Shown here: one piece after another, positions 1-64,000 of the stretch
Numbering within the stretch: the stretch's first letter is position 1
Layout of the letters: every line of letters begins with the position of its first letter
Assembly: GCA_041493605.1 (NCBI GenBank)
Contig: JBGPZD010000001.1
Coordinates: 5,936 to 69,935 of the forward strand
From: Candidatus Methylomirabilia bacterium
GTDB lineage: Bacteria > Methylomirabilota > Methylomirabilia > Rokubacteriales > CSP1-6
DNA: 64,000 bases
Direction: 5' to 3'
Program-made: the position numbers and the translations under genes
The notes under the pieces: generated by a model
Seen by the model: the letters and a program-made list of their open reading frames with translations, nothing else
What the model was told of the DNA's origin: nothing
The model's database searches: none

Positions 1-26
1 AAAAAAGAGGCCGCAACTGCGGCCTC
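1..26 (-). terminator. Rho-independent terminator downstream of gyrA. On the minus strand the sequence reads GAGGCCGC-AGTT-GCGGCCTC followed by TTTTTT.
   Basis: Perfect 8-bp GC stem, 4-nt loop, 6-T tail immediately after the gyrA stop (TAG at 62..64, minus strand). Confidence 0.7.
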
Positions 27-61
27 CGTCCGCCCCGCCGGGCCAACCGCGCCGGCGAGGG

Positions 62-2512
62 CTACGCTGATGGCTCCCCGCCGCCGTTGCCGTTGTGCTC
101 GGCCTCCACGCGCGCGAGGCTGCCGACGTGGTCGTCGCTTTCGATGTCGATGATGCGGACGCCCATGGTATTGCGGCCCTGGCTGGTCACGTCGTCGGCG
201 TGGAGGCGGATCATCTTGCCCTTGGTCGTGACCACCAGGATGTCGTCGCCCTCGCGGATCTGGAGCATGCCGACGACCGCGCCATTCCGCCCCTCGGTCT
301 TGATGTCGATGATGCCCTTGCCGGCCCGGCCCTGGAGCCGGTATTCGTCCAGCGGCGTCCGCTTGCCGTAGCCGCGCTCGGTGACCGTGAGCACCGTGAC
401 ACCCTCCTGCACCATCTCGGCGGCGATGACCTGGTCATCCTCCTCGACGTCGATGCCACGCACCCCGGCGGCCGTGCGGCCCATCGGCCGCACTTCCTCC
501 TCCGGGAACCGGATGATCATGCCCTTCTTGGTCGAGAGCAGCACCTCCCGCTGGCCGTCGGTCCTTCGCGCCGCCATGACCTCATCGCCGTCCTCCAGCG
601 TGATGGCCTGGATGCCGCCCGCCCGGGGATGGGAGAAGGCGCTCAGCTCCGTCTTCTTCACCTTGCCCTGCTTCGTCGCGAAGAGGATGTAGCCGCCCGA
701 CTCGAAGTCGCGAACGGGCACGCAGGTGGCGACGGTCTCGCCTTCGCCCAGCGACAGGACGTTGACCATCGCCTTGCCCTTCGCCTGGCGGCCGCCCTCG
801 GGGATCTCGTGCACCTTGAGCCAGTGGACCTTGCCCCGGTTCGTGAAGAAGAGGAGGTATGAATGGGTCGAGGCCACGAAGAGGTCCTCGACGATGTCCT
901 CCTCCTTGGTCTCCATGCCGGTGACGCCCTTGCCGCCGCGCTTCTGGCTGCGGTAGGCCTCCACGTGGGTCCGCTTGATGTAGCCGGAGCGCGTGATGGT
1001 CACCACCATGTCCTCGTCCGCCAGCAGGTCCTCGATGGTGAGGTCGGCCGTCTCCTCGAGGATCTCGGTGCGCCGCTCGTCGCCGAACTCCGTCTTGAGG
1101 GCGTCCAGCTCCTCCTTGATGATTCCCATCAGCCGCTGCGCCGACGCCAGGATGCCCTTGAGGTCCGCGATCAGCGCCAGCGTCTGCTCGTGCTCCTCCA
1201 CGATCTTGTGGCGCTCGAGCTGGGTGAGGCGCTGCAGCCGCATGTCCAAGATGGCCTTGGCCTGGATCTCCGAGAGGTCCAGGCGGTTCATCAGGGCGTC
1301 TTTCGCGGCCTCGGGGCTCTCGGACTGCCGGATCAGGCGGATGACCACGTCCAGGTGGTCGACCGCCTTCCGCAGGCCTTCGAGGATATGCGCCCGCTCT
1401 TCGGCCCGGGCCAGGTCGTACTTCGTCCGCCGGGTCACCACTTCCCGGCGGAAGCTGATGAACTCCTGGAGCATCTGCTTGAGGGTGACCACCTGCGGGC
1501 GGCGTCCCACCAAGGCCAGCATGATGATGCCGAACGTGCTCTGCATGGGCGTGTGCTTGTAGAGCTGGTTGATCACGATCTGCGGGATCTCCCCGCGCCC
1601 CAGCTCGAGCACGACGCGCATGCCCTCGCGGCTCGACTCGTCCCGGCGCTCGCTGATCCCCTCGATCCTCTTGTCCCGGATCAGCTCGCCGATCTTCTCG
1701 ATCAGCGCCGCCTTGTTCACCTGGTACGGCAGCTCGGTGACGATGATCGCGTCGCGCCCGCCCCGCATCTTCTCGACGTGGGCCTTGGCCCGCAGCGTGA
1801 TGATGCCGCGCCCGGTGGTGTAGGCCTCGCGGATCCCCTGGCGGCCATAGATGTAGCCCCGCGTGGGGAAGTCGGGGCCCGGGACCATCTCCATCAGCTC
1901 GTCGATGCTGACGTCCGGGCTCTCGATGACCTTGATCAACGCGTTCACGACCTCGGAGAGGTTGTGGGGCGGGATGTTGGTCGCCATGCCCACGGCGATG
2001 CCCGACGAGCCGTTGACCAGGAGGTTCGGCACCTTGGTGGGCAGGACCGTGGGCTCCCGCTCCTTCTCGTCATAGTTTGGGACGAAGTCGACGGTGTCCC
2101 GCTCGATGTCGGCCAGGAGTTCGTGGGCGATCTTGGCGAGCCGCGCCTCGGTATAGCGCATGGCCGCCGCTGGGTCGCCGTCGATGGAGCCGAAGTTCCC
2201 CTGCCCGTCCACCAGCGGGTACCGCAGCGAGAACTCCTGGACCATCCGGACGAGCGCCTCGTAGATCGCCGAGTCGCCGTGGGGGTGGAACTTGCCCATG
2301 CAGTCGCCCACCACGCGCGCGCTCTTCTTGTACGGCCGATTCCAGTTGAGGCCGATCAGGTTCATCGTGTGCAGGACGCGGCGGTGAACGGGCTTGAGGC
2401 CGTCGCGGATGTCGGGCAGCGCCCGCCCGACGATCACGGACATGGCGTAGTCGAGGTACGACTTCCGCATCTCCTCTTCGATCGGGACCGGGGTCTGGCG
2501 TTCGGGGCTCAT
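62..2512 (-). CDS. gyrA: DNA gyrase subunit A
   Basis: 816-aa ORF. Hallmark motifs are present: the AAMRYTE active-site Tyr region, the QRRGGKG GyrA box and C-terminal beta-pinwheel repeats. It sits adjacent to gyrB. Confidence 0.95.
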
Positions 2513-2530
2513 GAGGGAAGCGTCGGGCTC

Positions 2531-6000
<3,470 letters not shown>

Positions 6001-6022
6001 CGATTTCCGCTCCCATGGGACG

Positions 6023-7117
6023 TCAAATCCTCATGGGCATAATAACACAGAGCGCACCGTCTTCCTCGAAGCTTTTGATCACTCCGGGACTCAATCCATC
6101 CTTTACTTCGAGAATGATCTGCTCGCCCGTCTGCGCTCCGAGCGCGTCCAGCACATAGCGGGAATTGAATCCGATCGTGATCTCCTCGCCGGCGTATTGA
6201 ATCTCAACCTGCTCCTCGGCCTCCCCGAAATCCGGGCTGTACGCGGTCATTTTCAGGACGCCCGATGACAGAACGAACTTGACCGGCTTCGTGCGCTCCT
6301 CCGAGAGCACCGAGACCCGCCGTAGCGCCGCCGTCAGCGCCCCTCGCGCGATCGTGATGCGGTGCGGGTGCGCCTTCGGGACAACCTGCTCGTAATTCGG
6401 GAACGTCCCTTCGATCAGCCGCGCGATCAGCAGCACATTGGGCATTCGCAGCATGAACTGGTTCTCTCCGACGGTGATCTGGACCTCCTCCCCGGAGCCC
6501 ACAATGCGCGCGATCTCCTGGACGGCCTTCCGAGGCACGATACCGGACACCGCCGGCGCCCCGGCGGGCAGCGCGCGAACCGCCAGCGCCAGCCGGTGCC
6601 CATCGGTCGCGACCAGCCGCAGCTCCGTGTCGCGCACGACAAAGAGCACTCCGTTCAGCGCGTAGCGGCTCTCGTCGTGGGAGATGGCGAAGGTGGTCTG
6701 GGTCAGCATGTCGCGCAACATCTTGCCGTCGACGGTGATCCAGCTGGCCCCGGCCCCGTCGCCCACCGCCGGAAAATCCTCAGGGGTAAGCCCCACGAGC
6801 TTGTAGGACACTCCGCCGCACCGCAGCGCCACCCAGGCGTTCTCCTGGACTTTGAGGGACAGCGGTGCCGCCGGCAACTCCTTGACGATCTCCATGAGCT
6901 TCCGGGCCGATATCGTGATGGCCCCGGCCGCGGCCACCTTGGCCGGCGCCGACACCCGCACCCCGACCTCGAGGTCCGTGGCGGTCATCCGCACCGTGTC
7001 CCCCTGGGCCTCGAGCAGCACGTTGGCCAGGATGGGCAGCGTCTGGCGGGGCTCGACCACGTTGTGTACCATCTGGAGCCCGCGGAGAAACGCATCGCGA
7101 TCCACATGGACTTCCAT
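6023..7117 (-). CDS. dnaN: DNA polymerase III beta sliding clamp
   Basis: Starts MEVHVDRDAFLRGLQMVHNVVE with a GGAGG RBS upstream. ~365 aa, typical DnaN length, ending ...LCVIMPMRI. The track ORF 6023..7372 is extended upstream across the AT-rich intergenic region and is not used. Confidence 0.9.
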   Translation of the reverse strand: MEVHVDRDAFLRGLQMVHNVVEPRQTLPILANVLLEAQGDTVRMTATDLEVGVRVSAPAKVAAAGAITISARKLMEIVKELPAAPLSLKVQENAWVALRCGGVSYKLVGLTPEDFPAVGDGAGASWITVDGKMLRDMLTQTTFAISHDESRYALNGVLFVVRDTELRLVATDGHRLALAVRALPAGAPAVSGIVPRKAVQEIARIVGSGEEVQITVGENQFMLRMPNVLLIARLIEGTFPNYEQVVPKAHPHRITIARGALTAALRRVSVLSEERTKPVKFVLSSGVLKMTAYSPDFGEAEEQVEIQYAGEEITIGFNSRYVLDALGAQTGEQIILEVKDGLSPGVIKSFEEDGALCVIMPMRI

Positions 7118-7283
7118 AAAAGCCTCCGTTATTGAGGTAAGTAAGAAAACATCAAAATCAGTCGTCGTAAGAGGAGGCGGAGGTGTGGGTAGCGCGGAGT
7201 GCGCGGAAACGCATTGAACGGAAGGATGTTGGACGCGCGAAAATTGTGGACAGGATCGTGGATTGAGTGCCGGGCCGCTGGGA
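7118..7283. promoter_or_regulatory. AT-rich dnaA-dnaN intergenic region. Candidate DNA-unwinding element and part of oriC.
   Basis: Strikingly AT-rich run (ccataaaagcctccgttattgaggtaagtaagaaaacatcaaaatcag) in a ~68% GC genome. Degenerate DnaA-box-like TTGTGGACA and TGTGGGTAG are nearby. Confidence 0.45.
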
Positions 7284-8603
7284 TCACAGGTTGATGCTCT
7301 GGGTAAGTGTGTCCAGAGTCTTCTTGAATTTGGGATCTTCGCGGAGCAGCGCCTGGATCTTGTCGACCGCATGGAGAACGGTGGTATGGTCCTTGCCTCC
7401 GAAGGCGCGGCCGATCTCTGCGAGCGACATGTGGGTGAGCTGGCGGGCCAAGTACATGGCGATCTGGCGTGGGAAGGCCACGGCCTTGGTTCGGTTCTTG
7501 GCCCGCATGTCGGAGAGCTTGATGCCGAAGAACTCCGACGCCTTCCGCTGGATGTGCTCCACCGTGATGATGCGTTCTTCCTCCCCCCAGAGATCGGAGA
7601 GGACCTCCTGGGCCAAGTCGACGCTCATCTCGCGGCCGCTGAGCGAGCAGAAGGCAACCATGCGGGTGAGCGACCCCTCGATCTCGCGGATGTTCGCCTT
7701 GATGCGGGACGCGATCAAGTACGCCACGTCGTCGGGCAGACGGACACGCTCGATCTCCGCCTTCTTCTTGAGAATGGCGACGCGCGTCTCGAAGTCGGGG
7801 GGCTGGATGTCTGCGATGAGCCCCCACTCGAAGCGGGAGCGGAGCCGCTCCTCAATCTCGGGGATTTCTTTTGGCGCGGAATCGGACGAGACGACGATTT
7901 GTTTCCGCGCTTCGTAGAGGTCGTTGAAGGTGTGGAAGAACTCCTCCTGGGTGCGTTCCTTCCCCGAGATGAACTGGATGTCGTCGATCAGGAGTAGGTC
8001 GATGGTGCGGTACTTCGCCCGGAATTCCGCGGTGCGGTCGTAGCGGATGGCGTTGATCAGGTCGTTGGTGAACCGCTCCGAGGAGAGGTAGAGGAGCTTC
8101 ATGGTCGGATACAGGCGGGCGATCTGGTGGCCAACGGCGTGCAACAGGTGGGTCTTGCCCAGGCCGACACCGCCGTAGATGAACAGCGGGTTGTAGGCCT
8201 TGGAGGGCAGCTCCGCGACTGCCTGACAAGCCGCCTGGGCGAACTGGTTGGAGTTGCCGACGACGAAGGACTGGAACGTGTAGCGAGAGGACAGGCCCGT
8301 GGCAAGCGCGGCCGGCGCGGATGCGCTGGGCGCGGTTGGCGCGGGCGCGGCGCGCCCCGGCTCACGGTCGAGCTCGATGACGACGCGCGGGGCGCCGCCG
8401 AGCACATCGCGCGCGGCGGCTTCGAGCGCGGCGACGTGGTGCTGGGTCAGCCAGTCGCGCGTGAACTTGTTCGGGGCTGCGACGCGAAGGATATCGCCGT
8501 CGATCGCGGCCAGCCGGCAGGGCCGCAGCCAGGAGTCGAGGGCCGTATCGGGCAGCTTGCCCTCAAGTGTAGCGAGGAGCCGCTGCCACAAGGAGTCAAG
8601 CAT
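7284..8603 (-). CDS. dnaA: Chromosomal replication initiator DnaA
   Basis: 439 aa. AAA+ Walker A GGVGLGKTHLLHA. C-terminal DNA-binding helix-turn-helix region (AFPRQIAMYLARQLTHMSLAEIGRAFGGKDHTTVLHA). Confidence 0.95.
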   Translation of the reverse strand: MLDSLWQRLLATLEGKLPDTALDSWLRPCRLAAIDGDILRVAAPNKFTRDWLTQHHVAALEAAARDVLGGAPRVVIELDREPGRAAPAPTAPSASAPAALATGLSSRYTFQSFVVGNSNQFAQAACQAVAELPSKAYNPLFIYGGVGLGKTHLLHAVGHQIARLYPTMKLLYLSSERFTNDLINAIRYDRTAEFRAKYRTIDLLLIDDIQFISGKERTQEEFFHTFNDLYEARKQIVVSSDSAPKEIPEIEERLRSRFEWGLIADIQPPDFETRVAILKKKAEIERVRLPDDVAYLIASRIKANIREIEGSLTRMVAFCSLSGREMSVDLAQEVLSDLWGEEERIITVEHIQRKASEFFGIKLSDMRAKNRTKAVAFPRQIAMYLARQLTHMSLAEIGRAFGGKDHTTVLHAVDKIQALLREDPKFKKTLDTLTQSINL

Positions 8604-8947
8604 TTTCGATAGTTTGTCCGAGCCTGGGGAGGGAAGTTACACACAGAGTTATCCACAGGTGTGGATAAGCTTGGGCGATTCGGCTGGGCTGGCATTTCGA
8701 ACCGGCGCTGCGGCGGACCAGGTCGCAACCTGTCATCGTGTCAACCGAGAGCGAACGGGGAACCGCTAGCCCTGAGCCTCGTTCCTCGCAGGAGCGCCGG
8801 CCAGCCCGGGCCCGCTTCGCGTGGAGCGTGGGAGTGCGAACCTTACCACAGCGCGAAACGTCCTCGCAAGAGGGTTGCGCGCCTTGACTTGCCGAGGAGT
8901 GGTCAGTAGACTACGGTGGTTCTGCGAGCGAGAGGGGGGAATTCTCC
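8604..8947. promoter_or_regulatory. dnaA upstream region with inverted perfect DnaA boxes (TTATCCACA at 8648..8656 and TGTGGATAA at 8659..8667). Candidate oriC box cluster and dnaA autoregulatory site.
   Basis: Two consensus 9-mers, TTATCCACAggTGTGGATAA, in palindromic arrangement, plus a weaker TTACCACAG near 8843. Located between dnaA and rpmH. Confidence 0.6.
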
Positions 8948-9082
8948 ATGAAGAGGACGTTTCAGCCGAATGTGCGCCGCCGGAAGAAGACGCACGGTTT
9001 TCGAGAGCGGATGAAGACACAGGGCGGGCGCAAGGTGCTCAAGCGGCGGCGCGCGAAAGGGCGCAAGCGGCTGACCGTCTAG
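8948..9082 (+). CDS. rpmH: 50S ribosomal protein L34
   Basis: Translates [44 protein letters not shown]. Below the ORF-track size cut-off. A GGGGGGA RBS lies upstream. Confidence 0.9.
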
Positions 9083-9089
9083 CCGAAAC

Positions 9090-9464
9090 GTGGCCCGCCG
9101 GTCCGGCGCCGCGCTGAGGCTCCCCCGCCGCGAACGGCTCCGCCGGGCGGCCGACATCCAAGCCCTGTTCCAGCGGGGCAAGCGGGAAGAGAGCACGAGT
9201 TTCGTCGCCCTGTGGCGTGTCGACCAGCCCGGCCGCGCGGCCGGCTTCGCCGTGAGCCGCCAGCTGCGGGGCGCGGTGGATCGCAACCGCGCCCGTCGGC
9301 GGTTGCGCGAGGCGTACCGGCACCACCAGGCGGCTCTCCCCCACGGTGTTCAGGTCGTGTTCATCGCGCGTCCCACTGCCCTGACGCGGCCGTTCCGAGA
9401 TTTGTTGGGGGAAATGGAACGGATCGTCGAGGCCCTGGCGCGCGCCGGGAGGAGCAGCTCGTGA
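9090..9464 (+). CDS. rnpA: Ribonuclease P protein component
   Basis: Small basic protein directly after rpmH. RnpA-like motifs RLPRRERLRRAADIQALF ... FAVSRQLRGAVDRNRARRRLRE. The exact start is uncertain. Confidence 0.8.
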   Translation: MARRSGAALRLPRRERLRRAADIQALFQRGKREESTSFVALWRVDQPGRAAGFAVSRQLRGAVDRNRARRRLREAYRHHQAALPHGVQVVFIARPTALTRPFRDLLGEMERIVEALARAGRSSS

Positions 9465-9709
9465 CGGCAGTCGGCCGTGCGGCCGCGCTGGTGGTGCGCG
9501 GGTACCAGAACCTCATACGCCCGTTCCTGCCGCCTGCGTGCCGCTTCGAGCCGAGCTGCTCCGATTACAGCCGGCAGGTGTTGATCACCCACGGGCTCAT
9601 GCGCGGCGGGTGGCTGACCGTCCGCCGGATCGGGCGTTGCCACCCGTGGCACCCCGGAGGGTACGATCCGCCGCCCCCGCACCTGCCACCACAGACACCG
9701 GGAGCCTAA
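9461..9709 (+). CDS. yidD: Membrane protein insertion efficiency factor YidD
   Basis: GTG start overlapping the rnpA stop. Conserved YidD motif YQNLIRPFLPPACRFEPSCSDYSRQVLITHG. Confidence 0.8.
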   Translation: MTAVGRAAALVVRGYQNLIRPFLPPACRFEPSCSDYSRQVLITHGLMRGGWLTVRRIGRCHPWHPGGYDPPPPHLPPQTPGA

Positions 9710-11475
9710 TGGAGAAGCGAGCGATCGTCGCCGCCATGCTGATGGCGGGCCTGCTGCTGGTTTACCAGTTCCTGTTCGTGACGCCGCAGGAACCCAAGCA
9801 GGCTCCGGCTCCACAGAAGGCCGAGGCGCCGATGGCGCCGGCGGCCGCGCCGAGCCCGCCGCCGCCCGTCTCGAGTCCCCCACCTCCCCTGCCCGGGAAA
9901 GATCTCCCACAGGTTCCCGAGCGGTCCGTCGTGGTAGAGACGCCTCTGTATCGGGCCGTTATCGGGAGCGTGGGCGGTGCCATCCAGGCCTGGGAGCTGC
10001 GGTACCGGGGGAACAAACCGATGGTCCTGCCCGGGGTCATCAGCTCTCAAGGACTGACCGTGTACACCCCCGGGCAGGCTCCGCGGGTGTTGGCGTTCGC
10101 CATTACAGGAGACTCCCTGAAGCTCGACACGGAACGGCCAGAGGGCGAACTGCGCCTCGTGGGGGACGATGGGTTCGGGCTTCGCGTGACCCAGGTACTC
10201 CGGTTCCGGGCCGACAGTTACGTGGTCGATCGGGAAATCAAAGTCGAGAACCGGCATCGCGTGCCCCTGAGCGCGGGGCTTGCCCTGAACTGGACGGCGC
10301 CGGTCGAACGGTCGAAAGATCTGGAGGAGAACTTCAAGGGGCCCCGCCCGCTCCATGTGGTCCGGCTCGAGAGCGGAGCCTTCTGGGCGCGCCGCGAGAG
10401 TCTCGCCCAGGCGCAGGACGTCGTCGGCGCCGGCCGGTGGACGGCCTTCGAGAGCGCCATGGCGCCAGTGGGGGCCAACGGTGTGTACCTGACCGCCGTG
10501 ATACCCGGCGCGCCCGACATCAAGGTGACCGAAGCGAGAATCGCCGACCCGGCGGGAAAGGAAGGAAAGGCTCCGAAGGCCGCGGAAATCGGCGTCCGGG
10601 TCACAGTGTCTGCGCTCGCGCCTGGTCAGGCATGGCAGGGACGCGTGCGGAGCTACCTTGGCCCGATGGAGTACGATCGCCTGAAGGCGCTCGGCGTCGG
10701 GCTCGAGAAGGCGATTTACTTCGGCGGATTCCCATTCCTCGAATCGTGGGCCCAGAAGTGGGGCGTGCCGACCATCCCGATGGAGTGGATCGTCGTGCCG
10801 ACCCTGGAGTTCATGCAATGGCTCTATAAGTACACTCGGAATTACGGGATTGTGATCATCCTCCTGACGGTGCTGATCAAGCTGGTGTTCTTCCCGCTCA
10901 CCGTGAAGAGCATGACTTCGATGAAGGCGATGCAGGCCCTGCAGCCGCAGATCAACGCCCTTCGCTCCAAGTACAAGAACGACTCGCAGCGGATCCAGCA
11001 GGAGACCATGGCGCTCTACCGGCAGCACAAGGTCAACCCGCTGGGCGGCTGCCTGCCCATGGTCGTGCAGATTCCGGTCTTCATCGCCTTGTACGTCGCA
11101 CTCTCGGTATCGGCCGAGCTGCAGAATCAGCCCTTCATCTGCTTCGGCGAGGCGCCGCGGTGGCTTCCCCTGCTCGGCGGGCAAGACGTGTGGATCTGCA
11201 ACCTGGCCGGGGCGGACCCCACCTATGTGCTGCCGATTCTCATGGGCGTGTCCATGTTCATCCAGCAGAAGATCACGCCGGTCATGGGTGACCCGCGCCA
11301 GGCGAAGATGATGATGTTCATGCCGATCCTGTTCACCTACTTCTTCCTCTCCATGGCATCCGGGTTGGTGCTGTACTGGACCCTCTCCAACGTGCTCCAG
11401 ATCGGCCAGCAGAAATACATGGAGCGGCACGGCAAGACGGAGAACGCGCCGGTCCGCGCCGCCAAGAAGGCGTGA
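9709..11475 (+). CDS. yidC: Membrane protein insertase YidC
   Basis: Starts MEKRAIVAAMLMAGLLLVYQF, overlapping the yidD stop (TAATG). Pro/Ala-rich periplasmic linker. C-terminal Oxa1/YidC core (NYGIVIILLTVLIKLVFFPLT ... QPQINALRSKYKNDSQRIQQETMALY). Confidence 0.9.
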   Translation: MEKRAIVAAMLMAGLLLVYQFLFVTPQEPKQAPAPQKAEAPMAPAAAPSPPPPVSSPPPPLPGKDLPQVPERSVVVETPLYRAVIGSVGGAIQAWELRYRGNKPMVLPGVISSQGLTVYTPGQAPRVLAFAITGDSLKLDTERPEGELRLVGDDGFGLRVTQVLRFRADSYVVDREIKVENRHRVPLSAGLALNWTAPVERSKDLEENFKGPRPLHVVRLESGAFWARRESLAQAQDVVGAGRWTAFESAMAPVGANGVYLTAVIPGAPDIKVTEARIADPAGKEGKAPKAAEIGVRVTVSALAPGQAWQGRVRSYLGPMEYDRLKALGVGLEKAIYFGGFPFLESWAQKWGVPTIPMEWIVVPTLEFMQWLYKYTRNYGIVIILLTVLIKLVFFPLTVKSMTSMKAMQALQPQINALRSKYKNDSQRIQQETMALYRQHKVNPLGGCLPMVVQIPVFIALYVALSVSAELQNQPFICFGEAPRWLPLLGGQDVWICNLAGADPTYVLPILMGVSMFIQQKITPVMGDPRQAKMMMFMPILFTYFFLSMASGLVLYWTLSNVLQIGQQKYMERHGKTENAPVRAAKKA

Positions 11476-11551
11476 GGCCGGCGGCGTTCCCGCCATCCTC
11501 CCCCGCCCTGTCCGGTCGGATCGTCGCCCGATTCCCCCTCGGAAAATAGCC

Positions 11552-12211
11552 GTGCCCGCCCGCCCGCGAGATCCGCTGGAGCCGCTCGCGGCCGCGATCC
11601 GCGCGCTCACGGGGCGGCCGGCCTCGGGCGAGGAGCGCGCGCGCTTCGCGCGCTACCTCGATCTTCTGCTCCAGTGGAACCGCGTTCACCGGATGACGGC
11701 CCTCGACTCGCCGAGGGAAATCGCCCGAAGCCTCTTTCAAGACTCGCTTCTGCTCCTTCCACTTCTGCCCCGGGGACCTCTCAGGATGGTCGACATCGGA
11801 GCCGGGGCCGGGATCCCTGGGGTCCCCCTGCGGATTGTCGAGCCCCGGATCGCCCTGACCCTCATTGAGGCCAAGCGAAAGAGGGTCTCCTTTCTCGCTG
11901 CCCTCAGGCGCGAACTTGGATTGGAGGACATGGAGATTCTGGAGGGCAGAGCGGAAGATATCATCACTCAATTACCTAATTTAATTGGGAGATTCGATGT
12001 TGCTGTCGCGCGCGCGGTAGGCCCAATGCGGAAGCTGCTTCCGGTTGTTGCCGGATACCTGAGGCCAGGCGGGATCTTTTTAGCTCCCGGCCCACCCCAG
12101 CCCCCTGCCGTGCCGCCAGCACATGCCGGCATGTTGAGTCGCTGGGAGCGGGTGCCCTACCCCGCGCTCGGGCTAAGCCGGGTACTGTTTGTGGCCTCCA
12201 AAGAGGCTTGA
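11552..12211 (+). CDS. rsmG: 16S rRNA (guanine527-N7)-methyltransferase RsmG
   Basis: GTG start. SAM-binding motif VDIGAGAGIPGVPL. Canonical position before parAB. Confidence 0.85.
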   Translation: MPARPRDPLEPLAAAIRALTGRPASGEERARFARYLDLLLQWNRVHRMTALDSPREIARSLFQDSLLLLPLLPRGPLRMVDIGAGAGIPGVPLRIVEPRIALTLIEAKRKRVSFLAALRRELGLEDMEILEGRAEDIITQLPNLIGRFDVAVARAVGPMRKLLPVVAGYLRPGGIFLAPGPPQPPAVPPAHAGMLSRWERVPYPALGLSRVLFVASKEA

Positions 12212-12233
12212 AACCAAGCGGATCCTAGGGTAA

Positions 12234-12264
12234 TGTTCCACGTGGAACTGTTCCACGTGGAACA
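12234..12264. promoter_or_regulatory. Two tandem parS-like centromere sites: TGTTCCACGTGGAACt and TGTTCCACGTGGAACA.
   Basis: Each is a perfect 14-bp palindrome, GTTCCACGTGGAAC. Each has one mismatch per half-site to the canonical parS TGTTTCACGTGAAACA. They sit immediately upstream of parA. Confidence 0.75.
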
Positions 12265-12277
12265 CCAAGGGGGGCAA

Positions 12278-13039
12278 GTGGGCCGAATCATTGCGGTTGT
12301 CAACCAGAAGGGCGGAGTGGGCAAGACGACTACCGCGATCAATGTGGCCGCCGGGCTGGCTCTGGCCGAGAAGAAGACCCTCCTCATCGATCTGGACCCT
12401 CAGGGCAATGCGACGACTGGCCTCGGAATCAGCAAGAAGGAAGTCGCCCACACGATTTACCACGTCCTCCTGGAAGGGGTGCCCATCGCCCAGGCCGTCC
12501 GGCCCACCGACCTGAAACTCCTGTCGATCATTCCCTCGGACATCGACTTGGTGGGAGCGGAAATCGAGCTCGTGACGTCCGAGGACCGCGAGCGACGGCT
12601 CAAGCACGCCCTGGGCTCGATATCGAGCCAGTACGATTACATCGTCATCGACTGTCCTCCCTCGCTCAGCCTGCTGACGCTCAATGCCCTCGCCGCGGCG
12701 GATTCGGCGCTCGTGCCCCTCCAGTGCGAGTACTACGCCATGGAAGGGCTGGCGCATATTCTCAGGACGATCACTCTGGTTCGGGAACGCCTCAACCCCG
12801 GCCTCAAGGTGGAAGGTATCGTGCTCACGATGTACGACGGCCGCACAAGCCTTGCGGCCCAAGTCAAGGCCGAGGTGCAGCAGCATCTTGGCGCCCAGGT
12901 TCTGACTACGATCATCCCCCGCAATATCCGACTCACCGAGGCCCCCAGCCACGGTAAGCCGATCATGCTCTACGACCTCCGGTCATCCGGGGCCACGGCG
13001 TATCTCGAACTCACCAAGGAGGTGCTCGCGCATGGCTAA
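12278..13039 (+). CDS. parA: Chromosome partitioning ATPase ParA/Soj
   Basis: GTG start after an AAGGGGGG RBS. Deviant Walker A VVNQKGGVGKTTTAIN. The track ORF start at 12233 lies inside the parS repeats and is probably not used. Confidence 0.85.
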   Translation: MGRIIAVVNQKGGVGKTTTAINVAAGLALAEKKTLLIDLDPQGNATTGLGISKKEVAHTIYHVLLEGVPIAQAVRPTDLKLLSIIPSDIDLVGAEIELVTSEDRERRLKHALGSISSQYDYIVIDCPPSLSLLTLNALAAADSALVPLQCEYYAMEGLAHILRTITLVRERLNPGLKVEGIVLTMYDGRTSLAAQVKAEVQQHLGAQVLTTIIPRNIRLTEAPSHGKPIMLYDLRSSGATAYLELTKEVLAHG

Positions 13040-13880
13040 CCGACACGGACTGGGCCGCGGGCTCGGAGCCCTTCTGTCCTCCACCTCGGAGCCCGATCTC
13101 GCAGGCGCCACCACCGACCTGCCCATCGACTCGATTACTCCAAACCCGAATCAACCAAGAAAAGCCTTTGATGACAAGACCTTACGTGAGCTTTCGGCTT
13201 CTCTTCGCCAGTCCGGAGTTCTTCAGCCCGTAGTTGTCCGGCGCCTCGGGCAAGGCTACCAGCTCGTCGTTGGGGAGCGGCGCTGGCGGGCCGCCAAGAT
13301 GGCGGGGCTCACTCGGATTCCCGCAGTCATTCGCGAAGCCACCGATGCCGAATGTCTCGAGCTGGCCTTGGTCGAGAACCTGCTCCGGGAAGACCTGAAC
13401 CCGATGGAGGAAGCCGAGGCCTACCAGCGGCTCCTGGCTGAGTTCGGCTGGACGCAAGAGGTGCTCGCGCACCGTGTCGGCCGGGACCGCAGCAGCATCG
13501 CCAACTGTTTGCGCCTGCTGAAGCTGCCTGAGCTGATCCAGACCGACCTGCGTGCGGGACGCTTGACGATGGGCCATGCGCGCGCGCTCCTCTCCCTCAC
13601 CTCCCCCGCGGATCAGCTCAAGCTGCGCGAGGAGATCCTGGCTCACTCGTGGTCGGTGCGAACCACGGAGGAGGGCGTTCAGGCCAAGCGCGCCAGGCCC
13701 GCGCGCCGCCAGCTCCGCCGCTCCCCCGAGCTCGCGGCGCTCGAGGACGCCCTCCGCTCGGCTCTGGCGACGCGGGTGCGCCTGATTGGCAACGAGCGCG
13801 CCGGCCGCATCGAGATTGCCTACACGTCTCGGGAGGAGCTGGACCGCCTGGCCGAGCTGATCACGTCCGCGAAGGCGTAG
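13032..13880 (+). CDS. parB: Chromosome partitioning protein ParB/Spo0J
   Basis: ParB box motifs (ITPNPNQPRKAFD, QLVVGERRWRAAKMAG). The HTH region is followed by a dimerisation tail. Overlaps the parA stop. Confidence 0.88.
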   Translation: MANRHGLGRGLGALLSSTSEPDLAGATTDLPIDSITPNPNQPRKAFDDKTLRELSASLRQSGVLQPVVVRRLGQGYQLVVGERRWRAAKMAGLTRIPAVIREATDAECLELALVENLLREDLNPMEEAEAYQRLLAEFGWTQEVLAHRVGRDRSSIANCLRLLKLPELIQTDLRAGRLTMGHARALLSLTSPADQLKLREEILAHSWSVRTTEEGVQAKRARPARRQLRRSPELAALEDALRSALATRVRLIGNERAGRIEIAYTSREELDRLAELITSAKA

Positions 13881-13902
13881 GCTCGGAGACCGGCTGGCGC
13901 GC

Positions 13903-15003
13903 ATGAGTGAGCGGATCGTCGTCGGAATGAGCGGTGGGGTGGACTCTTCGGTCGCGGCAGCGCTGCTCCTCGAGCAGGGCTGCGAGGTGATCGGGATCAC
14001 GCTGCGGGTCTGGCCGTGGCGGGAGCCGGAGGAAGCGACCCGCAAGTTCGGCAGCTGCTGCTCGCCGGAGACCGTGGACGACGCCCGCCAAGTGGCGCGC
14101 CGGCTCGGCATCCCGTACTACCTCCTCAACAGTGAGCGGGAGTTCGACGAGACCGTGATCGCGAACTTCGCCAGCGAGTACGCGGCGGGACGCACGCCGG
14201 TGCCGTGCGTGGTGTGCAACCGCGACGTCAAGTTCGGCTCGCTGCTTCAACGCGCGCGAGCCTGGGACGCGACCGCGGTGGCGACGGGCCACTACGCGCG
14301 GATCACATTTGATGGCGCCTCGGGACGGTATCTGCTCTGGCGTGGCCGAGATCCCCGAAAGGACCAGTCGGACTTTCTGTGGCCGTTGAGCCAGGCCCAG
14401 TTCGCCGCGGCACGGTTTCCCGTGGGCGAACTGACCAAGGAGCAGGTGCGCGCCAAGGCCCGGGCCTTGGGCCTCGTCACCGCCGACAAGCCCGAGAGCC
14501 AGGAGATCTGTTTCATTCCGGACGACGACTATCGAGGGTTTCTCCGGCGGCGCATTCCCGACGCCTTCCGATCGGGGCCGATCGTGGATCGGCAGGGGGC
14601 GGTGCTTGGAGAGCATCGAGGATTGGCGAACTACACCATTGGCCAGCGACGGGGGCTTGGGATCACCGGTGCCCGCCCACGCTACGTCACGGCCCTCGAT
14701 CCGGATCGGAATGCCGTCGTGGTGGGCGCGGCTGAGGAGGTCGAGGTCGGGGAGATCTGGGCCGAGCAGGTTAACTTCATATCGCAGCCGAGCCTTGACG
14801 GACCCTTGGAGGTCGCGGCCAAGATCCGGCATAGCCACACGCCGGCGCCCGCCACCATTGAGCCGGCAGGGCAGGGGCAGGTCCGGGTTCGGTTCGCCGA
14901 AGCCCAGCGAGGCCCGGCTCCGGGCCAGTCCGTCGTCTTCTATCAGGGCGACCTCGTTGTGGGCGGGGGCGTAATTGCCCGCCGCGGGCCCGAAGCCCCT
15001 TGA
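13903..15003 (+). CDS. mnmA: tRNA-specific 2-thiouridylase MnmA
   Basis: PP-loop SGGVDSSVAAALL. Catalytic Cys motifs (CCSPE, PCVVCNRDVKF). Confidence 0.88.
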   Translation: MSERIVVGMSGGVDSSVAAALLLEQGCEVIGITLRVWPWREPEEATRKFGSCCSPETVDDARQVARRLGIPYYLLNSEREFDETVIANFASEYAAGRTPVPCVVCNRDVKFGSLLQRARAWDATAVATGHYARITFDGASGRYLLWRGRDPRKDQSDFLWPLSQAQFAAARFPVGELTKEQVRAKARALGLVTADKPESQEICFIPDDDYRGFLRRRIPDAFRSGPIVDRQGAVLGEHRGLANYTIGQRRGLGITGARPRYVTALDPDRNAVVVGAAEEVEVGEIWAEQVNFISQPSLDGPLEVAAKIRHSHTPAPATIEPAGQGQVRVRFAEAQRGPAPGQSVVFYQGDLVVGGGVIARRGPEAP

Positions 15004-15082
15004 CAGTTTTCGCGGCTGCGTGATACTTCTGTAACGTTTGTTCTTAATTTCACAAAATCTCGTTTAGGCCGGAGAATTCACC

Positions 15083-15649
15083 ATGAGTCGAGTCCTCGCC
15101 ACCGCTGCGCTCTTACTCGCTCTGCTGCCGTCGCTGGCGCTCGCTTCGGAAAGCGGGGGCGGGCTCATCAATCTGGACAAGTCGCTGATCATCCAGATGG
15201 TGAACTTCGGCCTGCTGCTTCTGCTGCTTGGCAAGCTGCTGTATCGCCCGCTGGTCGGCAAGATGGAGGAGCGCGCCTTGGCCATCCGGAAGTCGCTCGA
15301 CGAGGCCCAAGCCGCTCGGGCCGAGGCCCAGCGCGAGCGCGAGGAGCACGCGGCCAAGATCCAGGCCGCGCACGCCGAGGCCCAGGCCATCCGCGCCGCG
15401 GCCCTCAAGGAGGCTGCGGAGGAGCAGCGCCGGCTCGTCGACGCGGCCCGCGCCGAGGCGGGCCGGCTGGTCGAATCGGCCCGCGCCGAGATGACCCAGG
15501 ACGTCCGCCGCGCCAAGCAGGAGCTGCGCCAGGAAGTGAGCGACCTGGTGATCGCGGTGGCGGAGCGCGTGATCAAGAAGAGCCTCCGCGACGAGGACCA
15601 CCGGCGCATCGTCGCCGACGCCATCGCTCGCGTCGAGAAGGTCGGCTAG
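15083..15649 (+). CDS. atpF: F0F1 ATP synthase subunit b
   Basis: N-terminal TM segment followed by a long Ala/Glu/Arg-rich coiled-coil. First gene of the atpFHAGDC block. Confidence 0.8.
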   Translation: MSRVLATAALLLALLPSLALASESGGGLINLDKSLIIQMVNFGLLLLLLGKLLYRPLVGKMEERALAIRKSLDEAQAARAEAQREREEHAAKIQAAHAEAQAIRAAALKEAAEEQRRLVDAARAEAGRLVESARAEMTQDVRRAKQELRQEVSDLVIAVAERVIKKSLRDEDHRRIVADAIARVEKVG

Positions 15650-15652
15650 CGC

Positions 15653-16198
15653 ATGCGGGCGAGGGAAGGGACGGCGCGGCGCTACGCCAAGGCGCTGCAC
15701 ATGATCGCCCTCGAGTCCGGCGCCGCGCCGGCGGTCGGCCAGGAGCTCGCGAGCTTCCTCGGCGTCCTCACCGCCGAGCCCGAAGGCCGCGACGCCCTCA
15801 CGCGGCCCTGGATCAAGGCCGGGGACCGGCGCGGCATCGCCGTCGCCGTCGCCCGGAAGGCCGGCTGCGGCAAGCTCGTCCAGGACTTCCTGGGGCTGGT
15901 CGCCGAGCGCGGCCGGATGGACCATCTGCCAGAGATCGTCCCGGCATTCCAGGCCTTGGTCGACGAAGATCTCGGCCAAGCCCGCGCCCAGGTGCGCTCG
16001 GCGGTGGCGCTCACCGACGAGGAGAAGCGGCAGCTCGGCGCTCGGCTGGAGCGGGCGCTCGGCAAGCGCATCCTCCTCGAAGAGCACGTGGACTCGACGC
16101 TGCTGGGCGGCTTTGTCGCCCAGGTCGGCAGCCTCATTCTCGACGGCAGTCTCGACGGGCAGCTCGCGCGCATGCGCGAGCGGCTCGCAAGGGGATAG
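15653..16198 (+). CDS. atpH: F0F1 ATP synthase subunit delta
   Basis: 181-aa OSCP-like protein between atpF and atpA. Confidence 0.8.
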   Translation: MRAREGTARRYAKALHMIALESGAAPAVGQELASFLGVLTAEPEGRDALTRPWIKAGDRRGIAVAVARKAGCGKLVQDFLGLVAERGRMDHLPEIVPAFQALVDEDLGQARAQVRSAVALTDEEKRQLGARLERALGKRILLEEHVDSTLLGGFVAQVGSLILDGSLDGQLARMRERLARG

Positions 16199-16201
16199 CA
16201 C

Positions 16202-20065
<3,864 letters not shown>

Positions 20066-20070
20066 CCCGC

Positions 20071-20484
20071 ATGCGCTTCGAGCTGGCCACGCCGACTCGC
20101 CAGATGGTGTCAACCGACGCCGATGAGGTGGTCGCGCCCGGCTCCGAGGGCTACTTCGGGGTGCTGCCCGGCCATGCGGCGTTTCTCACGACCCTAGGGA
20201 GCGGCGAGGTCAGCTACCGGCACGGCCGGGAGGAGCATCGCCTGTCGGTGATCGGCGGCTTCGCCGAGGTGAGCGGCGACCGCGTCATCATCTTGGCGGA
20301 GCACGCGGAGCGGCCCGAGGAGATCGACCGGGAGCGGGCCGAGCGAGCGCGCCAGCGGGCCGAGCAGCGCCTGGCGGGCAAGAACCCCAGCGGCAGCCAG
20401 GAGGAGATCGACTACACCCGCGCGCTCGCCGCGCTTCAACGCGCGCTGGCGCGGCTCCAGGTAGCGGGCCGGGGCAGCCACTAG
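20071..20484 (+). CDS. atpC: F0F1 ATP synthase subunit epsilon
   Basis: 137-aa protein directly after atpD with the typical epsilon N-terminal beta-sandwich (MRFELATPTRQMVSTDADEVVAPGSEGYFGVLPGHA). Confidence 0.88.
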   Translation: MRFELATPTRQMVSTDADEVVAPGSEGYFGVLPGHAAFLTTLGSGEVSYRHGREEHRLSVIGGFAEVSGDRVIILAEHAERPEEIDRERAERARQRAEQRLAGKNPSGSQEEIDYTRALAALQRALARLQVAGRGSH

Positions 20485-20521
20485 GCACGGACGCGAGTCC
20501 CCGGACGGTGCCGCCGTCTGG

Positions 20522-20556
20522 GTGCAGGATCACCGCCCCGCTGCACAGTCTTCGTG
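20522..20556 (+). terminator. Weak hairpin (GTGCAG...CTGCAC) after atpC with a short T-containing tail.
   Basis: 6-bp stem with a 13-nt loop followed by AGTCTTCG. Poor T-run. Confidence 0.25.
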
Positions 20557-20639
20557 GCACCCATCCGATAGTGCTTCAGCCAACCGCCTGATTCGCCGTC
20601 CCTCCCGTCTTGGCATCGCTCTCGCACTGTCGGTAGGTC

Positions 20640-21026
20640 ATGACGACCATCCTGGTGGCGGATGACGAACCCGCCATTGTCGAGCTCGTCCGGTTCACGC
20701 TCGAAGACGACGATGTCCGGGTGATCGAGGCCGCCGATGGTTTGACGGCGTTCGAGATGGCCCGGACGGCGCGCCCCGAGCTGGCGCTGCTCGACGTCCA
20801 GATGCCGCGATTGAGCGGGCTCGAGGTCTGCCGCCGCCTGCGGCAGGCCCCCGAGTGCGCCCAGATGCGCATCGTCATGCTCACCGCCGCGGGCCAGGCG
20901 GAGGACCGGGCTCGCGGGCTGGCGGCAGGCGCGGACGAGTACCTGACCAAGCCTTTCTCACCGCTCGCCCTCCTGACCCTGGTCCGCTCCCTCGTGCCGG
21001 AGGCGCTGGTGTGGCCGGAGAGGTAG
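20640..21026 (+). CDS. Single-domain response regulator (CheY-like REC)
   Basis: MTTILVADDEPAIVELVRF ... LDVQMPRLSGLEV ... YLTKPFSPLALL. Phospho-acceptor Asp and conserved Lys are present. 128 aa. Confidence 0.85.
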   Translation: MTTILVADDEPAIVELVRFTLEDDDVRVIEAADGLTAFEMARTARPELALLDVQMPRLSGLEVCRRLRQAPECAQMRIVMLTAAGQAEDRARGLAAGADEYLTKPFSPLALLTLVRSLVPEALVWPER

Positions 21027-21766
21027 CGCTCTCGCAGGCGCTGTCGTACGCGCGCGACCTCAAGGTGCTGTACGAAGCGTCGCTGGCGCGCGAGCGCGAG
21101 CTGACCCAGACCCGCGACCGCCTGCGGGCGGCCTACCAGCAGTCGCTCCAGTGCGCGACCGACGTCAAGAAGACCTACCAGCGGCTCGAACGGGCGGTGT
21201 TCCAGAGCCTGTTGGGCCTCGCCAATGCGCTCGAGGCCAAGGATACCTACACGCGCGGGCATTCCGAGCGCGTGGCGGGCTTGGCTCGGCGCATGGCGCT
21301 GGGAATCGGGCTCGGACGCGCGACGGCGGAGACCATCGCCCAGGCGGGGCTGCTCCACGACCTGGGCAAGATCGGCGTGCCGGAGCGCATCCTGAAAAAG
21401 CCGGGGCCGCTCACGCCCGAGGAGTGGGAGATCATGCGCCGGCATCCGGTGACCGGCGCCCAGATCGTCGCGCCGCTGGAGTTCTTCGACGAGGGCGCCA
21501 TCATCCTCCGCCACCATCACGAGCGCCTGGACGGGAGCGGGTATCCCGACGGGCTCCGCGGGGAGATGATCCCGCTCGGGGCGCGCATCGTCGCCGTCGC
21601 CGACGTGTACGACGCGCTGACCTCGGACCGCCCATATCGGCCGGGCCTCTCGCATGGCGAGGCGCTGGAGCGCCTGCTGGCGGAAGCGGGAAAGACGCTC
21701 GACGAGCGCCTGACGACGCTCTGTGTCGAAATTCTCGCCGATGCTGTTGCTGAGCGCGCCGTTTGA
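21011..21766 (+). CDS. HD-GYP domain phosphodiesterase (c-di-GMP)
   Basis: HD motif (THDLGKIGVPERIL) and HHERLDGSGYPDGL. The only plausible in-frame starts are GTG at 21011 (overlapping the REC gene by 16 nt) or GTG at ~21066. The track ORF start at 20855 is out-of-frame overlap with the REC gene. Confidence 0.75.
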   Translation: MAGEVALSQALSYARDLKVLYEASLARERELTQTRDRLRAAYQQSLQCATDVKKTYQRLERAVFQSLLGLANALEAKDTYTRGHSERVAGLARRMALGIGLGRATAETIAQAGLLHDLGKIGVPERILKKPGPLTPEEWEIMRRHPVTGAQIVAPLEFFDEGAIILRHHHERLDGSGYPDGLRGEMIPLGARIVAVADVYDALTSDRPYRPGLSHGEALERLLAEAGKTLDERLTTLCVEILADAVAERAV

Positions 21767-22568
21767 CGCCGCGCGCCGAGGCCACGGGGCCCCCATCGCG
21801 GCGCCGTGCGCTCTGGCCGCCGGCGCCGCGCTCCTCGGCGCGGCCGCGGGCCTGTGGATCGAGCTCCAGGGCGGCGGGCCCCCGGGACTGGGGCGGTCGG
21901 CAGCGGCTGCGATCCTCCACGCCGGCTTCTTCGCCGTGGGCTGGATCCTCGCCACCGACGGTCGTCCCGGCTGGCCTCGGCCGGCGCTCAGCATGGCCGC
22001 GGCGTTCCTGGCGGCCTCGGTCGGCAATCGCCTCAGCTCCTGGGGCGTCGCTGCCTTTCTGCTCGTGCCGCTCGTGCTCGTCGGGGTGAGCCGCGGCCAC
22101 GCGGAGCTGCGCCGGATTGGCCTCGCGTGGCCCAAGGGGCTGCTGCCGCTGACCGCCGGACTCGGGGTCGGGATCTTTCTGGGCGCGCATCTGCTCGTCA
22201 CCTCGTCGCTGACCTTCGGCTACGGGGTGCGGGTCGCGAACGCGGGCGCGTATCTGTCGGCAGTCGGCTACGACGTGGGCATCAGTGCGCTCACGGCGGA
22301 GTGGCTCTTCCGCGGCGCGCTCTTCTCGCGCTGGTGGCGCCGCTGGCGGTTCTGGCCCGCCGCCGCCCTCGCCACGGCGGTGGGTGTGGCGCGTTACCTG
22401 CTCGATCCGGCGCTCGCGTCCGCCGTCGAGGTCCGCGCGGGTGCCGTCTTCTACATGGCGCTACTCGGTGTCGGCTGCTGCGCGCTGCGCGCATGGAGCG
22501 GCAGCCTGCTGCCGGGCTATTCAGCCACCGTGGTGTTCTTCGCCGCCTACCGGCTCCTGGCGCCGTGA
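21723..22568 (+). CDS. CPBP-family (CAAX protease-like, Abi) intramembrane protein
   Basis: Multi-TM Ala/Leu-rich protein with EWLFRGALFSRWW, which resembles CPBP motif 1 (EExxxR). 4-nt overlap (GTGA) with the downstream kinase start. Start uncertain. Confidence 0.5.
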   Translation: MSKFSPMLLLSAPFDAARRGHGAPIAAPCALAAGAALLGAAAGLWIELQGGGPPGLGRSAAAAILHAGFFAVGWILATDGRPGWPRPALSMAAAFLAASVGNRLSSWGVAAFLLVPLVLVGVSRGHAELRRIGLAWPKGLLPLTAGLGVGIFLGAHLLVTSSLTFGYGVRVANAGAYLSAVGYDVGISALTAEWLFRGALFSRWWRRWRFWPAAALATAVGVARYLLDPALASAVEVRAGAVFYMALLGVGCCALRAWSGSLLPGYSATVVFFAAYRLLAP

Positions 22569-24076
22569 TCGCGGTGCAGCTTCTGCTCCTGGCCCTGATC
22601 ACGGCGGCGATGGCGGCCGACGGCGCCGGACCGCCCTCGGCCGTGCGCCACCTCTACCTCGTTCCCACGCTGTGGGCCGCGCTCGGCGCCGGCGCGGCCG
22701 GCGGCGGGCTGATCGGGCTTTTGGCGGGCCTGCTCCAGGCGCCGTTGGTGCTGCCCGCCATCGAGCGAATGGGACTCGGCTCCCGTACGCTCGACGGGCT
22801 CGTCTCGCTGGTCACGCCGGTCAGCGTTGGCTGGCTCGTCGGGCTGCTGGTCGACGCGTCGCGGGGACGCGCGGCGCGGCTGCGGGCCGTCCTCGAGATC
22901 CAGCGCAGCCTGGGCCGCGAGGTCCCGCTGGAGGAGCGGCTCGAGTCCGTGGCCGAGGGAGTGCGGGCGGCGCTCGGCGCCCAGCGCGTGGGGCTCGTGG
23001 TGACGGCCGAGGACGAGAGCCGGGCCCCCGTGGCCGTGCCATCCGGGCCGGGTTTCGACGAGCGCTCGGCCGCCGGCCTGGCGCAGCGCACGGGCCGGCC
23101 CGTGTGGGTGGAGGACCTGCGCTCCGATCCCCGGCTCGGCGCCCCGGCCGAAGGGGGCCCGACCCCGATCCGCGGGCTCGTGCTGCCGCTCGATGCGGGC
23201 CGCGGCGCCGTGGGGGCGCTCGCCATCGAGCGCGAGGGCGATCTCACGCCGGCGGTCCGGGTGGCCGCCGAGGAGATGGCGATGCACCTTGCCCTGGCGA
23301 TCGAGAACGCACGACTGACCCTGCGGCAGCGGCGCTTCGCCGAGGAGCTCGAACGGAAGGTCGAGGCCGCCACCGCGCGGCTCCGGGAGCTGGATCAGGC
23401 GAAGAGCGAGTTCCTGTCCGTGGTCTCCCACGAGCTGCGCACCCCGCTCACGGCGCTCCAGGGATTCAGCGAGCTGCTCCTCACCCGCGCGGTGCCGCCC
23501 GAGCGAGCCCGGCGCTTCCTCGGCCATCTCCACGGCGAAGCCCAGCGGCTCGGACGGATCGTGGCCGAGCTGCTCGACCTCTCGCGCATCCAGGCGGGCC
23601 GCCCGCTTGAGCTGCGGCGAGAGGCGGTGGACCTCAACGAGGTGATCGAGCGGAATGTCGAGCTCTTCGCCGCCGAGCACCGCGGCCACCAGTTCGGCTG
23701 GGCGGGATGTCCGAGGGGGCTCACGCTCGAAGCCGATCAGGACGCCGTGGACCGCATGCTCAAGAACCTGCTCTCAAACGCCGTCAAGTATTCGCCCGCC
23801 GGCGGTCGAGTGGCCGTCGCTGCCGGGCCCGCGCCCGATCAACCCGGCATGGTCGAGCTCTCGGTCGAGGACGACGGCGTCGGCATCGCGACCGAGGACC
23901 TGCCACGGATTTTCGACCGTTATATGCGCATCGCCAATCCCGAGACCGCCGCGGCCCGCGGATTGGGACTTGGCTTGAGCCTGGTCAAGGCGCTGGCCGA
24001 GGCCCATGGCGGCCGGGTCGAGGTCGACAGCCTCCCGGGGAAAGGCTCCAGATTTCGCGTCCTTTTGCCGGGCTGA
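22565..24076 (+). CDS. Sensor histidine kinase with N-terminal TM segments and a GAF-like domain
   Basis: GTG start VIAVQLLLLALI. HisKA H-box SHELRTPLTAL. HATPase_c N, G1 and G2 boxes (LLSNAVKYS, DDGVGIA, GLGLGLSLV). The track ORF 21806..24076 is extended upstream in-frame across the CPBP gene. Confidence 0.85.
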   Translation: MIAVQLLLLALITAAMAADGAGPPSAVRHLYLVPTLWAALGAGAAGGGLIGLLAGLLQAPLVLPAIERMGLGSRTLDGLVSLVTPVSVGWLVGLLVDASRGRAARLRAVLEIQRSLGREVPLEERLESVAEGVRAALGAQRVGLVVTAEDESRAPVAVPSGPGFDERSAAGLAQRTGRPVWVEDLRSDPRLGAPAEGGPTPIRGLVLPLDAGRGAVGALAIEREGDLTPAVRVAAEEMAMHLALAIENARLTLRQRRFAEELERKVEAATARLRELDQAKSEFLSVVSHELRTPLTALQGFSELLLTRAVPPERARRFLGHLHGEAQRLGRIVAELLDLSRIQAGRPLELRREAVDLNEVIERNVELFAAEHRGHQFGWAGCPRGLTLEADQDAVDRMLKNLLSNAVKYSPAGGRVAVAAGPAPDQPGMVELSVEDDGVGIATEDLPRIFDRYMRIANPETAAARGLGLGLSLVKALAEAHGGRVEVDSLPGKGSRFRVLLPG

Positions 24077-24113
24077 TAGCGTCAGTTTCATCCGATTTTC
24101 CGACCACTTCCGC

Positions 24114-24143
24114 TTGACACCCCCGCCGTTGGCCGTGTAGTCT
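24114..24143 (+). promoter_or_regulatory. Candidate sigma70 promoter TTGACA-N18-TAGTCT for the DUF507-like/ubiX operon.
   Basis: Consensus -35 hexamer and a reasonable -10, ~17 nt upstream of the first DUF507-like start. Confidence 0.35.
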
Positions 24144-24159
24144 GTTCGCTCGGGGTTCC

Positions 24160-24438
24160 ATGCTCAAGCGCGAGGAGTTGGCGGGCCGGATGGCGGAGGC
24201 CGTGGTCAAGCGGCTGGTTGGGCGCAAACTCGCCGAGGTGACGGACGAGAAGCGGGCCCGCGAGGTCGTCCAGCGCATCGTCGTCGAGAACCTCCTGGCC
24301 GAAGAGAAGCTCGACGCCGACTCGCGGACCCTCATGCAGGACCACGCCAAGGAGATCAAGGACTCGGCCTCCGACTACAAGCGCCTGTTCGCGCTCGTGA
24401 AGGCCAAGCTGGCCAAGGAGCGGGGGTTCACGCTGTGA
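24160..24438 (+). CDS. Small coiled-coil protein, DUF507-like (paralogue 1)
   Basis: 92-aa charged helical ORF (MLKREELAGRMAEAVVKRLVGRKLAEVTDEKRAREVVQRIVVENLLAEEKLD...). A similar paralogue follows immediately. Confidence 0.55.
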   Translation: MLKREELAGRMAEAVVKRLVGRKLAEVTDEKRAREVVQRIVVENLLAEEKLDADSRTLMQDHAKEIKDSASDYKRLFALVKAKLAKERGFTL

Positions 24439-24731
24439 TGCGCATGAGCCGCGAGCGCCTGTTCGCCCTGGCGGACCGCATCGTCGCCGACCTCACGGCC
24501 ACCGAGAGCGTCGCCTTCCGCGGCGCCGCGGACGACAAGGTCCACGGCCAGCTCCGGACCGAGATCTTCCGGGTCCTCGAGGACGAGTCCAAGCTCGAGG
24601 AAACCATCGACCAGGAGGTCCGGCGCACCCTCAGCACGTATTCGCGGCCGGCGCCCGAAGGGAGCGCCGAGTGGGAGCTCCTCTACCAGAAGACGCGCGA
24701 CGAAGTCTACCGCCGCAGGTTTCGGCTGTGA
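24435..24731 (+). CDS. Small coiled-coil protein, DUF507-like (paralogue 2)
   Basis: 98 aa, with the same charged helical pattern (RIVADLTATESVAF...VHGQLRTEIFRVLEDESKLEETIDQEVRRTL). ATGA overlap with the preceding ORF. Confidence 0.55.
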   Translation: MMRMSRERLFALADRIVADLTATESVAFRGAADDKVHGQLRTEIFRVLEDESKLEETIDQEVRRTLSTYSRPAPEGSAEWELLYQKTRDEVYRRRFRL

Positions 24732-25321
24732 CGCGCATCGTCGTCGGCATCAGCGGGGCCTCGGGCGCCATCTACGGGATCCGCTTCCTCGAGCTGCTGC
24801 GCGGTCTACCCGGCGTGGAGTCCCACCTGATCGTCTCCGATGCCGCGAAGCGTACCATCGTGGAGGAGACCGATTGGTCGGTGGCCAACGTCGAGGCGCT
24901 CGCGGACCGGGGCTACAGCAACAAGGACATCGGCGCGGCGCTGGCATCGGGCTCCTTCAAGACGGCCGGCATGGTGGTCGTGCCGTGCAGCATCAAGACG
25001 GCCGCGGGCATCGCGCACTGCGTGGCCGACACGCTGATGGGCCGGGCGGCGGACGTGACGCTCAAGGAAGGGCGGCCGCTGATCCTGGTGGTGCGGGAGA
25101 CGCCGCTGCACCTCGGCCACCTGCGCGTGCTCACCGCGCTGGCCGAGATGGGCGTCGTGCTGCTGCCCCCCATGCCGGCGTTCTACAACCGGCCCAAGCA
25201 GATCGACGACCTCGTGGATCACACCCTGGCGCGCGTCCTCGACCGGCTCGGCCTTCCTCACACCCTCGTCCCGGAATGGCAGGGCACGCCGCCGCGTGTC
25301 CCCCCACCTCAGGCCGGCTGA
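24728..25321 (+). CDS. ubiX: UbiX-family flavin prenyltransferase
   Basis: VTRIVVGISGASGAIYGIRFLELL ... VVVPCSIKTAAGIAHCVADTLMGRAADV. Flavoprotein fold typical of UbiX/Pad1. GTG start overlaps the upstream stop. Confidence 0.85.
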   Translation: MTRIVVGISGASGAIYGIRFLELLRGLPGVESHLIVSDAAKRTIVEETDWSVANVEALADRGYSNKDIGAALASGSFKTAGMVVVPCSIKTAAGIAHCVADTLMGRAADVTLKEGRPLILVVRETPLHLGHLRVLTALAEMGVVLLPPMPAFYNRPKQIDDLVDHTLARVLDRLGLPHTLVPEWQGTPPRVPPPQAG

Positions 25322-25350
25322 TCGGGGACACGCTCCCACTCGAGGACCCT

Positions 25351-26100
25351 ATGCCCACCAGCGTCGACCTGTCCATCGTCGTGCCCGTGTTCAACGAGGA
25401 GGAGAACCTTCCGCTGCTCTGGCCGGAGATCCGCGAGGCCCTGGCGCCCACCGGTCTCGCCTATGAAGTCATCTTCGTGGACGACGGGAGCAATGACCGC
25501 AGCGCCGAGATCGTGCGCGGGTTCAGAGAAGCCGATCCACGCGTCCGCCTCGTGCGGCTCAAGGCCAATGCGGGCGAGACCGCGGCCACCGATGCCGGCT
25601 TCAAGGCAGTGCGCGGCCGCTCTGTTGTGGTCATGGACGCCGATCTCCAGAACGATCCGCGCGACATCCCCGGCATGCTCCGGCACCTGGACCAGTGGGA
25701 CGCCGTGACCGGCTGGCGCGTGAATCGCGCGGCCGGCGATTCGTGGGTTCGACGGCTCTCGTCGCGCATCGCCAACCGCGTGCGGAACCGGCTCAGCGAC
25801 GAAACCATTCAGGACAGCGGGTGCACGTTCCGTGCGTTCCGGCGGGAGTGTCTCCGCGACCTGGTGTTGTACAAGGGCTTCCACCGGTTCATCCCGACTC
25901 TGCTCAAGATGCGCGGCTTCCGGGTCCTCGAGACGCCGGTCAACCACCGGCCGCGCCGGTTCGGGCAATCCAAGTACGGCATCGGTAACCGCGCGCTGCG
26001 CGCCTTCGTGGACTTGCTGGTCGTCCGCTGGATGAAGAACCGACTGCTCCGGTATGAGGTCGCGGAGGACCTGGGCGGCGACGCGAGCGTCGGCCGATGA
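25351..26100 (+). CDS. GT2-family glycosyltransferase (dolichyl/polyprenyl-phosphate sugar transferase-like)
   Basis: LSIVVPVFNEEENL ... VIFVDDGSNDRS ... VVVMDADLQNDP. DXD-type GT-A motifs. Confidence 0.8.
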   Translation: MPTSVDLSIVVPVFNEEENLPLLWPEIREALAPTGLAYEVIFVDDGSNDRSAEIVRGFREADPRVRLVRLKANAGETAATDAGFKAVRGRSVVVMDADLQNDPRDIPGMLRHLDQWDAVTGWRVNRAAGDSWVRRLSSRIANRVRNRLSDETIQDSGCTFRAFRRECLRDLVLYKGFHRFIPTLLKMRGFRVLETPVNHRPRRFGQSKYGIGNRALRAFVDLLVVRWMKNRLLRYEVAEDLGGDASVGR

Positions 26101-27071
26101 AGGTTCTGCTTATCGGGCTGGGCCGGTGGGGGGAAAAACACCTTCGCGTGTTGGGCGAGCTGGGGGTGGAGCTGTGGGTGTCGGACGTCTCCGAAGAGCG
26201 CCGCGCCTTCGCCGTGAAGGCCGGCGTGGCCGCGGAGCGGGCGGTGGCAGATTTTCGCGTCGCGCTGCCGCAGGTCGACGCCGTGGACCTGGTGACGCCG
26301 GCGGACAATCATCTGGCGCTGGCCAGCGAGTGCCTCACCTCGGGCAAAGACTGCTTCATCGAAAAACCGGTCACCCTGACCGTGGCCGAAGGGCGGGCGC
26401 TGGCGGACGTGGTCCGGCGCACGGGCCGCATCCTGCAGGTCGGCCACATCTTCCGCTTCCACCCGGTGACGACGGCGCTGCGTGAGCGGGTCCAGAACGG
26501 GTCCGTCGGGCGCGTGCGGTACTGCACCGGCCGCTTCACGGGCTTCAAGCGGCCGCGCACCGACGTGGGCGTGACCCAGACCGACGGCATCCACTACTTC
26601 GACCTGTTCGCCTACGTGCTGGGGCAGGCGCCAACCGCCGTGACGGCCACCCTGCGGGACTACCTGGGGCGGGGGATGGACGACTTCTCGTTCACCACGG
26701 TCGAGTACGGCACGGTGCCGGCCTTCATCGAGACGGGCTACTTCGCGCCGGGCACGTATCGCGACTGCGTGATCGTCGGCGATAAAGCGACCTTGGTCGG
26801 CGATTTCGGCACGGCCGAGGTGCGCCTGCACGCCAACGCCCACGTAGCCGGCGCGGGCGGCTGGCAGGCGCCCGAGGGCGCGGTGGAGACAATCAAGGCC
26901 AGCGGCCCCGAGCCGCTGCGCCGCGAGCTCGAGCTCTTCCTCGACGCGGTGGCGCGCAGGGGGAAGCCCGCGGTCGATGTCGACGCGGGGATCCTGGCCC
27001 TGCGCGTGGTCGAGGCGGCCCAGCGCGCCTCGGCGCTGGGCAGGCGGGTCACCCTCGCTGAGCTTTCGTAG
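26097..27071 (+). CDS. Gfo/Idh/MocA-family NAD(P)-dependent oxidoreductase
   Basis: MKVLLIGLGRWGEKHLRVL Rossmann N-terminus. Conserved CFIEKP motif. ATGA overlap with the GT2 gene. Confidence 0.8.
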   Translation: MKVLLIGLGRWGEKHLRVLGELGVELWVSDVSEERRAFAVKAGVAAERAVADFRVALPQVDAVDLVTPADNHLALASECLTSGKDCFIEKPVTLTVAEGRALADVVRRTGRILQVGHIFRFHPVTTALRERVQNGSVGRVRYCTGRFTGFKRPRTDVGVTQTDGIHYFDLFAYVLGQAPTAVTATLRDYLGRGMDDFSFTTVEYGTVPAFIETGYFAPGTYRDCVIVGDKATLVGDFGTAEVRLHANAHVAGAGGWQAPEGAVETIKASGPEPLRRELELFLDAVARRGKPAVDVDAGILALRVVEAAQRASALGRRVTLAELS

Positions 27072-27079
27072 GTGCGTGG

Positions 27080-27166
27080 TGGTGCCGAAGGGGGGATTTG
27101 AACCCCCACACCCTTGCGGGCACATGACCCTGAATCATGCGCGTCTGCCAATTCCGCCACTTCGGC
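27080..27166 (-). tRNA. tRNA-Leu (anticodon CAG)
   Basis: The reverse complement reads GCCGAAGTGGCGGAATTGGCAGACGCGCATGATTCAGGGTCATGTGCCCGCAAGGGTGTGGGGGTTCAAATCCCCCCTTCGGCACCA. Class II long variable arm. Anticodon loop TTCAGGG. Confidence 0.9.
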
Positions 27167-27233
27167 CCGGGCCGAGTTCCCATCATACTGAGCACGCTCT
27201 TGAAGTCAAGGGGCCCGACGGCTCCTGAGCTCG

Positions 27234-27695
27234 ATGCCGCCTGAGAAGGTCATCGCGACCAACCGGAAGGCGTTCCACAACTTCGCCATCCTCGAGACCT
27301 TCGAGGCCGGGCTGGTGCTCAAGGGCACCGAGGTCAAGTCGCTGCGGGAGGCGCAGGTCAACTTCAAGGACTCCTACGCCACCATCGACAACGACGAGGC
27401 CTGGCTGGTCGGCTGCCACATCTCGCCATACCACCACGGCAGCGACGCCAACCACGACCCGGACCGCAAGCGCAAACTGCTGCTGCACCGCCGCGAGATC
27501 GCGCGGCTGCTCGGCAAGGTGGCCGAGCGCGGCTTGACCCTGGTGCCGCTTCGTCTATACTTTAAGGACGGGCGGGCGAAGGTGGAGTTGGGGCTGGCCC
27601 GCGGCAAGAAGCTCCACGACAAGCGCGCGGCGATCCGCGAGCGGGACGCCCGGCGCGAAATGGCGAAGGAAGCGCGCGACCGAGCGCGCGCATGA
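27234..27695 (+). CDS. smpB: SsrA-binding protein SmpB
   Basis: N-terminus ATNRKAFHNFAILETFEAGLVLKGTEVKSLR. Basic C-terminal tail. Directly upstream of the tmRNA. Confidence 0.92.
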   Translation: MPPEKVIATNRKAFHNFAILETFEAGLVLKGTEVKSLREAQVNFKDSYATIDNDEAWLVGCHISPYHHGSDANHDPDRKRKLLLHRREIARLLGKVAERGLTLVPLRLYFKDGRAKVELGLARGKKLHDKRAAIRERDARREMAKEARDRARA

Positions 27696-27696
27696 A

Positions 27697-28052
27697 GGGG
27701 GCGACTGGTTTCGACGGGGGTCAGTGACGCGTAGGCGGCATCCCGAGGTGCTCTCTCCTCGTAAAACTGGGGGCACGGTTATAGCTGCCGACAATCAGCT
27801 AGCCCTGGCGGCCTAACACCCGCCAGCGCCCTCCGGATCGGGTCAACGGGGTCCGGGTTCGGGCGTCATATTCCGGTGGCTGGCTCCGAACCCCGCTCTT
27901 GGGTGAGGGGCGAGATCTTCAAGGAGCTGGCTGCCCCGACAACCAGCCGGTTGGAGGGACGGGCGGCGAGAGCAGAAGAGAACCGGCTATGGATGTAGAA
28001 GCCTGCTGCTGAGGATTTCCGGACGTGGGTTCGATGCCCACCGCCTCCACCA
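27697..28052 (+). ncRNA. ssrA: Transfer-messenger RNA (tmRNA, ssrA)
   Basis: 5' end GGGGGCGACTGGTTTCGACGGGGG. 3' end GGACGTGGGTTCGATGCCCACCGCCTCCACCA, a tRNA-Ala-like T-arm with CCA. Internal tag ORF ...GCC GAC AAT CAG CTA GCC CTG GCG GCC TAA, giving (A)ADNQLALAA. Confidence 0.9.
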
Positions 28053-28057
28053 TTCCG

Positions 28058-28096
28058 AGGCCCGCCCGGTTCGCCGGCGCGGGCCTCGCGTTTTTC
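28058..28096 (+). terminator. Rho-independent terminator after tmRNA
   Basis: GC-rich hairpin GGCCCGCCCGG-TTCG-CCGGCGCGGGCC followed by TCGCGTTTTT. Confidence 0.6.
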
Positions 28097-28161
28097 CCTA
28101 AAAGCTTCGTCCCGACTCGCGCCGGTTGCTACAATGGCGGCTACCGCAGACGCGGGCCCCG

Positions 28162-29706
28162 ATGAGACGGACACAGGCGGCGGGACTGCTGATGGTGGCG
28201 GCGCTGGTGGGGTGGCTCCTCACCGCGGCCGACGGGGCGCGCCCGGACGCCTTTGAGCTCAAGGGGCGGTCGGGCAGCCTGGGTCAGGTCGCCCTCGTCG
28301 TCGTGGATGACGGCGCGTCCTACGTGCCGGCCGAGCGGCTGGCCGCGCTGCTCAAGGGCTCCTGGGCGGTGAAGGGAACGCGGGGCACGCTCACCGTCGC
28401 CAAGCGCAGCGCCCAGTTCGTCAAAAACCAGTCCCGCATCGTGATCCAGGGCCAGGCGATGACCCTCGACGCTCCCGCGCGCCTGGGGGTGGCGGGCTGG
28501 CTCATCCCCGAGAGCTTCCTCATCAAGGGGCTGGGCCGCCTGGCGCCGGGCATCACGGCCACCGCCGTCGCTGACGCCAAGCGGCCGCCATCGAAGACCG
28601 TGCACGCCCCGGTGGTCCTCGAGGAGCTGCGCTCCCGCTCCTATCCCTCCTTCACCCGCGTGGTGGTCGAGACCGGGGGGATGCTCGCCTACGCCGTGTT
28701 CTCGGGCCCCCAGGAGATCCGCGTCCGACTTCCCGGTCTCGTGCTCTCAGGCGCACGGACCGAAGCGCTCGGCGACGGCCTCGTCAAGGAGATCCGCCTC
28801 GAGCCGGCCGGCGCCGACGCGGTGCTGCGCGTGCTGCTCGAGGGCGCGGCGGGCGAGGTGAAGGACTCGGTGCTCCAGGATCCGTTCCGGCTGGTGCTCG
28901 ACATCTATCGGCCCCGGGAGCCCGGCGGCGGCGAGCGCGGTCGCGAGGGCATCCAGCCGCTGCGCCTCATCGTGCTCGACGCCGGCCACGGCGGCCACGA
29001 TCCGGGCGCCACCGGGCCCAGCGGCGTCATGGAGAAAGACGTCGTCCTGGACGTGACCAAGCGAGTCGCACGGCTGGCTGAGGACGGCCTGGGCGTCAAG
29101 ATCGCGCTTTCGCGGACCACGGATGTCTTCGTGCCGCTCCGTGACCGGACCAATTTCGCCAACAAGCTGCGCGCCGACCTCTTCGTGTCGATCCACGCCA
29201 ACGCCCACCCCCGCGCCTACTCCGAAGGCGTGGAAACCTACTTCCTCTCCTCGGAGGCCTCCGACAGCGAGGCGCGCCAGGTGGCCGCCATCGAGAACGA
29301 CGTGGTGCAGCTCGAGACGCCGGCCGCGCGCCAGAAGGGCGATGTGCTCAAGAGCATTCTCTGGGACCTGGCGCAGTCGGAGTTCCAGGCGGAATCGAGC
29401 TTCATGGCGGAGACGGTCCAGGACTCGATGACCCAATCGCTCCGCCTGGTCAACCGCGGCGTCAAGCAGGCGGGCTTCTACGTCCTGGGCGGCGCGGCGA
29501 TGCCGGCCATCCTGATCGAGGTGGGCTTCCTCACCAACCGCAAGGAGGAGCGAAAGCTGGCGACACCTGAGTATCGCGAGGCCGTGGCGCGCGCGATCTA
29601 CGCCGGGCTCGCCGAGTACAAGCGCCGCTACGACCAGCGGCTGCGCACGGCCCAGACGGTTCCGGCCCGGGCCGAGCCGGCTCCCCGGACCGACGCCGCC
29701 CGATGA
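28162..29706 (+). CDS. N-acetylmuramoyl-L-alanine amidase (AmiC-like, amidase_3 family)
   Basis: C-terminal catalytic domain [15 protein letters not shown] ... [10 protein letters not shown] ... [25 protein letters not shown]-terminal signal and AMIN-like region. Confidence 0.85.
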
Positions 29707-30452
29707 CCGCCCTGATCCCGCGGCATGACGGCCGGCTGCCCGACCAGCTTCGGCGGGTCACCATGACCCGCGACTATCTGCGCCATCCCGAGGGTTCGGT
29801 GCTCGTCGAGTTCGGCGACACCAAGGTGATCTGCACCGCGTCGCTCGAGGACAAGGTGCCGCCGTTCCTCAAGGGGCAGGGCAAGGGCTGGGTGACCGCG
29901 GAGTACGGCATGCTGCCGCGCGCGACCAATACCCGCATGGGCCGCGAGCGCAGCGGCCCCAGCGGCCGCTCCCAGGAGATCCAGCGGCTCGTCGGGCGCT
30001 CGCTGCGCATTGTCGTGGAGATGGCCAAGCTGGGCGAGCGGACGGTCTGGGTGGACTGCGACGTGATCCAGGCCGACGGCGGCACGCGGACAGCGGCCAT
30101 CACCGGCGCCTTCGTGGCCGTGGCGGACGCGCTGGCCCCGCTCGTCAAGTCCGGCGCGCTGCCGGGCTCCCCGATCCGGGACTGCGTGGCCGCCATCAGC
30201 GTGGGCATGGTGGGCGACCGACCGGTGCTCGATCTCGATTACGTCGAGGACTCGACCGCTGAAGTGGACATGAATGTCGTGATGACGGGAGCGGGCGCGT
30301 TCGTGGAAGTCCAGGGCACGGCCGAGCAGACGCCCTTCGCCAAGGCGCGGCTGGACGAGCTGCTGGATCTGGCCGGCGCCGGCATCGGCCGACTCGTCGG
30401 GCTGCAGCGCCGCGCCCTCGAGGCGCGTGGCGAGAAAACCTTCGTCCTCTGA
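29703..30452 (+). CDS. rph: Ribonuclease PH
   Basis: [43 protein letters not shown] ... [14 protein letters not shown]. Confidence 0.92.
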
Positions 30453-31062
30453 GCGTGTGCTGGTCCTGGCGACGGCCAATCGCGCCAAGGGCCGCGAGAT
30501 GGCACAACTGCTCCGCGGCATCCCCCTCCGCATCGTCACGCTGGCCGACTGTCCAGGCGTGACGCTGCCCGCCGAGGGCGAGGTCTCGTACGCCGACAAT
30601 GCGCTGGGAAAGGCGCGCGCCGTCGCCAGGGCCACGGGGCACCTGGCGCTGGCCGACGATTCGGGCATCGAGGTGGACGCGCTCGGCGGCGGGCCCGGCG
30701 TGCGATCCGCCCGCTTCGGCGGCGAAGGGCTCAGTGATCCCGAGCGCAACGCCCTCATGCTCCGGGAGCTCGAGGGCGTGCCCCCGGCGCGACGCACGGC
30801 GCGCTACCGCTGCGTAATCGCGCTCTGCTCGCCTGAGGGCCGCGAGGCGCTGGCCGAGGGCGTGGTCGAGGGTGTGCTGCTCGAGGCGCCGAGCTCGGGC
30901 CCCGGCGGTTTCGGCTACGATCCGCTCTTCTATTACCCCCCGCTGCGCGCGACGTTTGCCGACATCTCGGCCGAGGCCAAGCATGCGGTGAGCCACCGGG
31001 GCCGGGCCATGGCGCGGGTGCGTGAGATCCTCCAGGCCTGGGCCCCCGGCGCGCAATCTTGA
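30427..31062 (+). CDS. rdgB: dITP/XTP pyrophosphatase (RdgB/HAM1 family)
   Basis: [15 protein letters not shown] ... [22 protein letters not shown]. The true start is probably GTG 30457, just after the rph stop. Confidence 0.88.
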
Positions 31063-31102
31063 ACCCGCCGCGGGCCGGGGCGTATACTTTCCAGCACTTG
31101 TT

Positions 31103-31179
31103 CGGGGTGTGGCGCAGCCTGGTAGCGCGCCTGCTTTGGGAGCAGGAAGTCGGAGGTTCAAATCCTCTCACCCCGACCA
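31103..31179 (+). tRNA. tRNA-Pro (anticodon TGG)
   Basis: CGGGGTGTGGCGCAGCCTGGTAGCGCGCCTGCTTTGGGAGCAGGAAGTCGGAGGTTCAAATCCTCTCACCCCGACCA. Anticodon loop TTTGGGA. Confidence 0.9.
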
Positions 31180-31216
31180 CTTTTACAATTTCACGTGGGC
31201 TCGTGAGGAGGAGCGC

Positions 31217-31519
31217 ATGAGGCAGGGACTGGCCATCGCGTTGACCGTGGCGGTCGTGCTGGCCGTGGCACCTGGCGGGGCGCTCGCCTGGAACTGCCCC
31301 GTGCAGATCAAGGCCGCCGAGGAGGCGATCAAGAAGGCCGAGGCGATGAAGCTCGGGCCCGAGGCCAAGGGGCTGGTGGAGGACGCCAAGAAGCTCCTGG
31401 CCGAGTCCAGGAAGCACCACACCGACGCCAAGGCCAAGATCGATCACGCCAACGCGATGTGGAAGGCCAAGGCCGCGCTGGCCGAGGCCGAGGCGGCCGC
31501 CGCGATCTCGACGCCCTAG
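31217..31519 (+). CDS. Small secreted alpha-helical protein of unknown function
   Basis: GAGGAGGAG RBS. Signal peptide MRQGLAIALTVAVVLAVAPGGALA. Lys/Ala/Glu-rich helical body. Sits between tRNA-Pro and tRNA-Arg. Confidence 0.5.
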   Translation: MRQGLAIALTVAVVLAVAPGGALAWNCPVQIKAAEEAIKKAEAMKLGPEAKGLVEDAKKLLAESRKHHTDAKAKIDHANAMWKAKAALAEAEAAAAISTP

Positions 31520-31591
31520 CGCAACCCGCGCCGCGCCGGTTCCACGGCTCCGCGGCTCCAGCCCACCGCGTGGTGTATCGTAGGGCCTTGG

Positions 31592-31668
31592 GCGCCTGTA
31601 GCTCAGTTGGATAGAGCATCGGCCTTCTAAGCCGAGGGTCGCAGGTTCGACTCCTGCCAGGCGCACCA
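31592..31668 (+). tRNA. tRNA-Arg (anticodon TCT)
   Basis: GCGCCTGTAGCTCAGTTGGATAGAGCATCGGCCTTCTAAGCCGAGGGTCGCAGGTTCGACTCCTGCCAGGCGCACCA. Anticodon loop CTTCTAA. Confidence 0.9.
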
Positions 31669-32205
31669 TTTGATCTCGCACACTTCCGCGACAATTTGCT
31701 CTCACGCCTCACGAGGGTCCTCCGGCTGACCCCGCGAAGAAGGGCGCCGACGGCCGAGGTTCACCCGATCGGCGAACATGCGCCGAGAATCCCTCCAACC
31801 GGGCGCGGGGCGCTACGATCGTCGTTGCGATGACGCGGGCTGCGGTCGCACCCACAGCCCGCGGTGGCCCGCTACTTGGGATTGTCCATCCCACTACGCC
31901 GGGCCTTTCTGAGCTCGGCTTCCCGGCGCCGGCGCGTGAGACGGCGGAGTCGCCGCACGGCGCGTCGGGTCTTCGAGTGCGTAGCCACGATCCTCACCTC
32001 CTCGATCACGACGGATTCACGTGCTGCCACAGTAGCACTGACGTACGCGGCGCGTTCAACATTGGCATTCCCCGCCCATTGACGACACAAGTAATACAGA
32101 CGGGCCAAGCCGGGGAAGGTCGCGGTGCGCATGCCGAAGTCCGCTGAGCCGCCCTGCCCCTAGTGCTTCACGGAATCACGTGGCCCGCGCCCCTCAGAAG
32201 CGCAT

Positions 32206-32451
32206 TTAACGGAATCCCATGTAGCGGACCCAGCCCAGCGCCTGCCAGGCGATCCCCAGCAGAAAGATCACGAAGCCGGCGACGCTGAGCGCCCACAGGG
32301 CGGAAGGCGGGCGCTCGCCGGCGAAGGGCTCGGGCCGGCGGGAGAACCAGACGGCCGCCGCGAGCAGCAGCCCGGCTCCCAGGATGGTGACCAGCAGCCC
32401 GGCGCTGATACTCATGAAGAACCGGTCGTAGTAGGTCGCCGAGTGGCTCAT
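32206..32451 (-). CDS. Small two-TM membrane protein of unknown function
   Basis: 81 aa with two hydrophobic helices (ISAGLLVTILGAGLLLAAAVW; LWALSVAGFVIFLLGIAW). Last gene of the putative moeB-like operon. Confidence 0.45.
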   Translation of the reverse strand: MSHSATYYDRFFMSISAGLLVTILGAGLLLAAAVWFSRRPEPFAGERPPSALWALSVAGFVIFLLGIAWQALGWVRYMGFR

Positions 32452-32472
32452 GGGAATCCTCCGATGGTGATC

Positions 32473-32970
32473 CTACTCTTCTAGCTTTTCCCCCGCCACG
32501 CTCAGCGCCCGAAGAAGGTCAAGGGTGAGCAGCCCGAGGGCGGCGAGGATGGTGAGCATCCCGACGCCAAGGGTCAGCCCGGCGAGGGTTCCCGTCCAGT
32601 TGAGCAGCCCCAGCGCGGAGAGCAGATAGTTCCAGTCGTGCATGACGCCGTCGCCGCCCAGCAGCGGCAGGGCCCGGATGCGGGCGTCGGCCATGTAGAT
32701 GGCCACGTCCGTGATGCTCTCGCCGGTCCAGAACAGCGCCGCGGCGAAGGAGGCCGTCTGCCGGTGGACCAGGAAATAGCCGGCGCAGACGGCCGGCACG
32801 ATCACCTGCAGCGCCGAGCCGCCCAGGATGTGCAGGAACTGGCCGAAGAAGAGAAACAGGGTGTGCCCGGCCTCGTGGAAGATCAGGTTGACGCCGTGGA
32901 GGAAGCGGAGCGAGGCCGAGGCGCGAAGAAAGTCGAGGCCTCGGGCGAAGACCTGCCAGCCGAGGATCAC
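32473..32970 (-). CDS. Small polytopic membrane protein with an HExxH motif (FHEAGH)
   Basis: The only plausible start is GTG at 32968..32970 (VILGWQVFARGLDFL...). Contains HEAGH and ~4 TM helices. The long track ORF 32473..33927 is an artefactual in-frame extension over the upstream E1-like gene. Confidence 0.4.
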   Translation of the reverse strand: MILGWQVFARGLDFLRASASLRFLHGVNLIFHEAGHTLFLFFGQFLHILGGSALQVIVPAVCAGYFLVHRQTASFAAALFWTGESITDVAIYMADARIRALPLLGGDGVMHDWNYLLSALGLLNWTGTLAGLTLGVGMLTILAALGLLTLDLLRALSVAGEKLEE

Positions 32971-33029
32971 CAGGGCCAGGAGGCCCAGGGCCCGGCCCGC
33001 GACCGGGATGAGTCGGGCGGGGTTCGCGC

Positions 33030-34253
33030 CTAGCCTCCGGTCTTCGAAGTGGGCGTCCCGGTCGGGGCCGGGTTGCCGTTGCCGTCGATGGCGCAGGCCG
33101 CGGCGCTCCCCTCCTTGTGGATGGAGAGGTCGGTGATGCTCGGGTTCTCGCCGCAGAGCGGGCACTTCGGATCGCGGCGCAGCTTGACCTCGCGGAAGCG
33201 CATGCCCAAGGCATCGTAGGTCAGGAGCCGCCCGATCAGCGGCTCGCCGATGCCCAACAGCACCTTGATGGCTTCCGTCGCCTGCACCACCCCGATCACT
33301 CCTGGGAGCACGCCCAGGACGCCGGCCTCGCTTCAGCTGGGGACCAGGCCCGGCGGCGGGGGGATGGGGTAGAGGCAGCGGTAGCACGGCCCCGCGTCGG
33401 GGGCGAAGACCGTGGCCATGCCCTCGAACTGGAAGATGGAGCCGTGGACATTGGTCTTGCCCGCCAGGTAGCAGGCGTCGTTCATCAGGTAGCGGGTGTC
33501 GAAATTGTCCGACCCGTCCACCACGAGGTCGTAGTCCTTGATGATGTCCATCACGTTGTCCACGTCGATGCGCATGGGCAGCCGGACGACGTTCACGTCC
33601 GGGTTGAGGGCCCGGATCATCTCGGCGCCGGACTCGACCTTGGACCGTCCCACGTTGGCCGTAGTGTGGAGGATCTGGCGCTGGAGGTTGGAGACGTCCA
33701 CGATGTCGCCGTCCATCAGCCCGATCGTGCCGACGCCGGTGGCCGCGAGGTACACCGCGGTCGGCGAGCCCAGGCCGCCCGCCCCGATGAGGAGCACCTT
33801 CGAACGCAGGAGCTTGCGTTGTCCCTTCTCGCCCACTTGGTTCAGCAGGAAGTGCCGGCTGTAACGCTGGATCTGCTCGGTGGTGAGCGGGCGGTCCTTG
33901 ACGACCGGCAGGCCCGACTGGGCCCACTTCTGGAATCCACCCTGGAGGTTGACGACATTGGTGTAGCCGAGATCGCGGAGCGCCTTGGCCGCCAGCACGG
34001 AGCGCAGCCCGGTCTGGCAGTAGAGCACGATGGGCGTCGCCGGGTCCGTCACGGCCGCGCCGATGCGGAACTCGAGGAAGCCGCGGCTGATATTGGTCGC
34101 CGGCTCGATGAAGCCGTCGCGGTATTCGTCGGGATCGCGCACGTCTACGACCACGACCGGCTCGCCGGCCTCCAGGCGCTTTCTGAGTTCGGCCGGCCCC
34201 TGCTCGGGCACGACTTGCCGGGCCTCAGTCAGCATTTCCTTGAGCGTCTTCAT
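33030..34253 (-). CDS. Rhodanese-ThiF/MoeB (E1-like) sulfur-carrier adenylyltransferase with an in-frame TGA at 33333..33335. Candidate selenoprotein, otherwise a pseudogene.
   Basis: N-terminal rhodanese (LYCQTGLRS). ThiF/MoeB fold (LLIGAGGLGSP; CYRCLYP...PPPPGLVPS-[TGA]-SEAGVLGVLPGVIG...CPLCGE). The two track ORFs 33333..34253 and 33030..33311 are in the same frame, separated only by this TGA. The TGA replaces the conserved Cys of the xCAEAGV motif. Confidence 0.7.
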
Positions 34254-34385
34254 CCTCGAGCTCCTTGATCGGAAATGGCCTGTCAGATCAGGTAGTTCAT
34301 AATACTACCATTCCCGGTCGGATCAAGGGTGAATTCTCTCGACCCTGTTGGCGACACCGTTAAGACTGCTATAATTGGCTGAGAA

Positions 34386-35447
34386 ATGAAAGGGTTAATC
34401 CTCTCCGGGGGGCGCGGCACCCGCCTGCGGCCCATCACCTACACCTCGGCCAAGCAGCTGGTCCCGGTGGCCAATAAGCCCATCCTTTTCTATGGCATCG
34501 AGGCTCTGGCTGCCTCTGGAATCCACGAGATCGGCATCGTGGTGGGCGACACCAAGCAGGAGATCAAGGACGCCGTCGGCGACGGCAGCCGTTTCGGCGT
34601 CCAGGTCACCTATATCGAGCAGGAGGCGCCGCTCGGGCTGGCCCATGCCGTGCTCGTCTCCGAGCCCTTCCTCGGCACCGACTCCTTCTGCATGTATCTC
34701 GGCGACAACCTGATCCGCGAGCGGCTGGAGCCGCTGGTCACGCGCTTCCGGGAGGAGAAGCCCAACAGTCAGATCCTGCTGGCCTCCGTGCCGAACCCGA
34801 GCCAGTTCGGCGTGGCCGAGCTGCGCAACGGCCAGGTGGTGCGGCTGATCGAGAAGCCGAAGAACCCGCCCTCCAACCTGGCCCTGGTGGGCGTCTACAT
34901 GTTCGACGCCACGGTGTTCAAGGCCGTCAAGGCCATCACACCCTCGGCGCGCGGGGAGCTGGAGATTACCGACGCCATCCAGTGGCTGATCGACCAGGGG
35001 TATCTCGTCCGGCCCCACGTGATCGAAGGCTGGTGGAAGGACACGGGGCGGCTCGAGGACATGCTCGAGGCGAACCGCATCATCCTCGACACGCTGCTGC
35101 CCAGGAACGAGGGCGCCGTGGAGGACAGCGAGATCCTGGGCAAGGTGGTCGTGGAGGCGGGCGCGCGCATCAGCAAGAGCACCGTGCGGGGACCGGCCAT
35201 CATTGGCAGGGGGGCCGTGATCGAGAACGCCTACATCGGTCCCTTCACGTCCATCGGCGACGGCGCCATCGTGCGCGGCAGCGAGATCGAGCATTCGATC
35301 CTGCTCGAGGGCGCGAGCGTGTCCGACGTGGGCGGCCGCATCGAGTCGAGCCTCATCGGGCGCAACGTGTCGATCTATCGGACCGCGTCCAAGCCGCGGT
35401 CCTTCAACTTCATGCTGGGCGACCGCAGCGAGGTGGGGCTCATCTGA
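34386..35447 (+). CDS. rmlA: Glucose-1-phosphate thymidylyltransferase, long form with C-terminal left-handed beta-helix
   Basis: MKGLILSGGRGTRLRPITYTSAKQLVPVANKPILFYGIEAL... The C-terminal ~110 aa is hexapeptide-repeat-like. Divergent from the E1-like gene. Confidence 0.88.
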   Translation: MKGLILSGGRGTRLRPITYTSAKQLVPVANKPILFYGIEALAASGIHEIGIVVGDTKQEIKDAVGDGSRFGVQVTYIEQEAPLGLAHAVLVSEPFLGTDSFCMYLGDNLIRERLEPLVTRFREEKPNSQILLASVPNPSQFGVAELRNGQVVRLIEKPKNPPSNLALVGVYMFDATVFKAVKAITPSARGELEITDAIQWLIDQGYLVRPHVIEGWWKDTGRLEDMLEANRIILDTLLPRNEGAVEDSEILGKVVVEAGARISKSTVRGPAIIGRGAVIENAYIGPFTSIGDGAIVRGSEIEHSILLEGASVSDVGGRIESSLIGRNVSIYRTASKPRSFNFMLGDRSEVGLI

Positions 35448-35983
35448 TGGATCTCAACGACGACGCGAAGCGGGCCTTCTCGCTGCAGGACTACCGGCCG
35501 GCGCCCGAAATCGACGGCGTCCAGTTGGTGGAACTCAAGCGCCTCACCGACGACGGCGGCTCCTTCACCGAGCTGGGGCGGCTCAGCGGCGGCGTGTCGG
35601 CGGCGTTCCCGGGCTTCGAGGTCAAGCAGATCAACTACAGCGAGATGGACCCGGGCGTGGTCAAGGCGTTCCACATCCACCGCCGCCAGACCGACGTCTG
35701 GTTCGTGCCCCCGGGCGACAAGATGCTGCTGGTCCTGCTGGACGTCCGCGCCGAGTCCAAGACCCGCACCGTCCAGCGGCGGCTCGTGCTGGGCGACGGC
35801 GGCTCGCGGCTCGTGAAGATTCCGCCGGGGGTGGCCCACGGCGTCAAGAACCTGGCCGCGGTCCGCGGCCGCATCATCTATTTCGTGGACGCCCAGTTCT
35901 CCCCGGACCCCAACCAGGGCGACGAAGGCCGCCTGCCCTGGGACTTCGCCGGCGCCGGTATCTGGGACGTCACCCGCAGCTAG
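35447..35983 (+). CDS. rmlC: dTDP-4-dehydrorhamnose 3,5-epimerase-like cupin
   Basis: ATG overlapping the rmlA stop (TGATG). RmlC-like motifs (FEVKQINYSEMDPGVVKAFHIHRRQTDVWFVPPGD; PPGVAHGVKNL). The track ORF 34982..35983 has an out-of-frame N-terminal extension. Confidence 0.75.
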   Translation: MDLNDDAKRAFSLQDYRPAPEIDGVQLVELKRLTDDGGSFTELGRLSGGVSAAFPGFEVKQINYSEMDPGVVKAFHIHRRQTDVWFVPPGDKMLLVLLDVRAESKTRTVQRRLVLGDGGSRLVKIPPGVAHGVKNLAAVRGRIIYFVDAQFSPDPNQGDEGRLPWDFAGAGIWDVTRS

Positions 35984-35990
35984 TCGGCCC

Positions 35991-36989
35991 ATGAAGATCC
36001 TCGTGACGGGCGGCGCGGGCTTCATCGGCTCCAACTTCGTCCGGCACGTCCTCACGGCGCACCCGGAGGATTCAGTCGTCAACCTCGACAAGCTGACCTA
36101 CGCCGGCAACCTCGAGAACCTCCGGGACGTCGAAGCCGGCCCCCGCTATCGCTTCGTCAAGGGCGACATCTGCGACGCCGCGCTGGTGCGCGACCTCATG
36201 CGGGGGGTCGACGCGGTCGCGCACTTCGCCGCCGAGACCCACGTGGACCGCTCCAACACGGGCGCGGATGACTTCCTCCGGACCAATGTGACCGGGACCT
36301 ACATCCTGCTGGAAGCCGCGCGGGAGCTTAAGGTGGGCCGCGTCGTGGCCGTCAGCACCGATGAGGTCTACGGCAGCATCGCCCACGGACACGCGCGCGA
36401 ACGCGACCCGCTGAACCCGTCCAACCCCTATTCGGCCTCCAAGGCCGCGGCCGATCTCCTGGCGCGGGCCTATTGGATCACCCATCGCCTGCCGGTCGTG
36501 ATCACCCGGAGCAGCAACAACTTCGGGCCCTACCAGTACCCGGAGAAGATGATCCCGCTCTTCGTGACCAACGCCTTGGAGGACAAGCCGCTGCCGCTCT
36601 ACGGCGACGGCAAGAACGTGCGCGACTGGCTCTACGTCCTCGACAACTGCGCGGCCATCGATCTGGCGCTCCGCAAGGGCAAGGACGGGGAGATCTACAA
36701 TATCGGCGGCGGCACTGAGGTGGAGAACGTGGTGCTCACGCGCCTCATCCTCAAATTGGTCGGCAAGCCGGAGAGCCTCATCACGCCGGTGGCCGACCGG
36801 CCGGGGCACGACCGCCGCTACGCGCTCGACAGCGGCAAGATCCACGGTCTCGGCTGGAAGCCGGCCCACGCCTTCCCCGCCGCGCTCGCGGCCACCGTCG
36901 ACTGGTACCAGACCCACGAGGCGTGGTGGAAGCCGATCAAATCGGGGGCCTTCCGCGCCTACTACGAGAAGCAGTACGCCGCAAGGTGA
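35991..36989 (+). CDS. rmlB: dTDP-glucose 4,6-dehydratase
   Basis: MKILVTGGAGFIGSNFVRHVL. YSASKAAAD catalytic motif. ~332 aa. Confidence 0.92.
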   Translation: MKILVTGGAGFIGSNFVRHVLTAHPEDSVVNLDKLTYAGNLENLRDVEAGPRYRFVKGDICDAALVRDLMRGVDAVAHFAAETHVDRSNTGADDFLRTNVTGTYILLEAARELKVGRVVAVSTDEVYGSIAHGHARERDPLNPSNPYSASKAAADLLARAYWITHRLPVVITRSSNNFGPYQYPEKMIPLFVTNALEDKPLPLYGDGKNVRDWLYVLDNCAAIDLALRKGKDGEIYNIGGGTEVENVVLTRLILKLVGKPESLITPVADRPGHDRRYALDSGKIHGLGWKPAHAFPAALAATVDWYQTHEAWWKPIKSGAFRAYYEKQYAAR

Positions 36990-37059
36990 TGGCACGATCC
37001 GTCCCGGCAGTCCGCTACCGCTTCTTCCGCACCGCCGACAACTAGGTTAGGCTCTGGTC

Positions 37060-38463
37060 ATGAAGGGCGTGGACACCTACCAGGGACGCGGCCTCATCGC
37101 CGACCCCATCCACCAGTACATCCTCTACACCCGCCCCGACGGGATCCCCGGGGAAGCGACCGAGCAGGACCTGATCGACTCGCCATGGATGCAGCGGCTC
37201 CGGCGGGTGCCCCAGCTCCAGTCGGCGCGCTGGGTGTTCCCGGCGGCCGAGCACAGCCGCTTCCAGCATTCCCTGGGCGCCATGCACCTGGCGGGCCGCT
37301 TCGCCCAGCAGCTCCATCCGTCGCTCAAGGCCGAGTTCCCCGACGCGCCCTCGGCGGCGCTCCTGGAAGAGCTGCTGCGGATGTCGGGGCTCCTCCACGA
37401 CATCGGGCACGGGCCGTTCGGTCATTTCTTCGACGACAACTTCCTGGCAGATTTCCGTCTCACGCACGAGATCGTCGGCCAGCGGATCATCCGCGAGCAG
37501 ATCGCCGACTTGATCCGCGGGCTCCGGCGAAGCCCCTCGGCGCCGTTCGAGACCGGCGAGGCCATCAACCCCGACTGGATCTGCTACCTCATGGGCAAGG
37601 ACCGGACGCGGCCCGAGGCCGAGCACCCGCGCTGGCTCGCCCACCTCAAGCCGCTGCTGTCGGGGATCTACACCGCCGACAACATGGACTACGTGCTCCG
37701 CGACTCGTACATGTGCGGCGTTGCCGTCGGGCCCATCGACATCGAGCGGATCATCTATTACTCGTTTTTCAGCGACAAGGGGCTCACGCTCGACCGCGGG
37801 GGCATCCAGGCCTTCATCATGTTCCTCAACGCGCGGTTCTATATGTACACCAACGTGTACTACCACCGGACCACGCGAGGCATCGACCTGCACCTCAAGG
37901 AGATTTTTCGCAACACCATGCGCCTCGTCTTCCCGTACGACCTCAACAAGGACCTGGCGCCCTATCTTCACCTGACCGAGTGGACCCTCCTCGAAGAGGT
38001 CGCGCGCTGGCAGGACACCGGCGATGCAGAGCAGAAGACCCTCGGCCAGGAGTGGCGGCACATCCTCGACCGGCGGCTCAAGTGGCGCATGTCCCACGAG
38101 GTCGTCCTCGATCTCTTCGAGCCGCGCCGAGGGCACAGCTTCATGAAGGCCGAGGACGTCGAGCGGCGGGTGCGCGAGCTGCTCCCGGCCGCGCTCAAGA
38201 ACTTCGACTTCAAGATCGACATGGCCCAGCAGGACCCGCGGCCGCTCAATCCCATCGGGATGCAGGACCGGCAGATCTACGTCTACGACTCGGCCGCGCG
38301 CACCGTGTCGGCCGAGCCGCTCAAGGAGCTACTCAAGTATTTGCCCGGCAAGGTCGCCCAGTGCCGGATCTTCGCCATGAGCCACGAGCACGACCAGCTC
38401 CTGGCGCGGGCCCTCGACGAGGCGCTGAGCGAGGACCGTCCCACCCACCCGACGAACCTCTGA
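37060..38463 (+). CDS. HD-domain phosphohydrolase (dGTPase/SAMHD1-like dNTP triphosphohydrolase family)
   Basis: AEHSRFQHSLGAMHLAGRFA ... LLHDIGHGPFGHFFDDNF ... YTADNMDYVLRDSYMCG. 467 aa. Confidence 0.75.
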   Translation: MKGVDTYQGRGLIADPIHQYILYTRPDGIPGEATEQDLIDSPWMQRLRRVPQLQSARWVFPAAEHSRFQHSLGAMHLAGRFAQQLHPSLKAEFPDAPSAALLEELLRMSGLLHDIGHGPFGHFFDDNFLADFRLTHEIVGQRIIREQIADLIRGLRRSPSAPFETGEAINPDWICYLMGKDRTRPEAEHPRWLAHLKPLLSGIYTADNMDYVLRDSYMCGVAVGPIDIERIIYYSFFSDKGLTLDRGGIQAFIMFLNARFYMYTNVYYHRTTRGIDLHLKEIFRNTMRLVFPYDLNKDLAPYLHLTEWTLLEEVARWQDTGDAEQKTLGQEWRHILDRRLKWRMSHEVVLDLFEPRRGHSFMKAEDVERRVRELLPAALKNFDFKIDMAQQDPRPLNPIGMQDRQIYVYDSAARTVSAEPLKELLKYLPGKVAQCRIFAMSHEHDQLLARALDEALSEDRPTHPTNL

Positions 38464-38481
38464 GCCGGAAGGACATCAGCC

Positions 38482-39654
38482 ATGGAAAAGTTCCGCGGCG
38501 TCGACTACTACGCGTTCGAGGAACTGCTGACCGAAGAGCAGCGGATGGTGCGGGACGCCGTCCGCGACTGGGTGGAAGCCAAGTTCCTGCCGATCGTCGC
38601 CCAGCACCACCGCGACGGCACCTTCCCGATGGAGCTGGCCAAAGACCTGGGCGAGATGGGCGTCTTCGGCGCCACGCTCAAGGGCTACGGGTGCGCGGGG
38701 CTGGACAGCGTGGCCTACGGGCTGATCATGCAGGAGCTCGAGCGCGGCGATTCTGGGCTGCGCTCGTTCGCCTCGGTGCAGAGCGGGCTCGTGATGTACC
38801 CGATCTATACCTACGGCACGGACGGCCAGAAGGACCGGTGGCTGCCGCGGCTGCAGTCCGGTGAGGCGCTGGGCTGTTTCGGCCTCACCGAGCCGGACTA
38901 CGGCTCGGACCCCGGCGGGATGAAGACCCTCGCCGTCAAGAAGGGGAAGGAGTACGTGCTCAACGGAACCAAGCTCTGGATCACCAACGGGTCCGTCGCC
39001 GACGTGGCGGTGGTCTGGGCCAAGGGCGACGACGGCGAGATCGGCGGCTACCTGGTGGAGAAGGGGACGCCCGGCTTCTCGACGCTCGACATCCACGGCA
39101 AGTTCTCCATGCGCGCCTCCATCACCTCCGAGCTGGCCTTCGCCGACTGCCGCATCCCGCTGGAGAACAAGTTCCCCACCATCAAGGGCCTCAAGGGGCC
39201 GCTCGGCTGCCTGAGCCAGGCGCGCTACGGCATCGCCTGGGGCGCCATCGGCGCCGCGATGGCGTGCTACGACTGGGCGCTGCAGTACGCGCAGCAGCGC
39301 ATCCAGTTCGGCAAGCCCATCGCTTCGTTCCAGCTCGTCCAGCAGAAGCTGGTCTGGATGATCACCGAGATCACCAAGGCCCAGCTCCTCTGCCTCCGGC
39401 TCGGCCAGCTCAAGGATGCGGGCAAGGTGCGCCCGCAGCAGATCTCCATGGCCAAGATGAACAACGTGCAGATGGCGCTGGACGCGGCCCGCCTGGGCCG
39501 AGACATCCTGGGCGCGGCCGGCATCGTGGACGAGCACCCGATCATCCGCCACATGATGAACCTCGAGACCGTCAACACCTACGAGGGCACGCACGACATC
39601 CACACGCTGATCATCGGGCGCGACATCACGGGCCTCGACGCCTTCGGAGCGTAG
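38482..39654 (+). CDS. Acyl-CoA dehydrogenase (glutaryl-CoA dehydrogenase-like)
   Basis: GCFGLTEPDYGSDPGGMKT ... C-terminal TYEGTHDIHTLIIGRDITG, typical of the GCDH subfamily. Confidence 0.85.
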   Translation: MEKFRGVDYYAFEELLTEEQRMVRDAVRDWVEAKFLPIVAQHHRDGTFPMELAKDLGEMGVFGATLKGYGCAGLDSVAYGLIMQELERGDSGLRSFASVQSGLVMYPIYTYGTDGQKDRWLPRLQSGEALGCFGLTEPDYGSDPGGMKTLAVKKGKEYVLNGTKLWITNGSVADVAVVWAKGDDGEIGGYLVEKGTPGFSTLDIHGKFSMRASITSELAFADCRIPLENKFPTIKGLKGPLGCLSQARYGIAWGAIGAAMACYDWALQYAQQRIQFGKPIASFQLVQQKLVWMITEITKAQLLCLRLGQLKDAGKVRPQQISMAKMNNVQMALDAARLGRDILGAAGIVDEHPIIRHMMNLETVNTYEGTHDIHTLIIGRDITGLDAFGA

Positions 39655-39693
39655 CGGCCCGCGGAGCCCGTCCGCGCGGGCCCGCCCGCCGGC

Positions 39694-40080
39694 TCAGGCT
39701 GAGAGCTGGACGTAGAGCTCGACTTGGTGGCCGTCCGGATCCTTCACGCTGAGGGACGGCGTCTCGCCGTCCGTCTCGCCGAAGGGCGCGAGGCCGCGGG
39801 CCTCGATCTCGCGGCGCGCGGTGTCCAGGTCCTCGCGGCGCGTCCCGACGCAGAAGGCGATGTGGTAGAGTCCCGGCGCGCCCTTGACGGGCGCGGGGCC
39901 GTCGGTCCGGGCGACCTCGAGGGAGACGTCGTGATGGTGCGCGCCCGCGGAGAGAAAGACGATGCGGCCGCCCTTGCCGCGCCCGGTCTCTTTCAATCCG
40001 AGCAGATCGCGGTAAAAGCGTACGGAGGCGTCGAGATCTTGAACGAAGAGGGAAACGTGGCCGAGCTCGGTGACCTTCAC
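39694..40080 (-). CDS. VOC-family (glyoxalase/bleomycin-resistance/dioxygenase fold) protein
   Basis: 128 aa. MKVTELGHVSLFVQDLDASVRFYRDLLGL ... HIAFCV ... DPDGHQVELY. Confidence 0.75.
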   Translation of the reverse strand: MKVTELGHVSLFVQDLDASVRFYRDLLGLKETGRGKGGRIVFLSAGAHHHDVSLEVARTDGPAPVKGAPGLYHIAFCVGTRREDLDTARREIEARGLAPFGETDGETPSLSVKDPDGHQVELYVQLSA

Positions 40081-40106
40081 GGCGCAGTTAGTGTAGCATA
40101 GGGCCC

Positions 40107-41327
40107 ATGACCCCGGACCCGGCCGCCCCGGCCGTCGCGCTGCCGACCCCCGTCGCCGCCGCCCCGGCCGAGCGGGTCAGGCCGAACATGCGCCTGCTCG
40201 GCCTGCTGGCGCTCGGCCATCTGGTGATCGACACCAACCAGGGCGCGCTGCCGGCCATCCTGCCGTTCTTGAAATCGTCGCTGGCGCTGTCCTATACGGC
40301 GACGGGCGTCATCGTGCTCGTGGCCAACATCACCTCGTCGGTCATCCAGCCGCTCTTCGGCTACTTCGCGGACAAGACGTCCCGGCGCTGGCTGCTGCCT
40401 TTGTCGGTGCTCCTTTCCTCGCTGGGCATCGGATTCACGGGGCTCGCCCCGTCCTACCCTGTGGTGCTTGGGTTGGTCTTGATTACCGGGTTCGGCGTCG
40501 CGGCCTACCACCCCGAGGGCTACCGCACGGCCACCGCCGTCGCGGGAGACCGCAAGGCCACCGGCGTGAGCATCTTTTCGACCGGGGGCAATATCGGCAT
40601 CGCGGCCGGCCCGCTGTTGATCACCGCGCTGCTCACGAGCCCCTTCGGGCTGCAGGGCAGTCTCGGCATGCTCGTGCCGGGCATCCTGGTCGGCGGGCTG
40701 CTCACCGCCGCGCTCCCGATGCTCTCGGCGCCCGCGCAGGCCCAGGCTAAATCGGCCGCGGCCGGCGGAGCCCGGAACATGGTCGGCGCCATGACCCTGC
40801 TCATCATGGTGGTCGCGGTGCGCTCGTGGACCCAGCTCGGTTTCACGACCTATGTGCCGTTCTACTACCTGGAGGTCCTGCACGGCGACCCGCGGATGGT
40901 CGGCACCTTGCTCGGCGTCTTCCTCGGCGCGGGCGCCGTCGGCACCCTCGTGGCCGGGCCCATCGCCGACCGCGTCGGCGTGCGGCGCTACGTGGTGAGT
41001 GTCTTCCTGCTCGCGACGCCCATCGCCGTCGCGTTCTTGTTTGTACAGGGGCCGCTCGCCTTCGTCGTGCTGGGCGGGTTGGGCTTCGTGCTGGTCTCCA
41101 CGTTCACGGTGTCCGTCGTCCTGGGCCAGGCCTACCTGCCGCGGAATCCCGGAATGGCGTCGGGCCTCATCGTGGGCTTCGCGATCGGCGCGGGCGGTCT
41201 CGGCGTGACCATGCTCGGCTGGGTGGCGGACCGCTATGGGCTCATGACGGCCCTCTGGATCTCGGCAGTGATGCCGCTCGTGGGCTTTTTCCTCGCGATG
41301 TTCCTTCCCGAGCCGCGGTCGCGCTAG
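40107..41327 (+). CDS. MFS transporter
   Basis: 12-TM-like hydrophobic profile with MFS signature-like loops (GYFADKTSRRW; PIADRVGVRR). The start could instead be the internal MRLLGLL. Confidence 0.75.
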   Translation: MTPDPAAPAVALPTPVAAAPAERVRPNMRLLGLLALGHLVIDTNQGALPAILPFLKSSLALSYTATGVIVLVANITSSVIQPLFGYFADKTSRRWLLPLSVLLSSLGIGFTGLAPSYPVVLGLVLITGFGVAAYHPEGYRTATAVAGDRKATGVSIFSTGGNIGIAAGPLLITALLTSPFGLQGSLGMLVPGILVGGLLTAALPMLSAPAQAQAKSAAAGGARNMVGAMTLLIMVVAVRSWTQLGFTTYVPFYYLEVLHGDPRMVGTLLGVFLGAGAVGTLVAGPIADRVGVRRYVVSVFLLATPIAVAFLFVQGPLAFVVLGGLGFVLVSTFTVSVVLGQAYLPRNPGMASGLIVGFAIGAGGLGVTMLGWVADRYGLMTALWISAVMPLVGFFLAMFLPEPRSR

Positions 41328-41353
41328 AGGACAAGATGGGCATCGCCGATCGG

Positions 41354-42175
41354 TTCCAGGACGGCGACCAGGCGCTGCTCATCGATCAGCGCGGCAAGCG
41401 GCATCTGCTCCTGCTGCGCAAGGGGGAGACCTTCCACTCGGACCGCGGCTGGATCACGCACGACACGATCATCGGCCAGCCCGACGGCTCGTGGGTGCGC
41501 ACGTCAAAGAACACGCGGTACCTCGCGCTGCGGCCCACCCTGTCCGAGTACGTGCTCGACATGCCGCGGGGCGCCCAGGTCATCTACCCCAAGGACCTGG
41601 CCATGGTGATGTTCTGGGCTGACATCTTCCCCGGGGCGCGCGTGCTCGAGGCGGGCATGGGCTCGGGCGCGCTGACCCTGGCGCTCCTGCGCGCCGTCGG
41701 GCCCGAGGGCCGGGTGGTGAGCTACGAGCAGCGCGAGGACTTCTGCCGCCGAGCGCTGGCCAACATCCAGCTGCGGATGGGCGAGGTCACGACGCTCACG
41801 GTCCGCCTCCGGCCCGTCGAGGAGGGACTGGCGGAGGAGGAGCCGGTGGACCGGGCGGTGTTCGATCTTCCCGAGCCGTGGCGGCTGGTGGAGCCGGTCG
41901 CGCGCGTGCTGCGCTCGGGCGGGATCTTCCTGTCCTACGTTCCCACGATCATCCAGTCGCACCAGCTGACCGAAGCGCTCCGGCGCCACCCGGGCTATGC
42001 CCTGGTGGAGACGTTCGAGACGCTGTTCCGCCCCTGGAACATCGAGGGCACGTCGGTGCGGCCGTTTCACCGCATGGTCGCCCATACCGGCTTTATCACC
42101 GTGGCCCGCCGCGTGGTGCCCGAAGCGGGCGCGGCGCCGCCGCAGGTCGGCGAGGCCGAACCCGAGACCGACTGA
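41354..42175 (+). CDS. trmI: tRNA (adenine58-N1)-methyltransferase TrmI (Gcd14 family)
   Basis: GETFHSDRGWITHDTIIGQPDGS ... PRGAQVIYPKDLAMV ... VLEAGMGSGALTLALLRAVGPEGRVVSYEQRE. Confidence 0.8.
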   Translation, partial: FQDGDQALLIDQRGKRHLLLLRKGETFHSDRGWITHDTIIGQPDGSWVRTSKNTRYLALRPTLSEYVLDMPRGAQVIYPKDLAMVMFWADIFPGARVLEAGMGSGALTLALLRAVGPEGRVVSYEQREDFCRRALANIQLRMGEVTTLTVRLRPVEEGLAEEEPVDRAVFDLPEPWRLVEPVARVLRSGGIFLSYVPTIIQSHQLTEALRRHPGYALVETFETLFRPWNIEGTSVRPFHRMVAHTGFITVARRVVPEAGAAPPQVGEAEPETD

Positions 42176-42178
42176 GCG

Positions 42179-43564
42179 GTGCTCGAGCGCTGCTTCGGGC
42201 TGGCGGGCCGCGGCGCCACCGTCGGCGGTGAGGTGCGCGGTGGGCTCACCACCTTCATGGTGATGGCCTACATCATCTTCGTGAACCCGGCCATCCTTGC
42301 CTTCGCGGGCATCCAGGCGCTCGAGGGCCAGGGCCCCCCATTCGCCGCGACCCAGGCGGCGACGTGCCTGGTGGCGGGCGCTCTCACCATCGCCATGGGA
42401 CTCGCGACCAACTATCCGCTGGCGCTGGCCTCGGGGATGGGACTCAACGCCGTCGTCGCCTTTCAGCTCGTGGCCGGCATGAAACTGCCCTGGCAGTCCG
42501 CCATGGGGGTCGTCTTCCTCGAGGGCATCGTCATCACGGTCCTCGTGCTGACCGGATTCAGGGAAGCGATCATGGACGCCATCCCGATGGCCCTCAAGCA
42601 CGCGATCGGCGTGGGCATCGGGTTGTTCATCCTGTTCATCGGTCTGGTCTCGGCCGGCATCGTGAAGCCCGGACCCGCCGGGGTGCCCGTCACGCTCGGC
42701 GACCTCACCTCGGCGCCGGTGGCAGTGGCGCTCTTCGGGCTGCTGCTGACCATCTGGCTCCAGGCGCGCGGCGCCCGCGGCGCGCTCCTCGTCGGCATCC
42801 TCGCCACGACGGCGCTGGCCGTGGCGGTCAACACGGCCACGTCGGGTCGGGCCTTCCCCACGCCGGGTCAGGCGGTGATCCCCGGCTCGCTGCTGGCGCT
42901 GCCCGACTTCTCGACGCTGGGGGCCGGGCTCGACCTCTCCGTGTTCGCGCGCGTCGGGATCCTCACCGCGTCCGTCACCGTCTTTTCTCTCATGCTCTCC
43001 GACTTCTTCGACACCATGGGCACGGTGATCGGGATCGGCGGCGAGGCGGGCTGGCTCACGCACGACGGCAAGCTGCCGCGCCTCAACCGGGTGCTGCTGG
43101 TGGACTCGCTGGCGGCGGTCGCGGGCGGCGCCGCCGGGGCGTCGTCGGCGACGACGTACATCGAGTCGGCCGCCGGCGTGTCGGCCGGGGCCAAGACGGG
43201 CCTGGCCTCGGTGGTCACGGGCGTCTGCTTCCTGCTCTCGCTCTTTTTCGCGCCGCTCGCCGGCGTGGTCCCCGCCCAGGCGACGGCGGCCGCCCTCGTG
43301 TTGGTCGGCTACCTGATGACGACCATCGTGCGCAACATCCCCTTCGGCGACTTGGACGAGGGCCTCCCGGCGCTCCTGACCCTGGCGGTGATGCCGTTCA
43401 CGTACTCGATCACCAACGGCATCGGGGCCGGATTCATCTCGTACTGCTTCATCAAGCTGGTCCGGGGCCGGGGCGGCGAGGTGCGCCCGATGATGTACGT
43501 CGCGGCGGCTGCCTTCGCGGTCTACTTCGCGCTGCCGGGGATCCAGGCGCTGCTCCGCTGGTAA
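42179..43564 (+). CDS. NCS2-family nucleobase permease (AzgA-like purine transporter)
   Basis: GLTTFMVMAYIIFVNPAILAFAG ... 461 aa, multi-TM. Probable GTG start. Confidence 0.8.
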   Translation: MLERCFGLAGRGATVGGEVRGGLTTFMVMAYIIFVNPAILAFAGIQALEGQGPPFAATQAATCLVAGALTIAMGLATNYPLALASGMGLNAVVAFQLVAGMKLPWQSAMGVVFLEGIVITVLVLTGFREAIMDAIPMALKHAIGVGIGLFILFIGLVSAGIVKPGPAGVPVTLGDLTSAPVAVALFGLLLTIWLQARGARGALLVGILATTALAVAVNTATSGRAFPTPGQAVIPGSLLALPDFSTLGAGLDLSVFARVGILTASVTVFSLMLSDFFDTMGTVIGIGGEAGWLTHDGKLPRLNRVLLVDSLAAVAGGAAGASSATTYIESAAGVSAGAKTGLASVVTGVCFLLSLFFAPLAGVVPAQATAAALVLVGYLMTTIVRNIPFGDLDEGLPALLTLAVMPFTYSITNGIGAGFISYCFIKLVRGRGGEVRPMMYVAAAAFAVYFALPGIQALLRW

Positions 43565-43645
43565 CGATCTGCGCGCGCTCCGCCGGAGGGCCTGTGATAG
43601 GCTAGGCCTTCGATTGACGTTCACCCTGCGTTCCTCCAGGAGGCG

Positions 43646-45565
43646 GTGTCCGTGATCAGCATCATGCGGGAGTACGCAAGGAGCCTGAAGGTCGTGCTCC
43701 TGGCCGTCATCGTGGTCTTCATCCTCACCTCGGGGGTGCTCTTCTACTTCGGCTCCGGCGGCATCACCGGCGGAGCCAAGCCCAACGTGATCGCCACGGT
43801 CAACGGGGAAGAGATCCCGCTGGACCGATTCCGCCGCGCGCAGGAGAACTACATCGCGGCATACGAGCGCATGACCCGGCAGCGCGTGACGCCGGAGTTG
43901 GCCGAGCGCATGGGCCTCACCCAGCAGGTGCTGAACGAGCTGGTAACCGAGGCGGTGGTCGTCCAGGGAGCGGAGCGCGAGGGCATCCGCGTCGGCGACG
44001 ACGAGCTGCGCGCGCGGATCCAGGAGATCCGGGAGTTCCAGGAGGACGGGCGCTTCACGCGGGAGCAGTACGTCAAGGTGCTGCGCCAGATCCGCACCGA
44101 CCCGGGGACGTTCGAGGCGGAGGTCCGCCGCCAGCTGATCCGGCGGAAGGCCGAGGGGCTGATCAAGGAGGGCGTGAAGGTCTCCGAGGCCGAGCTGCGC
44201 CAGGCGTACGAGCTGCGTCGCGAGAAGGTCAGGGCCGTGTGGGCGTTCGCCGAGCTTCGCCCGCTGATGGCCCAGATCAGCGTGGGCGAGGCCGAGCTGG
44301 AATCCTATGCGAAGAGCCACGCGGACCAATTCACGCGCCCCGGGCGCCGCCGGCTGCAGTACGTGGTGGTGAGCCCCAAGCTCTTCGCCCAACCAGTATC
44401 GGACGCCGACGCCGAGGCCTATTACAAGGAGCACGGCGCCGACTTCGAGCAGCCGCGGCGGATGCGAATCGCGCACGTGCTGGTGCGCGTGCCCCCGGTC
44501 GGCGGCAGCGAGGCTGAGAACCAGTCCAAGGCCAAGGTCGAAGGAGTGATCAAGCGAGCGAAGGCCGGCGAGGACTTCGCCATGCTGGCAAAGGAGATCT
44601 CCGACGACAAGGCCAATGCGGCCAAGGGCGGCGACCTGGGCTTCGTCGGGCCGGGAGAGCTGGTGCCGCCGTTCGAGCAGGCGGCCTTCGCGCTCAAGAA
44701 GGGGGAGATCTCGCCAAGCCCGGTGCGGACGTCCTTTGGGTACCACGTCATCAAGGTGCTGGACGTGAAGGAGGGCGGCCGCACGCCGTTCAAGGACGTG
44801 GCCGCCCGCATCAAGGAGGCCCTGCTCGCCGAGCGCAGCGACCGTGCGGCGCGGGCGCGGGCCGACGACGTGAAGCCCAAGCTCCAGGCGGCGGCCGATT
44901 TCGGCGCCGAGGCGCGCCGGCTCGGCCTCGAGGCGCGCGAGGCGACGGTCGGCCGGGGCGATGCGCTGGAGGGGGTTGGGCGGGACGCGCAGCTCGAAGA
45001 CGCCGTGTTCTCGCTGGCCGTGGGCGGCGTGTTGCCCGCGACCAAGACGGCCGGCGGCTACACAATCGTGAAAGTCCTTGAGCAGATCCCGGCCGGCCTG
45101 CCGCCCGTGGCCGAGATCAAGGAGCGCGTCACGGAGGCCATCAAGCGGGAGCGGGCCGAAGCGCGCGCCCTGGAGAAGGCCAAGGCGCTGGTGGCGGCGC
45201 TGGCCAAGGGTGGTGAGTTCCGCGCCGCGGCGCGGCTCGAGGGGCTCACGACGGGCGACCTCGGGCCCTTCACCCTCGCGGAACCGCCCAAGGATCGTGG
45301 GGGGCTCCCGAACGGTGTTTTCCTAGCCGCCGTCCAGACGGCGGTGGGCCAAGTGGCCGAGCCCGTTGCCGCCGGGTCCGGTGTCTACGTGGTCAAGACC
45401 CTCGAGCGCCACCTGCCGGACGCCGCCGGCTTCCTGAAGGAGCGCCCGGAGGTTGAGAAGCAGCTGCTCGAGCAGAAGCGCAGCCTGGCGTGGGAGAGCT
45501 GGATCCGCAACCGCCTGGTTTCCGCAAAGATCGAGGTCGGCGGCGAGAAGCTGCCGGCCCGCTAG
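43646..45565 (+). CDS. Periplasmic chaperone / PPIase (PpiD/SurA-like, parvulin domain)
   Basis: GTG start after a GGAGG RBS. N-terminal TM anchor. Parvulin PPIC motifs (AHVLVRV ... GGDLGFVGPGELVPPFEQAAFAL ... FGYHVIKVL). Confidence 0.8.
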   Translation: MSVISIMREYARSLKVVLLAVIVVFILTSGVLFYFGSGGITGGAKPNVIATVNGEEIPLDRFRRAQENYIAAYERMTRQRVTPELAERMGLTQQVLNELVTEAVVVQGAEREGIRVGDDELRARIQEIREFQEDGRFTREQYVKVLRQIRTDPGTFEAEVRRQLIRRKAEGLIKEGVKVSEAELRQAYELRREKVRAVWAFAELRPLMAQISVGEAELESYAKSHADQFTRPGRRRLQYVVVSPKLFAQPVSDADAEAYYKEHGADFEQPRRMRIAHVLVRVPPVGGSEAENQSKAKVEGVIKRAKAGEDFAMLAKEISDDKANAAKGGDLGFVGPGELVPPFEQAAFALKKGEISPSPVRTSFGYHVIKVLDVKEGGRTPFKDVAARIKEALLAERSDRAARARADDVKPKLQAAADFGAEARRLGLEAREATVGRGDALEGVGRDAQLEDAVFSLAVGGVLPATKTAGGYTIVKVLEQIPAGLPPVAEIKERVTEAIKRERAEARALEKAKALVAALAKGGEFRAAARLEGLTTGDLGPFTLAEPPKDRGGLPNGVFLAAVQTAVGQVAEPVAAGSGVYVVKTLERHLPDAAGFLKERPEVEKQLLEQKRSLAWESWIRNRLVSAKIEVGGEKLPAR

Positions 45566-45580
45566 CGGCGGGCTGACGGG

Positions 45581-48500
45581 TTAGCGCGCCTCTCTGGGCC
45601 CGGCCGCCGCGCGCGCGCGGCGCGCGGACAGCCGGCTCTGGCCCCAGGCCACGCGGTCCGCCAGCGCCGACTTCCAGCGGGGGAACCGGATGCGGGAGAA
45701 GGGACGCAGCCCGCGCATGTCGTCGAAGGTCGAGTAGATCACCGGCGTCACCAGCAGGGTCACCAGCAGGCAGAGCGCCTGCCCGCCCACGACGGTGGTG
45801 GCCAGCGAGGCGCGCGACGCCGAGCCGTCACCCTTGCCGAGCGCCACCGGCAGCATCCCGGCGATGATCGCCAGCGTGGTCATCAGGATGGGCCGCAGGC
45901 GGGCCCGGTCGGCCTGCATCTGGGCCTCCGCCCGCGGCAGCCCGCGCTCCCGCAGCACGTTCGTGTAGTCCACCTGCAGGATCGCGTTCTTCTTCACCAC
46001 ACCCATCAGGAGGAAGAGCCCCATGATCGAGTAGATGTTCAGGCTCTTGCCCACCGCGAGCAGCGTGACGACCCCGAACGGGATGGCCAGGAACATGGAC
46101 ACCATGATGGTCAGCGGATGCACGAAGGATTCGAACTGGGCGGCCAGCACGATATAGATGAAGGCCAGCGACAGGACGAAGGCGATGGCGAAGTTCCGGA
46201 GGGCCTCCTGGAGCAGCTTGCCGCGCCCGGTGGTCAGGATGCCGTACTCCGGCGGCATGCGCTGCTGGGCCACGGCGGCGTAGGCATCCGTGTACGCGTC
46301 ACCCAGCGGCTTCGCGTAGAGGTTGGCAATGATGGTGGTGGACCGCTCCTGGGCGTAGCGGTCGATCTGGCCCGGGCTCATGCCCGTGCCCAGCACGGTG
46401 ACGTTCGACAGCTTGACCAGGGTGCCGTTGGCCCCGGGCACCGTCAGGGGCGCCAGGACCGAGGCATCCGAGCGGTACTGCTCCTTGAGTCTCAGCCGGA
46501 CGTCGTACTGCTCCCCGGCTTCCCGGTAGAAGCCGACCTTCTCGCCGCCCACCATGGTGCGTAGCGCGGTGGCGACGGCGTCGACCCGCACGCCGAGGTC
46601 GGAGGCCTTCTGGCGGTCGATGTGAACCTGCACCTCGGGCTGGCGAAGCGCCTCGGCCGTGTCCAGATCCACGAAACCGGGCTTGGTCTTGAGCTCTTTG
46701 ATGACGGCGGCGGCGAACTCGCTCAGGCGACCCAGGTCCGGGCCGCGCAGGATCAGGTTGAACGGCGTCTGGCGGAAGCCGCCCCCGCCGATCAGGGAAA
46801 TGTTCTGCACGCTGCCCCGCAGGCCGGGGAAGACAGTCAGCCCGCGGCGCACCTCCTGCATGATCTCCTGCTGGGAGCGTTTGCGCTGGGTGAGGTGGGT
46901 GAGGCCCACGTAGATGGAGAGATCGGTCACGTTGGACAGATACTGGCCGCGGACGCCCACCGTGGTGAACAGCGTGACCACCTCGGGCACCTTCCGGATC
47001 TCGGCCTCGATGGCCTGGGTGATCTCGGCGCTCCGCTCGAGCGATGAGCCGGGCGGCGCCTCGGCCACCACCTCGAACTCGCTCATGTCGTCGTCGACCA
47101 CGAAATCGAGCGGAGTGTTCTTCATGAGGATCACGCCGGCGACCAGGATGGCGACGGCGCCGAGGAGGCAGACGGCTCGGTGGCGCAGGCACCACCCGAG
47201 CGCCTGCTCGTAGCGTGATTCGAGGAGGTGGTAGAGCCCCGTGGCCTTGGACGCCGCGGCCGCGTGGTCGCCGTGCTCGCCGGCCGCGGTGTGGGAGAGG
47301 ATGCGCGCGGCGAGCATGGGCGTGAGCGTCATCGCCACGACCAGGGACACCAGGATGGCGAAGGTCGCCGTCAGGCCGAACGAATTCCAGAACTTGCCCA
47401 CCAGCCCGCCCATGAAGGCCACGGGCAGAAAGATCACCACGAGCGACAGCGTGGTGGCCGTCACGGCGAGGGAGATCTCCTTGGTGCCTTCGATGGCCGC
47501 CTCGAAGGGCGGCCGTCGCTCCTCTTCTGTGTGCCGGAAGATGTTCTCCAGCACGATGACGGCGTCGTCGATGACAATGCCCGTGGAGAGCGACAGGCCC
47601 AGCATGGTCAGGTTGTTGAGCGTGAAGCCGGCCACGCGCATGGCGGTGAAGGTGGCAATGATGGAGCAGGGGATGGCCACGGCGGCGACGAAGGCGGGGC
47701 GCAGCTTCTTGACCGAGAGGAAGAAGACCATGGCGGTCACCGTCGCCAGGCCGGTGACCTTGATCAGCAGCTCGGGGTCGGCCCACACGAACGCCATGCC
47801 CACGGCCGCGACGATGGCCACGAGGACGCCGCTCTCCCACCAGAGCAGCCGCCCGATGAACGCCGCCACGATGAGGCTGGCCAGCAGGCCGCCGAGCAGC
47901 AGGTGGTCCTGGACCTCGTGGAAGGAGCGCTTGATGAAGCGCGAGAGGTCCCGGACGATCTCGAACCGGATGTCCTGAGGCAGGCCCTTCTGGATTTCCA
48001 CGAGCCGGGCCTTGACCGCGTCGACCACCGCCACGGTGTTGGTGCCCGACTGCTTGCGGATCAGCAGCGACACGGCCGCGCGGCCATTGAGGCGGGATAG
48101 CGTGCGCGGCTCCTCCTCGCCGTCCACCACGGTGGCGACGTCGTGCACGTGGACCGGGCTGCCCTTGAAATCGGCGACGATCAGGTCGTTGAAGGCGTCG
48201 ACCGACTCGATGCGTCCGAGCGTGCGGAGCCCCTCCTCGGTGCGGCCGGCGGTGAGCCGCCCGCCGGGGATCTCCACGTTCTGGCGCTGCAGCGCGTCCT
48301 TGAGGTTCTGGATGGAGAGGCCGAAGGAGACGAGCTTGTCCGGGTCGGCGAAGATCTGGATCTCGCGCTTGCGGTCGCCCACGAGGGTGATGGCGCCTAC
48401 GTCCTTGACGGTCTCGAGCACCCGCTTGACGCGCTTGTCGGCGATTTCCGTGATCTCGCGCGCCGAGCGCTGGCCCGAGACCACGACGGCCAAGATCGGC

Positions 48501-48907
48501 GCGGAGTCCGGATCCACTTTTTCGACGATGGGCGACTCGGCGCCGGCCGGGAAGCGGGAGAGGACGGTGCCGACCTTCTCCCGCACGTCGTTGGCCGCCT
48601 CCTGCACGCTCCGTTCGAGGACGAAGGTCACGAAGACCTGCGACTGCCCCTCGATGGTGGAGGAGCGCAGCTCGTCGAGGCCGCTGATGGTGTTGACGAC
48701 TTCCTCGATGGGCTTGGTGATCTGGCTCTCGATCTCTTCGGGGGAGGCGCCGGGCAGGCGCGTCGTGATCGTGATGGTGGGCAGGTCCACCTTGGGGAAG
48801 ATGTCGACGCCGAGTTGGACGAAGGAGGCCAGGCCGAGCACGACCAGGGTGGCGATGATCATGGTGGTGAAGACTGGACGGCGGACGAAGACTTCGAGGA
48901 AGCCCAT
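45581..48907 (-). CDS. RND efflux transporter permease (AcrB/HAE1 family)
   Basis: 1108 aa. MGFLEVFVRRPVFTTMIIATLVVLG ... 12-TM RND architecture with two large periplasmic loops. Confidence 0.9.
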   Translation of the reverse strand: MGFLEVFVRRPVFTTMIIATLVVLGLASFVQLGVDIFPKVDLPTITITTRLPGASPEEIESQITKPIEEVVNTISGLDELRSSTIEGQSQVFVTFVLERSVQEAANDVREKVGTVLSRFPAGAESPIVEKVDPDSAPILAVVVSGQRSAREITEIADKRVKRVLETVKDVGAITLVGDRKREIQIFADPDKLVSFGLSIQNLKDALQRQNVEIPGGRLTAGRTEEGLRTLGRIESVDAFNDLIVADFKGSPVHVHDVATVVDGEEEPRTLSRLNGRAAVSLLIRKQSGTNTVAVVDAVKARLVEIQKGLPQDIRFEIVRDLSRFIKRSFHEVQDHLLLGGLLASLIVAAFIGRLLWWESGVLVAIVAAVGMAFVWADPELLIKVTGLATVTAMVFFLSVKKLRPAFVAAVAIPCSIIATFTAMRVAGFTLNNLTMLGLSLSTGIVIDDAVIVLENIFRHTEEERRPPFEAAIEGTKEISLAVTATTLSLVVIFLPVAFMGGLVGKFWNSFGLTATFAILVSLVVAMTLTPMLAARILSHTAAGEHGDHAAAASKATGLYHLLESRYEQALGWCLRHRAVCLLGAVAILVAGVILMKNTPLDFVVDDDMSEFEVVAEAPPGSSLERSAEITQAIEAEIRKVPEVVTLFTTVGVRGQYLSNVTDLSIYVGLTHLTQRKRSQQEIMQEVRRGLTVFPGLRGSVQNISLIGGGGFRQTPFNLILRGPDLGRLSEFAAAVIKELKTKPGFVDLDTAEALRQPEVQVHIDRQKASDLGVRVDAVATALRTMVGGEKVGFYREAGEQYDVRLRLKEQYRSDASVLAPLTVPGANGTLVKLSNVTVLGTGMSPGQIDRYAQERSTTIIANLYAKPLGDAYTDAYAAVAQQRMPPEYGILTTGRGKLLQEALRNFAIAFVLSLAFIYIVLAAQFESFVHPLTIMVSMFLAIPFGVVTLLAVGKSLNIYSIMGLFLLMGVVKKNAILQVDYTNVLRERGLPRAEAQMQADRARLRPILMTTLAIIAGMLPVALGKGDGSASRASLATTVVGGQALCLLVTLLVTPVIYSTFDDMRGLRPFSRIRFPRWKSALADRVAWGQSRLSARRARAAAGPREAR

Positions 48908-50061
48908 TACTTGACGATCTTGGATTCCAGGAGGGTGACGGGGACCCCGTTGAAGAGCTGGGAGAGGTTGGACACCGCCACGGTGTCGCCGGGCTTGACG
49001 CCCTCGATGATCTCCACCCAGGCGCCCTGGCGGGCCCCGGACTTGACCAGGCGCTCCTCCGCCTTGTTGTCGGCCACGACGAACACCTTGCTGATGCCGA
49101 CGAAGTACACGACGGCCTCGGCCGGGACAAAGGCCACGTCACGGTCCCGGCGCGTGAGGACCGAGCCCTTGGCGAAGAAGCCCGGGCGCAGCCGCACGTC
49201 CGTATTGGGCACCCGCCCCTCGACCGCCAGGCTCCGCGTCTGCACCTCGACGGCGGGCGACACGCGGGTCACTTCGCCGGTGAAGGTCTGACCCGGGTAG
49301 GCCTCGACCGTCAGCTCGATCCGCTGCCCGATCTTGAGATCGGGGGCGAAGCGCTCCGACACCGTGCCCGTGTACTTGAGCGGGTCGAGGGCCACCAGGG
49401 TGTAGACGGCCGTGTTCTCCTTCACGTACTCGCCCGCGTTGATGTGACGCTTGGCGATGAAGCCGCCGAAGGGCGCGCGGATCGTGGTATCGCCGAGCCG
49501 CTTGCGCATGATGCCCAGCATCGCGTCCCGGCGCCTCACCTCGGCCTCGTCCACGGCCACCTGGGCCGCGGCGACGTTGTGCAGGTTGCGGGCGTTGTCG
49601 ACGTCACGGGCCGCGATGAGCTGCTTTTCGTAGAGGGTTTTGTTGCGGTCGAACTCCGACTTGGTCCATTCGACCTGGGAGCGGGAGCGCCCGAGGGCTT
49701 CCTGCGTGGACGCCAGGTCGGCCTCGGCCTGCCGGACGGACAGCTGGAACTCGCGCGCGTCGTATTCCGCGAGCACCTGCCCGGCGCTGACGCGGTCGCC
49801 CAGGTCCACCAGCAGCTTGGCCACGGTGCCGGGCTGCTCGGTCTTGGCAATGGTCTCCTGCCAGGCGACCACGCTGCCAACGGTCTCCACCGCGCGCTGG
49901 ACCTCGCGGCCCTCGGCCCTCGCCACGGTGATCGGCACCGCCTTGACCGCGGGGGCGCCGCCCCGTTGGGCCTGGGGGGCCTGCGCGTCGGACTTTCCGC
50001 AGGCGGCCGCGAGCAGCAACGCCAGGGGCAGGGCGATGAGGGTAACCGGGCGCGGGCCCAT
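48907..50061 (-). CDS. RND efflux periplasmic adaptor (membrane fusion protein, HlyD family), lipoprotein
   Basis: Lipobox LAAACGK. Coiled-coil hairpin and beta-barrel domains. Stop overlaps the RND start. Confidence 0.88.
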   Translation of the reverse strand: MGPRPVTLIALPLALLLAAACGKSDAQAPQAQRGGAPAVKAVPITVARAEGREVQRAVETVGSVVAWQETIAKTEQPGTVAKLLVDLGDRVSAGQVLAEYDAREFQLSVRQAEADLASTQEALGRSRSQVEWTKSEFDRNKTLYEKQLIAARDVDNARNLHNVAAAQVAVDEAEVRRRDAMLGIMRKRLGDTTIRAPFGGFIAKRHINAGEYVKENTAVYTLVALDPLKYTGTVSERFAPDLKIGQRIELTVEAYPGQTFTGEVTRVSPAVEVQTRSLAVEGRVPNTDVRLRPGFFAKGSVLTRRDRDVAFVPAEAVVYFVGISKVFVVADNKAEERLVKSGARQGAWVEIIEGVKPGDTVAVSNLSQLFNGVPVTLLESKIVK

Positions 50062-50140
50062 AGGCCGTCAGTTTACTCTAGGACGGCTCGGGCAGCGAGT
50101 GCTCGACCGCCGCCCGCAGCCTGTCGTAAAATACGAATCC

Positions 50141-50635
50141 ATGGCGATCCAGCGCACTCCGATGACGCGGGCGGGCTACGACCGCCTGAAATCCGAGCTC
50201 GAGCGGCTCAAGAAGCAACGACCGCTCCTCAGCAAGGCCATCGGCGAGGCGCGCGCCCACGGGGACCTGTCCGAGAATGCCGAGTACCACGCCGCGCGTG
50301 AGAAGCAGGGCTTCATCGAGGCGCGCATCAAGGAGCTCGAGGGCAGATTCAGCACCGCCGAGGTGCTCGATCCGCCCACCTCCGGGGACCGGGTGACCTT
50401 CGGCTCCACCGTCAGGCTCGAGGACGAGGCTGGCAAGGAGGCCCGCTATCAAATCGTGGGGTCGGACGAAGCGGACCCGACCCACGGCCGCATCTCGATC
50501 ATGGCGCCCCTGGCCCGCACGCTCATCGGCAAGAGGGTGGGCGATACGGTGGTGGCTGAGCTGCCCGGCGGCAAGAAGACCTTCGAGATCCTGGAGGCGA
50601 ATTTCCCCTGGCCGGAGGACGGCCAGCCGGGCTGA
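50141..50635 (+). CDS. greA: Transcription elongation factor GreA
   Basis: MAIQRTPMTRAGYDRLKSELERLKK ... AHGDLSENAEYHAAREKQGFIEARIKELE. Has a short C-terminal extension. Confidence 0.9.
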   Translation: MAIQRTPMTRAGYDRLKSELERLKKQRPLLSKAIGEARAHGDLSENAEYHAAREKQGFIEARIKELEGRFSTAEVLDPPTSGDRVTFGSTVRLEDEAGKEARYQIVGSDEADPTHGRISIMAPLARTLIGKRVGDTVVAELPGGKKTFEILEANFPWPEDGQPG

Positions 50636-51766
50636 TCAGGACCTCAGCGCTTCGCGCAGCTCCCGCGTGAGGGCTTCGACGGTGCCGCGAGTGCCACCCG
50701 CCAGCTTGGCCTTCCACTCCTTCTCGGTTTCGAAGCGGCGGTCCTTGAGCCGCTCGCCCCAAGGCTTGACGGCGTCGCGGATCGCGTGGAAGTCGAAGGC
50801 GTCGCGCTTGAGCTCCCGGGCGCGGGCCATCACGTCCGGGGCCACGCGGATGAAGGCGCGCAATGCGGCGCCAGTCTTGATCGAGTACTTCCGTCCCGCC
50901 CAAGCCGTCGGGAAGGCGGCGGCCACCGCCTTCATGTAGCTCAGGAAGAAGCGCTTGGCGTTCTGTCGCAGCTCGTTCATGCGCGCGCCGCCGCCGATCT
51001 TCTCCACCGCTTCGAGGAAATCCACGATCTCCTCGGCCAGCGGCGCCTGCGAGACGCGCCCGCGGCCGGTGCCCAGCATCTTGATGTCGCCGTGCAGCGG
51101 CGAGGTCTCGTCCTCGTTGAGCGAGCGGATCACGTCGTGGGCCAGGGCCTGATTGGGGTCGGGGTAGAGCTTGCGGCCCGCGAGGCTCACGATGTGCGAT
51201 GGGTTCAGGCGCGTGTGCTTGGCGTTGATGGTGACGAAGAGCTCCACGATCTGCCGCGCGTCGAGCCGGTCGAAAAGGACGGCGGGCACTTCGATCCCCA
51301 GGTTCTCGCCGGCCTGGGTCAGCGCGTGGAGGGCCAGCAGCCGGTGCTGGCCGTCGAGCACGCGGAGCACGCCGTGCTCCTCCGGGATCTGCAGCAGGCC
51401 CAGGTCGTGCTGGCTCGCCATGGGCGTGAAGGTGAAGCGCTTTTCCGAGGTGATGATGACGGCGCCCGGGATGGCCGGCAGCGTGCCCGCGTCTTTGCAA
51501 TCCCGGTAGTAGCCGACGAGCTCGTCGATCTTGCGCCGGATCACCGGCCGCTGGTAGGCGGTCTCGCTCTCGCCGATGCGCTTCTCGAGGGCCTCCCAGT
51601 TCACGCGCGCCCGGGTCGAGCGCTTCGGCTTGGCGGGTCCGGCCTCGGCGCCCCCGTAGCCCAGCACCTCGAATTTGACGAGGCGGTCGATGTCCTTGGC
51701 CGAGAAGGAGGCCTGGAAGAACTCGACTCCGAACTGCTTCACGCGATGCGCGGGGACCGTGATCAT
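50636..51766 (-). CDS. DGQHR-domain protein (DndB/DpdB-like, ParB/Srx-fold superfamily)
   Basis: 376 aa with the literal DGQHR motif (VLDGQHRLLALHAL) and a DndB-like FVTINAKHTRLNPSHIVSL region. GGAGG RBS. Stop is adjacent to and convergent with greA. No dndACDE or dpdA is nearby. Confidence 0.7.
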   Translation of the reverse strand: MITVPAHRVKQFGVEFFQASFSAKDIDRLVKFEVLGYGGAEAGPAKPKRSTRARVNWEALEKRIGESETAYQRPVIRRKIDELVGYYRDCKDAGTLPAIPGAVIITSEKRFTFTPMASQHDLGLLQIPEEHGVLRVLDGQHRLLALHALTQAGENLGIEVPAVLFDRLDARQIVELFVTINAKHTRLNPSHIVSLAGRKLYPDPNQALAHDVIRSLNEDETSPLHGDIKMLGTGRGRVSQAPLAEEIVDFLEAVEKIGGGARMNELRQNAKRFFLSYMKAVAAAFPTAWAGRKYSIKTGAALRAFIRVAPDVMARARELKRDAFDFHAIRDAVKPWGERLKDRRFETEKEWKAKLAGGTRGTVEALTRELREALRS

Positions 51767-51911
51767 GAACGCCTCCAGCTCGTAGGAGCCAACTGCGAAG
51801 ACCGATCCTAGGCTCGGCTACTCTAATCGAAGCCTAAACGCACGTCAACATTTACGTTTTCGCCGCTTGGCCGACTGGCGCCACCCCTAGATATTGTGCT
51901 CGATCTCTGGC

Positions 51912-51944
51912 TTATCCACAAGATGTGGGTAACCTGTGGATGGA
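51912..51944. promoter_or_regulatory. Ectopic DnaA-box cluster: TTATCCACA (perfect), TGTGGGTAA and TGTGGATGG.
   Basis: cTTATCCACAagaTGTGGGTAAccTGTGGATGG lies in the low-GC region ~150 bp upstream of the DGQHR gene start. The same 9-mer is in the dnaA upstream cluster at 8648..8667. Confidence 0.55.
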
Positions 51945-52171
51945 CAAATCCCTACCAATAGAGGTGGATTCGAGGACATTTGCTGAGCGAGAGCCGGCAA
52001 CCCGAGCGGTTGAATCAAACGGACGCGGCCTTCCCAATCCGGAGAGAAGCGAGAACGGGCGATCGTGCGAAACATTAGGCGCAGTCGGCACACTGGGCGA
52101 AGTCCTATTGCGTTCGGCTCTCTTCGCGCGCGCCCCGGTCATATCGAGGCCTCCACACCGGGCCTCCGCCC

Positions 52172-52199
52172 TTGACGAGACCGACCGGCGGGATATCAT
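52172..52199 (+). promoter_or_regulatory. Candidate sigma70 promoter TTGACG-N16-TATCAT for the membrane-protein/hydrolase operon.
   Basis: Near-consensus hexamers ~45 nt upstream of an AAGGAGG RBS and the ATG at 52249. Confidence 0.4.
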
Positions 52200-52248
52200 C
52201 GTCGCGCCGCGGCAGCGCGAGACGGGACACGAGCGGCAAGGAGGCTCC

Positions 52249-52986
52249 ATGAATCCCGAGGTTTGGAGCGCCATTCAGACGGCCCTCGACGACTACGTCA
52301 AATACCTCTGGCCCATGGCGGTGGCCCTCGCGGGGGTCGGCATCGCCACCATGGCGGCGCTGCAGATGGTCAAGGATCTTTTCCGACTTCAGTGGTATTT
52401 CAACCGGTGGCAGGTCCGCCGCTGGCTCGGCCAGCGGGCCCGGCGCTGCCACGAGCACGACGCGAGCTTTTCGCCCGACGCAGGCTGGGCTCACGTGCAG
52501 CTGATCACGCTGGCGACAGCCGGCGACGAGGACGCCTTCTACTCGCTCGACTGCCAGCAGATCGCGGCCCAGATGGCGGCCGCCTCGCAAATCGCGCTCG
52601 ATTATCCCCGCCTCTACTCCCACCTGTTCCTGTGTCTGGCGGCCGAGGCCGAGCCCGCCGACGTCAGGCGGGTGCTGGGGCCGCCGCCCAGGCCGGCGGC
52701 GAAGGACGCCTGGATCGCGGCCCGGAACCGGGTCGGCCACCAGGTCCAGCGGACGCTGGACGGTCTGCAGATCTCGATCACGAACCGTTGGAAGCGCTCG
52801 AACCAGCTCGTCTCCTACCTGCTCAACGTGCTGTTCGTGATGCTCGCGTTGCGATCCCTCAACGCGCGGCTGACGTCGATGCCGATCGTTGACTCCATGC
52901 TGGTCGCCCTGCTGAGCGGCTTCCTGGCCCCAGTGGCCAAGGACCTCGTGACCGCGCTGCAGCAGCTCCGGTCGCGGGCGCGATGA
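52249..52986 (+). CDS. Membrane protein of unknown function (N-terminal TM, two C-terminal TMs)
   Basis: Strong AAGGAGG RBS. Starts MNPEVWSAIQTALDDYVKYLWPMAVALAGVGIATMAAL. C-terminal LVSYLLNVLFVMLAL and SMLVALLSGFLAP helices. The track ORF 51925..52986 is extended upstream. Confidence 0.6.
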   Translation: MNPEVWSAIQTALDDYVKYLWPMAVALAGVGIATMAALQMVKDLFRLQWYFNRWQVRRWLGQRARRCHEHDASFSPDAGWAHVQLITLATAGDEDAFYSLDCQQIAAQMAAASQIALDYPRLYSHLFLCLAAEAEPADVRRVLGPPPRPAAKDAWIAARNRVGHQVQRTLDGLQISITNRWKRSNQLVSYLLNVLFVMLALRSLNARLTSMPIVDSMLVALLSGFLAPVAKDLVTALQQLRSRAR

Positions 52987-53864
52987 ACCCGGAGACCTGG
53001 CATGAGCTGAGCGTCCGCACCCTCCCGGTCGGCGGTCCCGTGGCCCCCGAGGTGGCCGAGGGGCCGCCCCTCTTCGTCCAGGGGCGGAGCCGCCTCGTCG
53101 TTTTCGTCCACGGGTACAACAACACCCTGTCGGTCGCCCGCGGATACTACACGGTGTTCGGCGGGCACCTCCAGGACGCGTATTCCGACGGGGGGCCGCT
53201 GGTGCCGGATCTGCTGGCGAAGTTTCACTGGCCCGGCGACGCCGGCCTGGGACCTATCTCGTTCATCAGTTACCCATTCGAGATCGAAGACGCCGAGAAT
53301 TCGGCGAAGAAGCTGGCCGGCTTCCTGCGCGGTCTCCGGGGTCCCGGGGGCGCGCCGATGCAGCTCGACATCGTGGCCGCGTCGCTCGGCTGCCGCGTCC
53401 TGCTCGAGACGATCCACGAGCTCTTGCCCACCCTCCAGCAGCTCGCGGTCCATTTTGGCGTGGTCTGCCTCATGGCCGCCGCGGTGCCGGTTGACATGAT
53501 GGACCCGGGCGAGCGGCTCGAGGGCACCTTGGAGGCGCCGCGGCGGCTTCTGGTGCTGCACTCGACGGGGGACCGCGTGCTCCACTACGCCTTCCCGCTC
53601 GGCCAGACCGCCGCCGGCGAAGGGTTCTTCCCCACCGCGCTCGGCCGCTTTGGCCCGCCGCCCTGGGCGCCGGGCGAGCACGTGCCGGTGGACGAGCTCG
53701 ACCACGGCGAGTACTGGGGCGCCGAGGTCTCCGCGTATGAGATCGCGAAGCGGCTCGGCCTGGGCCCGGTCCGCGAGCGCGTCCCGGCGCGCTCGCTGCC
53801 GCGCTATGACACGCCGGCCCGCGATCTGCCCACGCGAGACCTCCCGAATTACCAAGGGCCCTGA
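52983..53864 (+). CDS. Alpha/beta-hydrolase, DUF900-like (putative esterase/lipase), cytoplasmic
   Basis: ATGA overlap with the upstream gene. [19 protein letters not shown]. Nucleophile elbow-like [21 protein letters not shown]. No signal peptide. Starts MNPETW, like its upstream partner. Confidence 0.6.
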
Positions 53865-53878
53865 TCAAGGAGCGAGAC

Positions 53879-54331
53879 ATGGCCGGCAAGCTGTTCGAGG
53901 AATTGACGGTGGGCCAGGTGTTCCAGCATCAACCGGGCCGCACCATCACCGAGGCGGACAACGTGTTTTTCTCCTGCCTCACCATGAATCCGCAGCCGCT
54001 GCACGTGGACTTCCACGCGGCGCAGCAGGCCGAGTTCGGCAAGCCGCTGGTCAACAGCCTGCTCACCCTGGGCGTGGCCGTCGGATTGAGCGTCGGCGAC
54101 ACCACGCTCGGCACCACGGTGGGCAACCTGGGGTTCGAGAAGATCGAATTCCCCAAGCCGGTCTTCCACGGCGACACCATCTATTCGGAGACCGAGGTCG
54201 TGGACAAGCGCGAGTCCCGGTCGCGCCCCCAGTGGGGCATCGTGACCTTCGAGCACCGGGCGAAGAATCAGCGCGGGGAGCTGGTGATGAGCTGCCGCCG
54301 CGCGGCCATGATGCGCCGGCGGGCCGCCTAG
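53879..54331 (+). CDS. MaoC-like (R)-specific enoyl-CoA hydratase/dehydratase
   Basis: Hot-dog fold motifs ([31 protein letters not shown]). Confidence 0.8.
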
Positions 54332-54333
54332 TC

Positions 54334-55218
54334 ATGCGGCGCTCACTGCACTTCGTTCCCGGCGGCAACGAGAAGATGATCGCGAAGGCCCTGACACTGC
54401 CGGCGGACGGGCTGATCCTCGACCTCGAGGACGCCGTGACGCCCGACAAGAAGGCGGCGACTCGCCCCGTCGTGAGGCGGTGGCTGGAGACGCTCGATTT
54501 CGGGAAGCGGGAGCGGTGGGTGAGGATGAACCCCATTGTCGGCGAGTACGGCGAGGCCGACCTCGAAGAGACCATCGCGGGACGCCCCGACGGCTACGTG
54601 GTCCCCAAACCGCGCCGGGCCGAGGACATCCGGCGCATCGCCGCCATTCTCGACCGGCTCGAGCAGAAACACGGGCTGCGGTTCGGGTCCACGCGGCTTC
54701 AGCTCATCGCCACCGAGACTCCCGAGGGTCTGCTGAACATCGCCGAGGTGGCGGCCGCCAGCCCGCGGATCGCCGCGATCTCCTGGGGGATCGAGGATCT
54801 CTCGGCGGCCATGGGGCTGCCGCGGACGCGCGACGCCGAAGGCCGCTACCTCGACATCCCGCGCTATGCCCGGGTCATGTGCGCCGTCGCGGCGTCAGCG
54901 GCGGCAGTGGACGCCATCGACACCGTGTACACGGACTTCAGGGACCTGGACGGGCTCCGGCGCGAGTGCCGCGAGGCGGTGGCCATGGGCTTCGCCGGCA
55001 AGATCTCGATCCACCCGGGGCAGATCGAGGTCATCAACGAGGAGTTCACGCCGTCGCGCGCCGAGGCCGAGGAGGCCGTGGCCCTCATCGCCGCTTTCGA
55101 GGAACACGCCAGACGGGGGGCGGGCGCCTTCGCGTGGAAGGGGCAGATGATGGACATGCCCCATCTCACGCGTGCGCGCAAGATCGCCGAGCGCGCGCGC
55201 GGCGCGGGCGCGCTCTAG
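54334..55218 (+). CDS. HpcH/HpaI aldolase / citrate lyase beta-subunit (CitE)-like CoA-ester lyase
   Basis: RRSLHFVPGGNEKMIAKALTLPADGLILDLEDAV ... ISWGIEDLSAAMG ... typical CitE/malyl-CoA lyase family. Confidence 0.8.
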   Translation: MRRSLHFVPGGNEKMIAKALTLPADGLILDLEDAVTPDKKAATRPVVRRWLETLDFGKRERWVRMNPIVGEYGEADLEETIAGRPDGYVVPKPRRAEDIRRIAAILDRLEQKHGLRFGSTRLQLIATETPEGLLNIAEVAAASPRIAAISWGIEDLSAAMGLPRTRDAEGRYLDIPRYARVMCAVAASAAAVDAIDTVYTDFRDLDGLRRECREAVAMGFAGKISIHPGQIEVINEEFTPSRAEAEEAVALIAAFEEHARRGAGAFAWKGQMMDMPHLTRARKIAERARGAGAL

Positions 55219-56525
55219 CGTCCCGTCGTTCGCGGCGGCCCCGCGGCCGGGGGCTCGAGCTCTCGCGTCCCAGCCAGGGGACCGGTGGCGGTCCAGTAGC
55301 GGGTGCCGGCGACGATGAGCGTTTCCGCGGGGAAGCGGGTCAGGATCTCGTGGCCCGTCTCTGTGACGAGGATCTCTTCCTCGATGCGCGCCGCCGACCA
55401 GCCGTCGGCGGCCGGCCAGAAGTTCTCCAGCGCGAAGACCATGCCGGGCTCGAGCGTGACCGGATGGTCGAGGGAGACGAGCCGGCTGATCACCGGCTGC
55501 TCCCAGATGGAGAGCCCCACGCCGTGGCCGTACTGCAGGCCGAAACAGGCCTCCTCGTCGGGGAAGCCGAACTCCTGCGCGCGCGGCCAGGTGGCCGCGA
55601 TGTCGGCGGTGGTGACGCCGGGCTTGACCATGGAGATCGCGACGTCGAGCATGTCGCGGCAGCGCTTGTAGGCGTCCACCATGGCGTGGGAGGCGCTGCC
55701 CACGGCGAAGGAGCGGTAGTAGCAGGTGCGGTAGCCCATGTAGGAGTGCAGGATGTCAAAGTAGGCCGGGTCGCCCGGACGGAGCACGCGGTCCGAGAAG
55801 ACGTGCGGGTGCGGATTGCAGCGCTCCCCCGCGATGGCGTTGATGGCCTCCACGTCCTCGGAGCCCAGGTCGTAGAGCTTCTTGGCCGCGATGCCGACCA
55901 GCTCGTTCTCGCGGATGCCCGGGCGCAGCGCCCGATAGAGGTCGTCGTAGGCGGCGTCCACCATCATGGCCGCGGTGTTGAGCAGGATGATCTCGTCGCG
56001 CGTCTTGATCCGGCGGGCGGCCTGCATGAGCTGCTGGCCGTCCACCACGGTGAGGCCTTCCTTCTGGAGCGCGTGGAGGATGGGCATCTCGACCACGTCG
56101 ACCCCGAGGGGCGCCTTGTGCAGGCCCCGCGCCTCCAGCTCCCGCTTGATCTTCCGCGCCAGGTCCTCGGCGCGCCCCATTTCGGGCGTCATTGCGCCCC
56201 GCAGCAGTGAGATGCCGGCGCGCGAGCGCTCGCCGAGCCACGGGCAGTAGAGCTGGTGGTGCTTCGCGGCCGAGCCGAAGTCCCACATGATCGGCAGGTC
56301 GCTGCGGGGCAGGAGCGCGAAGCGCGAGAGCTTGTCGCGGGCCCACTCCCCGATGGTCGTGTTCGTGATGTAGCGGATGTTGTACATGTCGAAGCAGAGC
56401 AGGCCGCCCAACTCCGACCGATCGAGCTGAGCGCGAACCTTCGCAAGCCGGTCCGTGCGCAGGCGATCGAAGTTGACGCGCTCTTCCCAGTCCACCGCCA
56501 TCGTGCCGTAGGTCGGCAGTGCCAT
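55215..56525 (-). CDS. M24-family metallopeptidase (creatinase/Xaa-Pro dipeptidase / ectoine-hydrolase-like)
   Basis: 436 aa. Pita-bread fold motifs (GYRTCYYRSFAVG; HGVGLSIWEQP; LEPGMVFALE). Confidence 0.75.
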   Translation of the reverse strand: MALPTYGTMAVDWEERVNFDRLRTDRLAKVRAQLDRSELGGLLCFDMYNIRYITNTTIGEWARDKLSRFALLPRSDLPIMWDFGSAAKHHQLYCPWLGERSRAGISLLRGAMTPEMGRAEDLARKIKRELEARGLHKAPLGVDVVEMPILHALQKEGLTVVDGQQLMQAARRIKTRDEIILLNTAAMMVDAAYDDLYRALRPGIRENELVGIAAKKLYDLGSEDVEAINAIAGERCNPHPHVFSDRVLRPGDPAYFDILHSYMGYRTCYYRSFAVGSASHAMVDAYKRCRDMLDVAISMVKPGVTTADIAATWPRAQEFGFPDEEACFGLQYGHGVGLSIWEQPVISRLVSLDHPVTLEPGMVFALENFWPAADGWSAARIEEEILVTETGHEILTRFPAETLIVAGTRYWTATGPLAGTRELEPPAAGPPRTTGR

Positions 56526-57436
56526 TACGTACCCTCCCTCTGCTTCAGGCTGTCACGGAGTCCGGCGAGGCGCGCCAGGACATCGAAGACCACCGCGAAA
56601 TCGTAAGCGCCGAGCCCCAGCGCCCGGGCGGCGGTGAGAAACTCCTGGGTCAGCGCCGTCATGGGCAGCGGCATCCCCCGCTCCCGGGCGAGCTCGAGCG
56701 CCAGGCCCAGATCTTTCTGCATCATGCCCACGTCGAACCACGCCTCGGCCGGCATGCCAAGGACGAACGGGCCGCGGTACTTGACCATCGGCGAGGCGAT
56801 CACGCTCTTGAGCAGGGTCTCGACGGCGCGCTCGCGCGCGATGCCGGACTTCTCGGCGAGCAGCACGGCCTCGCTGAAGGCCAGCATCTGCACCGCCAGG
56901 CCCAGGTTGGTGGCGATCTTCATGGTGACGGCCAGGCCGTTGTCTCCGAGGTGGGTGATGGTGGGCCCGATGGCGAGGAGATACGGCCGGACCCGCTCCA
57001 GAGCGGCCGGGTCGCCGCCCACCATGAAGGACAGCTGGCCCTGCTCCAGCGTCGCCACGCTGCCCGACACCGGGGCGTCCAGCAGCGCGGCGCCGCGCGC
57101 CCTCACCTCCTCGGCAAGGCGCCGCGTGGCGGCCGGGCTCACCGTGCTCATCTCCGCCCAGACGCCGCCACGCCGGAGGCCCGCGAGCACGCCGTCGGGG
57201 CCGTGGGCGATGGCGTCGAGCGCCTCGGTGTTGGTCACCATGCTGAAGACGACGTCGGCGGCCTCCGCCACCTGCCTCGGCGATGCCGCCAGCTTCATGC
57301 CCGTCGCGACCAGCGGCTGGGCCTTCGCCGCGGTGCGGTTATAGCCGACCACCGCATGGCCCGCGTCGAGCAGCCGCTTGGCCATGCGGCCGCCCATGGC
57401 GCCGAGCCCGATGAAGCCCAGGGTTGCGCGGCTCAT
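56525..57436 (-). CDS. NAD(P)-dependent 3-hydroxyisobutyrate dehydrogenase-family oxidoreductase
   Basis: MSRATLGFIGLGAMGGRMAKRL Rossmann. HIBADH-type catalytic region (DAPVSGS). Confidence 0.8.
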   Translation of the reverse strand: MSRATLGFIGLGAMGGRMAKRLLDAGHAVVGYNRTAAKAQPLVATGMKLAASPRQVAEAADVVFSMVTNTEALDAIAHGPDGVLAGLRRGGVWAEMSTVSPAATRRLAEEVRARGAALLDAPVSGSVATLEQGQLSFMVGGDPAALERVRPYLLAIGPTITHLGDNGLAVTMKIATNLGLAVQMLAFSEAVLLAEKSGIARERAVETLLKSVIASPMVKYRGPFVLGMPAEAWFDVGMMQKDLGLALELARERGMPLPMTALTQEFLTAARALGLGAYDFAVVFDVLARLAGLRDSLKQREGT

Positions 57437-58005
57437 CGCTGGCTCCTGCGGCGCTTGCGCCTCGGGGGCGCTGTTCGGCGAGCCGCAGCCGCACGGCGAA
57501 GCGGGCGGAGCTGCGAGTCGGCGACGGCGATGGCGCTGATCTCGACTTTACAGCGCGGGTGGGTGGCGAGCCGGGAGACCTCCACGGTGGTCGTGGTGGG
57601 CAGGTGACCGCCCAGGTATTCGGCCCAGACGCGGTTGAGGTCGTCCTGCTCGCGGGCGTCGGTGAGATAGCGCGTGGCGGAGACCACGTCCGCCATCGTG
57701 CAGCCGGCCGCCGCCAGCGTCTTCTTGAGGTTCTCCATGGCCAGGATGGCTTGCTCGCGCATGCCGGCCGGCAAATCGAACTCCTCCTCGCGGTGCGGAT
57801 GGCTGTGATAGACCGGCGCCGCCGTGACTCCGGAGAGGAAGACGAGGCTCCCGCGCCGCACCAGGAGGGCCGGGGCGTAGGGCATCAGCACATCGCGCCG
57901 CCGGTCGGGATGGTGCACGGCCCGCACCTCTTTCGCCATGACGACGGCATGATTCACGTTCCGCGGCGGCGCGTCAAGCGCCTTCGGCGGCCGGGCGGCG
58001 CTCAC
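57433..58005 (-). CDS. RidA/YjgF-family reactive-intermediate deaminase with a basic C-terminal extension
   Basis: SLVFLSGVTA ... RYLTDAREQDDLNRVWAEYLGG ... KVEISAIAVA. Followed by a ~28-aa Arg-rich tail that overlaps the next gene start. Confidence 0.65.
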   Translation of the reverse strand: MSAARPPKALDAPPRNVNHAVVMAKEVRAVHHPDRRRDVLMPYAPALLVRRGSLVFLSGVTAAPVYHSHPHREEEFDLPAGMREQAILAMENLKKTLAAAGCTMADVVSATRYLTDAREQDDLNRVWAEYLGGHLPTTTTVEVSRLATHPRCKVEISAIAVADSQLRPLRRAAAARRTAPPRRKRRRSQR

Positions 58006-58706
58006 AGCCCCAGGTAGGCCTCGCGGACCCGCGTGTTCGCCAGCAACTCCTGCCCCGTGCCCGACAGCACCACCCGCCCGGACTCGAGGACGAAGCCCCG
58101 GTGGGCCAGGGCCAGGGCGTGCTCGGTGTTCTGCTCGACCAGGAGCACGGTGACGCCGCCGCGGTTGATCTCGCCGATCACGCGGAACATCTCCTGGACC
58201 ATGATCGGCGCCAGGCCGAGCGAGGGCTCGTCGAGCATGAGGATCTTTGGGCCCGCCATGAGGCCACGGCCGATCGCGACCATCTGCTGCTCACCGCCCG
58301 ACAGCGTCCCGGCCAGCTGCCGGCGCCGCTCGGCGAGCCGCGGGAACACCGCGAACACTTCTTCGAGCCGCCGGGGGCGTCGGGCGCGGGCGGCGCGCGC
58401 GTAACCCCCGATCAGGAGATTGTCGAGCACCGTCATCTCGGGGAAGAGTTTCCGCCCCTCCGGGACGTGCACGACGCCCAGCTCCACGATCTCGGCTGGC
58501 GAACACTCGTCCAGGCGCCGGTCGCCCAGGCGGATGCGGCCGGCCTTGGGGCGCAGGAGACCGGACAGCGTTTTGAGCGTCGTGGTCTTGCCCGCGCCGT
58601 TGGCGCCGACGACGGCGACGATCTCGCCCTCGGGAATGTCGAAGGTGACGCCCCAGAGGGCCTGGATCTTGCCGTACGCGACCTCCAAACCCTCCACGCT
58701 GAGCAT
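58002..58706 (-). CDS. livF: Branched-chain amino acid ABC transporter ATP-binding protein LivF-type
   Basis: MLSVEGLEVAYGKIQALWGVTFDI. Walker A GANGAGKTT. LSGGEQQM signature. Confidence 0.88.
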   Translation of the reverse strand: MLSVEGLEVAYGKIQALWGVTFDIPEGEIVAVVGANGAGKTTTLKTLSGLLRPKAGRIRLGDRRLDECSPAEIVELGVVHVPEGRKLFPEMTVLDNLLIGGYARAARARRPRRLEEVFAVFPRLAERRRQLAGTLSGGEQQMVAIGRGLMAGPKILMLDEPSLGLAPIMVQEMFRVIGEINRGGVTVLLVEQNTEHALALAHRGFVLESGRVVLSGTGQELLANTRVREAYLGL

Positions 58707-58707
58707 G

Positions 58708-59427
<720 letters not shown>

Positions 59428-59444
59428 GGCGCGAATCCCCCCCC

Positions 59445-60392
59445 TCAGCGCCGGCCCGTCCAGGCGCGGCGCGCGCCGCCCCAGATGCCCTCGGGCAGGT
59501 AGCGGATGGCCAGCATCATGAAGAGGCCGTAGAAGATCAGGTGCCCGACCAGGAAGCGCTCCCGGAACAGCTCGCCGATCGTCGTGAGGAAGACCGCCCC
59601 GATGACGGGCCCGACCACGGTGGCCAAGCCGCCGACCACCGCGATGAAAACCATTTCCACGGACAGGGCGATGGGGAAGACGGCGTCCGGGTCCACGTAG
59701 CGGTAGTAGAGACCGTAGAAGCCGCCGCCAAGCCCCGTGAAGAAGGCGGACAGCGCGAGCGTGACGACCTTGGCGCGGACCGTGTCGATCCCGACCGCCT
59801 CGGCGGCGTCCTCGTCCTCGCGGATCGCCAGGAGATAGGCGCCGAGCCGCGCTCGTGAAAGGCGCCAGGTGGCGGCCATGGCGAGCGCCGCCAGCGTGGC
59901 GATGATGTAGTAGAAGGGCACCTTGCTCTCCCAGTTGACGGCCCGTCCGCCGAGGCTGACCTGGGGGAGCGTCGTGATCAGGAGGCCCACCGGCCCATCG
60001 GTCAGCCCCTCCCAGTTCAGCGCGACCAGCCGGACGATCTCCGCCACGGCCAGCGTCGACAGCGAGAAGTAGGGGCCGCGCAGCCTGAAGCAGATCAACC
60101 CGATCGGGAGAGACACGAGCACGGCCACGAGGCCGCCCAGGATCATCCCGTACCACGGGGCGAGCCCGCCCTTGAGGTAGAGGATCATGGTCGTATAGGC
60201 GCCCACGCCGAAGAACGCGGCGTGCCCGAATGAAACCTGCCCCGCAAAGCCGCCCAGAAGATTCCACGCCACGCCGAGCAGGGTCCAGAGCAGCACCGTG
60301 ATGCCCAGGTGCAGGAAGAACTGGTTCCCGGTGAGGAGCGGGGGAGCCAGCATCAGCAGCAAGACCCCGGCGGCGGCCGCGGCGCGAGTCAT
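59445..60392 (-). CDS. livM: Branched-chain amino acid ABC transporter permease LivM-type
   Basis: Starts MTRAAAAAGVLLLML. Multi-TM permease. Overlaps the livH stop. Confidence 0.85.
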   Translation of the reverse strand: MTRAAAAAGVLLLMLAPPLLTGNQFFLHLGITVLLWTLLGVAWNLLGGFAGQVSFGHAAFFGVGAYTTMILYLKGGLAPWYGMILGGLVAVLVSLPIGLICFRLRGPYFSLSTLAVAEIVRLVALNWEGLTDGPVGLLITTLPQVSLGGRAVNWESKVPFYYIIATLAALAMAATWRLSRARLGAYLLAIREDEDAAEAVGIDTVRAKVVTLALSAFFTGLGGGFYGLYYRYVDPDAVFPIALSVEMVFIAVVGGLATVVGPVIGAVFLTTIGELFRERFLVGHLIFYGLFMMLAIRYLPEGIWGGARRAWTGRR

Positions 60393-61255
60393 GACTTGCA
60401 GACGCCGAAGAGCCCTGACGGCCGGAAGCGCAGCACCAGCAGGAAGATCACGAAGCCGATGGTGTCCTTGTAGGCCACGGACACGTACACGGCCCCGAGG
60501 GACTCGACCAGGCCGAGCAGAAGCCCGCCGGCGATGGCCCCCACGACGGAGCCCAGCCCCCCGAGCACGACAATGACGAAGCACTTGGCGATGAGGATTT
60601 CGCCCACCGTGGGGTAGAGGTAGAGCGACGGGCCCAGGAGCACGCCCGACGCGCCGGCCAGCGCGGCCCCCAGTCCGAACGTGACCATGGAAATCCGCTC
60701 GACATCGATCCCCATGAGGGCCGCCGCCTCAGGGTTCTGGCTCGTGGCGCGGATGGCGCGCCCGACGTCGGTGCGGGCGAGGAAGACGTAGAGCGCCAGC
60801 GTGATGAGGATGGCCAGGGCGAAGGCGATGGCGAGCGGGATCGGCACGGCGATGCCGAAGGGGCGGAGCGGCGTGACCGCGTACGGAAGCTTGATGGTGC
60901 GGTAGTCGCCGGTCCACGTGAACAGGGCCAGGTTGGCGATGAGCAGCGAGAGGCCCGCGGTGTAGAGCAGGGTGTTCAGCTCACCTCCCGGGATGATCGC
61001 CCGGAGGAGGAAGCGGTAGACGACCATGCCGCCCAGGAACATCAGCGGGACCCACAGCACGATGGACACGAACGGGTCGACCCGCCACAGCACGTGGGCC
61101 CAGAACGCCCCGTACATGCCGAGCATGACCAGGTCGCCGTGGGCCAGGTTGATGATGCGCATGACGCCGAAGACCACGGTCAGTCCCACGCCGATCATGG
61201 CGTAGAGCGAGCCGGTCAGCACGCCGCTGACGATGCTCTGGAGAAGGGTTTCCAC
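60389..61255 (-). CDS. livH: Branched-chain amino acid ABC transporter permease LivH-type
   Basis: METLLQSIVSGVLTGSLYAMIGVGLTVVFGVMRIINLAHGD ... 288 aa. Confidence 0.88.
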   Translation of the reverse strand: METLLQSIVSGVLTGSLYAMIGVGLTVVFGVMRIINLAHGDLVMLGMYGAFWAHVLWRVDPFVSIVLWVPLMFLGGMVVYRFLLRAIIPGGELNTLLYTAGLSLLIANLALFTWTGDYRTIKLPYAVTPLRPFGIAVPIPLAIAFALAILITLALYVFLARTDVGRAIRATSQNPEAAALMGIDVERISMVTFGLGAALAGASGVLLGPSLYLYPTVGEILIAKCFVIVVLGGLGSVVGAIAGGLLLGLVESLGAVYVSVAYKDTIGFVIFLLVLRFRPSGLFGVCKS

Positions 61256-61321
61256 GGGATCGCTGGACGGCGCGCGCCGCCCGCGCCCCCGGCAGGGGGC
61301 GGGCGGCGCGCGAATGGAGCG

Positions 61322-62557
61322 TCAGCGCTTGACGGTGTTGTCGGGGAAGACGTAGTTGGTTTCGGCGTTGGACTTGGGCCAGACGTTCATGAGCTTCCCG
61401 TCCAGCCACTGCGCCAGCACCGAGTGGTCGGCGGAGTAGATGTTCTGGTTCGTGTACTTGTCGCCTAGCGGGCCGCTCCAATTGCCGAACTTGACCTTGC
61501 CGAACACCGTGGTCATGTCCGTCTTCAGCAGCGACTGCCGGATCGCCTCGCGGTCGGCGTCCACATTGCCCGTGAGCTGGGCGCGCCGCAGCGCGTCGGC
61601 GATCACGAAGACGATCGAGTAACCCTCGACCTCGTGCTCCTTCGGCCAGATTCCGTACTTGTCGTGGAACTTCTTGTAAAACTCCTTCACGGTCGGGTCG
61701 TTGGGGTTGCCGGACCATGCCGCCGAGGAGAAGACGTTCTGGCTCTGCGGCCCGAGCTCCTTGGCGAGGTCTTCCACGCCGAACCCGCCGCCGAACCCGA
61801 CGAAGGCCCGCGGGGCCACGCCGATCTCTTTGGCGTGCTTGGTGAGCAGGATAGCGTCGGTGGTGGCCACGGCGACCATGAGGAGGAAATCGGGATTGTT
61901 CGCCTTGACCTTGGTCATCAGCGGCTTGAAGTCCAGGCTGTTGACCGGGTAGGCCTCGTCGTTGACGATCGGCACGTTCTTGGACTTGAGGAAGGTCATC
62001 ACCGAGTTGGAGATGGTCTTGCCGAAGACGGAGTTGTCGTAGACCACCGCGGCCGACTTCGGCATGGCCCCCGGCACCTCGCTGATGAACTTGTTGAAGG
62101 CCTGCGGGTAGATGGAGCCGGTCGGGTTGTTGCGGAACACCCACTCGAAGCCCTTGGCGGTGATGATGTCGGCCGACGGGTGATCCACCACGTACGGGGT
62201 CTTGAGCCGCTGCGCCACCGAGGCGATCTCGACGGCCTGCCCCGAGGCGCGCCCGCCCGTGAGGACCAGCACCTTCGTCTGCGTGATGAGCTTCTCCGCC
62301 ACCGTGGCCGCTAGCGCGTTCTTGGCCTGGTGGTCGTCGATGATGACCTCGATCTTCTTGCCGTTCACGCCGCCCTTCGCGTTGATCTCCTCGACGGCCA
62401 TGCCGTACGCCTTCTTGAACTTGTCGCCGAAGGGCGCGTCGGGGCCGGACATCGGCTGCGGGGCGCCGATCTTGAGCGTGTCCTGCGCCGGCGCGGGCGC
62501 CGCCGCGGCGAGGAGAAGAACTCCGAACACGAGGCCGAAGACAAGGAATCGTCGCAT
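61322..62557 (-). CDS. ABC transporter periplasmic solute-binding protein (LivK/LivJ family, type I PBP)
   Basis: Signal peptide MRRFLVFGLVFGVLLLAAAAPAPAQ. LKIGAPQPMSGPDAPFG, typical of the family. Confidence 0.85.
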   Translation of the reverse strand: MRRFLVFGLVFGVLLLAAAAPAPAQDTLKIGAPQPMSGPDAPFGDKFKKAYGMAVEEINAKGGVNGKKIEVIIDDHQAKNALAATVAEKLITQTKVLVLTGGRASGQAVEIASVAQRLKTPYVVDHPSADIITAKGFEWVFRNNPTGSIYPQAFNKFISEVPGAMPKSAAVVYDNSVFGKTISNSVMTFLKSKNVPIVNDEAYPVNSLDFKPLMTKVKANNPDFLLMVAVATTDAILLTKHAKEIGVAPRAFVGFGGGFGVEDLAKELGPQSQNVFSSAAWSGNPNDPTVKEFYKKFHDKYGIWPKEHEVEGYSIVFVIADALRRAQLTGNVDADREAIRQSLLKTDMTTVFGKVKFGNWSGPLGDKYTNQNIYSADHSVLAQWLDGKLMNVWPKSNAETNYVFPDNTVKR

Positions 62558-62746
62558 CGCCAGGCCCTCCTTAGGGGTTGACGGGGTGGTGGGGCAGGCC
62601 GACTCTAGAATCGCGCCAGGGCCTTGTCAAGACTCGGCCGCCCGGCCCGGCCGGGCGCCTTGACAGCCACGGGCAAGTCTGCTAAAAACAAAGCCCATTC
62701 CGCCTGGACCGAGGTCCGCTCGACTATCTCTCAGAGGAGGATTCGT

Positions 62747-63931
62747 ATGCGGATGATCTCCTGGAAGCTCCCCGTCGCCGTCCTGGCGGCGCTTGCCGTC
62801 CTGGCCGGAGCCCTGCCGGTCCAGGCCCAGGTGCCCATCAAGATCGGCGCGTCCCTGTCGCAGAGCGGGACCTACGCCAAGCTCGGCAGCTACCAGAAGG
62901 AAGGCTACGAGCTTTGCGCCGAGCAGGTGAATGCCAAGGGCGGGCTCCTGGGGCGGAAGGTGGAGTTCGTCGTCTATGACGACCAGTCCAATCCGGCCAC
63001 GGGCGTGCGGCTCTACGAGAAGCTCATCACCGAGGACAAGGTGGACGCGGTCATGGGGCCCTACTCTTCCCCGATCACCGAGGCCGTCGCCAACGTGACC
63101 GAGAAGTACCAGAAGGTCATGGTCTCGCCGCTCGCCGCCACCACGTCCATCTTCAAGAAGGGGCGGAAATACATCTTCATGGTGATCTCGCCGGCCGAGG
63201 TCTACCTGGAGGGCGTGATCGACATGGCGGCCAAGCGAGGGCTCAAGACCGTCGCCATCGTCAACGAGGACACGCTGTTCACCAAGGCCTCCGCCGAGGG
63301 CATCGCCGACCTGGCGAAGAAGAAGGGAATGCAGGTGGTCTTCCGCGAGGCCTATCCCAAGGGCAACACCGATTTCTCCGCGCTCCTGGTCAAGATCAAG
63401 TCGCTCAACCCCGACGTGATCGCCGCGTCCACCTATTTCGACGACGCCATCGCGATCACTCGTCAGATGAGAGAGCTCAACGTCAACCCCAGGATGTACG
63501 GGGTGACGGTGGGCGGCGACCTCCCGGAGTTCTACACCCTGCTCAAGCAGAACGCCGAATACATCTACGGCGCGACCCAGTGGGAGGGCGGGCTGCCGTA
63601 CCCGGGACAGCAGGAGTTCGTCGGGGCGTACACGAAGAAATTCGGGCGGGAGCCGGTCTATCACTCGGCCGCGGGCTATGCCGGCTGCCTGATCTACGCC
63701 GAGGCGATCCGGCGCACGGGGACCCTGGACTCCGACAAGTTGAGGGAGCAGCTCCTGAAGATGGAGACGCGCACCGCCTTCGGCGACTACAAGGTGGACG
63801 CGGACGGCTTCCAGACCGCCCACAAGATGGTCATCCTCCAGTGGCAGGACGGCAAGAAGGTTACGGTGTGGCCGGATGAGCTGGCCAGCGGGAAGGCGCG
63901 CTTCCCGATGCCGCCGTGGAACCAGCGTTAG
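62747..63931 (+). CDS. Second ABC transporter solute-binding protein (LivK-like type I PBP), divergent
   Basis: GAGGAGG RBS. MRMISWKLPVAVLAALAVLAGALPVQAQ signal. PIKIGASLSQSGTYAKLG. Confidence 0.85.
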   Translation: MRMISWKLPVAVLAALAVLAGALPVQAQVPIKIGASLSQSGTYAKLGSYQKEGYELCAEQVNAKGGLLGRKVEFVVYDDQSNPATGVRLYEKLITEDKVDAVMGPYSSPITEAVANVTEKYQKVMVSPLAATTSIFKKGRKYIFMVISPAEVYLEGVIDMAAKRGLKTVAIVNEDTLFTKASAEGIADLAKKKGMQVVFREAYPKGNTDFSALLVKIKSLNPDVIAASTYFDDAIAITRQMRELNVNPRMYGVTVGGDLPEFYTLLKQNAEYIYGATQWEGGLPYPGQQEFVGAYTKKFGREPVYHSAAGYAGCLIYAEAIRRTGTLDSDKLREQLLKMETRTAFGDYKVDADGFQTAHKMVILQWQDGKKVTVWPDELASGKARFPMPPWNQR

Positions 63932-63944
63932 CGGCGTGAGCGGC

Positions 63945-64000
63945 TGACGAGCCAACCCGGGCGCGCCCGTCGGGTCTCCGGCGGGCGCCGCTGTGTTTCC
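63945..64000 (+). terminator. GC-rich hairpin plus T-containing tail after the second SBP gene
   Basis: cccgGGCGCGCCCGtcgggtctcCGGCGGGCGCCgctgtgtttcc. An imperfect stem followed by TGTGTTT. Confidence 0.35.

Follow-up and report, generated by a model that had tools for sequence, protein, structure and literature searches.

A gene in a Candidatus Methylomirabilia bacterium that is interrupted by a single in-frame TGA is very probably intact and encodes a selenoprotein, namely a MoeB/ThiF-type adenylyltransferase with an N-terminal rhodanese domain, in which the UGA at codon 307 would be read as selenocysteine (Sec). The gene was found in a stretch of 64,000 nucleotides of contig JBGPZD010000001.1 (assembly GCA_041493605.1), here termed the window, to which coordinates refer unless another locus is named. 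An earlier note on this DNA had proposed the gene as a candidate selenoprotein, and this reading is now supported by the conservation of the UGA, by selection on the frame downstream of it, by the pairing of Sec and Cys forms among relatives and by a SECIS-like element. The presence of the same TGA in 77 of 80 genomes, together with five consecutive codons lacking any synonymous variation, is far beyond what would be expected by chance.

Two open reading frames (ORFs) on the minus strand, 33333..34253 (306 aa) and 33030..33311 (93 aa), share one frame, and the TGA at 33335..33333 is the sole break between them, as the earlier note had stated and as both the ORF list and a continuous translation confirm. 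Read from 34253 to 33030, the frame comprises 407 codons, including Sec307, followed by a TAG stop. The joined product of 407 residues contains, in order, LYCQTGLRS (including Cys79), CYRC at residues 290-293, PGLVPS-(TGA307)-SEAGVLGVLPG and CPLC at residues 364-367, and the region after the UGA holds peptides unique to it, such as SEAGVLGVLPGVIGVVQATEAIK. The features of the gene are:

33030..34253, minus strand: complete rhodanese-MoeB gene (ORFs, translation, Pfam, NCBIfam NF006444)
33333..33335, minus strand: in-frame UGA, codon 307, predicted to be read as selenocysteine (orthologue codons, homologue Cys, structure-based alignment)
33918..34196, minus strand: N-terminal rhodanese domain, residues 20-112 (Pfam PF00581, E = 2e-20)
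34019-34017, minus strand: codon of the rhodanese active-site Cys79, CQTGLRS (sequence reading)
33159..33863, minus strand: ThiF/MoeB adenylation domain, residues 131-365 (Pfam PF00899, E = 3e-83)
33375-33386 and 33153-33164, minus strand: zinc-type CxxC motifs of the adenylation domain

For the Pfam search of the joined product, Cys was placed at residue 307; the PF00899 match runs uninterrupted across this codon, and an alignment to E. coli MoeB (1JW9) spans residues 123-369. The rhodanese, the adenylation fold and both CxxC motifs that had been read from the letters alone are thus all recovered, the first two as Pfam matches and the last as CYRC and CPLC. The protein is an N-terminal rhodanese fused to MoeB, of the NF006444/PRK08762 type: it scores 531.6 bits against the NF006444 (PRK08762 MoeB) cut-off of 449, matching model positions 3-376 of 387. 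It falls below the cut-offs of the MoeZ model NF005902 (399.6 against 647), the ThiF equivalog TIGR02356 (245.9 against 275.25) and the MoeB model TIGR02355.

The conservation of the break was assessed in the 80 best-matching loci of an orthologue scan using one genome per species. These came mostly from metagenome-assembled genomes (MAGs) labelled as Rokubacteria or Methylomirabilota, with a few under other bin labels. At codon 307, 77 of these species-level loci have TGA and the other three TGC, the alternation between TGA and Cys codons for which an alignment of orthologues had been suggested as a check. A protein search likewise returned two classes of relative. One consisted of dozens of 306-residue products that share 87-100% identity with the N-terminal part of the window protein, the other of homologues some 400 residues long with 75-83% identity. 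The best 120 database matches include 72 products of 306 aa that end in GLVPS and 47 full-length proteins, all 47 of which carry Cys at the aligned position. A lone in-frame stop in one assembly would normally point to a pseudogene, or to an error of assembly or base calling, but the same TGA recurs in 77 independent assemblies from many projects, the downstream dN/dS equals that upstream, and no further stops or frameshifts are found. Such an explanation is vanishingly improbable, and in the specific forms of an assembly error or a private pseudogene it is ruled out by the TGA in 77 of 80 loci and by selection on both sides of the codon.

In a crude neighbour-joining tree, in which the internal branches are short, about nine Cys forms fall within the Sec clade and 17 outside it, a pattern that suggests repeated Sec/Cys exchange. 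In each of two MAGs (L004/L080 and L051/L078), rhodanese-MoeB genes with TGA and with TGC lie on separate contigs; unless the bins are mixed, a single genome thus seems to hold both Sec and Cys paralogues.

In each of 81 sequences, those of the window and the 80 loci, another 83-109 codons follow the TGA before the frame closes, uninterrupted by stops or frameshifts. Estimates of dN/dS, made by the Nei-Gojobori method over 400 random pairs, were 0.171 for the rhodanese part, 0.134 for the ThiF part upstream of the TGA and 0.148 for the part downstream, or 0.139 for the latter once the hairpin described below was left out. The close match between the two sides of the codon (0.148 and 0.134), with the frame open throughout, runs counter to the truncation or decay among orthologues that the earlier note had named as grounds for rejecting its proposal; it indicates in-frame translation of the downstream part, under constraint like that on the rest of the gene. 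The codon preceding the TGA switches between TCC and AGC, both encoding Ser, and therefore appears to be under selection at the protein level. The true terminators of the 80 orthologues are TGA in 42 cases, TAG in 36 and TAA in two, which shows that TGA keeps its usual role as a stop here too; it terminates many genes in the window as well, and a reassignment of TGA in the genetic code was rejected on both counts.

Continuity of the frame bears also on whether the gene might truly be split, with a 306-aa fragment and a second one of about 93 aa, started independently at a GTG (33311), assembling non-covalently. The GTG start lies only seven codons past the TGA, and public gene callers do give two products: as the earlier note had anticipated of standard callers, the JGI annotation of a contig with an identical 306-aa product divides the locus into genes of 306 and 89 aa, both of which match ThiF. 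Yet the seven codons from the TGA to the GTG, which would be untranslated under this model, encode a peptide (SEAGVLG) that is invariant in the protein. Similarly, the break falls always exactly at the Cys codon and, across the 80 loci, is always TGA and never TAA or TAG, while the Pfam ThiF match is continuous across it. A genuine division into two genes is accordingly considered extremely unlikely.

The second line of evidence for Sec insertion is a hairpin within the coding sequence shortly after the UGA, the elements of which are:

33301..33318, minus strand: conserved SECIS-like core hairpin (zero synonymous entropy at codons 312-316, and CCA317)
33318-33313, 33312-33307 and 33306-33301, minus strand: 5' arm CCUGGG, loop CGUGCU and 3' arm CCCAGG of the core
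33319..33300, minus strand: full 7-bp hairpin, including an extra U33319-A33300 pair present in this window's gene
33292..33325, minus strand: possible extended SECIS, tentative, with CCGG (33325-33322) pairing with UCGG (33295-33292) (RNAalifold consensus)

The hairpin UCCUGGG-CGUGCU-CCCAGGA at 33319..33300, beginning 13 nt past the UGA, was reported from the sequence of this gene in the earlier note. Its position stands, but only 33 of 59 distinct orthologues have its seventh pair (U-A), which is not a conserved trait, so that the conserved core is one of 6 bp, located 14-31 nt downstream of UGA307. The core has a small apical loop, 20 nt past the UGA, that includes both G and U; a small G/U-containing apical loop is a feature cited for bacterial SECIS elements by Zhang et al. 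(PMC1088965), and the suggestion that the spacing and loop fit such an element is upheld in this respect. In comparison with known bacterial SECIS elements, such as that of E. coli fdhF, the hairpin is alike in being a stem-loop in the coding sequence soon after the UGA with a small G/U apical loop, and unlike in that its stem is short (6 bp) and has no evident bulged U.

Selection on this hairpin was evident in the choice of synonymous codons among 76 TGA-bearing genes, two with a second in-frame TGA (L042 and L064) having been set aside. Synonymous-choice entropy averaged 1.10 bits over 162 conserved codons of four-fold or higher degeneracy, and was zero at exactly five of these, codons 312-316 (GTC CTG GGC GTG CTC). 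Codon 317 is CCA in 73 of the 76 genes and CCG in three, the latter turning a U-A pair into a U.G wobble; CCA is a rare Pro codon here, nearby Pro codons being mostly CCG or CCC. Synonymous choice is unrestricted at the flanking codons (GCN at 310 and GGN at 311, 318 and 321). The control was a set of seven distinct DNAs of the Cys form, which specify the same peptide, GVLGVLPG, through GTG or GTC, CTC or CTG, GGC or GGT, CTG, and CCG or CCC, codons that cannot form the hairpin, which is absent from all seven. Since the Cys forms encode the same peptide without the hairpin, the constraint acts on the RNA, and in the TGA forms only.

Pairing holds in 94% of cells of a 78-sequence alignment, whereas sliding the partner lowers the figure to 24-66%; seven of 11 pairs never vary and three show one-sided, G.U-compatible changes. 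No pair is altered on both sides in this alignment, an absence of compensatory changes attributable to the invariance of the hairpin pairs. The lower 4-bp stem (33325-33322 with 33295-33292) also shows one-sided, G.U-compatible changes and no compensatory ones, and is plausible but tentative. When the folding check proposed in the earlier note was run, the hairpin was backed by conservation and not by stability: the 71-nt region is no more stable than shuffled sequences (z = +1.04), a result that proves nothing either way in a genome of 68% G+C. The case for the hairpin is hence an evolutionary one, built on synonymous invariance, rather than a thermodynamic one.

Read-through of UGA307 might nevertheless not involve selenium, with Trp, Cys or Arg inserted by a near-cognate tRNA and the hairpin serving as a generic stimulator of read-through or pausing. 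The downstream frame would likewise stay under selection in that case, the hairpin is conserved without covariation, and no Sec machinery was seen in the 64-kb window: neither ARAGORN nor Rfam found a tRNA-Sec there, and Pfam searches found no SelA, SelB or SelD among its roughly 45 annotated genes. Nor was a tRNA-Sec detected by ARAGORN or Rfam in loci L001-L090. Against this, in orthologues and paralogues alike, a Cys codon is the sole alternative to the TGA; the site is that of a catalytic Cys and is Sec in a described selenoprotein family; the hairpin has the spacing and G/U loop of a SECIS; and the lineage is reported to use Sec. For instance, a 2026 review describes a Methylomirabilota MAG predicted to have 63 selenoproteins, and a separate paper reports Sec-type hydrogenases in Methylomirabilota. 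Read-through of this kind is judged very unlikely, and insertion of Sec at UGA307 by SelB and tRNA-Sec, steered by the hairpin 14-31 nt downstream, is the predicted mechanism of decoding.

No other in-frame TGA with coding signal on both sides was found in the window, three further matches being ordinary gene junctions. The left third of the window (62-20484) is the neighbourhood of the chromosomal replication origin, with gyrA and gyrB (identified by eye), a RecF/SMC-type ATPase gene, dnaA, rnpA, yidC, parA and mnmA, and then the F-type ATP synthase operon. A standard tmRNA lies directly after smpB at 27697-28052 on the plus strand (ARAGORN; 158.7 bits with Rfam). ARAGORN also called a second, permuted 'tmRNA*' at 27956-28535 on the plus strand, overlapping the start of an amidase gene; this lacks Rfam support and is probably a false call. 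Two small overlapping plus-strand ORFs, 24160-24438 and 24435-24731, match the two halves of DUF507 (profile positions 6-93 and 95-180 of 182), and may represent either a natural two-part family or a split gene. A gene at 50636-51766 on the minus strand, next to one for an HlyD-type membrane-fusion protein, encodes 376 aa with a match to DndB (PF14072, E = 3e-15), a family associated with DNA-sulfur modification; no other dnd genes were seen nearby.

Residue 307 aligns, in comparison with solved structures, with the Cys of TCVEAGV in E. coli MoeB, NCRTAGV in E. coli ThiF and SCGEAGI in Chaetomium Uba4, bearing out the earlier proposal that the TGA falls at the conserved Cys of ThiF/MoeB/MOCS3 homologues. 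The aligned residues of the two E. coli proteins are Cys187 in MoeB and Cys184 in ThiF. Cys184 of ThiF forms an acyl-disulfide with the thiocarboxylate of ThiS. Cys187 of E. coli MoeB was reportedly found to be dispensable by Leimkuhler et al. in 2001, and the catalytic role of the position is for this reason argued from ThiF and Uba4 rather than from MoeB. The aligned Uba4 residue would be the crossover-loop Cys202, as this is the sole Cys between the first CxxC and GEAG; in the Chaetomium protein, Cys202 forms a thioester with Urm1 that is then resolved by the rhodanese persulfide (Pabis et al., PMC7527816). Judged by these alignments, residue 307 occupies the position of the catalytic Cys in the E1 crossover loop.

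By analogy, the enzyme would adenylate the C-terminal glycine of a carrier resembling ThiS, MoaD or Urm1. The selenolate of Sec307 could then attack the acyl-adenylate to give an acyl-selenoester, comparable to the thioester on Cys202 of Uba4, or alternatively the product might be an acyl selenosulfide, comparable to the acyl-disulfide on Cys184 of ThiF. A persulfide on the rhodanese Cys79 would resolve the intermediate, releasing a thiocarboxylated carrier. In such a scheme Sec would be expected to outperform Cys both as nucleophile and as leaving group, and to resist irreversible oxidation.

The pathway served may be that of molybdenum cofactor (Moco), thiamin, Cys or tRNA thiolation. Divergent dTDP-sugar genes upstream are syntenic in 71 of the 80 loci and the downstream neighbours vary; no conserved ThiS/MoaD-like sulfur-carrier gene is adjacent in the 80 loci. 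A MoaB/MogA-like gene, identified by eye, lies about 2.5 kb downstream on the opposite strand in 18 of the 80 loci (for example at 4743-5498, minus strand, of locus L072), a weak hint that the enzyme may serve Moco synthesis.

Selenoproteins of the MoeB family were first predicted in 2005, from 11 Sargasso Sea sequences (Zhang, Fomenko & Gladyshev, PMC1088965), and recur in the Global Ocean Sampling (GOS) data of 2008 (PMC2398784) and in catalogues of 2022 and 2026. The supplement to the first of these studies gives the protein of AACY01471790 as GPCYRCLYSEPPPAALVPSuAVAGVLGVLPGVVG, and its DNA as TGA GCA GTT GCA GGA GTC CTA GGC GTG CTC CCG GGA (PMC1088965); GOS reads agree in having the same Sec position and a CGUGCU loop (PMC2398784). 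The window protein is 60% identical to the marine selenoprotein over 101 aligned residues around Sec, with the identical Sec position (CYRCLY...LVPS-U-xxAGVLGVLPG) and the same loop at an equal distance from the UGA. It differs in having an N-terminal rhodanese, that of the marine proteins being C-terminal in the MoeZ/Uba4 order; two positions of the hairpin that are Watson-Crick pairs in the window are a mismatch and a G.U pair in the marine sequence; and the form is found here in a soil and groundwater phylum, rather than in marine hosts, and is near-fixed (77 of the 80 best-matching genomes).

The gene shares with the MoeB selenoprotein family its adenylation domain, Sec/Cys pairing, Sec position and SECIS-like loop, and it is best regarded as a rediscovery of that known family, the new elements being the N-terminal order of the rhodanese and the near-fixation in a soil phylum. 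NF006444/PRK08762 proteins have the same domain order, but the family name bears no selenoprotein label and the full-length relatives recovered carry Cys rather than Sec. With Uba4, MOCS3 and MoeZ the protein would share a two-centre relay, consisting of a crossover-loop Cys, to which residue 307 is aligned, and a rhodanese Cys; it is nevertheless not of their type, having the rhodanese at the N-terminus in a reversed domain order, an NF005902 (MoeZ) score under the cut-off, and Sec in place of Cys. Likewise, E. coli ThiF and MoeB have the adenylation fold, both CxxC motifs and the conserved Cys before (E/T)AGV that aligns with U307, but neither a rhodanese nor Sec. We know of no biochemical characterisation of the MoeB selenoprotein family.

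A gene for selenophosphate synthetase, selD, was found beside two of the loci. On a 926-kb Rokubacteria contig (L035), selD at 1903-2952 ends 48 nt before a Sec-form gene at 3001-4224 on the same strand; since the two adjoin, at least one Sec-form genome encodes selenophosphate synthetase. At a second locus (L083), selD at 2794-3843 (NF002098, 527 bits against a cut-off of 299) is convergent to a Cys-form homologue, and the two SelD proteins are 78% identical. No general linkage to selD was found in a search for SelD homologues, which gave three other selD contexts with unrelated neighbourhoods.

Two of the orthologues, L042 (3001-4233) and L064, have a second in-frame TGA at codon 79, that of the rhodanese active-site Cys (LY-U-QTGLRS); the window gene has TGC there. 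A metagenome scan for the codon-79 TGA and the 29 nt downstream gave six further contigs (L093-L098), all encoding distinct proteins, and all three of those that reach codon 307 have TGA there too. This two-Sec subfamily thus comprises eight independent contigs with distinct proteins. The consensus fold is a 7-bp hairpin (CCGGUCG/GUCC/UGGCCGG) 14 nt past UGA79, for whose conservation only L042 and L064 are unbiased evidence, as the six scan matches were selected by the pattern; codons 83-89 vary freely in the 79 genes whose codon 79 encodes Cys. Because a 2026 selenoprotein catalogue gives MoeB a single Sec, the two-Sec rhodanese-MoeB fusion may be undescribed.

The adjacency of selD at L035 and L083, the subfamily with both U79 and U307, and the MoaB/MogA-like gene at 18 loci together raised the idea that the rhodanese-MoeB of Rokubacteria relays selenium rather than sulfur alone. 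In that case the rhodanese would bear a perselenide at its active centre, and the carrier protein made at the E1 centre would be selenocarboxylated, or of a mixed sulfur/selenium type, and could feed a selenium-containing cofactor or nucleoside. This is a speculative proposal, with little likelihood of being correct.

For the reading of the gene as a selenoprotein, the consequences are partly ones of annotation and partly ones of enzymology. Public annotation cuts the gene at 306 residues and leaves a separate 89-residue ThiF fragment, affecting dozens of database entries, and recognition of the Sec codon would repair a core sulfur-transfer enzyme across a whole soil phylum. The Sec form is near-fixed across Rokubacteria, with Cys paralogues seemingly in the same genomes, and would also offer a natural system for probing the role of a selenoester or selenosulfide in the activation of sulfur carriers.

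Follow-up and report, generated by a model that had tools for sequence, protein, structure and literature searches.

A Constrained, Stand-Alone DGQHR-Domain Gene near the Chromosomal Origin of Rokubacteria

The DGQHR-domain gene described here is a vertically inherited, stand-alone core gene of Rokubacteria and experiences stronger purifying selection than the adjoining greA. The gene occupies positions 50636..51766 (minus strand; ATG start, stop codon included, 376 amino acids) of the window, that is, the whole 64-kb stretch of DNA that was analyzed; this stretch corresponds to the origin region (dnaA/parAB) of a chromosome from Rokubacteria (Methylomirabilota). A DGQHR protein is almost automatically taken to mark a phosphorothioation or Dpd island, whereas this one belongs to a strongly constrained lineage-core subfamily for which no partner was seen. 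On balance, we favor a role for its product as a homodimeric, ATP/GTP-gated DNA-binding switch that would act alone on the host chromosome and not as a modification accessory.

Domain identity and predicted structure

The 376-residue open reading frame with the motif LDGQHRLL on which the original prediction was built is confirmed in the sequence, and the DGQHR codons (51341..51355, minus strand), read directly, encode residues D138 to R142. Assignment to the DGQHR domain was borne out by the NCBIfam profile TIGR03187, which matched over its full length (positions 1 to 276 of 276) with 120.1 bits against a cut-off of 58.85 and which was matched by all 10 family members tested. The Pfam DndB family (PF14072) was matched with 56.7 bits (cut-off, 29.1). 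The protein has no Pfam match to ParB_N (PF02195) or HTH_ParB.

Among the specific models, the DpdB equivalog NF041060 scored best, with 47.8 bits over residues 69 to 322 against a cut-off of 300; the DGQHR_dnd_1 model gave 43.6 bits, and the DndB equivalog TIGR03233 gave 26.2 bits over residues 68 to 188 only, against a cut-off of 328. The only PADLOC-DB matches were weak ones to DpdB and DndB, at 20 to 51 bits (including 50.7 bits for the DpdB profile and 25.3 bits for the DndB profile), and no partner genes were found in the window. The best match to the DpdB model among 10 family members had an E value of 9.8e-15, which falls well short of the cut-off level. Judged by these profile scores, the product of 50636..51766 is neither DndB nor DpdB.

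The superfamily is defined by a QR pair, a nearly invariant DGQHR pentapeptide, and an FxxxN motif (PMC4619093), and DGQHR is the counterpart of the phosphate-binding GxxRxxA box of ParB (role of the motif, PMC10164549). The complete set, which is predicted to bind NTP, is intact in the DGQHR protein: the QR pair, the first signature motif of DGQHR/DUF262 domains, is formed by Q72 and R73 (51548..51553, minus strand), and the FxxxN motif, F177 to N181 (51224..51238, minus strand), is followed by the invariant stretch AKHTRLNPSHIV. Scoring of 8,000 candidates yielded 5,609 homologs, the top 120 of which were 85 to 94% identical to the protein. Across homologs at 27 to 94% identity, R73 and residues D138 to R142 were present in all sequences, and 90% or more of them had Q72, F177, and N181.

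The structure model combines a ParB/Srx-fold N-terminal domain with an all-helical C-terminal domain. The former, a predicted NTP-binding (DGQHR) domain, spans residues ~1 to 200 (51167..51766, minus strand), and the latter, which is basic, spans residues ~201 to 376 (50639..51166, minus strand). A loop comprising residues 183 to 197 is invariant yet was modeled with pLDDT values below 50. A sequence search of solved structures gave no significant match, and Foldseek searches of the PDB gave weak ParB, PadC, and BrxU matches only; BrxU and SspE are among the structural matches. The C-terminal domain has no solved relative, no recognizable DNA-binding motif, and no nuclease, HTH, or HEPN signature. 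A HEPN RNase motif has been proposed for the C-terminal domain of DndB (PMC3632139), and an R-x5-H sequence (RDAFDFH, at about residues 321 to 327) does exist here, but it is unconserved in homologs and was rejected as a candidate. The protein has a computed mass of 42 kDa, a computed pI of 9.7, and a single cysteine, C90.

Transcription unit and junction with greA

The evidence supports transcription of the gene as a unit by itself, from its own conserved predicted promoter and with a convergent downstream gene, as had been proposed when the gene was called monocistronic. A sigma-70-type promoter is predicted at 51820..51848 (minus strand; TTGACG-17 nt-TAGAGT, preceded by an A-tract), and a Shine-Dalgarno sequence, GGAGG (51772..51776, minus strand), which is conserved in the window's subclade, lies 5 nt before the ATG. 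The pattern TTGAC-N17/18-TAnnnT was matched upstream of the gene in 82 of 82 sequences, comprising the window and 81 related loci. The distance from the -10 element to the ATG is 51 to 53 nt in the window's subclade and 9 nt in 32 loci, and the latter spacing suggests a leaderless mRNA. Inspection of the promoter alignment by eye revealed no conserved palindrome, inverted repeat, or operator, and autoregulation of the DndB type is therefore without support. Rfam searches (E of ≤1) near the gene and in the 480-bp upstream gap returned one chance-level snoRNA match only, and no tRNA lies near the gene. The GC3 of the gene (0.94) is like that of its neighbors, indicating native composition.

The downstream gene is greA (50141..50635, plus strand; Pfam GreA_GreB_N and GreA_GreB), which ends in a TGA stop at 50633-50635; the stop of the DGQHR gene follows immediately, reading TCA on the plus strand at 50636-50638. 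The stop-to-stop junction with zero spacing and the sequence TGATCA had been described correctly in all respects, and the palindrome arises automatically when two TGA stops abut. It is unconserved, with a spacing to greA that ranges from ~0 to 6.8 kb across 64 related loci. Convergent greA is the sole recurrent neighbor of the DGQHR gene (64 of 82 loci), and the adjacency is lost in all of the more distant relatives examined. A functional link to greA was considered and rejected on account of the variable spacing and this loss, and the adjacency is best explained as retained synteny.

Conservation and inheritance

Orthologs with 82 to 96% identity were found across 80 or more species-level genomes (with 131 confirmed by tblastn), and in all 80 of the species-level orthologs examined a single alignment covered at least 90% of the DGQHR protein. 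Mean pairwise identity among the orthologs is 0.868, and 201 of the 376 columns are invariant; the corresponding mean identities are 0.767 for GreA, 0.752 for HpcH, and 0.561 for SurA. The dN/dS of the DGQHR gene, 0.136, is the lowest of five local genes (greA, 0.235). The place of the DGQHR gene among the most constrained genes of the region and its location near the chromosomal origin had been missed earlier, as had the fact that it is not an island gene. Synteny is conserved in the order SurA/RND, greA, DGQHR, a variable slot, and MaoC/HpcH. The upstream neighbors differ by subclade (EamA, FAD oxidoreductase, GDT1, ABC transporter, IlvD, and others), and MaoC/HpcH lies 0.3 to 9.8 kb from the DGQHR gene with variable inserts.

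Eight distant relatives (27 to 53% identity; those named by source are from Binatia and Thermoplasmatota) stand in eight unrelated contexts, all of them solitary and free of dnd and dpd genes. The closest relatives on plasmids, in phages, or in viral sequences are at most 32% identical. Distant relatives were found on small plasmids of lactic acid bacteria and in phages; one distant relative adjoins CRISPR-cas genes, and another adjoins genes for WYL and M78 peptidase proteins. Hypothetical proteins encoded upstream of DGQHR genes on the lactic acid bacterial plasmids were evaluated as candidate partners and rejected; they are mutually dissimilar and have no homolog in the window or the related loci. 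A literature search found no paper on orphan or core DGQHR proteins or on DNA modification in Rokubacteria.

Proposed role and alternative explanations

The characterized relatives suggest how such a protein might work. DndB is a repressor that acts as a homodimer and binds to the promoter of its own gene (PMC4507180), and PMC10853773 cites it as ATP dependent. DpdB, also a homodimer, is an ATPase stimulated by DNA, and a DNA tunnel has been predicted in it (PMC10164549). A DndB-like protein, the sole one tested in PMC12704722, binds ATP and GTP. From these precedents we infer dimerization, NTPase activity, DNA binding, and a cellular role for the DGQHR protein, which has the two-domain DndB/DpdB-type architecture with the full motif set in the ParB/Srx N-terminal domain and a basic, all-helical C-terminal domain. 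It would form a homodimer whose N-terminal domains bind and hydrolyze ATP or GTP, and nucleotide binding would control whether a DNA-binding surface made up of the basic C-terminal domains and loops opens, closes, or is released. The protein might then serve as a transcription regulator or as a clamp-like nucleoid protein, and it would have no accessory part in phosphorothioation or in the insertion of 7-deazaguanine. The lack of a recognizable DNA-binding motif and of a solved relative for the C-terminal domain counts against this mechanism.

An unlikely alternative is that the protein is a DndB/DpdB-type regulator or ATPase for a modification system (phosphorothioation, 7-deazaguanine, or other) that is encoded elsewhere in the genome. 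[quoted passage not shown] The scores of the DGQHR protein and of nine other family members, however, fall well short of the equivalog thresholds of 300 to 450 bits, and the genes for DndB and DpdB are found together with those of their partners. In a comparative-genomics survey of Dnd, DndB is described as a component recruited to the DndD-DndE core gene neighborhood (PMC10853773), and DpdA and DpdB act together in vitro (PMC10164549). No such partners were encountered. The Pfam scan of the window covered open reading frames that passed a coding-composition filter, with several short candidates left out, and the scanned frames comprise housekeeping, metabolic, and transport genes only, with no dnd, dpd, ssp, or restriction gene among them; the reported lack of cognate modification genes within 13 kb is upheld and extends to the scanned frames across all 64 kb. 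Genes of the DndC, DndD, or DndE type were found neither among these frames nor within 10 kb in the related loci, a TGT-like gene (dpdA) or dpdC was found neither among these frames nor in the contexts examined, and a modification gene lay within 10 kb in none of ~90 contexts, including those of the eight distant relatives. Moreover, dnd systems are sporadic (PMC8569181), in contrast to a DGQHR gene that is uniform, syntenic, and constrained in at least 80 species.

It is improbable that the gene encodes a solitary defense or abortive-infection effector, a ParB/Srx NTPase or nuclease that depletes nucleotides or cuts invader DNA. Such an effector would resemble Abi-type COG1479 proteins or GmrSD/SspE, and the DGQHR/DUF262 superfamily is rich in such proteins (PMC3632139; PMC10853773). 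The structural matches to BrxU and SspE, the occurrence of distant relatives on small lactic acid bacterial plasmids and in phages, and the relatives beside CRISPR-cas and beside WYL and M78 peptidase genes are also in keeping with an effector. Yet the DGQHR protein lacks a nuclease domain and a conserved catalytic His/Asp cluster, and no close relative occurs on plasmids, phages, or viral contigs. The gene is a single gene of native composition, at a fixed position, with a dN/dS of 0.136, which is the opposite of what is seen with patchy, fast-evolving, island-borne defense genes and argues against an effector.

We regard with similar skepticism a function away from DNA, as a kinase or repair enzyme that uses ATP in the manner of sulfiredoxin, the free serine kinase SerK, or SbnI, perhaps in the metabolism encoded by flanking genes. 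The sole recurrent neighbor is greA, and the metabolic genes MaoC/HpcH are separated from the DGQHR gene by the variable inserts described above. The sulfiredoxin catalytic cysteine (FSGCHR) is replaced by DGQHR, the only cysteine being C90; the matching sequence profiles are all DGQHR models of DNA systems; and the protein is strongly basic.

The original prediction had also raised the possibility of a small module formed with a divergent pair of genes, a membrane-protein gene (52249-52986) and a DUF900 hydrolase gene (52983-53864). In the window the pair is indeed divergent from the DGQHR gene, across a gap of ~480 bp, but this does not extend to the same-species contigs L096 and L097 (95 to 96% nucleotide identity), in which a GDT1 gene and a small open reading frame lie between them. 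About 1.1 kb including the GDT1 gene is missing in the window (window positions 52007-52168 versus L096 positions 4087-5186), and the divergent adjacency is confined to the window for this reason. A joint module (52249..53864 with the DGQHR gene) can be dismissed, because the neighborhood comparison found no homolog of either protein of the pair in 82 of 82 related loci, even at an E value of ≤0.01; because the same two-gene cassette (63% identity) lies in an island with integrases and a STAND NTPase, and without a DGQHR gene, in another lineage; and because DUF900 homologs are rare (186) and scattered.

With no link to its neighbors, the DGQHR gene would appear to be a housekeeping-type variant and not a hidden defense module, and a self-sufficient, nucleotide-gated DNA-binding switch remains our preferred reading. 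A bolder proposal, which we put forward only tentatively and consider rather doubtful as a whole, is that a DndB/DpdB-type ParB/Srx NTPase was domesticated in Rokubacteria as an essential-like, stand-alone nucleotide-gated DNA clamp or global regulator near oriC, and that such domestication extends, independently or anciently, to other lineages, including Binatia and Thermoplasmatota.

If the protein is a lone nucleotide-gated DNA binder, the functions of the DndB/DpdB branch of the ParB/Srx fold would reach beyond defense into chromosome biology, and a family so far known only from DNA modification and defense would have a housekeeping role, comparable to those of Noc and KorB, which derive from ParB. 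For annotation, the gene is a warning that defense-island predictors should not score such orphans as Dnd or Dpd remnants. The practical value is limited for now, as the Rokubacteria hosts are uncultured.

Comparison with known systems

DndB (TIGR03233), the regulator of dndBCDE phosphorothioation, is similar in size to the 376-residue DGQHR protein and shares with it the QR/DGQHR/FxxxN domain, the N-terminal ParB/Srx fold, and a helical C-terminal half; our proposed mechanism is modeled on DndB as a DNA-binding, ATP-modulated homodimer. The DGQHR gene differs in its score (26.2 bits versus 328), in never standing beside dndCDE in the contexts examined, in a promoter that by eye has no conserved palindromic operator, and in belonging to the vertically inherited core of the genome instead of a sporadic island. 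DpdB (NF041060), which works as an ATPase alongside the DNA transglycosylase DpdA in the Dpd 7-deazaguanine system, has the same two-domain layout; like the DGQHR protein, it is devoid of the nuclease motif by which the equivalent domain of SspE is recognized (PMC10164549). In this case the differences are a score far below the 300-bit cut-off, the lack of dpdA or dpdC nearby, and the pentapeptide itself, which is DGQHR here and is given as DGQQR for DpdB (PMC10164549).

SspE, BrxU, and GmrSD couple a DUF262 NTPase to a nuclease, whereas the DGQHR protein has no DUF1524/HNH nuclease domain, its C-terminal domain is unrelated to any solved structure, and its gene lies outside defense islands. 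The orphan switches built on the ParB-CTPase fold (Noc, KorB, BisD, and PadC) offer a further parallel, from which the DGQHR protein is set apart by the lack of ParB_N and HTH_ParB; the canonical ParA/ParB pair of this chromosome is encoded separately, at 12233-13880. ParB uses CTP, whereas the DndB-like protein studied in PMC12704722 bound ATP and GTP.

A stand-alone member of the DGQHR domain superfamily

The 376-amino-acid open reading frame at 50636..51766 (-) is a real gene, with an ATG start, a Shine-Dalgarno sequence (GGAGG; 51772-51776, minus strand), and a third-position GC content of 0.94, equal to that of its neighbors. Its product matches the NCBIfam model for the DGQHR domain (TIGR03187) over the full length of the profile, scoring 120.1 bits (cutoff 58.85), which bears out the predicted architecture, and the LDGQHRLL peptide can be read directly from codons 51341-51355 (-). 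All three motifs that mark the domain (QR, DGQHR, and FxxxN; PMC4619093) are present and are kept in homologs down to 27% identity. The protein carries all three defining features of the DGQHR domain superfamily and is a member of it; this domain call is not new, because near-identical proteins are already named "DGQHR domain-containing protein" in public records. The original description of the gene as DndB/DpdB-like holds at the level of Pfam DndB (PF14072; 56.7 bits, cutoff 29.1) and of the motif set but not at the level of DndB or DpdB proper, as the protein falls far short of the equivalog models for DpdB (47.8 bits, cutoff 300), DGQHR_dnd_1 (43.6 bits, cutoff 450), and DndB (26.2 bits, cutoff 328). 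PADLOC agrees that it fails specific models of the DndB/DpdB type, and nine more full-length family members likewise fail the equivalog models. Membership in DndB, DpdB, SspE/GmrSD, and canonical ParB was rejected in each case after testing for their defining features. The protein is basic (pI 9.7), lacks a conserved His/Asp cluster, and has an invariant, flexibly modeled loop (residues 183-197) beside FxxxN; no solved structure is related to it by sequence.

The window covers a chromosomal replication-origin region. Pfam scans of candidate open reading frames that passed a coding-composition filter, which left out several short ones, identified gyrA (62-2512, -), gyrB (2531-4975, -), recF (4909-6000, -), dnaA (7284-8603, -), yidC (9538-11475, +), and canonical parA (12233-13039) and parB (13032-13880), followed by mnmA, ATP synthase genes, and then genes for metabolism and transport. 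The genome therefore has an ordinary ParB besides the DGQHR protein, the gene for which lies about 43 kb from dnaA. The gene had been described as an orphan without modification partners within 13 kb, and its isolation extends further: among the open reading frames scanned across the 64 kb, none was identified as a dnd, dpd, or ssp gene or as a gene for restriction or a methyltransferase. ARAGORN reported a transfer-messenger RNA (tmRNA) at 27697-28052 (tag ADNQLALAA) and a second, overlapping "permuted" tmRNA at 27956-28535 that extends into an amidase gene (28126-29706) and is probably a false positive.

Downstream, the DGQHR gene converges on greA (50141..50635, +), which encodes both GreA/GreB Pfam domains. 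The zero spacing and the TGATCA junction that had been pointed out are there, as the greA stop (50633-50635) abuts that of the DGQHR gene (50636-50638), and the palindrome arises automatically from two TGA codons standing back to back. Across related genomes this gap ranges from about 0 to several kilobases (1.5 to 6.8 kb in some loci), so the junction carries no signal. Upstream, a sigma-70-type promoter (TTGACG-17-TAGAGT, 51848-51820) is present, and a TTGAC-N17/18-TAnnnT match occurs in each of the 82 upstream regions aligned, those of 81 loci plus the window's own. The leader between promoter and gene (51767-51848) varies among the 82 loci though the promoter is kept: in the window's subclade the -10 element lies 51 to 53 nucleotides from the ATG and a Shine-Dalgarno sequence is present, and in 32 loci it lies just 9 nucleotides away, a spacing that points to a leaderless mRNA in the subclade concerned.

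Vertical inheritance and constraint in Rokubacteria

The closest proteins share 85 to 94% identity with the DGQHR protein, and their sources are mostly named as Methylomirabilota, Rokubacteria, or NC10 metagenome-assembled genomes (MAGs). When one genome per species was scanned, 131 relatives were confirmed, mostly with Rokubacteria or Methylomirabilota in their record titles along with a few MAGs under other names; the best 80 of the 131 are full length at 82 to 96% identity, and all 80 species-level orthologs examined gave a single alignment over at least 90% of the protein. We read 10 kb on either side in 82 related loci, where the recurring order was SurA-type peptidyl-prolyl isomerase, (RND pump), greA, DGQHR gene, variable slot, and MaoC-HpcH, with greA convergent and downstream in 64 of the 82 and MaoC upstream in 56, at distances of 0.3 to 9.8 kb. 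The DGQHR gene had the highest conservation among the local genes compared, with a mean pairwise identity of 0.868, a median dN/dS (versus the window's gene) of 0.136, and 201 of the 376 alignment columns invariant in the 81 sequences; the corresponding identity and dN/dS values were 0.854 and 0.147 for MaoC, 0.767 and 0.235 for GreA, 0.752 and 0.234 for HpcH, and 0.561 and 0.472 for SurA. The nearest relatives on plasmids, phages, and viral contigs reached at most 32% identity. Such a pattern marks a core gene passed down vertically and not a mobile defense gene. The novelty lies in the deployment: solitary, close to the origin, and highly constrained, it is a core gene throughout a candidate phylum of uncultured hosts. 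A literature search found no paper on DGQHR proteins deployed as stand-alone core genes.

That the protein is a DndB or DpdB serving a distant cluster in trans is unlikely, given the failed equivalog scores, the usual clustering of DndB and DpdB with their partners, and the sporadic distribution of dnd (PMC8569181) as opposed to the uniform presence of the DGQHR gene. A solitary defense or abortive-infection effector is somewhat less probable still, as the protein has no nuclease domain and its gene evolves as a core gene.

A variable slot and a mobile cassette

The slot between the DGQHR gene and MaoC/HpcH (51767-53878 in the window) spans 0.3 to 9.8 kb, and its content is subclade specific, including EamA, FAD oxidoreductase, GDT1, a branched-chain ABC transporter, amidohydrolase, IlvD, PrpD, NIPSNAP, and DinB. 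The gene directly upstream of the DGQHR gene in other subclades encodes an EamA transporter, FAD oxidoreductase, GDT1, ABC transporter components, IlvD, PrpD, or others, with no recurring partner across subclades. An enzyme of the ParB/Srx fold that does not act on DNA would fit the structural neighbors Srx, SerK, and SbnI, but the catalytic Cys of Srx is absent, no metabolic neighbor recurs, and every matching sequence profile is a DNA-system model, which makes this reading about as improbable as a defense effector.

In the window the slot holds a 245-amino-acid membrane protein without a Pfam match (52249-52986) and a 293-amino-acid DUF900 alpha/beta hydrolase (52983-53864), the genes of which overlap by 4 bp. 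Homologs of both are absent from all 82 related loci, even at a threshold of E≤0.01; among Rokubacteria loci the pair is confined to the window's species, and DUF900 homologs number 186 in 5.8 billion proteins, scattered, with Sulfuriferula and Gemmatimonadaceae among the few named sources. Two same-species contigs (95 to 96% nucleotide identity) carry the pair adjoining MaoC, separated from the DGQHR gene by a GDT1 transporter gene and a 67-amino-acid open reading frame. About 160 bp in the window (52007-52168) stands against about 1.1 kb in these contigs (4087-5186 in L096), and a strain-level deletion or replacement of that segment created the divergent adjacency, which is real in the window but not in the same-species contigs. 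A copy of the cassette in another lineage (63% identity, with an identical 4-bp overlap) is flanked by integrase genes and a 1,455-amino-acid STAND NTPase and has no DGQHR gene with it; cassette coordinates are 52249-53864 in the window, 5267-6882 in L096, and 5252-6906 in a further locus, L098. The absence of homologs from the 82 loci, the intervening GDT1, and the integrase context thus identify the pair as a mobile unit of two genes that entered the variable slot, a candidate conflict or defense cassette. The proposal that the DGQHR gene forms a small module with these divergent neighbors is refuted by the same three observations.

Distant relatives and proposed function

Searched exhaustively and without a profile, 1.84 billion representatives yielded 1,039 clusters at E≤1e-3 and, at the stricter E≤1e-30, 107. 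Full-length relatives at 27 to 53% identity are 370 to 396 amino acids long, and those with a named source come from Binatia and Thermoplasmatota. The surroundings of eight distant relatives were examined; each is different, and dnd and dpd genes are missing from all of them, so that solitude is a property of this superfamily branch and not of this genome alone. Distant relatives lie between an AAA ATPase and an N4/N6 DNA methyltransferase (L083, 8043-13359), divergent from a 526-amino-acid ThyX-domain protein with a Ser/Thr kinase in the context (L086, 4193-7159), next to type I-U cas genes (Cas_GSU0053; L095, 218-4241), in a WYL/M78-peptidase region, and beside HEAT-repeat and luciferase-like genes, ETF genes, or LamB and amylase. 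The cas, AAA ATPase/methyltransferase, and ThyX neighbors do not recur. Small plasmids of lactic acid bacteria carry a two-gene unit of a hypothetical protein (260 to 273 amino acids) and then a DGQHR protein (365 to 369 amino acids; 24 to 27% identity to the window's protein over residues 1-310), at 3127-5079 in pCD033 (L091) and 5222-7098 in pVF21 (L092). Both plasmids are too small to hold a dnd cluster, and their upstream proteins are mutually dissimilar and without a Pfam domain.

As a homodimer, DndB binds its own promoter and acts as a repressor of dndBCDE (PMC4507180), and it is cited elsewhere as ATP dependent (PMC10853773). DpdB is a homodimeric, DNA-stimulated ATPase that is needed for preQ0 insertion by DpdA, and its model has a basic tunnel of a width that admits double-stranded DNA (PMC10164549). 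In a survey devoted to the ParB-CTPase fold, a DndB-like protein was able to bind ATP as well as GTP (PMC12704722). The window's protein shares the two-domain size and layout of DndB and DpdB and keeps the complete nucleotide-binding motif set. The identity, solitary position, inheritance, and constraint of the gene are shown directly; from the motifs, layout, strong basicity, invariant loop, and characterized relatives, we infer, with somewhat better than even confidence, a homodimeric switch that would bind and hydrolyze ATP or GTP and whose DNA binding would be gated by nucleotide. Because the gene is partnerless in every context and is a core gene, its product would act by itself on the host chromosome, as a regulator or a clamp-like nucleoid protein. 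Its reading as a domesticated clamp is more tentative and rather doubtful, and, if true, would notably broaden the picture of the ParB/Srx fold. In acting alone on the host chromosome, the DGQHR protein would resemble Noc and KorB, which are orphan derivatives of ParB.

Follow-up and report, generated by a model that had tools for sequence, protein, structure and literature searches.

Upstream of an orphan DGQHR-domain gene in the genome of a Candidatus Methylomirabilia bacterium, one of the Candidatus Rokubacteria (phylum Methylomirabilota), there is a 32-bp module of three DnaA-type boxes that is preserved in 37 species of Rokubacteria, that sits at a nearly constant distance from the promoter of the gene and whose design recurs at the promoter of dnaA in the same genome. 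Our preferred reading, held with somewhat more belief than doubt, is that the module is a conserved cooperative DnaA site that couples transcription of the DGQHR gene to the level of DnaA or to replication status; that DnaA is the protein that binds there is, judging from the sequence, very probable. A first-pass annotation of this DNA had already suggested that the cluster may put the DGQHR gene under DnaA control, and this is the best supported of the options considered here, given that the boxes are selected and are held at a near-constant distance from the DGQHR promoter.

Architecture of the Three-Box Module

The 9-mer TTATCCACA is the universal DnaA box, and in what follows boxes are judged by the match of a 9-mer to this sequence or, where so stated, to its relaxed form TTATNCACA. 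In the window, by which we mean the whole 64-kb stretch of DNA that was analyzed (68% GC), the module and the elements between it and the DGQHR gene are as follows.

51912 to 51920, + strand: DnaA box I, TTATCCACA, no mismatches, the gene-proximal box
51924 to 51932, - strand: DnaA box II, TTACCCACA (TGTGGGTAA on the + strand), one mismatch, T4>C
51935 to 51943, - strand: DnaA box III, CCATCCACA (TGTGGATGG on the + strand), two mismatches, 2 nt from box II
51912 to 51943, no strand assigned: the whole module, 32 bp, I(->) 3 nt II(<-) 2 nt III(<-)
51963 to 51971, - strand: weak remnant of a fourth box, GAATCCACC, three mismatches, recognized by alignment position only
51849 to 51911, - strand: spacer between box I and the -35 element, 63 nt, with an ATAT/ATCT patch and species-specific short inverted repeats
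51820 to 51848, - strand: predicted sigma-70-type DGQHR promoter (TTGACG, 17 nt, TAGAGT), from a promoter scan
50636 to 51766, - strand: orphan DGQHR-domain gene, 376 aa, motif LDGQHRL, with a GGAGG Shine-Dalgarno sequence

The sequence from 51911 to 51944 reads cTTATCCACAagaTGTGGGTAAccTGTGGATGG, and on the + strand positions 51912-51943 resolve into TTATCCACA-aga-TGTGGGTAA-cc-TGTGGATGG. Boxes II and III are co-oriented and both are opposed to box I; in the orientation of the DGQHR gene the module becomes CCATCCACA gg TTACCCACA tct TGTGGATAA. The first-pass annotation had described one perfect box with two boxes of one and two mismatches in opposing orientations, about 150 bp upstream of the DGQHR start and about 230 bp from the promoter of a divergent operon, and each element of that description holds, the distances measuring 146 bp (start of box I to the start codon at 51766) and 229 bp (end of box III to the -35 at 52172 on the + strand). 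The module is intergenic.

Such a cluster is not a product of chance. The 64-kb window holds three perfect boxes and one box with a single mismatch in total, two of the four belonging to the dnaA promoter and two to the present cluster. In a shuffle test the four boxes with at most one mismatch compare with 2.0 expected in 64 kb, which is not significant alone. In a Markov simulation perfect boxes occurred at 0.053 per 64 kb, and 300 simulated sequences of 64 kb gave zero pairs of a perfect with a one-mismatch box and zero triples; when the AT-richer local composition was simulated instead, pairs were found at a level of 0.0033 per 64 kb and triples never. Since simulated pairs are very rare and triples do not occur, the clustering is significant and chance is excluded.

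The DGQHR Gene and Its Promoter

The domain of the DGQHR protein is of the DndB/DpdB-like kind. The model TIGR03187 matches the protein with 120 bits (cut-off 58.9), and the scores of the DpdB and DndB equivalog models fall below their cut-offs. The gene is monocistronic and abuts convergent greA. A PDB sequence search with the protein returned noise only, and an AlphaFold model based on a shallow 25-sequence alignment has a mean pLDDT of 55, with values below 50 in the DGQHR domain, and is unusable. Among the matches listed in a search for homologues there are only Rokubacteria and other Methylomirabilota, with identities of at least 85%. Across 80 species of Rokubacteria the protein is 82-96% identical, from which it follows that the gene is a core and very conserved gene and not one belonging to an island. 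In the species represented by loci L009 and L086, both on the same 180.5-kb contig, the DGQHR protein is 94% identical to that of the window and DnaA 84%. We record, as an observation in its own right, that this orphan DGQHR-domain gene is core, very highly conserved and origin-proximal; proteins of the DGQHR type are usually regarded as accessories of defence islands.

Transcription of the DGQHR gene is predicted to start at about 51813, which places the module at about -95 to -130. The conserved form of the promoter is TTGACA-N17-TAGAGT, and the block AAAAnCCCTCTG-TTGACA-GGGGTTTg...TAnAnT is kept in the 37 species with the module and in all 16 of the other loci that were inspected, those of the clade without boxes included. 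At a DnaA-regulated promoter one would look for boxes that overlap the core promoter or lie directly beside it; the distance from the end of box I to the -35 element is 63 nt in the window and 59-65 nt in all 37 species. The distances are bimodal (59-60 vs 63-65 nt), so that the helical face is not conserved. The sequence of this spacer is only weakly conserved, RNAalifold gives no consensus structure for its 59-65 nt, and the inverted repeats that it contains are species-specific in register. Over the same 37 species the length of the 5' UTR ranges from 20 to 65 nt. Rfam gave zero matches between 51600 and 52400, as did blastn against plasmids. A second promoter with a -35 overlapping box I was considered and set aside; the -10-like ATAT seen in some species is not conserved and the promoter scan called no such promoter.

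Conservation across Rokubacteria

A genome scan with the DGQHR protein supplied the comparison set, which comprises 80 loci, each in a different species-level genome. Most of these genomes are named Candidatus Rokubacteria, Rokuibacteriota or Methylomirabilota and a few carrying other bin names. The module was scored at fixed spacing as mismatches out of 27. It is present with at most 9 mismatches, and mostly at most 7, in 36 of the 80 species, which with the window species (3/27) makes 37, and the remaining comparison species score 12-16. Throughout the window species and these 36 the order is box(->) 2 nt box(->) 3 nt box(<-); the modules at loci L041, L035 and L025, for example, read TTATCCACAcgATACCCACAtctTGTGGATAA, TTATCCACAaaTTAGCCACAactTGTGGATAA and TTATCCCCAcaCTACCCACAtctGGTGGATAA, respectively. 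In a neighbour-joining tree of the DGQHR protein the 37 species make up one of two major clades, with L037 and L066, which are also members of this clade, retaining decayed remnants of the module.

Mean pairwise identities of 0.72-0.77 are obtained both for the module and for the promoter core, compared with 0.37-0.43 for the spacer that separates them, 0.12-0.30 for the 5' UTR and 0.21-0.33 for the 32 bp immediately upstream of the module. Of the boxes with at most one mismatch in 1.25 Mb of sequence from the 80 species, 73, including 19 perfect ones, fall into the stretch from -260 to -60 relative to the DGQHR start codon, and the remaining 1.24 Mb contains 23, of which one is perfect, so that the density in these 200 bp is 245-fold above that of the remainder. 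No second cluster of even two boxes was found in the 1.25 Mb of related loci outside the region upstream of DGQHR.

Within the module, the position homologous to box I is TTATCC[A/C]CA across the 37 species, the 3-nt gap between boxes I and II carries a conserved TnT, and the core of box II, ACCCACA, is nearly invariant between species. Box III retains ATCC[C/A]CA, with T4, C5, C6, C8 and A9 invariant or nearly so, and is CTATCCACA in the sister strains L003 and L004. A C in place of A at position 7 (TCCCCA) is found in box III of 28 of the 37 species and in box I of 11. The subclade formed by L006-L016, L027 and L028 has two added tandem near-consensus boxes, TCATCCACAgCTATCCACA, some 9 nt farther upstream, giving a 4+1 array, and it is the subclade with the weakened C7 boxes that has these additions. 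The remnant at 51963-51971 appears to be homologous in position to AAATCCACA of L005 and to the extra tandem boxes of the L006-L016 subclade.

The second major clade keeps the DGQHR gene and its promoter and does not have the module; there another gene ends near the DGQHR promoter. The exceptions are L073 and L075, in which two tandem boxes lie exactly 64 nt from the same -35, and L058, which has a weak box array. No replacement cluster was found within +/-10 kb in the half of Rokubacteria that is without the module. Conservation in 37 species establishes that this is a real regulatory element and no chance match, and the patterns described above support its being made up of genuine, selected DnaA-type boxes.

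The Upstream Neighbourhood

On the far side of the module from DGQHR the window contains a divergent operon.

52172 to 52199, + strand: predicted divergent-operon promoter, TTGACG-16-TATCAT, from a promoter scan
52249 to 52986, + strand: membrane protein gene, 245 aa, without a family match
52983 to 53864, + strand: DUF900 hydrolase gene, followed by maoC on the + strand

The first-pass annotation had offered control of this operon as an alternative role for the cluster, and what speaks for it is that the cluster occupies the intergenic region common to DGQHR and the operon and precedes a good promoter by 229 bp. Outside the window species and its near-identical strains (L001-L004) the 245-aa and DUF900 genes do not adjoin DGQHR; in none of the 80 other species do they occupy that place, and 36 of these nevertheless keep the module. 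The operon is thus an insertion limited to the window species and not a conserved partner of the module. The distance from the module to whatever lies upstream is, moreover, highly variable. We consider it very improbable that the cluster controls the divergent operon and, as a conserved function, such control is effectively refuted by these comparisons.

The ancestral landmark upstream is maoC, at distances of 281 to 9775 bp, and at least nine families supply the immediate neighbour (ABC ATPase, GDT1, periplasmic binding protein, amidohydrolase, IlvD/Edd, ATP-dependent DNA ligase, SnoaL-like, small secreted protein and MaoC), with the sequence that flanks the module scrambled between species. 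The repeats might have marked the end of a mobile element or the boundary of an island, an idea that was rejected since they are kept with the gene and it is the insertions that vary. When the constant distance between boxes and promoter is set against the variable neighbours and 5' UTR, the conserved unit is seen to be the module, the promoter and the DGQHR gene.

The dnaA Locus and the DnaA Protein

The same window includes dnaA and, upstream of it, a sister of the module.

7284 to 8603, - strand: dnaA, identified with Pfam, with rpmH divergent from it
start near 7112, - strand: dnaN
about 7113 to 7283: dnaA-dnaN spacer, 170 bp, with conserved boxes and an AT-rich run
8637 to 8668, - strand: sister element in the dnaA promoter, TTATCCACA cc TGTGGATAA ctc TGTGTGTAA in the dnaA orientation

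This element is also 32 bp long and is arranged as I(->) 2 nt II(<-) 3 nt III(<-), box I here too running against the other two. The first-pass annotation was right that the same 9-mer forms a perfect inverted pair upstream of dnaA, and its coordinates for the pair, 8648..8667, have to be corrected to 8649-8657 and 8660-8668; the third box, TTACACACA, lies at 8637-8645. The window was compared with seven further loci (L086-L092), which amount to four other distinct Rokubacteria sequences and whose DnaA is 81-89% identical. The element is invariant in all of them; it reads TTATCCACA cc TGTGGATAA nnc TGTGTGTAA and occupies -65..-34 with respect to the dnaA start codon.

The cumulative GC skew has its minimum near 7 kb, which indicates that the origin adjoins dnaA, about 44 kb from the cluster. 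The separation of about 43 kb between cluster and oriC given in the first-pass annotation is correct as the distance to dnaA; the position of oriC is one that we infer. In the L009/L086 contig module and dnaA are about 85 kb apart. The possibility that the module is itself a secondary origin was discarded, there being no adjoining AT-rich unwinding element and the lower GC content being accounted for by the promoter.

Window DnaA matches Pfam Bac_DnaA_C with an E-value of 2.4e-29 and has a canonical domain IV. In an alignment to domain IV of E. coli DnaA, taken from the DnaA-box complex 1J1V, the counterparts of R399, D433, H434, T435 and H439 are kept, residues that Fujikawa et al. in 2003 reportedly found in contact with bases, and the equivalent of P423 is Ala. 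An alignment to B. subtilis DnaA places Asn, in the window protein as in that of B. subtilis, at the position of Gln208 of E. coli, needed for DARS activity.

That DnaA is the protein in question is supported by the identity of box I to both perfect boxes in the organism's own dnaA promoter and, most tellingly, by the invariant three-box design at dnaA promoters. The spacer within the inverted pair is 2 nt at dnaA and 3 nt here, a difference that would be hard for a rigid dimer to accommodate and easy for flexibly linked DnaA monomers.

Comparison with Known DnaA-Box Systems

In B. subtilis, DnaA-box clusters near oriC regulate neighbouring genes (sda, ywlC, yydA), upstream of which they are conserved in relatives, and they have a dual role, in transcription of the neighbouring gene and in negative control of initiation (PMC2533591, PMC3245932). 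Like these clusters (yqeG-sda, ywlB-ywlC, yycS-yydA), the module consists of intergenic TTATCCACA-type boxes outside oriC and near the origin, and is kept upstream of the same gene in relatives, here 37 species of one major clade. It differs in the neighbouring gene, in belonging to an uncultured phylum, and in the number of boxes. The B. subtilis clusters contain 4-10 boxes with at most one mismatch in about 45-95 bp, whereas the window has two plus one with two mismatches. Counted in this way there are three such boxes in L003/L004, three plus two weaker ones in the L006-L016 subclade, and 3-5 in some relatives. By the B. subtilis-type definition, at least four boxes with at most one mismatch to TTATNCACA within about 100 bp (Table 2, PMC2533591), the number in the window falls short.

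A DARS core is defined as a trio of boxes in which boxes II and III run against box I (PMC6868365), and a DARS promotes the release of ADP from ADP-DnaA. Read from NC_000913, the core of DARS1 is TTATCCACT-attcc-TGTGGATAA-cca-TGTGTATTA and that of DARS2 TTATTCACC-ttttc-TGTGGATAG-agt-TGTGAAGAA, with spacers of 5 and 3 nt in each case. The module shares with both the opposition of box I to II and III, the placement of one consensus box beside weaker ones and a position within a gene's promoter region (uvrB for DARS1, mutH for DARS2). Unlike the DARS cores it has spacers of 3 and 2 nt, those at the Rokubacterial dnaA promoter being 2 and 3 nt; its perfect box is box I and not box II; and the equivalent of Gln208 in window DnaA is Asn. 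Conservation of DARS2 is reported to be confined to beta- and gamma-proteobacteria that stand close to E. coli (PMC5742627), and of 52 E. coli box pairs with a comparable arrangement no more than 2 turned out to be DARS (PMC5835720). The likeness to E. coli datA is that of a non-origin box cluster fairly near the origin, datA being a site that influences the availability of DnaA (PMC5742627, PMC3245932). In contrast to datA, which has five high-affinity boxes (PMC3245932) and needs an IHF site, the module has a single perfect box, two that are weaker and a remnant with three mismatches, and no IHF or Fis site was identified at it (IHF was looked for by eye). On the features compared the module is not a member of the DARS or datA family, although it may work like them.

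The module and the autoregulatory boxes at the genome's own dnaA promoter have in common the three-box design and the total length of 32 bp. At dnaA there are two perfect boxes and one TTACACACA, the element is placed 34-65 nt before the start codon, where it probably overlaps the promoter, and its orientation relative to the gene is opposite to that at DGQHR, where about 60 nt separate the module from the -35 that follows it.

A Proposed DnaA Operator and Its Alternatives

In the reading that we prefer, the perfect box I would nucleate binding of DnaA, which would then spread to the weaker boxes, head-to-head from I to II and head-to-tail from II to III, such that occupancy of the module would track the cellular level or activity of DnaA. 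This occupancy would in turn modulate the strong sigma-70-type promoter 59-65 bp downstream, possibly through DNA bending, looping or cooperation with a protein that binds the A/T patch of the spacer, and we propose that a promoter modulated by DnaA would tie expression of DGQHR to replication status. Early duplication of the locus follows from its proximity to dnaA (43 kb, and about 85 kb in the second species), and by analogy with the B. subtilis clusters the module may also act as a small, early-replicated sink for DnaA. What the analysis shows is the element, its conservation, its linkage to the promoter and the recurrence of its design at dnaA; that DnaA binds, and that it thereby raises or lowers transcription, is what we infer from these. 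Several observations weigh against an operator. The predicted position of -95 to -130 is outside the windows usual for steric repression or for a direct activator, and is too far for simple occlusion, and the helical face relative to the promoter varies. The other clade keeps gene and promoter in the absence of the module, so that an input from DnaA would be dispensable for expression. The C7 variants in boxes I and III should weaken binding of DnaA, and the residue equivalent to P423 is Ala in window DnaA.

It is conceivable, if clearly less probable, that control of DnaA itself is the primary function and that the module is an origin-proximal titration site, a datA-like inactivating or DARS-like reactivating site, that merely resides upstream of DGQHR. 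The orientation I(->) II(<-) III(<-) is shared with the cores of DARS1 and DARS2, boxes I and II span 21 bp and thus fall inside the 19-26 bp that a model of head-to-head dimers allows (PMC6868365), a location 43-85 kb from dnaA is in the origin-proximal zone of the most effective B. subtilis clusters (PMC3245932), and a helical phase that is not conserved is what one expects if the promoter is not the target. Yet this orientation class is expected for one quarter of random triples, the spacers of 3 and 2 nt do not agree with the 5 and 3 nt of both E. coli cores, and the E. coli survey cited above counted 2 DARS among 52 pairs of similar arrangement. Three boxes of which one is perfect offer little capacity for titration in comparison with the five of datA or the 4-10 of B. 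subtilis. Rearrangement has never separated module and promoter in 37 species, and the loss of the module from half of Rokubacteria with no local replacement argues mildly against an indispensable role in the DnaA cycle. More specifically, that the Rokubacterial module, at the dnaA promoter and again 43-85 kb away, is a counterpart of the DARS or datA type that acts on the nucleotide state of DnaA by way of head-to-head dimers is an analogy to which we give little credence.

DnaA at the module might alternatively serve as a roadblock or insulator that shields the DGQHR promoter from upstream read-through, although we rate the chance of this as small. DnaA-box complexes are said to block RNA polymerase in E. 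coli, from the asnC/mioC work of Schaefer and Messer. The region upstream is a rearrangement hotspot with its many different neighbours, position and phase with respect to the promoter are loosely constrained, and in L006, L008, L010, L012, L013, L015 and L016, where a GDT1 gene read in the same direction stops 204-215 nt short of the DGQHR start codon, there are two extra tandem boxes. These extra boxes, however, track a clade and not the GDT1 arrangement only, and the module is also found under a divergent upstream maoC (L035, L040-L042), where there is nothing to block. Slightly less credible still is an operator that resembles DnaA boxes and is recognized by another protein, either the DGQHR protein or a dimeric factor specific for CCACA-N3-TGTGG. 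Boxes I and II do form an imperfect palindrome in which the spacer bases T22 and T24 are conserved, the C7 variants deviate from the DnaA core, and DndB of Salmonella is described as autoregulating through binding to its own promoter region (PMC4507180). Against this, both the 9-mer and the three-box design recur without variation at the dnaA promoter, the change of the inverted-pair spacer from 2 to 3 nt is hard to reconcile with a rigid dimer, and the third box and extra tandem boxes are direct repeats with a periodicity of about 10-11 bp. The second clade, with a DGQHR protein that is 82-85% identical and no module, further implies that the module is not an obligatory operator of that protein.

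Concluding Remarks

DnaA boxes outside oriC tie gene expression and the availability of the initiator to the replication cycle, and the cases known to us come from a handful of cultured model organisms. The module described here would be an origin-proximal DnaA-box cluster or DnaA-controlled promoter of this familiar kind in an uncultured soil phylum. The phylum thus yields a clean, phylogenetically footprinted DnaA module whose 32-bp architecture is defined and is found again at the dnaA promoter, and which comes with a defined target promoter and with natural loss variants (the second clade and the decayed modules of L037 and L066). These are ready constructs for studies of DnaA binding and of head-to-head assembly with a spacing other than that of E. 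coli. To our knowledge chromosomal elements of the DnaA cycle have been characterized so far only in E. coli and its close relatives; if the module were indeed of the DARS or datA type, such elements would be extended to a distant, uncultured phylum. The finding also flags an orphan DGQHR protein, of a type associated with defence accessories, as the product of a core, origin-proximal gene. As a possibility linked to the little-favoured DARS or datA reading, this protein, more conserved than DnaA between the two species compared, could be a DnaA-controlled chromosome factor of the ParB fold that belongs to the core of the organism and not an accessory of defence.

DnaA Boxes at the dnaA Locus

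The dnaA gene is bordered by two elements with DnaA boxes.

Window 8637-8668, - strand: three-box module at the dnaA promoter, more than the inverted pair alone
Window about 7113-7283: dnaA-dnaN spacer, with a counterpart downstream of dnaA in L086-L092, the seven Rokubacteria dnaA loci compared

Read in the orientation of dnaA the promoter module is TTATCCACA cc TGTGGATAA ctc TGTGTGTAA, placed at -65 to -34 from the start codon in L086-L092, and it does not vary across these loci, whose DnaA proteins are 81-89% identical to that of the window. The orientation of boxes I, II and III is that of the DGQHR module (window 51912-51943), and this design is common also to the DARS cores of E. coli. 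The spacer, in the window and in L086-L092, contains a conserved DnaA box (variants CTACCCACA, CTATCCACA and TCATCCACA), followed by a conserved trinucleotide-repeat-like run, ctacgacgacg, and then by an AT-rich stretch that directly precedes the dnaN ribosome-binding site. The array looks like the unwinding part of an oriC, as in B. subtilis, and the cumulative GC-skew minimum coincides with the spacer.

The DGQHR Promoter and Its Upstream Region

Three further elements lie around the DGQHR module, and a fourth is confined to one subclade.

Window 51835-51860, - strand: inverted repeat around the DGQHR -35, at homologous promoter positions in L005-L084 (DGQHR loci of related Rokubacteria)
Window 51849-51911: spacer between module and -35, from the promoter-region alignment A1
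Window 51944-53878: interval between module and maoC, from the upstream flanks of L005-L042
L034-L042: divergent near-consensus promoter TTGACA-N17/18-TAGAGT, lying upstream of the module at 29-78 nt

The repeat, CCCCTCTG-TTGACA-GGGG, brackets the -35 and has an A-tract on its 5' side. This block is kept in both clades of the DGQHR protein tree, in the 37 module-bearing species and in the other loci inspected (16 of 16), and is present also where DnaA boxes are lacking. It may be an operator, through which the DGQHR protein might, for example, control its own gene in the way reported for DndB. A second factor may bind within the spacer, where an A/T-rich ATAT/ATCT patch has its center at about -70 relative to the predicted start of transcription. 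On either side of the patch are short inverted repeats (CCCC..GGGG, CACC..GGTG, TGCCC..GGGCA, TGTCaaGACA) that vary in sequence and register among species; RNAalifold gave no consensus structure for the spacer.

In the L034-L042 subclade the second promoter is directed away from DGQHR, toward maoC or a replacement gene, so that back-to-back promoters enclose the module at a variable distance from the second promoter. The module-to-maoC interval is a hotspot of gene insertion and rearrangement, occupied by at least 9 gene families that differ by species; the pair encoding a 245-aa membrane protein and a DUF900 hydrolase is found there in the window species only.

The DGQHR Gene

The convergent greA gene (50141-50635, + strand) abuts DGQHR stop codon to stop codon at window 50635/50636, with zero intergenic bases and no recognizable terminator between the two. 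No dnd or dpd partner genes are found near DGQHR (window 50636-51766, - strand). The encoded protein, an orphan with a DGQHR domain, is 82-96% identical over 80 Rokubacteria species and, between two species, is conserved above DnaA (94% vs 84%), a level that is unusual for a family normally located in defence islands.

Follow-up and report, generated by a model that had tools for sequence, protein, structure and literature searches.

What does a compact pair of genes encoding a membrane protein (gene A) and a putative alpha/beta hydrolase (gene B) do in a Methylomirabilia bacterium, and does the pair form a unit of its own? A sequence-only reading of the window, i.e., the whole 64,000-nt stretch of DNA analyzed here, had described two genes with an ATGA overlap, divergent from a DGQHR gene and preceded by a near-consensus promoter and a strong ribosome-binding site. 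This layout and the coordinates of both genes were borne out (Table 1). The DGQHR gene is located on the minus strand at 50636-51766 (TIGR03187, E 1.4e-34). Two promoter-like sites were found, compared with 0.1 expected in shuffled sequences, and the TTGACG-16-TATCAT element may act as a sigma-70-like promoter, judging from its match to the consensus. This promoter-like site lies at the very start of the block conserved between strains. Since the GC3 of the pair is 0.90 and homologs of the two proteins are found at E-values of 1e-150 and 1e-181, A and B are real genes. An Rfam scan of positions 50000-55000 gave no credible RNA element.

The boundaries of the cassette were delimited by blastn comparison with strains of the same species (L129, L049, L050, and L051; 94-97% identity). 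Both edges are indel junctions: on the left, homology stops at 52003-52006 and restarts at 52169-52171, and on the right, it stops at 53864 and restarts at 53868.

Table 1. Features of the A-B locus, in positions of the window.
Feature	Position	Strand	Remark
Strain-conserved cassette: promoter candidate, gene A, and gene B	52169..53867	+	blastn vs sister strains
Sigma-70-like promoter candidate TTGACG-16-TATCAT	52172..52199	+	10/12 consensus positions
Shine-Dalgarno AAGGAGG	52238..52244	+	read from sequence; 4 nt 5' of gene A ATG
Gene A	52249..52986	+	ATG 52249, TGA 52986; 245 aa
Gene A, TM1, residues 20-41	52306..52371	+	Kyte-Doolittle window > 1.6
Gene A, TM2-TM3 hairpin, residues 186-231	52804..52941	+	hydropathy; AF2 long helices 149-205, 213-244
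ATGA overlap	52983..52986	+	B start codon on A stop codon; translational coupling
Gene B	52983..53864	+	ATG 52983; 293 aa
Predicted nucleophile Ser134 codon, AASLG	53382..53384	+	invariant column; family has [AGC]HSLG
Predicted catalytic Asp197 codon, HSTGD	53571..53573	+	invariant column
Predicted catalytic His241 codon, HGEYW	53703..53705	+	invariant column

The two cues that first flagged the locus, a low GC content and a hexapeptide shared by the N-termini of both proteins, proved uninformative. The pair had been assigned to a low-GC (~55%) region, whereas its GC content is 69.7% vs 68.2% for the window, and the 482-nt intergenic spacer alone is lower than both (60.4%). A low-GC island was rejected on these values together with the GC3, which is host-like; because GC and GC3 match the host, this genome bears no sign of recent transfer. 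The shared hexapeptide is present as described, the N-termini being MNPEVW and MNPETW (coding DNA identical at 13 of 18 positions), but the protein-level meaning attached to it did not hold. The MNPE[VT]W start is kept only in orthologs of at least ~77% identity and is not conserved in divergent ones: homologs at 50-63% identity begin with MEMNIW, MNAAGMEIW, or MNPWEAIQ for A and with MTLETW, MNRETG, or MPGSVRV for B. Four of five N-terminal positions match by chance in about 1e-4 to 2e-4 of protein pairs (background ~1.8e-4), and the hexapeptide is compatible with chance rather than with a common protein-level signal.

By its sequence and predicted structure, B is an alpha/beta serine hydrolase with a Ser-Asp-His triad. 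It passes the Pfam model of DUF900 (PF05990) over residues 35-202, scoring 30.8 bits vs a cut-off of 20.5 (E 2.5e-7); Pfam detects no other domain in B, and most of its homologs bear a precomputed PF05990 match. The protein carries the motifs FVHGYNN, AASLG, and HSTGD. The three predicted catalytic residues are invariant across 67 B homologs, and the nucleophile elbow [AGCST]HS[LM]G is found in 117 of the 120 family members. The change H133A beside the nucleophile is specific to this lineage, His133 being near-invariant elsewhere. In the AF2 model (pLDDT 92), strands and helices alternate, and Foldseek returns generic esterases and lipases with a probability of about 1 and TM-scores all below 0.5; the sequence profile gives weak matches to Bacillus lipase A and pancreatic-lipase-related proteins. 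No hydrophobic N-terminus or signal peptide was detected in the hydropathy scan. The original description of B as a DUF900-like cytoplasmic serine hydrolase agrees with the score, the invariant triad, and the non-hydrophobic N-terminus. We infer that B is a lipase-like, probably cytoplasmic enzyme that may hydrolyze lipid esters, judging from these weak lipase matches and from the precedent of cinquedea, described below. The DUF900 family has no assigned function (PMC11878206).

Gene A encodes an all-helical protein with three hydrophobic segments (residues 20-41, 186-205, and 208-231 by Kyte-Doolittle) and a helical middle of ~140 aa between TM1 and TM2. Hydropathy and the AF2 model (pLDDT 87 overall, > 95 for residues 50-180) agree on one N-terminal and two C-terminal TM helices, as had been read from the sequence. 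Since basic residues follow TM1 and precede TM2, the middle domain is placed in the cytoplasm, and the predicted topology has the N-terminus out, the C-terminus in, and three TM helices. In some A homologs, TM1 is preceded by a signal peptide and an additional N-terminal domain of about 120-150 aa, which fits the N-out arrangement; no Pfam match was obtained for the N-terminally extended homologs P0034, P0043, P0190, P0213, P0274, and P0295. Among A homologs, the TM1 segment GxxxMAxxQxxKD is nearly invariant, and the C-terminal helix is conserved as FLAPVA[KR]DL...QQLR. The family comprises ~1,400 clusters at 50% identity. Searches of Pfam, NCBIfam, and PADLOC with E up to 1 assigned A to none of their families; neither the best sequence-profile match in PDB (E 0.6) nor the best Foldseek matches (E 1.0 in PDB, 0.2 in BFVD) were significant.

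Co-occurrence was checked from both families. A is located directly upstream of B, on the same strand, in 74 of the 77 B-centered loci and within about 0.6 kb in two more, and B is directly downstream of A in 25 of the 35 A-centered genomes; six further look-ups on long contigs, three from B and three from A, also found the genes paired. The commonest spacing is the 4-nt overlap (-4 nt, 23 of 77 pairs), and the whole range is narrow, from -8 to +14 nt. No A-B fusion protein is present in either homolog list, and in one genome the pair occurs twice (L028 and L034). The two proteins diverge together (Mantel r 0.886 for 78 pairs, with a permutation maximum of 0.15), and with mean pairwise identities of 0.38 for A and 0.395 for B, they evolve slowly and at equal rates. 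A metagenome scan used a narrow alignment of B. The proposed translational coupling of a membrane-protein gene to a DUF900 hydrolase gene is thus genuine. The pairing is conserved across phyla, so that the homologs are not unlinked housekeeping genes. A is also found alone: B is absent from nine A-bearing genomes, in a tenth (L020) the end of the contig directly follows A, and in six Terriglobia genomes A is the last gene of an operon X-Y-A. Since A occurs without B, including in these operons, its function cannot consist solely in serving B.

The tightly linked pair is widespread in soil bacteria. Its hosts belong to at least five phyla, and all of them are metagenome-assembled genomes. A was detected in 35 of about 185,600 species representatives, which is a lower bound because a single peptide pattern was used. 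The A family is mostly found in uncultured Acidobacteriota, Methylomirabilota, and Gemmatimonadota. A was not found among 72,556 plasmids, nor by tblastn among 50,697 phage records; the only plasmid instance, a distant one, is on S. fredii pSfreNXT3a.

The neighborhoods of the pair are heterogeneous, a few being defense-like or mobile, as in the window and at L129, and most being neither. Among 148 non-redundant neighbors (±3 genes on short contigs, surveyed without a matched control), no Pfam family occurs more than twice and no secretion-system family recurs. The pair has no conserved third gene: besides A and B, no family was observed in more than 6 of the 36 loci compared, across which the recurring families reflect X, Y, and clade-specific synteny. 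The clade-limited neighbors are X and Y, in six Terriglobia loci, and Z, in seven loci. None of the three has a Pfam match; family X (16 proteins) has a faint match to Peptidase_C39_2 (E 0.075) and none in PDB. Y and Z are secreted or outer-membrane-like proteins.

The reading that we tentatively favor is that A tethers and gates the lipase-like, cytoplasmic B at the inner membrane, the two genes making up an autonomous accessory cassette. Such a two-gene cassette, with its own promoter, would move between genomic sites and lineages, and A and B would be produced in a coupled manner and in roughly equal amounts. The conserved helical domain of A (~140 aa) and its C-terminal helix would face the cytoplasm; A may bind B, thereby retaining it on the cytoplasmic side of the membrane, and could control the access of B to an ester substrate, most probably one of the acyl esters of membrane phospholipids. 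Instead of belonging to core metabolism, the module would be accessory and act in conflict or under envelope stress. Observations on the side of tethering are the near-obligate linkage and co-divergence, the triad of B, its weak lipase matches and the cinquedea precedent, the topology of A, the lack of a signal peptide in B, and the accessory character of a locus with a patchy distribution and variable context; on the other side stand the occurrence of A without B, the generic fold matches of B, the lack of consistent defense neighbors, the host-like GC content, the absence of A among the plasmid and phage records, and the replacement of His133 in this lineage.

A rather unlikely, if reasonable, alternative is a non-conflict role in envelope or lipid homeostasis, with B acting as an esterase, a lysophospholipase, or a lipid or lipoprotein deacylase and A as its membrane adaptor, used under particular soil conditions. 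The slow and equal evolution of both proteins, the host-like GC3, and the constitutive-looking candidate promoter suit this role, and so do some of the neighbors, namely PagL, a ceramidase with a patatin, LpxB, and, in the S. fredii instance, a peptidoglycan-binding protein, as well as Y and Z. A homeostatic pair is, however, harder to reconcile with the absence of conserved synteny with any pathway, with the sparse and patchy occurrence among species representatives, and with a locus that differs between strains.

A defense role of the pair is possible, as the sequence-only reading had suggested from a layout recurrent in effector/immunity and abortive-infection modules. Its explicit form, an anti-phage or abortive-infection system in which A senses a cue or is itself a membrane effector and releases a membrane-damaging B of phospholipase type, is in our judgment unlikely. 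It draws on the contexts of several loci and on the patchy occurrence across phyla. In the species of the window, the pair occupies a strain-variable spot beside an orphan DGQHR (DndB/DpdB-like) gene, where a sister strain additionally carries genes for a C5 DNA methylase and an HhH-GPD protein. At locus L036, the pair lies in an island with integrases, a transposase, and an AAA_15/DUF2813 (OLD-like) gene, with an nSTAND/TCAD9 protein encoded directly downstream; at L043 and L044, it is part of a Mu-like prophage, with GmrSD_N and AAA_15/DUF3696 genes adjacent to it; and at L133, an integrase adjoins it in a mobile-type context. Precedents exist in latent alpha/beta-hydrolase death effectors (PMC12642450) and in an anti-T7 system composed of a hydrolase and a membrane protein (PMC9122126). 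Against such a system, neither protein matches PADLOC, the PADLOC matches among the 148 neighbors are limited to a handful of mostly generic kinases with no recurrent defense family, many pair loci are flanked by housekeeping genes, and A was not found on the sequenced plasmids or phages. Next to the pair, the DGQHR gene alone matches PADLOC, weakly, through the DpdB and DndB models. Membership in a Dnd/Dpd unit was rejected separately: the DGQHR gene adjoins the pair in this species only, and the 36 loci reveal no conserved linkage with DGQHR, dnd, or dpd genes. Similarly unlikely is a fuller scenario, in which A, from a new family of three-helix membrane proteins, some with periplasmic sensor extensions, would gate a cytoplasmic DUF900 phospholipase able to destroy the inner membrane upon infection or envelope attack. 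The pair would then constitute an undescribed but widespread two-component membrane defense or abortive-infection system of soil bacteria, whose A module would be reused in the X-Y-A operons together with a Cys/His peptidase-like protein.

We regard it as improbable that the pair is a toxin-antitoxin or effector-immunity module, in which A would neutralize a toxic lipase B for addiction or inter-bacterial competition. The upstream, coupled position of A matches the usual antitoxin-first order, A and B are strictly co-inherited, and the T6SS lipase Tle1 is among the weak Foldseek matches of B. Yet B has neither a signal peptide nor a secretion marker, and no secretion-system family recurs among the 148 neighbors; further, the immunity proteins of lipase effectors are periplasmic, whereas A has its conserved domain in the cytoplasm. 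A and B are equally conserved, which is atypical of an immunity protein, and A also occurs without B. Least credible, and very improbable, is a lipase with a membrane-anchored foldase, or else a cassette for phage lysis made up of a three-helix holin and a LysB-like esterase, since, for all that an all-helical membrane-anchored A adjoins a lipase-like B, that the N-out/C-in topology, three helices, and charged C-terminus resemble class I holins, and that three IMG/VR contigs bear the pair, B has no signal peptide, the helical domain of A faces the cytoplasm, A, at 245 aa and with a conserved soluble domain of large size, is unlike holins, no tblastn match in the phage records (0 of 50,697) or fold match in BFVD was obtained, and the L043 pair lies beside defense-type genes, not a recognizable lysis module.

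If the tethering and gating mechanism is true, it would provide the first functional handle on DUF900, would give a name to a large membrane-protein family that lies outside all libraries, and would extend the known controls of self-damaging bacterial enzymes to a cytoplasmic lipase gated at the membrane. Whatever the function, the near-obligate linkage of A to B cleanly predicts, in a testable way, that the two proteins form a physical complex.

Comparison with known systems agrees with the original view that the pair does not belong to any named one. A has no match in Pfam, NCBIfam, or PADLOC, neither protein matched PADLOC-DB v2, including its candidate systems, at E up to 1, and a literature search found no paper describing the A-B pair. 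The LipA-Lif/LipH operons of Pseudomonas and Burkholderia encode a periplasmic Lif (Pfam Lipase_chap) downstream of the lipase. They resemble the A-B pair in the translational coupling of a lipase-like enzyme to an all-helical membrane-anchored partner, but A precedes B, is oriented toward the cytoplasm, and lacks a Lipase_chap match, and B has no signal peptide; the N-terminus of B, the lack of a Pfam match for A, and the gene order led us to reject the pair as a lipase with its Lif foldase. Rst_Hydrolase-3TM, an anti-T7 system of P4-like satellites, combines a HAD-like hydrolase with a transmembrane protein (PMC9122126). The likeness, a hydrolase with a multi-pass membrane protein in mobile or variable loci, is an analogy of layout only; the hydrolase is of the HAD type there and a DUF900 alpha/beta protein in B, and this difference, together with the absent PADLOC match, rules out an assignment to that system. 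LcHydrolase proteins, acting with LcCaspase, are protease-activated alpha/beta-hydrolase death effectors of defense modules (PMC12642450). By description, they share with B the cytoplasmic location, the alpha/beta-hydrolase type, and a remote homology to lipases, and their latency depends on a dedicated partner gene, as is proposed for B; there the partner is a caspase- or trypsin-like protease fused to sensors, whereas here it is a three-TM membrane protein. B itself was compared with cinquedea, a secreted phospholipase A of Haloferax larsenii that forms a single-gene unit; 69% of its archaeal homologs bear DUF900, and it is the only characterized enzyme whose homologs mostly do so (bioRxiv 10.64898/2026.06.10.730825). 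B resembles the DUF900/cinquedea group, with cinquedea compared by description, in its DUF900 score, predicted alpha/beta fold, Ser-Asp-His triad, and family elbow [AG]HSxG; unlike the secreted, single-gene cinquedea, B is predicted to be cytoplasmic, without a signal peptide, and is almost always preceded by gene A.

Gene A, which encodes a three-helix membrane protein, and gene B, which encodes an alpha/beta hydrolase, make up a two-gene module in which B is a DUF900 member and A falls in no described family. The sequence-only reading had described two genes with an ATGA overlap, divergent from a DGQHR gene and preceded by a near-consensus promoter and a strong ribosome-binding site, and all these features were recovered (see the table). 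No separate ribosome-binding site is obvious for gene B, in keeping with translational coupling to A. The pair had also been assigned to a low-GC region (~55%), which is wrong: its GC content is 69.7% (67.8% for A, 71.1% for B; GC3 0.90) versus 68.2% for the window, and lower GC is limited to the 482-nt spacer (60.4%). Downstream, the stop codon of B lies 14 nt from the start of a MaoC-dehydratase gene with its own AAGGAG (window 53864-53879). No terminator-like site was found at this junction, so that transcription from the cassette promoter may continue into the MaoC/HpcH operon.

Coordinates of the A-B pair, its expression signals and the divergent neighbor in the window
Feature	Position	Strand	Description
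Gene A	52249-52986	+	ATG to TGA, 245 aa
Gene B	52983-53864	+	ATG to TGA, 293 aa
ATGA overlap	52983-52986	+	tetranucleotide common to A and B
Shine-Dalgarno AAGGAGG	52238-52244	+	4 bases ahead of A start
Sigma-70-like site TTGACG-16-TATCAT	52172-52199	+	consensus match, 10/12 positions
DGQHR-domain gene	50636-51766	-	TIGR03187, E 1.4e-34; divergent from pair

The pairing of A and B is strongly conserved. The B-centered metagenome scan, covering the best 80 of 412 relatives and three IMG/VR contigs, gave 77 evaluable loci, 74 of which have A immediately upstream of B on the same strand; two others have A 0.2-0.6 kb upstream, and one lacks A. The pair is likewise present on the six long contigs checked. 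The A-centered scan (one genome per species) gave 35 loci, all in metagenome-assembled genomes of Methylomirabilota, Acidobacteriota, Gemmatimonadota, Proteobacteria, and Bacteroidetes, with B directly after A in 25 of them. The gap between A stop and B start varies between -8 and +14 nt, the mode being -4. The distance matrices of A and B, computed over 78 pairs, are correlated (Mantel r 0.886, permutation maximum 0.15), and A (0.38) and B (0.395) hardly differ in mean pairwise identity. Given both scans, the spacing, and the co-divergence, the homologs are not the unlinked genes without conserved pairing that had been considered beforehand. In one Gemmatimonadaceae genome, the A-B pair is present twice, each time on another contig (L028, L034), and a Terriglobia locus (L035, 9977-12665) has two tandem A copies ahead of B, both frameshifted, possibly through long-read assembly errors.

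Nine A-bearing genomes lack B, and a further contig (L020) stops right behind A. In six Terriglobia genomes (L005, L013, L018, L024, L026, L027), A is the last gene of an X-Y-A operon without B (L005, 7653-10702). Cys37 and His178 are invariant in protein X (~220 aa), which shows a faint hint of Peptidase_C39_2, and Y (420-520 aa) is secreted and contains a low-complexity linker. Pfam gave no match for either. Because A occurs both without B and in these operons, it is the more general of the two, with B as by far its commonest, but not its sole, partner. Seven acidobacterial loci (including L019 4395-5870, L064, L083, L087, L089, and L131 6878-8422) have a further secreted protein, Z (500-600 aa), close to the pair; it has a signal peptide, no Pfam match, and a C-terminus (...GISYxxxSLF) resembling those of outer-membrane barrels.

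The assignment of B as a DUF900-like alpha/beta hydrolase stands. The protein exceeds the Pfam DUF900 threshold, its AF2 model has a confident alpha/beta-hydrolase topology (pLDDT 92), and an alignment of 67 homologs reveals invariant H43-G44 (HGYNN), S134, D197, and H241. The nucleophile elbow is [AGCST]HS[LM]G in 117/120 family members, the AASLG variant of the window's species and its closest relatives being a lineage-specific H133A substitution (codon 133, window 53379-53381) that retains the serine. Foldseek matched only generic esterases, lipases, and phospholipase-type domains (TM-scores < 0.5), and the sequence profile weakly matched Bacillus lipase A and pancreatic-lipase-related proteins. 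Since B lacks a hydrophobic N-terminus, it is predicted to be cytoplasmic.

The hydrophobic segments of A (residues 20-41, 186-205, and 208-231) bear out the proposed one N-terminal and two C-terminal transmembrane helices. The protein is predicted to be all-helical (AF2 pLDDT 87 overall, > 95 at residues 50-180). Basic-residue clusters follow TM1 and precede TM2, and part of the homologs carry a signal peptide and an extra domain N-terminal to TM1; on both grounds, the central ~140-aa domain and the conserved C-terminal helix (FLAPVA[KR]DLVxALQQLR) are predicted to be cytoplasmic. No match to A was found in Pfam, NCBIfam, or PADLOC, in the PDB by sequence, or in the PDB and BFVD by fold. A profile search nevertheless collected 1,417 clusters at the 50% identity level, of which 1,089 have E <= 1e-10; the family is large and has no name.

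The hexapeptide MNPE[VT]W, proposed as a protein-level feature shared by A and B, did not survive comparison. MNPEVW/MNPETW is common to the closest clade only: in orthologs with >= 77% identity, A begins with MNPEVW, MNPQVW, or MDPEVW and B with MNPETW, MIPETW, or MTPETW, and below that level the likeness is lost. Cognate pairs at 50-63% identity begin with MEMNIW and MTLETW, MNAAGMEIW and MNRETG, or MNPWEAIQ and MPGSVRVV, and no N-terminal resemblance was found beyond them. Four 4-of-5 matches occur among ~22,550 non-cognate A-by-B combinations (1.8e-4; analytic estimate 1.1e-4). The likeness is a coincidence expected occasionally genome-wide and not a system property.

Within the window's species, for which L129 (at 96-97% nucleotide identity) and L049-L051 were compared, the block 52169-53864 is conserved among strains, with an indel junction at each edge. 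In place of the spacer 52006-52169, L129 has 84 nt of unrelated sequence, and L050 and L051 have 1.1 kb (L050 3191-4292) carrying a minus-strand gene for a UPF0016/GDT1-like membrane protein with a repeated MGDKTQL motif. The B stop/MaoC junction has 77 extra bases in L049 and L050, where the window has 3 nt. In the window, the orphan DGQHR gene (DndB/DpdB-like) directly adjoins GreA, the two meeting at their 3' ends (50626-50646), and no further dnd/dpd genes lie nearby; L129 (GCA_964421885.1) has a 2.56-kb insertion between them (L129 5917-8481), with genes for a C5 DNA methylase and an HhH-GPD glycosylase-like protein. The site resembles a DNA-modification or defense spot that varies between strains.

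Elsewhere, the pair occurs in an island with integrases, a transposase, and AAA_15/DUF2813, where an nSTAND/TCAD9 protein is directly 3' (L036), at an integrase-flanked site behind an L21/L27/Obg cluster (L133), and in a Mu-like prophage beside GmrSD_N and AAA_15/DUF3696 genes (L043/L044). In L043 (IMG/VR UViG_3300012869_000006; 122-2418, 12100-15219), which has Portal_Mu and Mu F fused to a PBECR2 nuclease, the GmrSD_N protein and AAA_15/DUF3696 ATPase lie within ~4 kb of the pair on the same strand, and the accessory region looks like a defense hotspot. Other loci place the pair among ordinary metabolic, regulatory, or envelope genes. A was absent from the 72,556 plasmid and 50,697 phage records searched. 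Among cultivated organisms, only Sinorhizobium fredii NXT3 was found to carry the pair, in a distant form on plasmid pSfreNXT3a (L130, 40675-51388): an A-like gene precedes a B-like hydrolase gene by 3 nt, near a peptidoglycan-binding protein, an IS66 element, and a C1 family peptidase that itself includes a B-like alpha/beta-hydrolase segment (residues 497-559).

The reading that fits these facts best is a stoichiometric complex at the membrane, where A would tether B to the cytoplasmic face and control it; it accounts for the coupled synthesis, near-obligate linkage, equal-rate co-divergence, cytoplasm-facing A domain, intact triad of B (lipase-like and lacking a signal peptide), and relocating cassette with its own promoter. 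The substrate of B is likely a lipid acyl ester, as suggested by the elbow type, the weak lipase similarity, and the precedent of cinquedea, a phospholipase A and the one characterized enzyme whose homologs mostly carry DUF900 (bioRxiv 10.64898/2026.06.10.730825). Such a complex may act in either of two roles. Envelope and lipid homeostasis would suit the slow, equal-rate evolution of A and B and their host-like composition; defense or abortive infection would suit the patchy distribution and the occasional defense, prophage, or mobile contexts. The survey of 148 non-redundant neighbors within ±3 genes (172 Pfam families, each in <= 2, and scattered PADLOC matches) gave no general defense association, which would favor the former role. 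Readings as an effector-immunity pair, a lipase with its foldase, or a holin-lysis cassette each fall short on particular tests.

The pair is solid, testable genomic dark matter, with no new mechanism demonstrated. The earlier statement that it is not recognizably any named system agrees with the lack of A matches in the family databases and with our literature search, which found no publication describing it. Its layout is similar to that of Rst_Hydrolase-3TM (HAD hydrolase and membrane protein; PMC9122126), to whose PADLOC models homology is not detectable, and, likened by description, to that of the latent alpha/beta-hydrolase effectors (PMC12642450).
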